Part shown: positions 1 through 25,469 of the stretch, in pieces
Position numbering within the stretch: position 1 is the stretch's first letter
How the letters are laid out: every line of letters begins with the position of its first letter
Virus record (IMG/VR): IMGVR_UViG_3300005805_000440
Location: 1-25,469 of that record
Strand: one strand, 5' to 3'
Length of the DNA: 25,469 nt
Origin: a virus
Lineage: Duplodnaviria; Caudoviricetes
Made by a program: the position numbers and the translations under genes
Notes under the pieces: model-generated
What the model was told of the DNA's origin: nothing
Seen by the model: the letters and a program-made list of their open reading frames with translations, nothing else
Databases searched by the model: none

Positions 1-2
1 CA

Positions 3-104
3 AAGAAGGACACTGTAGAATATACAGTATTCGTTCGCTTTGGTATTGCATGGGAAGAGTTGGATGCAGTTGCTTATGGCGATGCAGACAGCGCAGATTC
101 CTAA
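3..104 (+). CDS. Major capsid protein, C-terminal fragment (gene starts upstream of window)
   Basis: My translation is KKDTVEYTVFVRFGIAWEELDAVAYGDADSADS*. It resembles the HK97-fold capsid C-terminal strand. It is followed by a strong terminator and head-tail joining genes. Confidence 0.75.
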   Translation, partial: KKDTVEYTVFVRFGIAWEELDAVAYGDADSADS

Positions 105-126
105 AATTAAATAAGCAAGATTAGAG

Positions 127-155
127 GGGAGCGGTCTAAAAAACCGCTCCCTTTT
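127..155 (+). terminator. Intrinsic terminator after capsid gene
   Basis: Perfect 9-bp stem GGGAGCGGT (127-135) / ACCGCTCCC (143-151), 7-nt loop, then TTTT. Confidence 0.85.
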
Positions 156-163
156 AGCATTTC

Positions 164-172
164 TGGTATAAT
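164..172 (+). promoter_or_regulatory. Extended -10 promoter
   Basis: TGGTATAAT just downstream of the terminator, followed by a GGAGGA RBS and ATG 190. No -35 hexamer. Confidence 0.7.
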
Positions 173-189
173 GACAGTGGAGGAATAAA

Positions 190-522
190 ATGTTAAATAT
201 TGAAGAATTAAAAACAAAAAGTGTTTTTGAAATAAAATCATTTGCTAAACAAAATAACATAGACCTTCTTGATGCAAGAACAAAGATAGAGATGCTTAAT
301 ATTCTTGAAGGCAAAGAGGTCGTCAAGATAGCAAAAAAAGAAACACCAGATAAGATTGCTCTATATTCAGAGCGTAATAAGCATAATACAAATAAAAAAA
401 TTGGATCGCTCAAAGTCGGTTATAATATAGTTACTAAGGAGGCAGCCGACTGGTGGCTTTCTCGTAAAGGTGTTAGGTTAGCAACGCCTCAAGAGTTGGC
501 AAGGCACTACGGCATAGACTAA
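190..522 (+). CDS. Small protein with N-terminal Rho-N/HeH-like helical motif
   Basis: EELKTKSVFEIKSFAKQNNIDLLDARTKIEMLNILE fits the Rho N-terminal/HeH pattern. Good RBS. C-terminal domain (GYNIV..WL..VRLATP) is of unknown function. Confidence 0.55.
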   Translation: MLNIEELKTKSVFEIKSFAKQNNIDLLDARTKIEMLNILEGKEVVKIAKKETPDKIALYSERNKHNTNKKIGSLKVGYNIVTKEAADWWLSRKGVRLATPQELARHYGID

Positions 523-1493
523 TGGAGATTTTAAGGATTCCCCCATACCCGCTTCAGGTCACATATACAGTGCCATCTGCAAGCACATCATACTTTCTTG
601 TTGTAGAAAGCAATGATAGAAATGAAGAGTTAATAGATGTAGCGGTTACATCTAGCGCAAGTTCGGTTGTGACATATACCCTTTCTGATACCTTTTCAAA
701 ATATGATGAGTATTATGCAGTCACCATATATGAAAAAAATGGTGCAAATCGTGGAGATGTTGTTGTAGAAGATAATTTAGAAATTGTTCGTCCGTATGTT
801 GATCCAAATACCCTTGGGACTACGGCTACAGAAATTGCAGAGTATACAGAGCATGAGGCACTGGCTCGTCAAATTATAGATGCCTATGTTCCAGATGGAT
901 TTTATTTTACTACAGAGTGGGTTCAAAATGTAGGTCAAGGCACAGACTATATGCCACTTTGGATGCGTGGATATAAGATTCTTAAAGTTTATGAGAATGC
1001 TGAAAAAGTATATGATGTTGATGATGCTGATGGTCCAGCACTTGATGAATACGACTACAGCATTACAAAAGATAAAACGGCGATCATAAAAGATCCAGTC
1101 GCTGGTGTGGACAACTGGAACAGAGATGAGCGTAAGCCAGCAAGAATGGCAATGGCAGCATCAGATTCTTTTGATTGGTATGATACTGGAGACAGCGCAA
1201 ATATTCAAACATTCAGAGGTGGAGTAAGTTTTCCAGAAGGCGCTGATTATATGTTTTATATTGAAGCGGGATATAAAGTAGTACCTAACGATATTAAAGA
1301 TGCTACCAATATGCTAATTGATGATATTAAATGTGGCAGACTTGATTATTACAAGAGATATGTTGACTCATATAGAACAGATCAGTTTAATGTTAAATAC
1401 AATAAAGTCATGCTAGAAGGAACTGGAAATCTTTTAGTAGATAAAATTTTAGATAAATATGTGAATGTGGTAACTCGGCCTGGAGTATTATAA
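522..1493 (+). CDS. Putative head-to-tail adaptor/connector with beta-rich N-terminal extension
   Basis: Position after capsid. ARQIIDAY and AGYKVVPNDIKDATNMLI resemble gp6/gp15-type adaptor motifs. TAATG coupling to the upstream gene. Confidence 0.65.
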   Translation: MEILRIPPYPLQVTYTVPSASTSYFLVVESNDRNEELIDVAVTSSASSVVTYTLSDTFSKYDEYYAVTIYEKNGANRGDVVVEDNLEIVRPYVDPNTLGTTATEIAEYTEHEALARQIIDAYVPDGFYFTTEWVQNVGQGTDYMPLWMRGYKILKVYENAEKVYDVDDADGPALDEYDYSITKDKTAIIKDPVAGVDNWNRDERKPARMAMAASDSFDWYDTGDSANIQTFRGGVSFPEGADYMFYIEAGYKVVPNDIKDATNMLIDDIKCGRLDYYKRYVDSYRTDQFNVKYNKVMLEGTGNLLVDKILDKYVNVVTRPGVL

Positions 1494-1942
1494 TGGTGCT
1501 CTGCGAAGATACCGATTTTATATATCCAATGAAGGCTGATGTTTATTATCCAATAATCACACAGGGTGAATATGGTCAGCCAAAAAAAGATTGGGTTTTT
1601 GATAAAACCATTGCTTGTAATGCAGAGCCAGTAGGCGGAGATGGTACTGAAAATATAAAAGCAGAATCATTTTTACAGTTGCAAAATAAACTTATGGTAA
1701 GAACAAAAAATGATCCAAGAGTATCTTCTCAAAAAGAAAACAATGCTGTTACTAACATTCTTATAACAAATATTAGACACTCAGATGATGAATTAATATA
1801 TAAAGAAACTGCTGGAGTTAGATCTGGTCGTGCAACAATATATGAAGTTGCTACAGTACAGCCTTTTGTTGGACCATTCAGAACTACAGAATATTATAAG
1901 ATGATTTGGCGTAGGGCTGAAAATCAGACTGTAGGTGACTAG
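1493..1942 (+). CDS. Putative head-closure (stopper) protein
   Basis: 149 aa, beta-rich with a GEYGQPKKDW motif, directly after the adaptor. TAATG overlap. Confidence 0.55.
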   Translation: MVLCEDTDFIYPMKADVYYPIITQGEYGQPKKDWVFDKTIACNAEPVGGDGTENIKAESFLQLQNKLMVRTKNDPRVSSQKENNAVTNILITNIRHSDDELIYKETAGVRSGRATIYEVATVQPFVGPFRTTEYYKMIWRRAENQTVGD

Positions 1943-2619
1943 TGATAGTAACTACTAATACCCGTCATTTTAAAAGAACGATGGACAATATTATAGATTA
2001 TTCTTATGGATTTATTGACGGTGTTCATAAAGGCAAAAAAGTATTTTTAGAAAAACTGGGCAGGGAAGTAATAGCAGCCTTAAGTCAATACATAGACATA
2101 AATGCTAAAGCAAACCCTAAAGCCCTTCATCATGTATATGAATGGTATCGTGTTGGTAGTCCAGCAGCCAGGTTATACGATATAGATTTTATTGTTAATA
2201 AAAATGGTTTGGCATTGTTCTCTAACTTTAGACAATCACGCTCAATGTCAAATGATGCAAGTGAGCCATTTTTTGACAAAGCAAAAATAATGGAACAAGG
2301 TAAGACTGTTGTAATAAAACCAAAGAGTGGTTCTGTATTAGCCTTTCAATCTGGTGGAGATACAGTTTTTACAAAGAAGCCAGTTACTGTTAGAGATCCT
2401 GGAGGAGATGAGGTCCAAGGATCTTTTGAACAAGTCTTTGATGAATTTATGTTGAAGTATTTTAAACAATCATTTATTCGTGCATCTGGTCTATATGATT
2501 ATATTAAAAAACCAACGGCATTTAAAAAGAACATTCGTGCTGGATCTAAGGCTGGTAGGCCAAAAGGTGTTAGTACTGGCTTTAGTTGGATAGCAAATGC
2601 AAGAATTGGGGTAGAATAG
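1942..2619 (+). CDS. Putative neck/tail completion protein
   Basis: Basic 225-aa protein between stopper and tail terminator. GTG start overlaps the TAG stop. Assigned mainly by synteny. Confidence 0.45.
   Translation: MIVTTNTRHFKRTMDNIIDYSYGFIDGVHKGKKVFLEKLGREVIAALSQYIDINAKANPKALHHVYEWYRVGSPAARLYDIDFIVNKNGLALFSNFRQSRSMSNDASEPFFDKAKIMEQGKTVVIKPKSGSVLAFQSGGDTVFTKKPVTVRDPGGDEVQGSFEQVFDEFMLKYFKQSFIRASGLYDYIKKPTAFKKNIRAGSKAGRPKGVSTGFSWIANARIGVE
2609..2617 (+). promoter_or_regulatory. -10 element of a putative leaderless transcript
   Basis: GGGTAGAAT with the -10 hexamer ending 6 nt before ATG 2624. Confidence 0.4.
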
Positions 2620-2623
2620 TAAA

Positions 2624-3214
2624 ATGACCTACGAAATAAAAACAACAGGTTTTGCTCCAACATATATAAATAATTATGTTAATGAGCAACTTTCACTGTT
2701 TGGCCTAATTGCTACTGGTCCTACAGAGCCAAACCAGGCTGGATTTAATCCTATGGTTCCTGCACAGTATCCAACTAGCATAGAAGACCTTTATAACGAT
2801 ACTATATCTATTCAGCAAGTTGAATCCCCGATCTTAATTGTTTATGACAGAATGATGAGATTTAGACCAACTCCTTTCTACCGTCGCAAAAGAGAGCAGT
2901 TGATATATTTTATATACTCGTCAGATGTAGCAAAACTAATAAACTCTGTAAGAATTATTACAGATGCCTTGGATCGTGAAGATGCAGCAGCCCAAGACGT
3001 TAACGCTTTTTCAGCAGGAAATGCAACCGCCTCAAATCCAGCCAATGTATATTTTCATAATATAAGGGTCTATCAGGTAGATGAGAGCAGGGACGTTGCA
3101 GAGTTGGCTTCAGCCAGGACCCTCTTTGTAAACAAGGTTATTGTTGAGTATGACTATCATATTAAAGATACCATCTCTATAAATGGCACAAACTACACCA
3201 ATCCATACTCTTAA
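2624..3214 (+). CDS. Putative tail terminator protein
   Basis: Immediately upstream of the major tail protein. Size and the PILIVYD segment are compatible with gpU/gp17-like terminators. Confidence 0.55.
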   Translation: MTYEIKTTGFAPTYINNYVNEQLSLFGLIATGPTEPNQAGFNPMVPAQYPTSIEDLYNDTISIQQVESPILIVYDRMMRFRPTPFYRRKREQLIYFIYSSDVAKLINSVRIITDALDREDAAAQDVNAFSAGNATASNPANVYFHNIRVYQVDESRDVAELASARTLFVNKVIVEYDYHIKDTISINGTNYTNPYS

Positions 3215-3220
3215 AAATAC

Positions 3221-3229
3221 TGTTATACT
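3221..3229 (+). promoter_or_regulatory. Extended -10 promoter for major tail gene
   Basis: Intergenic TGTTATACT. GAGGTG RBS precedes ATG 3285. Confidence 0.6.
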
Positions 3230-3284
3230 TATAACTGAGGAAACACGCCCACTTATTCAACAAGGAAAAAAGAGGTGAAACAAT

Positions 3285-3926
3285 ATGCCAGCATATACCC
3301 GTGGTACGTCTAACAACATCATCGTCGGTGCCGCAGCGTTCTTTCTCTGCGATACTACTCTTGATGCTGACGTTTTTACAGACTATGCATTTGTAAGCAC
3401 AGAGTCATACAAGTCTACTCTGTCTGCAAATACTAACTGGACAAACGTTGGTTATACAATGAACGGTCTTGAGATGCAATTCCAGCCTGACTTCGGTGAG
3501 GTTGCAGTTGACCAAGTACTTGATGTTGCTAAACTTTACAAGCAAGGTATGCAGGTAAATGTTGCTACAGCATTCGCTGAGGCAACTCTTGAGAATCTAC
3601 TCTATGCTCTTGCATTTGCAGATACAGAACTAACTGGCTCAAAGAGCACTTCATCAGGTCGTCGTCTGAACCTTTCAGCAGGCGAACTCGGTGAGTGTCC
3701 AGTTGAGCGTGGTATCGCAGCAGTCGGTCCTGGTACTGGCGACTGCGACAACTCTGGTAACGTAGAACGTGTCTATGTCGGATATCGTGCGCTTTCAATT
3801 GAAAACGTAACAGTATCGGCAAAGCGTGATGAACCTTCAATGTTTGAAGTTTCATTCCGTCTACTTCCAGAAGACGCTTCTGGCGCATATGGTAAGATCG
3901 TAGATCGTACTCATACCGCATCATAA
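3285..3926 (+). CDS. Major tail (tube) protein
   Basis: NIIVGAA, NVGYTMNGLEM, VDQVLD, AEATLENL and FEVSFRLLP fit siphovirus tail tube proteins. Upstream of chaperones and TMP. All 9 Arg codons are CGT, consistent with high expression. Confidence 0.85.
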   Translation: MPAYTRGTSNNIIVGAAAFFLCDTTLDADVFTDYAFVSTESYKSTLSANTNWTNVGYTMNGLEMQFQPDFGEVAVDQVLDVAKLYKQGMQVNVATAFAEATLENLLYALAFADTELTGSKSTSSGRRLNLSAGELGECPVERGIAAVGPGTGDCDNSGNVERVYVGYRALSIENVTVSAKRDEPSMFEVSFRLLPEDASGAYGKIVDRTHTAS

Positions 3927-3944
3927 TCTTAAAATAAGATTAAT

Positions 3945-3982
3945 AACGACCCACTCCCTACATGGGGGTGGGTTCGTTGTTT
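3945..3982 (+). terminator. Intrinsic terminator after major tail gene
   Basis: Stem ACCCACTCCC (3949-3958) / GGGGGTGGGT (3964-3973) with one G:U pair, extendable by AACG/CGTT, then a T-rich tail. Confidence 0.75.
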
Positions 3983-3983
3983 A

Positions 3984-3992
3984 TGGTAGAAT
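3984..3992 (+). promoter_or_regulatory. Extended -10 promoter, leaderless geometry
   Basis: TGGTAGAAT ends 7 nt before ATG 4000. No clear Shine-Dalgarno. Confidence 0.6.
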
Positions 3993-3999
3993 GGTTTAA

Positions 4000-4710
4000 A
4001 TGGCTACAGAAATATATAAAACAGAAACAATTCAACTTGTTGACGGTACTGAAATAGAAATTATCCCATTAAAGATAAAGTACCTTAGAGAGTTTATGAA
4101 TGCTTTTGATGCTATTCGTGCCACCAGAACTGATCAAGAAGCAATACTAGTTTTATCTGAATGTACAAGAATATGTATGAAGCAGTATTATCCAGAAATA
4201 TCAAAAAGCATAGCGGATGTTGAAGATCACGTAGATTTACCAACAATATATAAAATATTAAATATCGCTGCCTCAATTAAAATTGATAAAAAATCTGAAC
4301 AGCCAGTAAAAGAACAGGCTACAGAAAGTGGCTCATCATGGGATTCTCTTGATTTGGCTAAACTAGAAACTGAGGCATTTTTGCTCGGTATTTGGAAAGA
4401 TTATCAAGAATTAGAACAATCTCTATCTATGGCAGAACTAATTGCAACAATATCAAGTAAAAGAGAACTGGATTATGAGGAAAAGAAATTTTTAGCAGCA
4501 ATACAGGGTGTAGATTTAGATAAAAATAGTGGTAGCGGAAGAGGTCAACAAGAGTGGGAAGACCTTAAGGCAAGAGTATTCAGTGGTGGCAAAGCAAGAG
4601 ATGGAAATGATATTCTTGCTCTTCAAGGTCCCGCTGCTGAAAAAGCAGGGTTTGGTATTGGCATGGGCTTAGATTATGAAGACATGCGTGACCCTTCAAT
4701 AATGAAGTAA
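4000..4710 (+). CDS. Tail assembly chaperone, long (GT-like) form encoded in a single frame
   Basis: Lies between tail tube and TMP. The N-terminal ~96 aa are paralogous to 4769..5098, followed by a linker and a second domain starting WDSLDLAKLE. Confidence 0.75.
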   Translation: MATEIYKTETIQLVDGTEIEIIPLKIKYLREFMNAFDAIRATRTDQEAILVLSECTRICMKQYYPEISKSIADVEDHVDLPTIYKILNIAASIKIDKKSEQPVKEQATESGSSWDSLDLAKLETEAFLLGIWKDYQELEQSLSMAELIATISSKRELDYEEKKFLAAIQGVDLDKNSGSGRGQQEWEDLKARVFSGGKARDGNDILALQGPAAEKAGFGIGMGLDYEDMRDPSIMK

Positions 4711-4733
4711 TAATATTGAAAATAGCCGTTTTG

Positions 4734-4742
4734 TGCTATAAT
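4734..4742 (+). promoter_or_regulatory. Extended -10 promoter
   Basis: Intergenic consensus TGCTATAAT. AGGAGG RBS at 4759-4764. Confidence 0.7.
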
Positions 4743-4768
4743 TACATTTAACCTATATAGGAGGATAA

Positions 4769-5098
4769 ATGGCAACAACAACGTACGAGAGCCAAGAACT
4801 TACTCTTATGGATGGAACAAAAATCACGGTGAGACCATTAAAAATTTCACTACTTCGTCCATTTATGAGCAAGTTTGAAAAGGTAGCAGAGGTGGCAGAC
4901 AATAATGAGAAGTCAATGACTCTACTTATTGAATGTGTAGAAATTGCTATGAAGCAGTTCAAGCCAGAATTGGCTAGTGTCGAAAAACTTGAAGAGGTCT
5001 TAGACCTTCCAACAGTTTATAAGATCATTGAGGCTGCTTCGGGGGTTAAACTCCAAGATGCTAATGCTCTGTTGAATACAGTGCTTGCAAACAACTAA
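4769..5098 (+). CDS. Tail assembly chaperone, short (G-like) form
   Basis: 109 aa, directly before the TMP. Shares DGT, PLKI, LRxFM, ECxxIxMKQ and DLPTxYKI with the preceding gene. Confidence 0.8.
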   Translation: MATTTYESQELTLMDGTKITVRPLKISLLRPFMSKFEKVAEVADNNEKSMTLLIECVEIAMKQFKPELASVEKLEEVLDLPTVYKIIEAASGVKLQDANALLNTVLANN

Positions 5099-5116
5099 AA
5101 GTTAGAGGTGCTATAA

Positions 5117-8100
5117 GTGGCTGACGTAAATGCTAATATTGGCATAAATATAGATACGTCTCAGTCTTTAGCAGAGATCAAAAATCTCCAGCGACAATTA
5201 GCACAACTATATACAAGCATAAATAAAGGTAGTGCTGCAGCCGCAGCAGCCCAAAAGGGTCTTGCTACCAACTTAATGAACACCATCAATGCTGGTGGTA
5301 AGTTCTACGCCCAGATGGGCACAATCCGAACAAGTACGGAATCATTTACTCACGCACTGGAGAAAAATAAACTCTCTATGCGTGAGTATTTCCGTTTTGC
5401 TGGCGGATCTACAAGAACATTTGGAAAATTATTTAAATCAGAATTTGACACGATTGGCAAGGTAGCCGAAGAACGTGTCAAGAGAATGCAGACTCAATAT
5501 ATTAAGTTGGGTCGTGATGCATCTGGAGCCATGAAGGCAATTTCCATAACTCCTACAACTTTAAATATGAAAGAGTATGGAAATCAAGTAGCAGTAGCAG
5601 CACAAAAACAAGCACTTTTAAATCAATTATTAAAGCAGGGTTCAACCAATCTATTAAACTTTGGTAAGAATACTCAGTGGGCTGGCCGTCAGTTGATGGT
5701 TGGTTTTACAATACCACTTGCATATTTTGGTACAGCAGCAGCCAAAACATTTATGGATCTTGAGGCTCAAGCCCTTAAGTTCCGTCGTGTTTATGGTGAT
5801 ATGTTTACTACTACCGCTGAAACAGAAAAAGCACTTGGAGAAATCCGTGCATTAGCAGAAGAATTTACTAGATATGGTGTAGCAGTTACAAAAACTATGG
5901 AAATGGCAGCCGCTGCTGCTGCTATGGGTAAGACTGGTGCAGAATTAACAGCACAGGTAGCAAATGCTACACGATTAGCGGTTCTTGGTAACGTAGAGCA
6001 AGAACAAGCGCTAGAAACCACAATATCTTTAACAAATGCTTTTGGAATTGCAGCGGAAGATCTAGCAAACAAAATTAACTTCCTAAACTCTGTAGAAAAC
6101 CAAACAGTAACCGCTATTGAAGATTTAACAATTGCTATTCCAAAGGCTGGACCAGTTGTACAGCAATTGGGTGGTAGCGTAGAAGATTTGGCATTCTTCT
6201 TAACTGCTATGCGTGAAGGTGGCATTAATGCATCAGAAGGCGCTAACGCATTAAAGTCTGGTCTTGCATCATTAATTAACCCAACTAAAAAAGCATCTCA
6301 AATGCTTGCCGATATGGGAATTAATATTAAGGATATTGTTGAAAGAAATCAAGGAGATCTAAAGAGAACCGTAATTGATTTTGCTCTAGCACTTGATACT
6401 CTTGCACCACTAGAAAGATCAAGAGCAATTGAACAATTGTTTGGTAAATTCCAGTTTGCTCGTTTATCAACATTATTCCAAAATGTTACAAAAGATGGAA
6501 CTCAAGCAGCAAAGGTTTTGCAATTAGCAACAGCGTCTGTTGAAGAACTTGCTATTTTATCAGAGCGAGAATTACAGGCAGTAGAAGATGCTATTGGTAC
6601 AAATTTTAGAGAAGCAGTTGAAAAACTTAAAGTATCTATTGCTCCAATTGGTAAAGAATTCTTAAAAGCAATTACTCCAGTTGTAGAATTTTTAGGAAAA
6701 TTGTTTGATAAATTTAATAATCTTGGAGACGGTACAAAGAAGTTTATAGTAATTCTAACAAGCCTAGTAGGTCTAATAGGTCCAACATTATTGATGACAT
6801 TTGGTTTGGTAGCAAACGGTGCTGCCAACATTATCAAGATGTTTATATTAATGAGACAAGGATTTTTAAAGTTAGCAGGTAACAGCACAAACTTAGCAGC
6901 ACAAACACAATATATGACAACAGAGCAACAAGAGGCTGCTATTGTTGCTGCTTCATTAAATCAGGCTCATTCACGCTTAACACAGCAGTTTGTTTTAGAA
7001 GCCTCTGCTGTAAATCAATTAAGAAATGCATATGTTGGTGCTACAACCGCAGCATTAAGGTTTGCTGCTACAAATCCTGGAATGATGATTCCAGGCTTCA
7101 AGGCTCCAGTAAAAGGATTTAGCAAGGGAACTAATAAGGTTCCAGGGTATGCAAAAGGAACTGACTCAGTACCAGCAATGCTCACACCAGGTGAAGCAGT
7201 TATTCCAGAGCCTATTGCACAAGACGACAGATTTAAACCACTAATTGCTGCTCTTGTAAGTGGAGAGATTGCAAAATATGAAGAGGGTACTGTAAATGTT
7301 GGTGGTAAGACATATACCACAAAGAGCCAGATGGCTGCTCGTAATTTGGAAAAGAAGATAGCACAATTAATTGCTGCTGGTATTTCAGAAGATAAAATTA
7401 TTCGTGCTCTAGATAAAAATATAGAGCGTGGCAGACCAATGACTGGTTCTGCTTTAGAAAAAAGACTATCTATTGGTCGTGGATCAAGTGCTGGAACAAG
7501 TGCTCCATCTGCTATTAAGAGGCTTGCTAAAGAATCACAGTCTGGTTTCAGAACTGAAGTAAGAGCAATAAAGAAGGTTTTGAAACAAAAAGGTATTACT
7601 TTAACCCCTGCACAAGAAAAAAATCTTTTTGCAGTACAAGCATCACATATTGAAGAAGTTAGAAACGCTGGCATAAAGCAATGGAATGCATCAAATCTAG
7701 TAGCAGATCTTGGATATGTTAACAATTATTTAAATACTGTAAAAGGAAATCTTGGTAAAAATCTACTTGCAATGTCTGATGATCAACTAAAAACTCTTGG
7801 CATTGATAGAGATGAACTCAGAGCATTGCAGTCTGGTCGTCATCCAACTACAGCAAGGGCTGCAGAAACTTTAAGGGCAGTTGCAAGGTATGATGCATCT
7901 ATTAATCCAAGATCTTATCAAGCACAAGCAGTGCTAGCAGGACTTGAATATAGATCAAAGAGTAAGTTTTATGCAAAGCCATTACAAACTTTAGCAGATG
8001 TAAAGAAAACTCCTGCAACCCTTGCAGTTGGTAAGGGTGAAACTGTAAGAACTGCAGACGGCAGACTTGTTAAGGTAACTGGACAAACTGGTATTGCAAA

Positions 8101-11100
8101 ACCTTCAGGCATGAGAGTTGTTGGTGGTGGAGCATCTGATAGGCGTGTTATTTCTGGTGCAAATGTAGCAAGTGTTATTAGTAGAGGATTTAAAGGACCA
8201 CGTTTGGTTGGTGCTGGAGCGCAAGACGGTATTGATTTAACTCGTGGTGTAACTTATGGACAAACAGCAGGTGGATTGCTTGTACCTCAAAGTGCATTAG
8301 AAGATGCATTAAATAAAAATACACAATCACAAAATTTAGGAACAGACACTCAGGATAAAAATACAGAAACACAAGAAAAAACTGCAAAACAATTAAAACA
8401 AGAACAACGTCAAGCAAGAATGCAAAGAATGTCGTCAATTGGTGGTCCAGTTGCGATGGCAGCAGGAACAGCAGGTATGGTTGCTGCTATGAGTGGTGCT
8501 CCACAAACAATGACTAATTTCTTATTTGGTATATCTGCAGTTGCTGGACTTTTGCCACTCCTTGCTAATCCACTTGGAATGGCAGTTGCTGGTATTGCTG
8601 CACTTGGAATAGCAGTTTATAAATTTAATGCAGATATTAAAAAAGCAAGAGAAGAGGGTGTTGCTCTTGCTAAGTCTATGACTATGACAAATGAAAAACT
8701 TATAGAACTTTCTAAGATTACTGGAAGTGTTAGTGCTACAGAACTTGCAAAAAGACAAAGACAAACTGTTTTAAGTGGTGCATCTGGTGTACAAAGAAAA
8801 ACAGGACAAACAATTCTTGAAAGTGGATTTGGTCAAGGTTTAGTAAAAGACATAGAAAAACAACAAAAAACTGGTGCTTCTAATGCACAAGTTGCTAAAA
8901 GTGTTGGACTTGGATTATCTACTGCAATTATGCAAGGTGTATTAACAGTAGAGCAAGCAAGAAGTTTGGCTGCTGCTCTTGGAGAAAAACTTGGAAATTA
9001 TGATATACCAGCAAGAATTAGTGGAACAATAGTTAGTTTGTTGGGACCAAATGGTGAAAGATTAGAAAGCGAGCCACTTCAGGTTGCTCTTGCAATCAAA
9101 AAAGAATCTATGACTCAACAAGCAGAAATGTTTCAAAATGCAATGTCAAGGAGACAATCTACTATAACAGCACAAAATGCTGCTGGAATGACTGCTGGAG
9201 TCGGACTAATGGCAGCAGCGGGTGGTGCTGCAGCAACTGGTGTTGGAATTCCTGTAGCCGCTGGATTACTAGTTGCTGGTGCTGCAGCAACTGTTCTTTC
9301 ATTAAAAAATCAAAATGATATTAAAGCAAAAAATCTTACATTAGATACAGCAGCAGTTCAACTTGGACTTGAAACAGTAGCACAAGGTCAAGGACTTATA
9401 GATTCATTAAATAAACAATATGATGCAAAAATTAAACAGGCAAGAACTGCAGAAGAAATAAAAAGACTTGAAGCAGAGCGTAAAACTGCAATTGATGCAG
9501 TAAATAAAGAAAATGCTAAAACATTAGATATTTTAATTAAACAAAAAGATCAGTTTACCCCTGGTGCATTTGATGCTGCTATAAAGGCTGCTGCAGATAC
9601 AATGTACAAAGAAGGGCCTATGGCTGTGTTTAAAGATGAAGCAATTAAGGCTTTGTCAGAACTAGAAAATAGCAGTTTTAAAACCACCCTTCAACTAGGA
9701 ATAGCATCTGGAGACATGGATCCTAATCAAATTATTGCTTTAATAAATATGGTAGAAAAGAATCCTGATATTAAAACTAATTTTGATTTTATTGTAAGAT
9801 CTCAGGGCTTGGCAGAAGCAAATGTTTTAGTTGGTTTATTAGAAAAAGCAGGGGCAAACGAACAAACATATAAAATTATTATGGATTTTATTAAGAAAAA
9901 TCCAACAGAGTTTAAAGATGTACAAGATGGATTGTCTACAATTTCAAACATTTTGCCAAAGTATGGTATAACAGTAGATATTAATACTGTTGGCTTAGAC
10001 CAGTTAAAAATGGTTCAAAGAATAACAGATACTTTAAGTACACAAAAAGAGCCTTTAACTCAACAAGTAATTGCAGATTTAAGAGATGCTGCTGGAAACC
10101 CAGTTGATAAAGAAATTTATCAAGATATTTTAGACAACTGGACTACTCTTGTTGGATCTCAAGATACGATTACAAAACAAATGGTTATTGATTTTACTGC
10201 AACATACTCAGATCCAAACGTTAAACAATTCTTTGGTACATCTACTGGTATCCCACAAACTATCAGAGGACAAAAGGTAAATATTGATGCTGGACAAGCA
10301 AGTGCATATTTAGTTGGCAGTGGTAAAGGAAGTCAAGGTGGTGGTGTTAAACCTCCACAAACTCCACCTTCAGGTGGAACTGGTGACAGAGACACTACAC
10401 TTGATAATTTATTAACAAGATTAAAATTTATTCGCAAGGCATCAATTAATGCTGAAGGTGGAATTAAAACATTAATGAATATAACAAAAGGTGCTGGTTT
10501 AACTAAATTTGTTGGTGTAACTCAACAATTAATGGCTGGACCAAAAGGCGGATTTAACAGAGAGTTTATAACATTTTTAGAGAGTATGGATAATAAAACT
10601 CGTAAAACTTATATGACTGTAAAAGATGGTCAAGTTGTTTTAACAAAACAGGGCAAGGCACTTAAAGAAGCATTTAATGAAAAAGTCATTGGTGAATATC
10701 AAGTGGCGCAGGCTCAAGCAAAACAAGATACTCTAGCACAAGGTGCAGCACTGGCTAAACTAAAGGCCGCTGGAGTTGATTCTGCTACCGCATTAGAAAT
10801 GGTTTCTGATGCTAATTTAGCCGTAGCAATTAACTCTAAAGATATTAGTAGTGAAGAACTACAACAAATGGCAGCAGATGCTAAGGCTGCTAAAGATGAG
10901 ATGGAAAAATTAAATCTTGAGGTATTAGGTTTGGCAGAAAGTTTAAAGAAGGATGTTGGAGATGCAGTAAAAACTAATCAGGCTCTTTTAAAAGCAAGAG
11001 AGGCTGGCATTGTAGATCCAGAAATGCTAGAGTATATTTCAAAAAATGCTTCACTAGTTAATAAGATTTTACAAGAAGGAACTGGATCTGAAACAGCGCA

Positions 11101-13057
11101 AAGCATTATGCAATCTGTAAATGCTATGAAGGCTCTTGGTGAGCAAACCGAAGCACTTGTTAATCCAGCCCAGGCTGCTTTAAATAAATTCTCTAAATTA
11201 AAAGATGCTGCATTTGAGGCTTTTGATATACAACAACGTCAAGCACAATCTAAATTTAATGCTGGAATGAATAGGACTGTAAACAGTTTTGTTTCTTTAA
11301 ATAAGGTTGGAAGTCAGTTCCAAGGAATGTCCCTTAAGAGTGCAATTAAGTCTGCAGAAGGAACTATTACTGGCCTAAACGATCAAATTAGAGTAATACA
11401 AGATCGTCAAATTAAACCTATAGAAATACAAATTGAAGCAAAACAGCGTTCAATAGATGACATAATGAAGTCTCTTGAGACTCAGGCTGCTGGTATGACT
11501 AAAGGCTTTAAACTTCCAGCAGCAGCATATAAAGATATTGCAGAAGGACTACAAGATCAAATTCAAGGTTTAGAATTAGATATTGAATTTAACTTTAAGA
11601 GACCAATTGATGAATTACAAGAAGAGTCATCAGACTTATCAAATGAATTAACTTTGATGGATAGAGTCATAGATGGTATTAATAAAAAATATGATGCTCA
11701 GGCAGATGCTCTTGAAAAAGTTTCTGAAGTTAATCAAGAAATATTAGATCAACAAAAGAGTCAACTTGATATTGCTAGTGCAATTACACAGGGTGATATT
11801 GCTGCCGCTGCTCGTGCAGCACAAGACGCTAGAGCACAGGCTGCAGCCACAGCAGCAAAGAGGGCTGGTGGAGTACTTGATGCAGCAAGACAGGCTGAAG
11901 TTGGTGCTGTCCGATCTGCAGGCGGTATGACAAGAGAACAAATTGAACAACGTCAGTTCCAGATTAGTCAACAAATATTCCAGTTGGAAGAGCAGTCAGA
12001 GGTTAAGCAACGTGCAATTCTTGCTCTTAAAGATCAAATTGATGCTGGTGAAAGAGCAAGAGAAGCATTTATTAGAGAAACCGTTCTTCCTCTTGAAAGA
12101 GAAATTGAAGGTCTTCAGGCAAGCAAGCAAGTTCACATTGATAATATAGCAAAACTTGAAGCCGATATCCTTAGAATTCAGTATGAGGTTTTAGGACCAC
12201 TTCAGGCAGAAGCAGATATTCTTCAACAAGAATATGATAATGCAATTGATCTTATTGAACAAGAAAAACAACATTGGCTAGATCAAGAAACTGCTCTTAT
12301 TATTGCAACAAAAGAAACAACAAAATTTGCTGGAGAAGCAGATAAAGTTAAAACTGCATTTGAAAATGCTAAAAAAGTTTATGATGATATTAAAAATAAA
12401 ACAGTAACAATAACAGTTGTTTATAACTATGTTGGCACACCACCTAGCGGAAGCACTGGTAATACAGGAAATACAAAAACAGTGCCACAAGGCGTTTTTG
12501 ATAAATTTAAAATGTATGGTGGAAAGATTAATGGCTATATGGGTGGCGGTAGAGTAAAACCTATCTATCGTCCAATGGGTGGATTAATACCTTATATGAA
12601 TAATGGTGGCTTTAAGCCTATGGGTTCTGATACCGTGCCAGCAATGCTAACTCCAGGCGAATATGTAGTAAACAAGTCTTCTACTAAAGCATTTTTACCA
12701 TTGCTAACTGCTATGAATGAAAGTAAGTTCCCATCCTCTCTAACTAAGAGATTATTTAATAGTGCTGGCGATGTAAGAATTACAAGATCATTTAATACAC
12801 CAAACTACAATCTTTCTGCTTTATCAAACACTCAGTTCTTACAGCCATCATACGATGTAAATAGCAACACTTTGATGAATAATCCAATTAGCAATAATAT
12901 TTCTTCATACAGCGACAACTCTAGCGCAGTGTATAATTATAATGTTGGAATAAGTGTTGGTGGAACAGATGCTTCACCTGATACAATTGCCAAGGCAGTA
13001 ATGAGAGAAATTAAGTATATTGACTCTCAAAGAATTAGAAGTCAAAGGACAGCATAG
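5117..13057 (+). CDS. Tape measure protein (2646 aa) with internal insert
   Basis: Longest ORF, Ala/Gln/Lys-rich and helical. TP901-like core (GINASEGANALKSGLASL), hydrophobic blocks, coiled coils, and C-terminal GSDTVPAMLTPGEYVV. GTG start with GAGGTG RBS. Confidence 0.93.
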   Translation: MADVNANIGINIDTSQSLAEIKNLQRQLAQLYTSINKGSAAAAAAQKGLATNLMNTINAGGKFYAQMGTIRTSTESFTHALEKNKLSMREYFRFAGGSTRTFGKLFKSEFDTIGKVAEERVKRMQTQYIKLGRDASGAMKAISITPTTLNMKEYGNQVAVAAQKQALLNQLLKQGSTNLLNFGKNTQWAGRQLMVGFTIPLAYFGTAAAKTFMDLEAQALKFRRVYGDMFTTTAETEKALGEIRALAEEFTRYGVAVTKTMEMAAAAAAMGKTGAELTAQVANATRLAVLGNVEQEQALETTISLTNAFGIAAEDLANKINFLNSVENQTVTAIEDLTIAIPKAGPVVQQLGGSVEDLAFFLTAMREGGINASEGANALKSGLASLINPTKKASQMLADMGINIKDIVERNQGDLKRTVIDFALALDTLAPLERSRAIEQLFGKFQFARLSTLFQNVTKDGTQAAKVLQLATASVEELAILSERELQAVEDAIGTNFREAVEKLKVSIAPIGKEFLKAITPVVEFLGKLFDKFNNLGDGTKKFIVILTSLVGLIGPTLLMTFGLVANGAANIIKMFILMRQGFLKLAGNSTNLAAQTQYMTTEQQEAAIVAASLNQAHSRLTQQFVLEASAVNQLRNAYVGATTAALRFAATNPGMMIPGFKAPVKGFSKGTNKVPGYAKGTDSVPAMLTPGEAVIPEPIAQDDRFKPLIAALVSGEIAKYEEGTVNVGGKTYTTKSQMAARNLEKKIAQLIAAGISEDKIIRALDKNIERGRPMTGSALEKRLSIGRGSSAGTSAPSAIKRLAKESQSGFRTEVRAIKKVLKQKGITLTPAQEKNLFAVQASHIEEVRNAGIKQWNASNLVADLGYVNNYLNTVKGNLGKNLLAMSDDQLKTLGIDRDELRALQSGRHPTTARAAETLRAVARYDASINPRSYQAQAVLAGLEYRSKSKFYAKPLQTLADVKKTPATLAVGKGETVRTADGRLVKVTGQTGIAKPSGMRVVGGGASDRRVISGANVASVISRGFKGPRLVGAGAQDGIDLTRGVTYGQTAGGLLVPQSALEDALNKNTQSQNLGTDTQDKNTETQEKTAKQLKQEQRQARMQRMSSIGGPVAMAAGTAGMVAAMSGAPQTMTNFLFGISAVAGLLPLLANPLGMAVAGIAALGIAVYKFNADIKKAREEGVALAKSMTMTNEKLIELSKITGSVSATELAKRQRQTVLSGASGVQRKTGQTILESGFGQGLVKDIEKQQKTGASNAQVAKSVGLGLSTAIMQGVLTVEQARSLAAALGEKLGNYDIPARISGTIVSLLGPNGERLESEPLQVALAIKKESMTQQAEMFQNAMSRRQSTITAQNAAGMTAGVGLMAAAGGAAATGVGIPVAAGLLVAGAAATVLSLKNQNDIKAKNLTLDTAAVQLGLETVAQGQGLIDSLNKQYDAKIKQARTAEEIKRLEAERKTAIDAVNKENAKTLDILIKQKDQFTPGAFDAAIKAAADTMYKEGPMAVFKDEAIKALSELENSSFKTTLQLGIASGDMDPNQIIALINMVEKNPDIKTNFDFIVRSQGLAEANVLVGLLEKAGANEQTYKIIMDFIKKNPTEFKDVQDGLSTISNILPKYGITVDINTVGLDQLKMVQRITDTLSTQKEPLTQQVIADLRDAAGNPVDKEIYQDILDNWTTLVGSQDTITKQMVIDFTATYSDPNVKQFFGTSTGIPQTIRGQKVNIDAGQASAYLVGSGKGSQGGGVKPPQTPPSGGTGDRDTTLDNLLTRLKFIRKASINAEGGIKTLMNITKGAGLTKFVGVTQQLMAGPKGGFNREFITFLESMDNKTRKTYMTVKDGQVVLTKQGKALKEAFNEKVIGEYQVAQAQAKQDTLAQGAALAKLKAAGVDSATALEMVSDANLAVAINSKDISSEELQQMAADAKAAKDEMEKLNLEVLGLAESLKKDVGDAVKTNQALLKAREAGIVDPEMLEYISKNASLVNKILQEGTGSETAQSIMQSVNAMKALGEQTEALVNPAQAALNKFSKLKDAAFEAFDIQQRQAQSKFNAGMNRTVNSFVSLNKVGSQFQGMSLKSAIKSAEGTITGLNDQIRVIQDRQIKPIEIQIEAKQRSIDDIMKSLETQAAGMTKGFKLPAAAYKDIAEGLQDQIQGLELDIEFNFKRPIDELQEESSDLSNELTLMDRVIDGINKKYDAQADALEKVSEVNQEILDQQKSQLDIASAITQGDIAAAARAAQDARAQAAATAAKRAGGVLDAARQAEVGAVRSAGGMTREQIEQRQFQISQQIFQLEEQSEVKQRAILALKDQIDAGERAREAFIRETVLPLEREIEGLQASKQVHIDNIAKLEADILRIQYEVLGPLQAEADILQQEYDNAIDLIEQEKQHWLDQETALIIATKETTKFAGEADKVKTAFENAKKVYDDIKNKTVTITVVYNYVGTPPSGSTGNTGNTKTVPQGVFDKFKMYGGKINGYMGGGRVKPIYRPMGGLIPYMNNGGFKPMGSDTVPAMLTPGEYVVNKSSTKAFLPLLTAMNESKFPSSLTKRLFNSAGDVRITRSFNTPNYNLSALSNTQFLQPSYDVNSNTLMNNPISNNISSYSDNSSAVYNYNVGISVGGTDASPDTIAKAVMREIKYIDSQRIRSQRTA

Positions 13058-13707
13058 TGACAACATCAGCCTATCTATCTGGTAGAAAACGATATTCAAG
13101 ACCACAGGGTATTCTATGGTCTGAAAATGCTGGAACTCTTACTGGTGGTCTTTACGTTCCAAACGGATATGAGATTGGTGCAGATACTGCAGAAACAGAT
13201 CCAGATCTATTAAATCAATTTATGATTCTGTCTGATCATAATCGTAGTGAAATGTCTTTTACTCCACAAAGAATAGAGCAGCGTCAACGTACTATCAATG
13301 GTCGTATGCGTTCATATCATATTGCAGATAAGTTACAGATTAGTTGGTCATGGAATCTTCTTCCATCCAGATCATATAGTCAAGTGGCAGATTTTGATGA
13401 TGCTACTGGTTTGTCTCCATACAAAAATAGCAGAACTCAAGAATTTACAGCAGACGGTGGTGCAGGCGGGGTAGCAATACTAGACTGGTACAACAATCAT
13501 CAAGGACCATTCTGGATGTATTTAGCATATGACAATTATGCTAATTTTAAAGAAGATGGAGAAATCGTAGATAGTTCTTACGGTCACCTTGCTCAATATA
13601 ATGAAATCATTCAGGTATATTTTGCAGACTTTAACTACTCAGTTGTTAAGCGTGGTGCTACTAACTTTGACATGTGGAATATATCGGTAACACTGGAAGA
13701 GGTCTAA
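13057..13707 (+). CDS. Putative distal tail (Dit-like) protein
   Basis: First gene after the TMP, coupled by TAGTG. RTINGRMR, ISWSW and terminal WNISVTLEEV fit tail-tube-fold Dit proteins. Confidence 0.65.
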   Translation: MTTSAYLSGRKRYSRPQGILWSENAGTLTGGLYVPNGYEIGADTAETDPDLLNQFMILSDHNRSEMSFTPQRIEQRQRTINGRMRSYHIADKLQISWSWNLLPSRSYSQVADFDDATGLSPYKNSRTQEFTADGGAGGVAILDWYNNHQGPFWMYLAYDNYANFKEDGEIVDSSYGHLAQYNEIIQVYFADFNYSVVKRGATNFDMWNISVTLEEV

Positions 13708-13708
13708 A

Positions 13709-16700
13709 ATGTTTGTAAGTGAAGCATTAAAGACACACTTTGAAACATCAGCAACAATAAATCTTCAGTCTTTGGTTTTGGCTGAGTGGAACATGAATAT
13801 GCCAGATAATATTTTTAAAGTTGGTAATTATAGATATAGACCAACAGATGCAAATTCATTATATTCTACTTTGCCTTTTAGTTTTGATCAACTAGATGAA
13901 GGCAATTATTACACAGGTGCAACTGATGCAGATGTTGTTATTGATGGTGGTTTTCAAAATGATGGAACACCACAACAGTTTACGCTAACCAAAGATAAAA
14001 TGAATATGATATTTTCTTTGGAAGATTGCTTAAAACCATTCAGACCAAGGTCTGGAATTAATAAAGCATTTTATGTAGATGGAAGATACTTTGCAAATTC
14101 TGGCGCTAACATGGCAGAGCGACCAAGATATTATATGCCATCTAGATATGATGAGTTTAGATACTGGACTTCATATAGAACTGAAGATGGAGAAGAGTAC
14201 GGAATAGCAAAAAATATATCTAATGATTTATATTTTATTGATGATGCTGTTCCTTTTGTAGTATATAAAGAACAGATTCCAACAAATAGAATTGTTCTTA
14301 AAATGCAAACAAATGTTGGTTCAGTTGATCTTGGACCATTTACAACTAATATTGGAAGTGTTGATGATCCACTATATGGAGATGCAAATAAAACAACTCC
14401 ATCAAGATGGAAGGTTCAATACCTAAATGAAAATGACTGGTTAGACTTATATACATTTAATGAGTTTACAACAAGAGATGATGAAGATAATTCTCCAGTA
14501 ATAGGTCCAGATGGATATGTTGAATTAGAATACGGTTTAATAATTCCAGATGAGTATAAAGATATTTTTGTTTTTGCAGAACAACTATCTTCTAGCACAT
14601 TGCTTCCAGAAAACAATATTATTGGATACGCATATTTGATAGTAGAAAATGACAACGAGGTTGGACTATTTCACATTTGGACGGGTAGCGAATATGAAAC
14701 CTTTGCACCCACATATGGCTGGAGCCTTGGTTCAGAAACAATTACTAATCAAACAAGTTTTGTTGATGACCTAACATCACCTAGTTCATTTATTGATGCT
14801 GTAGATAGCAATACAAAGTATAGACAGTTTCAGTATATTAAGGGTCTTCGTATTGTGGTAGATACTATGAATAAATTAGATGCTACTTTTGACTTAATAG
14901 AAATGTCACCAAGACTTCTGGTTAATATTTCTGAAAAGGTTGTTGATTTTAGAGTTAGCAAAACATTATCTGATCTGTCAACTAGTTCTATTCCAGTTGG
15001 TCAACTAACAGCGTCTAGCGGTGAGTTAAATATATTTGATGATGATCAGGCATTTAATGATAACAATACAAACAGTATCATTGCTGACTACCTTCGTAAA
15101 AATATAAAATTTATGTTTTATGAAAAGATTATGGATGTGGATGGTTTTGACTATTACATTCCTATTAAAACTTTGCACTCAGAGGGGTTCCCACAAGCAG
15201 ATTTAACTGGAGCAACTGTTTCTTTACAACTAAGAGACTTTTATTTTTATTTAGAATCTATGCCAGCACCAAGACTTTTGATGACACAAACCTCATTAAG
15301 TATGGCAATCTGTACACTTCTAGACTATATTGGATTTAGTAATTATGTTTTTAGAAGAGTCACTGATGAATCTGATCCTGTAATTCCATTTTTCTTTGTT
15401 GCCCCAGATCAAAACGTGGCAGAAGTTTTAAATCAATTAGCAGTTGCTACTCAAAGCGCAATGTTTTTTGATGAATATAATAATTTTGTAGTAATGAGCA
15501 AAAATTATTTATTACCAGATGCTGAAGATAGATCTACAGATTTTGTTTTATCTGGTTCAAATAATCAAACCGACAATGGTGTTGTTAAAAACTCAACCTC
15601 TGGCAATCTACCTAACATTTTATCTATAGCATCTCAAGATAAAAAAGTATTTAATGATGGAAAGATTAATTACACCACAAGATATATTCAAAGATCTTAT
15701 GGAAGCATTAGACAAGCAAATTTAGTTGACCGTGAAAAAACCTGGATCTATAAACCAGTACTTCTTTGGGAAGTTGCTGGAACTGAAAATCTAAAAACAG
15801 TTAATGAGATTGCTGCATCGCAGGGTAGTTATGTATTAGGTGCAATGCCAATTAACTCTGATTTGCCATCTACCCTGCCAACAGTATCAAATGGTGCTGT
15901 TATAAATAATATTTTAGATCTTGGAGAAAATGTTTATTGGCTAACAAGATATCAAGGATATTTCTATTCTAACGGAGAAATTATAAAATACGATGCAGTT
16001 CAGTTCAACATAACTGGAACTGGTAATGTTTGGATTAGTAGCAATCAGGATTATCAAAGATACTTTGGATCCCTACCGTTTAATGGAAAAATTTATCCAA
16101 CAGGTTTAGTTAGAATTTATTCTTTGCCATATTATGAAACAATTGATGGAAATACAAGGATGAAAAGTGGTGAAGTTTATCAACATGGTCGTGGACAATT
16201 TGGAACAGCAGTAACCGATCATACTGCTGGCATAAATACGTACTGGACAAATAATGACTATGTTCGTGGATGTAATATGCAAACACAATATTTATTTACA
16301 ACTACGCTTGATGAAGATATAACACCGCCATCCACTACTACTGGTGCAGCGGGAGTGGATAATGCACTTGCTCGTGAAACTACAAGAAATGGCGTTATTA
16401 AAAACTTTATGGCTACAAATTATTTAACAGAAACACAGGTAAATAATTTAAAGTCTACTCAAACTGGAACAATACAGTCTTCAGCACTTGTAATGAATGG
16501 TCCATCTTTTAGAACTACAGAAACTCCAGTTAACTTTGTTTCTTATGTATATAAAGATTTAAATAATGCTTACAGACATTTTGGAACAAGAATGAGAGTA
16601 GTAGGTAAGATTGAAAATAACGAGGTAAGAGGTCAAACACCTATTGGTAGCACAGCATATTATCAGGTTACTGGTGCTGGCACAAATCAAAATATCAGCA

Positions 16701-18028
16701 TTGGTGGTGGATCTGGTGGCCTTGCAGTTCTGTTAAATCCAGAAACTAATAATGGGTATTATTTTGAAATAGTTGCACTTACAGAAAGAAATATTGAACA
16801 GTACCTTAAGATTGATAGTAAAACTGGCGAGGGTCAGATATCAGTAAACAACGTAGTATTTTATAAAGTCAAAAAAGACTCATCAAACACAAATGCAATT
16901 CCTATCAAACTTTGGGGCGGTCTTACAAATATTTTAGTTGATGATGGAAGATTTACTGGTCAGTATAGAATGATGGGTGAAGAAAATCCGACGGTATATG
17001 ATTTATCCGTAGAATATCAAGACATTGGTAATACTCGTAGATTCTATCTATACATTAATAACAAACTAATTAAGATAGTAGATGACACAGATCCGCTACC
17101 AATATATAACAATATGGCTTTATTTGTTCGTGGTTCTTCAAGAGTAATGTTTGAAAATATATATGCATTAACACATAACTATGCTCAAAACACAGTTGCT
17201 ACAGTAGGCGAAACCCTTTCTGGTGTATTTGGAGATAAGCAAATAGACAGTAGTGAAGCCTTTAGAAAATATGCTATGTCTGGTATTATTCAATCTACAT
17301 ATCTATCTGGAATTAGTTCACAAGAGCCGCCAAGATATAACATGTACTTTGAAGAGTTTGGTAGCATTATGCGTGAGTGTGCATATTTTGATATTAGATA
17401 TGATCGTGCATACCCTGCGCTTTATGCAAAACTTTCTCCTACTTTTAATAGAATTAAAGGATATGCTGTTTCTGGATTTCAAGCAGATTCTTATGGCGCA
17501 GAGTTTTTAATATTTAATGCAACAGACACAGCCTTAAATCTAGATGAAACAACAGGAAACTATTTAAGAATTCAGGGTGTGACCTTTACTCAAGATACAA
17601 CACATCAATTAACCGTAGATGAATATTTTAGAAAGAAAAGCAACTTAGCAGATCCAGAATTTGAAGGGGATTCAATAACAACTTCTTCTCTTGTAGAAAA
17701 ATCTAAATACGATGAGATTAAACTTAGTAGATTAATATATGGCAAAAATGAATTTTCTTTAGATAGTTTATACATTCAAACCCCAGATGATGCTGAAGAT
17801 CTGCTTGGGTGGATTATAAATAAAACCATGGAACCTAAAAAATCTATAGGCATTCAATTGTTTGCTATACCTACATTACAACTTGGAGACATTGTTACTG
17901 TAACATATCAAAATAAAGATGGTTTGGATATGGTTACTGACTCTACAACAAGATTTGTAGTATATAATATGGAATACTCTAGATCAAATACTGGACCATC
18001 AATGACAGTATATTTGAGTGAGGTATAA
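13709..18028 (+). CDS. Large tail tip / baseplate hub protein
   Basis: 1439 aa, beta-rich. Hub-like segments LNQLAVATQSAMFFDEYNNFV and IPTLQLGDIVTV. Internal lectin-like region (NGYYFEIV..RFYLYINN). Confidence 0.7.
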   Translation: MFVSEALKTHFETSATINLQSLVLAEWNMNMPDNIFKVGNYRYRPTDANSLYSTLPFSFDQLDEGNYYTGATDADVVIDGGFQNDGTPQQFTLTKDKMNMIFSLEDCLKPFRPRSGINKAFYVDGRYFANSGANMAERPRYYMPSRYDEFRYWTSYRTEDGEEYGIAKNISNDLYFIDDAVPFVVYKEQIPTNRIVLKMQTNVGSVDLGPFTTNIGSVDDPLYGDANKTTPSRWKVQYLNENDWLDLYTFNEFTTRDDEDNSPVIGPDGYVELEYGLIIPDEYKDIFVFAEQLSSSTLLPENNIIGYAYLIVENDNEVGLFHIWTGSEYETFAPTYGWSLGSETITNQTSFVDDLTSPSSFIDAVDSNTKYRQFQYIKGLRIVVDTMNKLDATFDLIEMSPRLLVNISEKVVDFRVSKTLSDLSTSSIPVGQLTASSGELNIFDDDQAFNDNNTNSIIADYLRKNIKFMFYEKIMDVDGFDYYIPIKTLHSEGFPQADLTGATVSLQLRDFYFYLESMPAPRLLMTQTSLSMAICTLLDYIGFSNYVFRRVTDESDPVIPFFFVAPDQNVAEVLNQLAVATQSAMFFDEYNNFVVMSKNYLLPDAEDRSTDFVLSGSNNQTDNGVVKNSTSGNLPNILSIASQDKKVFNDGKINYTTRYIQRSYGSIRQANLVDREKTWIYKPVLLWEVAGTENLKTVNEIAASQGSYVLGAMPINSDLPSTLPTVSNGAVINNILDLGENVYWLTRYQGYFYSNGEIIKYDAVQFNITGTGNVWISSNQDYQRYFGSLPFNGKIYPTGLVRIYSLPYYETIDGNTRMKSGEVYQHGRGQFGTAVTDHTAGINTYWTNNDYVRGCNMQTQYLFTTTLDEDITPPSTTTGAAGVDNALARETTRNGVIKNFMATNYLTETQVNNLKSTQTGTIQSSALVMNGPSFRTTETPVNFVSYVYKDLNNAYRHFGTRMRVVGKIENNEVRGQTPIGSTAYYQVTGAGTNQNISIGGGSGGLAVLLNPETNNGYYFEIVALTERNIEQYLKIDSKTGEGQISVNNVVFYKVKKDSSNTNAIPIKLWGGLTNILVDDGRFTGQYRMMGEENPTVYDLSVEYQDIGNTRRFYLYINNKLIKIVDDTDPLPIYNNMALFVRGSSRVMFENIYALTHNYAQNTVATVGETLSGVFGDKQIDSSEAFRKYAMSGIIQSTYLSGISSQEPPRYNMYFEEFGSIMRECAYFDIRYDRAYPALYAKLSPTFNRIKGYAVSGFQADSYGAEFLIFNATDTALNLDETTGNYLRIQGVTFTQDTTHQLTVDEYFRKKSNLADPEFEGDSITTSSLVEKSKYDEIKLSRLIYGKNEFSLDSLYIQTPDDAEDLLGWIINKTMEPKKSIGIQLFAIPTLQLGDIVTVTYQNKDGLDMVTDSTTRFVVYNMEYSRSNTGPSMTVYLSEV

Positions 18029-18030
18029 AA

Positions 18031-19047
18031 ATGGCAGATGATTTTTCAGATTTTACTATTTCTGGCTTAGAAGGTTTAAGCGATCTTAACTTTGGAAATT
18101 TTAATTTTAATTGGGATTGGTCTGGAATAGGAGAATTTTTCTCAGACCCACATAACTGGGATAGAGAAATGGCAGCAGTAAATGCTGGAATAAATGCTAG
18201 CCCAGTACTAGCAATGTCTCCAGAAGATCAAACTGATTATTTTAAAAGATATATTGCTGGCGATCCTGAAATCCTGGCACAAGATGCAGAGGCTGCAAAG
18301 TTAGTAAAAGAAGCGCAAGATAAAGCAAGAGAAGACTATAACAAATTTCATAATATTACAACAAAAGTTACGCCAACACCAGTAGGTTCTCCATACTACG
18401 AGGGCATGTGTGCTGGAAGAAGAAGGATGCAGGCATATAGTGACGGTAGCGTTAAAGACCTTGGTCCAGCACCAGATACAACAAGTTATGGATGTAGGGA
18501 TGATGGCGGAGATTACAGTGGTGGATTTAACACAAGTTTGATAGATCCTCCACCAGCAGTTACGCCAACCCCAATTAAACCGACTGTTCCACCTCCACCT
18601 CCTCCACCTCCACCAAAAACTGCTCCCATAGACACTATTCTTTTTGATGATGAGTCTGTTCCAATAGAAATAATGACAGACCTTATCTTTGAAGATATAG
18701 GTGGACACGAACTTATCAATATTGCTCGTAATGATACTATTAATGGGCAGACCGTTTCATACCAGCCAATAAAAAATCTTACAGCAATTCAGCAACAATA
18801 TAACCCTAATAATATTGTTAGCCTTCAAAATACATCTGATAGATATTTTGCCAATTTTGCAATTAAACTTGAAACAAAACTGCCAGGTGAAGGTGATGGC
18901 GGTGGACCAAACGGATCATATGTTTATATAGATACTGATACTGGAGATTTAATTGTAGAACTTCTTAACTTAGACCCAGATGAACAGATAGAGGTTCAGA
19001 TTAGTCTAAGTGGTACAATATATGAGGCGGAGTTTAATGAATCATGA
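18031..19047 (+). CDS. Minor tail protein with Pro-rich linker
   Basis: Within the tail module. Acidic/aromatic N-terminus, Pro-rich linker, globular acidic C-terminal domain. Confidence 0.5.
   Translation: MADDFSDFTISGLEGLSDLNFGNFNFNWDWSGIGEFFSDPHNWDREMAAVNAGINASPVLAMSPEDQTDYFKRYIAGDPEILAQDAEAAKLVKEAQDKAREDYNKFHNITTKVTPTPVGSPYYEGMCAGRRRMQAYSDGSVKDLGPAPDTTSYGCRDDGGDYSGGFNTSLIDPPPAVTPTPIKPTVPPPPPPPPPKTAPIDTILFDDESVPIEIMTDLIFEDIGGHELINIARNDTINGQTVSYQPIKNLTAIQQQYNPNNIVSLQNTSDRYFANFAIKLETKLPGEGDGGGPNGSYVYIDTDTGDLIVELLNLDPDEQIEVQISLSGTIYEAEFNES
18589..18615 (+). repeat. CCW trinucleotide run encoding 9 consecutive prolines
   Basis: CCACCTCCACCTCCTCCACCTCCACCA, read directly. Confidence 0.9.
19011..19019 (+). 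promoter_or_regulatory. Possible intragenic extended -10 promoter
   Basis: TGGTACAAT about 25 nt upstream of ATG 19044. Confidence 0.4.
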
Positions 19048-20171
19048 TAACTAATACTGGTAAGAATATTATAGGCAAGTACCTGCTAGGACAGGCACCT
19101 GCATATGCATCCTATATAGCCGTTGGATGCGGTCCAGAGCCTCTAGCAACAGCAGACCCATATGGTGACTATGCCAATAAAGCAAACCTTGATTTTGAGA
19201 TGTTTCGTGTTCCTATTTCTTCCAGAGGGTTTGTAACAGAGTCTGGTGTAACAAAATTAGTATTGACTGCAGAACTACCAACAGAAGAAAGATATGAAAT
19301 ATCAGAGGTTGGTTTGTATTCTGCAGGAACAAATCCATCCGCTGGTGCCTATGATAGCAAAACTATTTTTGCATTTACTACTGGTGAAAACTGGCAATAT
19401 CACTCTGCTACGTCGGCAGTTGGTTTAGATTCTTATGCAGATCCATTAGATGATCCAGCAGATGATAATGTTATTGCAGTAACAAGCGATGTGGTATTTC
19501 AAACAAACGCAGACAATGCTATTTTCTTTAAAGCGGGTAGAGATGAAATCTACGAAAGATGCAGATTCTTTAATAACATAATCATGATTCAAGGAGATAC
19601 CTCCGATTTAACTGCCTCTGCTACTTCTGGTTTTACAATTACTGGCGGATCTCAGCATATTCACCTAACTGGTGTTGATGTTGATCTTACAAGAAACGCA
19701 CCAACAGACGAATTGAGACTTGCATTTTCAGTTATAAATAGAGATGGCGATTCAGGTGTCTCACCAGACGCTGTAAAAATATTAGTTGAGTTTGCATCAG
19801 CAGATGATGGATCTGGTGAAAGTGCAAGATTTGTTGTAGATATAACTGATGGTGCTGGAGGCTATGATTTTTCAACAAACAGATATCATGTTGTGTCTAA
19901 ACAATTACAGCAATTAGTTACAACTGGTGGTTTTACTTGGGATGCAGTTACAGTTGCAAAAATATATGCTTCTGTAGAAGTCTCTGGAAACCCATCTAGC
20001 AACTATTATGTTGCTCTTGATGCAATGCGTCTTGAAAATATAACTACATCAAATCCACTTTATGGTTTAACTGGGTATACAGTTGTAAAAAATACAGATG
20101 CTGAAACAATTGTTAAGTCACCAAATACAAGTAACTATATTGAGTTTAGGTTTTCAATAGGTGTAACATAA
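19044..20171 (+). CDS. Minor tail / baseplate fibre-anchoring protein
   Basis: MITNTG..YIAVGCG..EMFRVPI..ISEVGLY resembles tail-collar/fibre N-terminal anchor domains. Beta-rich middle region. Confidence 0.6.
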   Translation: MITNTGKNIIGKYLLGQAPAYASYIAVGCGPEPLATADPYGDYANKANLDFEMFRVPISSRGFVTESGVTKLVLTAELPTEERYEISEVGLYSAGTNPSAGAYDSKTIFAFTTGENWQYHSATSAVGLDSYADPLDDPADDNVIAVTSDVVFQTNADNAIFFKAGRDEIYERCRFFNNIIMIQGDTSDLTASATSGFTITGGSQHIHLTGVDVDLTRNAPTDELRLAFSVINRDGDSGVSPDAVKILVEFASADDGSGESARFVVDITDGAGGYDFSTNRYHVVSKQLQQLVTTGGFTWDAVTVAKIYASVEVSGNPSSNYYVALDAMRLENITTSNPLYGLTGYTVVKNTDAETIVKSPNTSNYIEFRFSIGVT

Positions 20172-20581
20172 TGGCTAATAAGATTCTTAGAATTCCAAAA
20201 AATCAATTGCCACCAGTAGAGTCTGACAATGTTTATTCTATAAGATTTAGAATAATATCTGAAGATAAAAACAGAGTATCTCACTGGTCACCAATTTATA
20301 TTATTGACTCTGTAACGCCAACAACTGTGAGTGGTGATATTGTTGTTAATGGTCCTATTATTACTGCAGTTTGGGGAGATGAAGAAGGCAGACCACAATA
20401 TGATGTTTTTGTCAAATTTGATTCTGATCCATACATATACCACGGAACTTCACCAGTTCACTCTTATTCATTTTTAAATGAGGCATCAAGTACTGTTCGT
20501 GTAGCAATACAAGTAGTAGGTGCCACCAAAACAAGAAATGCTGGCCTTACAATATGGGAATCACCAGTAACCAGCATCTAA
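20171..20581 (+). CDS. Small minor tail protein, Ig/FN3-like
   Basis: YSIRFRIISED..SHWS and W..YDVFVK patterns resemble FN3 strands. TAATG coupling. Confidence 0.45.
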   Translation: MANKILRIPKNQLPPVESDNVYSIRFRIISEDKNRVSHWSPIYIIDSVTPTTVSGDIVVNGPIITAVWGDEEGRPQYDVFVKFDSDPYIYHGTSPVHSYSFLNEASSTVRVAIQVVGATKTRNAGLTIWESPVTSI

Positions 20582-20582
20582 C

Positions 20583-20591
20583 TGGTATAAT
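20583..20591 (+). promoter_or_regulatory. Extended -10 promoter
   Basis: Intergenic TGGTATAAT. AAGGAG RBS before ATG 20608. Confidence 0.7.
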
Positions 20592-20607
20592 TAAATGAAG
20601 GAGAAAA

Positions 20608-21051
20608 ATGGCTAAAGTACCACTACCAGAGAGAGGTCAACCTCTTGATGTAACTTATATTTATCAGTTGGCAGAAACAATCAATGATCTTGCAACACAA
20701 GTTTCATCTGCTACATATAACTATACTACTATTGATACAGTAAGTGCTGGAAAACAAAGCGTAAAAACGTCTGAGGCTAGAGTTATCGGCGGGGATGTAG
20801 AAGTAGCCAACAACTCTACAGTAAGCGCAGGTAACGAAAAGACTTTTGCATATGACTTCCCTTCAGATTTTAAATATGCACCAATTGCTACAGCAACACC
20901 GATTAACATAGGTAACACACCAGCAGGACAAAATGTTACAGTTATTTTAAAATCTGTAACTACATCAAGAGTAGAGGGAGTTGTTCGCTTTGGAGCGTCT
21001 GGCGATCTTTCTCTTAATGTAAATATTATTGTTGTTGGTATTCCAAACTAA
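20608..21051 (+). CDS. Short tail fibre / receptor-binding-like protein
   Basis: N-terminal helix (GQPLD..INDL) and a C-terminal FPSDFKYAP..SVTTS..NIIVVG pattern resembling H-type-lectin/gp53-like fibre domains. Confidence 0.55.
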   Translation: MAKVPLPERGQPLDVTYIYQLAETINDLATQVSSATYNYTTIDTVSAGKQSVKTSEARVIGGDVEVANNSTVSAGNEKTFAYDFPSDFKYAPIATATPINIGNTPAGQNVTVILKSVTTSRVEGVVRFGASGDLSLNVNIIVVGIPN

Positions 21052-21063
21052 GGGGTAATTGTT

Positions 21064-21258
21064 TTGATTCTTCGTTGCAGAAAATGCAATGGCAGAATGT
21101 TTGTTGACAGACAATATTCTAGCCAAATACATTTAGAAACATATTGCTTGTCTTGTGGTGCTAGAAAATTTTTTCATCCACCATCAGATAGCAAGGAGGG
21201 TTTATGGCTTATGGCCCAAGAAACATTGAGAGCAAAGATTACAATAACAAGCCTGTAA
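21064..21258 (+). CDS. Small zinc-ribbon protein
   Basis: C-x2-C-x19-C-x2-C (CRKC...CLSC). TTG start. Fills the gap between neighbouring genes. Confidence 0.65.
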   Translation: MILRCRKCNGRMFVDRQYSSQIHLETYCLSCGARKFFHPPSDSKEGLWLMAQETLRAKITITSL

Positions 21259-21746
21259 TTAAAGGCAATAAAAAAATCTGGTTTCTTAATGGCGACCTTG
21301 TAAGATTTCATCATAGTTCTAGATCTACAGGAATGGTTACTATTTATAATATTACGCAAGATAGATTAGAAACTTGTTTACGATCTGATTTTAGAAAAAA
21401 TAGGCAAAGGGCGTTTAGTGTATCAGAAACTGCACAAATTGTCAATAGGCATCGTAAATATTTTCCTTCATTAGTTAAAAGAGGAATTATTCCAGCACCA
21501 ATGGGATCTCAACCAGGAGGAAAATCTGAATGGCAAGTTAGAGCATACTATTCAGAGTCGCAAGTAAAAGAGATACGTGATATACTTGCTAGTTATCATA
21601 TGGGCAGACCTAGAAAAGATAAACTAATTACAAATAGTATTACACCAACAAGGCAAGAGTTGACACGCAGAATTGGTGATGGTATACTAACATATACGAA
21701 AACAGAAGACGGAAGATTTATTCCAGTCTGGTCAGAAAAGATCTAG
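21204..21746 (+). CDS. Putative DNA-binding protein with MerR/Xis-like HTH
   Basis: FSVSETAQIVNRH..LVKRGIIPAP..RAYYSESQV matches the MerR-like winged HTH pattern. AAGGAGG upstream. Confidence 0.65.
   Translation: MAYGPRNIESKDYNNKPVIKGNKKIWFLNGDLVRFHHSSRSTGMVTIYNITQDRLETCLRSDFRKNRQRAFSVSETAQIVNRHRKYFPSLVKRGIIPAPMGSQPGGKSEWQVRAYYSESQVKEIRDILASYHMGRPRKDKLITNSITPTRQELTRRIGDGILTYTKTEDGRFIPVWSEKI
21660..21688 (+). promoter_or_regulatory. Near-consensus sigma70/SigA promoter inside the HTH gene, facing the replication genes
   Basis: TTGACA (21660-21665), 17-nt spacer containing TG, TATACT (21683-21688). Confidence 0.75.
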
Positions 21747-21761
21747 TCCTTGGGAGGGGCA

Positions 21762-21971
21762 GTGGAAAAAGAGAGCACTAAAGTATCGGCAACACTTGGC
21801 TACACATTAAATCTAGGTAACTTTCAATCTTTGAGAGTTGATCTTGGAGTTGTAGACAATGTACGCAATGATGAAAATGTAGATGAAGCAATGAACCGTG
21901 TTTATAACTTTGTTGAAACCAAGGTTATTGAAAAGGTTAATGAGGCAAAGGCAGCGCTGGTAGAAGAGTAA
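21762..21971 (+). CDS. Small phage protein of unknown function
   Basis: GGGAGG RBS at 21752-21757 favours GTG 21762 over the ORF-track TTG 21750. Contains TLNLGNFQSLRVD. Confidence 0.65.
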   Translation: MEKESTKVSATLGYTLNLGNFQSLRVDLGVVDNVRNDENVDEAMNRVYNFVETKVIEKVNEAKAALVEE

Positions 21972-21972
21972 T

Positions 21973-22281
21973 ATGGCTGATCGCAAAGACCGTATGGCTT
22001 TGCTCAGTCGGTATAACAAACTGCATTTGCAAAGGTACGAAACTAAATCTACACTCAACCTTAATGTTGAGCAGTGGGCTGCTGATGCACTAGTAGAATC
22101 TTATGGGCTGCATCAATGCTACGATTTATTAACATATTATTTTGAGATATCAAAAAATCCATCTTGGAATAGTTTTGCTTATAATGCAGAAGATTTACTT
22201 AATGGTAAAATGGCTATAGAAAAAGATTTAAAAGAACGTGAAGAGCGCAGGGCAAAGGCTAGGGAGTGGCTAAATGATTAA
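21973..22281 (+). CDS. Helical protein, possible helicase loader/partner
   Basis: 102 aa, overlapping the helicase start by 8 nt. Function inferred from position only. Confidence 0.4.
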   Translation: MADRKDRMALLSRYNKLHLQRYETKSTLNLNVEQWAADALVESYGLHQCYDLLTYYFEISKNPSWNSFAYNAEDLLNGKMAIEKDLKEREERRAKAREWLND

Positions 22282-23500
22282 TACAGAGTCTAAATTAATT
22301 TCTGCAGTTCTAAACGATAAACAAGTACACGTTTTGCTTCAGGCAAATGTAGAAAATATTATGCGTACCCATACTGATGTATGGCAGTTTATTCGTAGAT
22401 ATACAGAGGCTAATGGTTCAGTACCGCCAGTTTCTTTGGTAGTTGAGAAGTTTAGAGACTTTGTTCCAGAGCAAGAAGTTGGTGCTACTAAGCATCACCT
22501 AGAAGAGTTGCAGGTTGAATATTTAAATGAAAGCATTAAAGATATTCTTAGATCTGCTGCATCTGAAGTGCAGGCTGGAAATGGATCTGCAGCATTAAAT
22601 GATTTAATTACAAAAACCTCAGAGTTAAAGAAAAACACTTCAACCATTCGTGATATTGATGCAACAGATCTTAAGTCTGCAATTGCATACTTTGAAAATG
22701 TCCGTAAGGAACAAGAGTTAGGCAAGATAGGTATCAAGACTGGTCTGCCAGGATTTGACAACTATCTCCCATCTGGAATCATGCCAGGTCAACTCGGTAT
22801 CTTTCTTGCCTATCCAGGAATTGGTAAATCATGGCTGTCATTGTATTTTGCAGTACAGGCATGGAAACAAGGTAAGACTCCACTAATTATTAGTCTTGAA
22901 ATGTCAGAAGTAGAAGTTCGCAATCGTGTTTATGCAATTATGGGAGAAGGTTTGTGGTCACATCGCAAACTTAGTAATGGTCAAGTAGAAACAGATATGC
23001 TAAAGAAATGGCATCAAGATAAAATTGAAGGTAAGCCACCGTTCCATATTATTTCTAATGATAATGGTGGTGAGATTACCCCATCTGTTATTCGTGGAAA
23101 AATAGATCAGTACAAACCAGACTTTGTTATTGTAGATTATTTACAATTAATGAGTCCAAACCAAAAATCTGATAACGAGACGGTACGAATGAAGAACTTA
23201 TCTCGTGAACTTAAACTAATGTCTATTAGCGAAGAGGTTCCTATTATCTCTATTTCTTCTGCTACACCTGATGATGTTACTAATTTAAATACCGTTCCAA
23301 CTTTAGGTCAAACAGCATGGTCACGACAAATTGCATACGATGCAGACTGGGTTCTTGCACTTGGTCGTGCAGCAAACAGTGATATTATTGAATGTGCATT
23401 TAGAAAAAACCGTAATGGCTTTATGGGAGATTTCCTAGTTCAAGTTGATTTTGACAAAGGCTATTACAGATACAAAGACTTTGAGGGTTCTAATGTTTGA
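22274..23500 (+). CDS. dnaB: Replicative DnaB-like (SF4) helicase
   Basis: Walker A AYPGIGKS, ISLEMS, Walker B VIVDYLQLM, IAYDAD, KNRNG. Confidence 0.93.
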   Translation: MINTESKLISAVLNDKQVHVLLQANVENIMRTHTDVWQFIRRYTEANGSVPPVSLVVEKFRDFVPEQEVGATKHHLEELQVEYLNESIKDILRSAASEVQAGNGSAALNDLITKTSELKKNTSTIRDIDATDLKSAIAYFENVRKEQELGKIGIKTGLPGFDNYLPSGIMPGQLGIFLAYPGIGKSWLSLYFAVQAWKQGKTPLIISLEMSEVEVRNRVYAIMGEGLWSHRKLSNGQVETDMLKKWHQDKIEGKPPFHIISNDNGGEITPSVIRGKIDQYKPDFVIVDYLQLMSPNQKSDNETVRMKNLSRELKLMSISEEVPIISISSATPDDVTNLNTVPTLGQTAWSRQIAYDADWVLALGRAANSDIIECAFRKNRNGFMGDFLVQVDFDKGYYRYKDFEGSNV

Positions 23501-24416
23501 TGAAATATATACAGAAGAACAGGTAGAGAGAGTTCTAAATGGAGTAGGTGTTGAACCTGCATCAGAGACAGAAAGTAACTTTATGATATTCTGTCCATTC
23601 CATAATAATTCTCGTACGCCAGCAGGAACTGTATCTAAAGAAAAGGGCCTATTCTTTTGCTTTGGCTGTCAGACTAGCAAGAATCTTGTAGAGTTTGTTA
23701 TGGCTGTGTCAAATAGATCATATTTTGAATCTGTTAGATATATCAAACAAAAAGATAGCGAAACAGATATTACACAACTTGTAAATAAAAAGTTATATGT
23801 TGCACCAGAGTTTGTGCAATTTGACGAGGTATTAATTAAAAGATTAAATAATCAGGCAGTAGAAACACCAAAGGCTATGAATTATTTTCATAGTCGTAGA
23901 ATAACAGAGGCATCGGTAAGCAAGTTTTCATTAGGATATTCAGATAAACAAGATTATGTAACAATTCCAATCCAGTCTCCAGATGGCATGACTATTGGTT
24001 TTGTTGCAAGATCTATTGAAGGCAAAGATTTTAAAAATACACCAGGCTTACCAAAGTCAAAAGTTTTATTTAATCTTCACAGAGTTAGATCATCTAAGTT
24101 TGTCTATGTAGTTGAATCATCTTTTGATGCAATTAGATTAGACCAAGTAGGGTTTCCCGCAGTTGCTACACTGGGGGCTAATGTTTCATCTGTACAGATA
24201 AATCTATTAGAAAAGTATTTCAGCGATGTTATACTTGTAGCAGACAATGATGAGGCAGGTTCTACAATGGTAGAGCGTATTGTTGGAAAGATAGGCTCTA
24301 AAGTATATGTTCTCAACATTGATAAAAAATACAAAGACATAGGCGAGATGAGCGACGAGGAAATCAAAAAACTTGAGTATAAGTTTGACAACTCTATAGT
24401 CGCTATGCTAAAATAG
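23493..24416 (+). CDS. dnaG: DnaG-like DNA primase
   Basis: CHC2 zinc finger CPFH..CFGC, TOPRIM VVESSFDA and ADNDEAG, KDIGE. ATG 23493 with GAGGG RBS preferred over the ORF-track start 23445. Confidence 0.9.
   Translation: MFDEIYTEEQVERVLNGVGVEPASETESNFMIFCPFHNNSRTPAGTVSKEKGLFFCFGCQTSKNLVEFVMAVSNRSYFESVRYIKQKDSETDITQLVNKKLYVAPEFVQFDEVLIKRLNNQAVETPKAMNYFHSRRITEASVSKFSLGYSDKQDYVTIPIQSPDGMTIGFVARSIEGKDFKNTPGLPKSKVLFNLHRVRSSKFVYVVESSFDAIRLDQVGFPAVATLGANVSSVQINLLEKYFSDVILVADNDEAGSTMVERIVGKIGSKVYVLNIDKKYKDIGEMSDEEIKKLEYKFDNSIVAMLK
24385..24414 (+). promoter_or_regulatory. Sigma70/SigA-type promoter for ssb
   Basis: TTGACA (24385-24390), 18-nt spacer containing TG, TAAAAT (24409-24414). AAGGAG RBS downstream. 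Confidence 0.65.
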
Positions 24417-24434
24417 AAAAAACAAGGAGAAAAA

Positions 24435-25088
24435 ATGACAATCGTAAAAGGTCTAAAAAATATCAACGCTCTTGTAGATAAGCCCAAGTATGAGGGTAAC
24501 GGAGCAAAGGTTCGTTGGCTAAAGTTGGCAGACGGACAATCAGTAAAAATTCGTTTCATTGAAGAGTTGGATGAAGACTCTTCTAATTATAATGACAAGC
24601 GTGGTCTTGCTCTTGTTGTTAAAGAACACACAAATCCAAAAGATTACAAGCGCCGTGCTCTTGACACGATGGAAGCAGAAGGTCGTGACTGGGCAGAAGA
24701 AATGCATCGTAAAGATCCAAAGGCTGGATGGCGAGCACGTCTTCGTTTCTACTGCAATGTGTTGGTAGAAGATGGTCTTGAAGAGCCATATGTTGCAGTA
24801 TGGGCAATGGGTGTAAGCAAGCAATCTGCATTTAATACAATTCGTGAGTATGCACTAGAAACAGGTAGCATCTCAAATCTCACATGGAAGTTGAAGCGTA
24901 ACGGACAGGGAACTGAAACAAGTTACACTCTTATTCCAGGAGCACCAGACAAAGAGCCATATGACTGGTCCAAAGTTGAGCCATTCCCATTGGAGAAGGC
25001 TCTTAACAAAATTCCATACGCTGAACAAGAGGCATTTTATCTCGGATTTGATAGTCCATCAACTGGATCTTCAAATATTGAGTGGTAA
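24435..25088 (+). CDS. Single-stranded DNA-binding protein (phage gp32-like OB fold)
   Basis: WLKLADGQSVKIRF and WKLKRNGQGTETSYTL fit gp32-like phage SSBs. Between primase and polymerase. Strong RBS. Confidence 0.75.
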   Translation: MTIVKGLKNINALVDKPKYEGNGAKVRWLKLADGQSVKIRFIEELDEDSSNYNDKRGLALVVKEHTNPKDYKRRALDTMEAEGRDWAEEMHRKDPKAGWRARLRFYCNVLVEDGLEEPYVAVWAMGVSKQSAFNTIREYALETGSISNLTWKLKRNGQGTETSYTLIPGAPDKEPYDWSKVEPFPLEKALNKIPYAEQEAFYLGFDSPSTGSSNIEW

Positions 25089-25095
25089 TTAACTA

Positions 25096-25469
25096 GTGTC
25101 TTACGTTGGGCTTCATGTCCACACCCATTACTCTTTGATGGATGGTGTGGCAACTCCGCAGGAATATGTCAAACGTGCCGTTGAACTCGGTATGCCTGCA
25201 ATTGCGATTACAGATCACGGTACTCTTTCTGGGCACCGTGAGATGTATCGCACCTGCAAAGAAGCGGGTATTAAACCTATTCTTGGCGTAGAAGGATATA
25301 TTGCGTATGATAGATTTGATAAGCGAGACAAAGCCGAAAGAACTGGTCCGCTTGATCTTAACTATTTTCACATTGTCCTTCTTGCCAAGAACCAACAGGG
25401 CTTGGAAAATCTAAACAAACTAAATGAAATTGGCTGGACCGAAGGGTTTTATAAAAAGCCAAGAATTGA
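25096..25469 (+). CDS. dnaE: DNA polymerase III alpha subunit, N-terminal PHP domain (runs off window, absent from ORF track)
   Basis: My translation from GTG is MSYVGLHVHTHYSLMDG..AIAITDHG..GIKPILGVEGY..FHIVLLAKNQQGLENLNKL..GFYKKPRI, containing hallmark DnaE motifs. Confidence 0.95.
   Translation, partial: MSYVGLHVHTHYSLMDGVATPQEYVKRAVELGMPAIAITDHGTLSGHREMYRTCKEAGIKPILGVEGYIAYDRFDKRDKAERTGPLDLNYFHIVLLAKNQQGLENLNKLNEIGWTEGFYKKPRI

Follow-up and report, generated by a model that had tools for sequence, protein, structure and literature searches.

To our knowledge, tape measure proteins (TMPs) have been viewed as rulers and as channels for DNA, and the enzymes known to travel in them target the cell wall. 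Effector delivery before transcription has so far been ascribed to proteins of the head (T4 Alt, MuF, DarA/B). The TMP chain is extended in the tail, exits before the DNA, and forms a channel through the envelope. The closest described systems are polyvalent proteins and effectors fused to MuF, components of the virion with a predicted role in delivering kinases, ARTs, NTases, and nucleases along with the DNA, and with cassette-like variation (Iyer et al. 2017, PMC5512222; Zhang et al. 2012, PMC3482391). A polyvalent protein combines, in a single chain delivered by the virion, at least 2 enzyme domains of unlike kinds (PMC5512222). Among TMPs themselves, enzymatic motifs 1–3 of mycobacteriophages (Piuri and Hatfull 2006, PMC1796659) and T5 pb2 are also small embedded enzyme domains that vary between phages. 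Their known or proposed target is the cell wall, whereas the cargo described here is predicted to act on cytoplasmic nucleic acids, proteins, and nucleotides.

The window, a stretch of 25,469 nucleotides from a virus of the Caudoviricetes (IMG/VR record IMGVR_UViG_3300005805_000440), contains a TMP gene (nt 5117–13057) encoding a 2,646-aa ORF that matches PF10145 over aa 248–443 in a Pfam scan (E = 1.9e-25). We propose, with a probability of roughly 55%, that this TMP carries a likely His-Me nuclease that probably reaches the cytoplasm of the host at infection for takeover or anti-defence. The gene sits downstream of putative major tail and chaperone-like genes, and it and all features below lie on the plus strand. 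The nearest isolated homologues are the TMPs of Stanwilliamsviridae, Streptomyces phages such as Angela, with 28–30% identity over the N-terminal part.

The cargo lies in a slot between 2 hydrophobic blocks found with hydropathy windows, a predicted membrane segment upstream (aa 541–566, nt 6737–6814) and a second block at about aa 1108–1170 (nt 8438–8626), whose hydrophobic stretch lies at about aa 1131–1170, an arrangement that the first-pass annotation had described correctly. It had also placed the insert after an internal copy of the C-terminal motif of the TMP, and VPAMLTPGE indeed occurs at both aa 685 and aa 2507, the latter within the C-terminal copy of the boundary motif (aa 2505–2517, nt 12629–12667). 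The upstream copy is surrounded by three [FY]xxGT repeats in a boundary element and crossover zone (aa 668–725, nt 7118–7291), and a looser form of the motif stands at the equivalent place in 113/144 homologous slots. In relatives, repeated boundary motifs delimit each cargo. Pairwise identity switches at aa ~680–720 upstream and near aa 1140, a crossover zone within the second hydrophobic block, downstream. The limits first given for the cargo, aa 697–1107, were too wide: the folded variable part comprises 243 aa (aa 726–968, nt 7292–8020) between conserved flanks. It begins with a basic helical subdomain (aa 726–792, nt 7292–7492) that varies among type-A cargos and is possibly a targeting part, followed by a core (aa 795–960, nt 7499–7996) that the model and conservation suggest is a His-Me finger in a helical scaffold, here called type A. 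Behind it lie a basic, glycine-containing segment (aa 969–1060) and a Q/T/K/N linker reaching aa 1107 (together nt 8021–8437); this post-cargo segment has low pLDDT in a single-sequence model and is partly common to different cargo types, with BLAST similarity to type-B carriers resuming at aa 969. The insert had been described as K/R-rich and as departing from Ala-rich surroundings; the former holds (16.9% versus 10.9–11.8%, pI 10.2), while alanine shows no depletion (13.2% versus 12.0–14.3%).

Homologous TMPs gave 144 distinct slots, in which conserved flanks enclose different enzyme-like domains, as the first-pass annotation had anticipated in proposing a swappable slot. Type A or its DRxH sister occupies 44/144, a second His/Asn family (type B) 70/144, and a PI3K/HipA-like kinase (type C) 48/144. 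Cargos come as tandem pairs in 41/144 slots and in sets of 3 or more in P0113 and P0129, and the window carries one. None of types A, B, and C occurs in the TMP of Angela. Type C keeps K, E, D-x-D-x4-N, and D at each position in 48/48, the set that we take to be catalytic in PI3/4-kinases and HipA-like kinases, and its Atlas neighbours are LepB_N, HipA_2, and PI3_PI4 at 0.92–0.93; it has no Pfam or PDB sequence match. L133, L157, and P0075 have a CTP_transf_like domain (HIGH nucleotidyltransferase) in this position, and ART-like domains, which gained no Pfam support, also occur as cargo. The slots of other relatives likely hold kinases or nucleotide-transfer enzymes. Type B independently retains a His (69/70) and an Asn or His (61 and 9), and HHalign found no detectable homology between types A and B (probability 0.3%), nor any link among type B, a permuted group, and groups E and F.

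The slot, its polymorphism, and recombinational exchange of its contents are directly observed. Cargo types are scattered across the flank tree, and type A requires 19 changes on this 143-row tree, at least 12 of them forced by starred branches. Between the window and L030, nucleotide identity per 20-codon window is 85–100% inside a tract of aa ~681–1140 (nt 7157–8536) and 46–88% outside it, and the cargo has dS 0.12–0.25 and dN ≤0.003, compared to a dS of 1.43 in the N-flank. This scatter, together with the cassette shared inside divergent flanks, is why we conclude that cargos are exchanged by recombination. The cargo is under strong purifying selection, with dN 0.003 versus dS 0.25 in the core.

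The 33-residue motif on which the original nuclease proposal was built is located as reported, at aa 841–873 (nt 7637–7735), and forms the putative active site by conservation in 50%-identity representatives. Among 66 such distant relatives, H844 (codon 7646–7648) is kept in 64/64, N869 (7721–7723) in 66/66, D864 (7706–7708) in 62/66, W856 in 60/66, and K854 in 49/66; local type-A members keep the His in 44/44 and N869 in 42/44 (Gly in 2/44). The other 2 residues of the motif first noted are not conserved, with N860 in 39/66 and N873 in 38/64 (E, Q, or D in 18 more). The pattern H-x12-17-N-x8-[HN]-x3-[HN] occurs once in the TMP and in 8/2000 TMP shuffles, a count to be read in light of the pattern having been fitted after the fact, and a shorter version arises in 169/2000. 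In the His-Me finger layout, a near-invariant His ends the first β-strand and the core helix has an Asn or His in its opening turn, the β-hairpin and helix being superposable on solved members, with further features being an omega-loop Asn, D/E/H before the His, and a polar residue at +4 or +8 (PMC5714182). Our model of aa 726–968, built with 55 sequences (mean pLDDT 90.3), has strands at residues 115–119 and 136–140 and a helix at 141–159; H844 ends the first strand, N869 (model residue 144) falls within the opening turn of the helix that follows strand 2, and N873 comes at +4. The residue before H844 is S/A rather than acidic, and there is no Glu at +8. The predicted order of elements fits the layout of PMC5714182, the 2 strands presumably pairing, and a His-Me (ββα-metal) core in type A is therefore likely, with conservation and the predicted fold suggesting nuclease activity.

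Searches by fold and by family did not bear out the nuclease as such. Pfam and PHROG returned no nuclease match for any slot scanned (92 slots in one scan), PDB sequence searches with the type A, B, and C profiles gave nothing under E 0.1, and Atlas gave no usable match for type A. The structural check suggested earlier, prediction followed by Foldseek, yielded the strands-then-helix order and no His-Me member in PDB Foldseek, 2 VIA searches, or BFVD, the single strong match being a homologous TMP; we do not count this null against a His-Me core because the whole model was searched rather than the ~35-residue core alone. A single-sequence fold of aa 697–1060 was uninformative (mean pLDDT 56, motif region below 50, empty Foldseek result). 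Type A has no match in isolated phages, its one stand-alone relative is a 114-aa fragment, and the one match among 301 genomes, at E = 0.002, is to what seems to be a lipoprotein with no relation to it. An ART reading of type A, from a Y-x-x-N-Y-L similarity to C2-I (E = 2.8), was too weak to retain.

The residue assignment to colicin E7/E9 DNases proposed at first fails. These enzymes have metal-ligand histidines in a helix H-x3-H and an invariant loop Asn. The cargo shares their H-x15-N-x8-N spacing, but it has N869/N873 in place of these histidines, neither N860 nor N873 is constant, and no candidate immunity gene adjoins the TMP. A weak sequence link leads instead to the DRGH-type His-Me nucleases (Endonuclease_NS PF01223, Endonuclea_NS_2 PF13930; EndA, NucA, EndoG), which have the same His and helix-Asn register, an Asn at −9, and a polar residue at −5. 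The window has QASH in place of DRGH; DR[SAG]H occurs only in the 9-locus sister cargo, tied to type A by iterated HMM and HHalign (probability 80%, E = 1.4e-5). The cargo scaffold, moreover, is all-helical, without the +8 Glu or a Pfam match, whereas DRGH nucleases have a large sheet. With one false row (L224) left out of this comparison and of the PSSM test, a combined profile aligns in register with 39 DRGH-type cores (P = 8.7e-4; controls 0.05 and 0.08), although the HHalign probability is just 23% and the reference cores were regex-trimmed by the analyst. A motif PSSM picks the His/Asn site in 13/25 type-A representatives and not in the window's protein. Its score over the whole TMP lacks significance (49/500 shuffles).

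By analogy, the cargo may work like MuF and polyvalent virion effectors, with which it has varied enzymes and cassette-like variation in common. The carrier differs: it is the TMP of the tail, and the slot lies inside it, flanked by hydrophobic blocks. Zincin peptidase, MuF, and ArdC hub domains have no Pfam match in the window's TMP or 17 related TMPs. The phrase "tape measure" has 0 matches in the main text of PMC5512222, as has "tape" in the accessible part of PMC3482391, and the literature searched contained no description of a TMP as carrier of such effectors, in line with the suggestion that the system is undescribed. From the swapped enzyme-like contents of the slot we infer that the tail ruler probably also injects enzymes. 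Injection with the DNA would follow from TMP biology (PMC12617516). In the producer cell and in the virion the cargo would stay silent because unfolded; it would perhaps be released at the repeated [FY]xxG[GT] elements, and refold on the cytoplasmic side of the envelope, a location suggested because the cargo is basic and ATP-, NTP-, or NAD-using enzymes share its slot. There it would cut host nucleic acid, with early takeover or blunted defence as the outcome. H844 is the predicted general base, N869 a metal ligand, D864 a second-shell ligand, and K854 or R946 the basic residue. If the DNase were non-specific, the genome entering next to it would have to be protected, and the N-terminal helical subdomain would likely give selectivity that spares the phage's own DNA. 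If true, a polymorphic slot for cytoplasm-acting enzymes would be an effector route before transcription for long-tailed phages, and the analysis puts names to several domain families not yet described and to a boundary motif that can be tested. A tentative extension, which we hold at somewhat less than even odds, is that these TMPs are polyproteins forming a tail-based polymorphic effector system, in which a repeated GG-containing element would delimit interchangeable nucleases (including circularly permuted His-Me enzymes), kinases, ADP-ribosyltransferases, and NAD-restoring nucleotidyltransferases and release them into the cytoplasm before the genome arrives; siphophages would then inject an arsenal against defences and competitors while no gene is yet expressed.

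The same nuclease might instead be aimed at rival phages or TMP alleles (interference, homing), cutting co-infecting genomes with other cassettes and driving its own spread. The ~460-codon tract that recently passed from one TMP to another, divergent one and the scatter of mutually exclusive types A and B on the flank tree would fit, and PhiPA3 gp210 (PMC11620839) is a precedent. We nevertheless consider it unlikely: homing fails to explain kinase, nucleotidyltransferase, and ART-like domains in the same slot, no HINT/intein family turned up when the TMP and 92 slots were scanned with Pfam, and types A and B co-occur in P0122. It is compatible with host takeover, and the two are not exclusive. 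Use of the cargo in tail assembly or the late producer cell, after excision or in place, without delivery at infection, seems quite improbable. TMP processing can excise internal segments (PMC1796659) and each cargo is delimited by repeated boundary motifs, but late-use enzymes need no fusion to a virion protein, and the type-A family is found only within TMPs (64/66 matches, the other 2 being fragments). Motif-like copies in Angela, moreover, flank a C-terminal region resembling cell-wall enzymes.

It is also improbable that type A, instead of being a nuclease, is a helical domain that binds nucleic acid, serves as a decoy, or resembles SAM domains, or that it is another His/Asp/Asn enzyme of new fold. 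Weak SAM-family matches recur at aa ~854–905 (E = 0.002–0.4), and 4 fold searches with a good model lack a His-Me match. The invariant positions are, however, not hydrophobic core residues but His and Asn, a DRxH sister group exists, and in the model the helix is preceded by 2 strands of 5 residues each, which SAM domains lack.

No GC anomaly is seen, and an assembly chimera was rejected, as one contig from run X13 spans window positions 6600–7875 and another 8072–9200. Host assignment through MAG matches was also rejected, the 9 loci being spread over unrelated taxa and probably misbinned. RNA runs contain only 0.05–0.11 of the sequence words and give no evidence on expression. The slot-bearing TMPs belong to a large freshwater phage family, and the TMP family is common, with the flank pattern in about 1,200–2,100 stored stretches per collection by tool estimates.

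The window's gene for the tape measure protein (TMP) (5117-13057; 2646 aa, with a PF10145 match) carries an internal slot whose occupant, here called the cargo, varies among relatives. Similarity to TMPs with other cargo ends at aa 726 and restarts at aa 969, which places the variable part at aa 726-968 rather than at aa ~697-1107, the limits proposed in the first-pass annotation, and both junctions are spanned by independent contigs. The His/Asn motif, the hydrophobic blocks and both copies of VPAMLTPGE, the first of which forms the core of a boundary element on the upstream edge of the slot, lie where that annotation had put them. The region is basic (pI 10.2), as it had described, but is not alanine-poor.

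Relatives were gathered with the flank as query, 19 TMP loci at first, to which the best 80 among 471 candidates and the best 80 among 542 were added; 185 sequences were anchored on the flank, 144 distinct slots of at least 150 aa were retained, and their contents were classed by iterated profiles. Alignment of these homologs bears out the earlier proposal of a swappable slot with different enzyme-like domains between conserved flanks. Among the slots retained from these loci, the window's cargo family (type A) or its sister cargo, marked by DR[SAG]H, occurs in 44/144, a second His/Asn family (type B) in 70/144, and a kinase (type C) in 48/144; two cargos stand in tandem in 41, and 23 contain none of these families. 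A tree built from 143 flanks requires 19 changes for type A, at least 12 of them forced by starred branches, against a shuffled mean of 31.6, and the label is therefore clustered, yet far from a single clade.

Recombination can be seen in one pair. Between the window and L030, a relative's TMP locus, nucleotide identity across aa 681-1140 is 85-100% per comparison window versus 46-88% outside this tract, while the upstream flank of L030 instead matches L008, a carrier of type B. Crossovers fall at the VPAMLTPGE element and at hydrophobic block 2. In the cargo core this pair has a dN of 0.003 and a dS of 0.25, and eight further pairs have dN of 0.01-0.15 versus dS of 0.07-0.75.

We consider it likely that type A is a His-Me finger nuclease. 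In an alignment-based model (55 sequences; pLDDT 90.3, pTM 0.69), a small N-terminal domain and the core are both helical; within the core, H844 ends one strand, aa 861-865 form the second, and the first turn of a long helix contains N869, the layout by which PMC5714182 defines the His-Me site. A type A profile run against 1.84 billion representatives gave 66 matches, 64 with TMP flanks and 2 fragments, that keep H844 (64/64), N869 (66/66), D864 (62/66), W856 (60/66), and the R946 column (55/56). N860 (39/66) and N873 (38/64) are weakly kept, and the candidate is not of the colicin E7/E9 type with which the first-pass annotation had compared it. HHalign links type A to the sister cargo (80%), and the merged profile aligns in register, weakly, with DRGH nuclease cores (P 8.7e-4, probability 23%). 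A motif PSSM chose the His/Asn site in 13/25 type A representatives and the His in 4/4 sister representatives, missed the His of the window's own protein, and gave no significant score in any of 49 type B representatives (shuffle tests: 15/1000 for the slot, 49/500 for the whole TMP). Type B conserves a His plus an Asn/His pair, with no detectable homology to type A. Against the nuclease reading, no His-Me member appeared in any family or fold search run. A non-nuclease domain is a rather improbable reading of the cargo beside the near-invariant H844 and N869.

According to PMC12617516 and PMC1796659, lambda gpH lies in the tail as six extended chains, is ejected ahead of the DNA and forms an envelope channel, and several TMPs carry peptidoglycan hydrolases. 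Several copies of a folded 243-aa domain would be unlikely to fit the tail lumen, and the cargo therefore probably folds only after ejection, a delay that would in addition prevent its activity in the producer cell. Because its charge is basic and enzymes using ATP, NTP or NAD share the slot, the cytoplasmic side is the likely place of action. We favor a nuclease for early takeover or anti-defense (probability 0.55). A nuclease for competition or homing, with a precedent in PMC11620839, is unlikely, and action only during assembly is at least as improbable as a non-nuclease domain. The proposed takeover or anti-defense cargo would work in a manner similar to MuF and polyvalent virion effectors; unlike these, its carrier is the TMP, for which the hub-domain test was negative. 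Full-text searching of the openly accessible literature found no description of TMPs that carry a nuclease or kinase as cargo; TMP fusions could be listed in the architecture files that accompany the Aravind papers. The slot observation is real, and within the literature covered it would be a previously undescribed form of virion-delivered polymorphic effectors.

Type C retains the catalytic residues of kinases in 48/48 and has PI3K/HipA/LepB-like Atlas neighbors. A nucleotidyltransferase of the HIGH type (Pfam E 6e-10 to 2e-5) occupies the slots of L133, L157, and P0075. P0129, P0114, P0085, and P0117 have R...S-x-S...E patterns, a signature typical of ADP-ribosyltransferases; Pfam scans of these four gave no support for that reading. 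A cargo with AVRM...RPxYG...YGD motifs recurs in P0082, P0091, and P0113 (aa ~720-1100), has one weak PHROG match (phrog_8314, function unknown), and may have an ART fold. A late conserved [SAGE]H marks the slots of L064, L071, L073, L078, L081, L084, L091, L093, L100, L107, L161, L172, L174, L178, L180, L184, and L188 (17/19 in this group, first 270 aa of the slot), most members also having a strand-plus-Asn element near the slot start. These are possibly circularly permuted His-Me fingers, for which profile comparison of the group gave no confirmation. Two additional unassigned families, one in L059, L142, L143, L146, L147, and L156 and the other in L062, L106, L148, and L154, have the patterns H...G-x-T-x-x-G-x-x-GYNQ and SH...RN.

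Multi-cargo proteins, among them P0113 and P0129, repeat the boundary element in a GG-containing form ahead of each domain. Long extensions follow later motif copies in L014 (11251-13404), P0045, and P0125, where there may be a second cargo site near the TMP C-terminus. In the TMP of Streptomyces phage Angela (L189:8781-15098, ON970591), a region resembling a transglycosylase plus an M23 peptidase is bracketed by copies similar to the motif, at about aa 1641-1690 and 2020-2045. The boundary element may be a general marker of cargo in TMPs.

In the window, a virus record of 25,469 bases, tail genes are followed by helicase and primase. Streptomyces siphophages are the closest isolated relatives of its TMP (28-30% identity), so that an actinobacterial host is our guess. 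Upstream of the TMP, 4000-5098 encodes 2 chaperone-like proteins (236 and 109 aa) with similar N-termini, which suggests a duplication replacing the usual frameshift pair. In a 338-aa tail-region protein (18031-19047), without a match in a Pfam scan, an N-terminus of low complexity is accompanied by a stretch containing Cys and by a run of prolines. At least half of the region's words are present in 16 runs from 8 studies (1 study possibly the source, and 2 rows possibly one data set), all from lake, freshwater, aquaculture or wetland settings, and related contigs reach about 110 kb.
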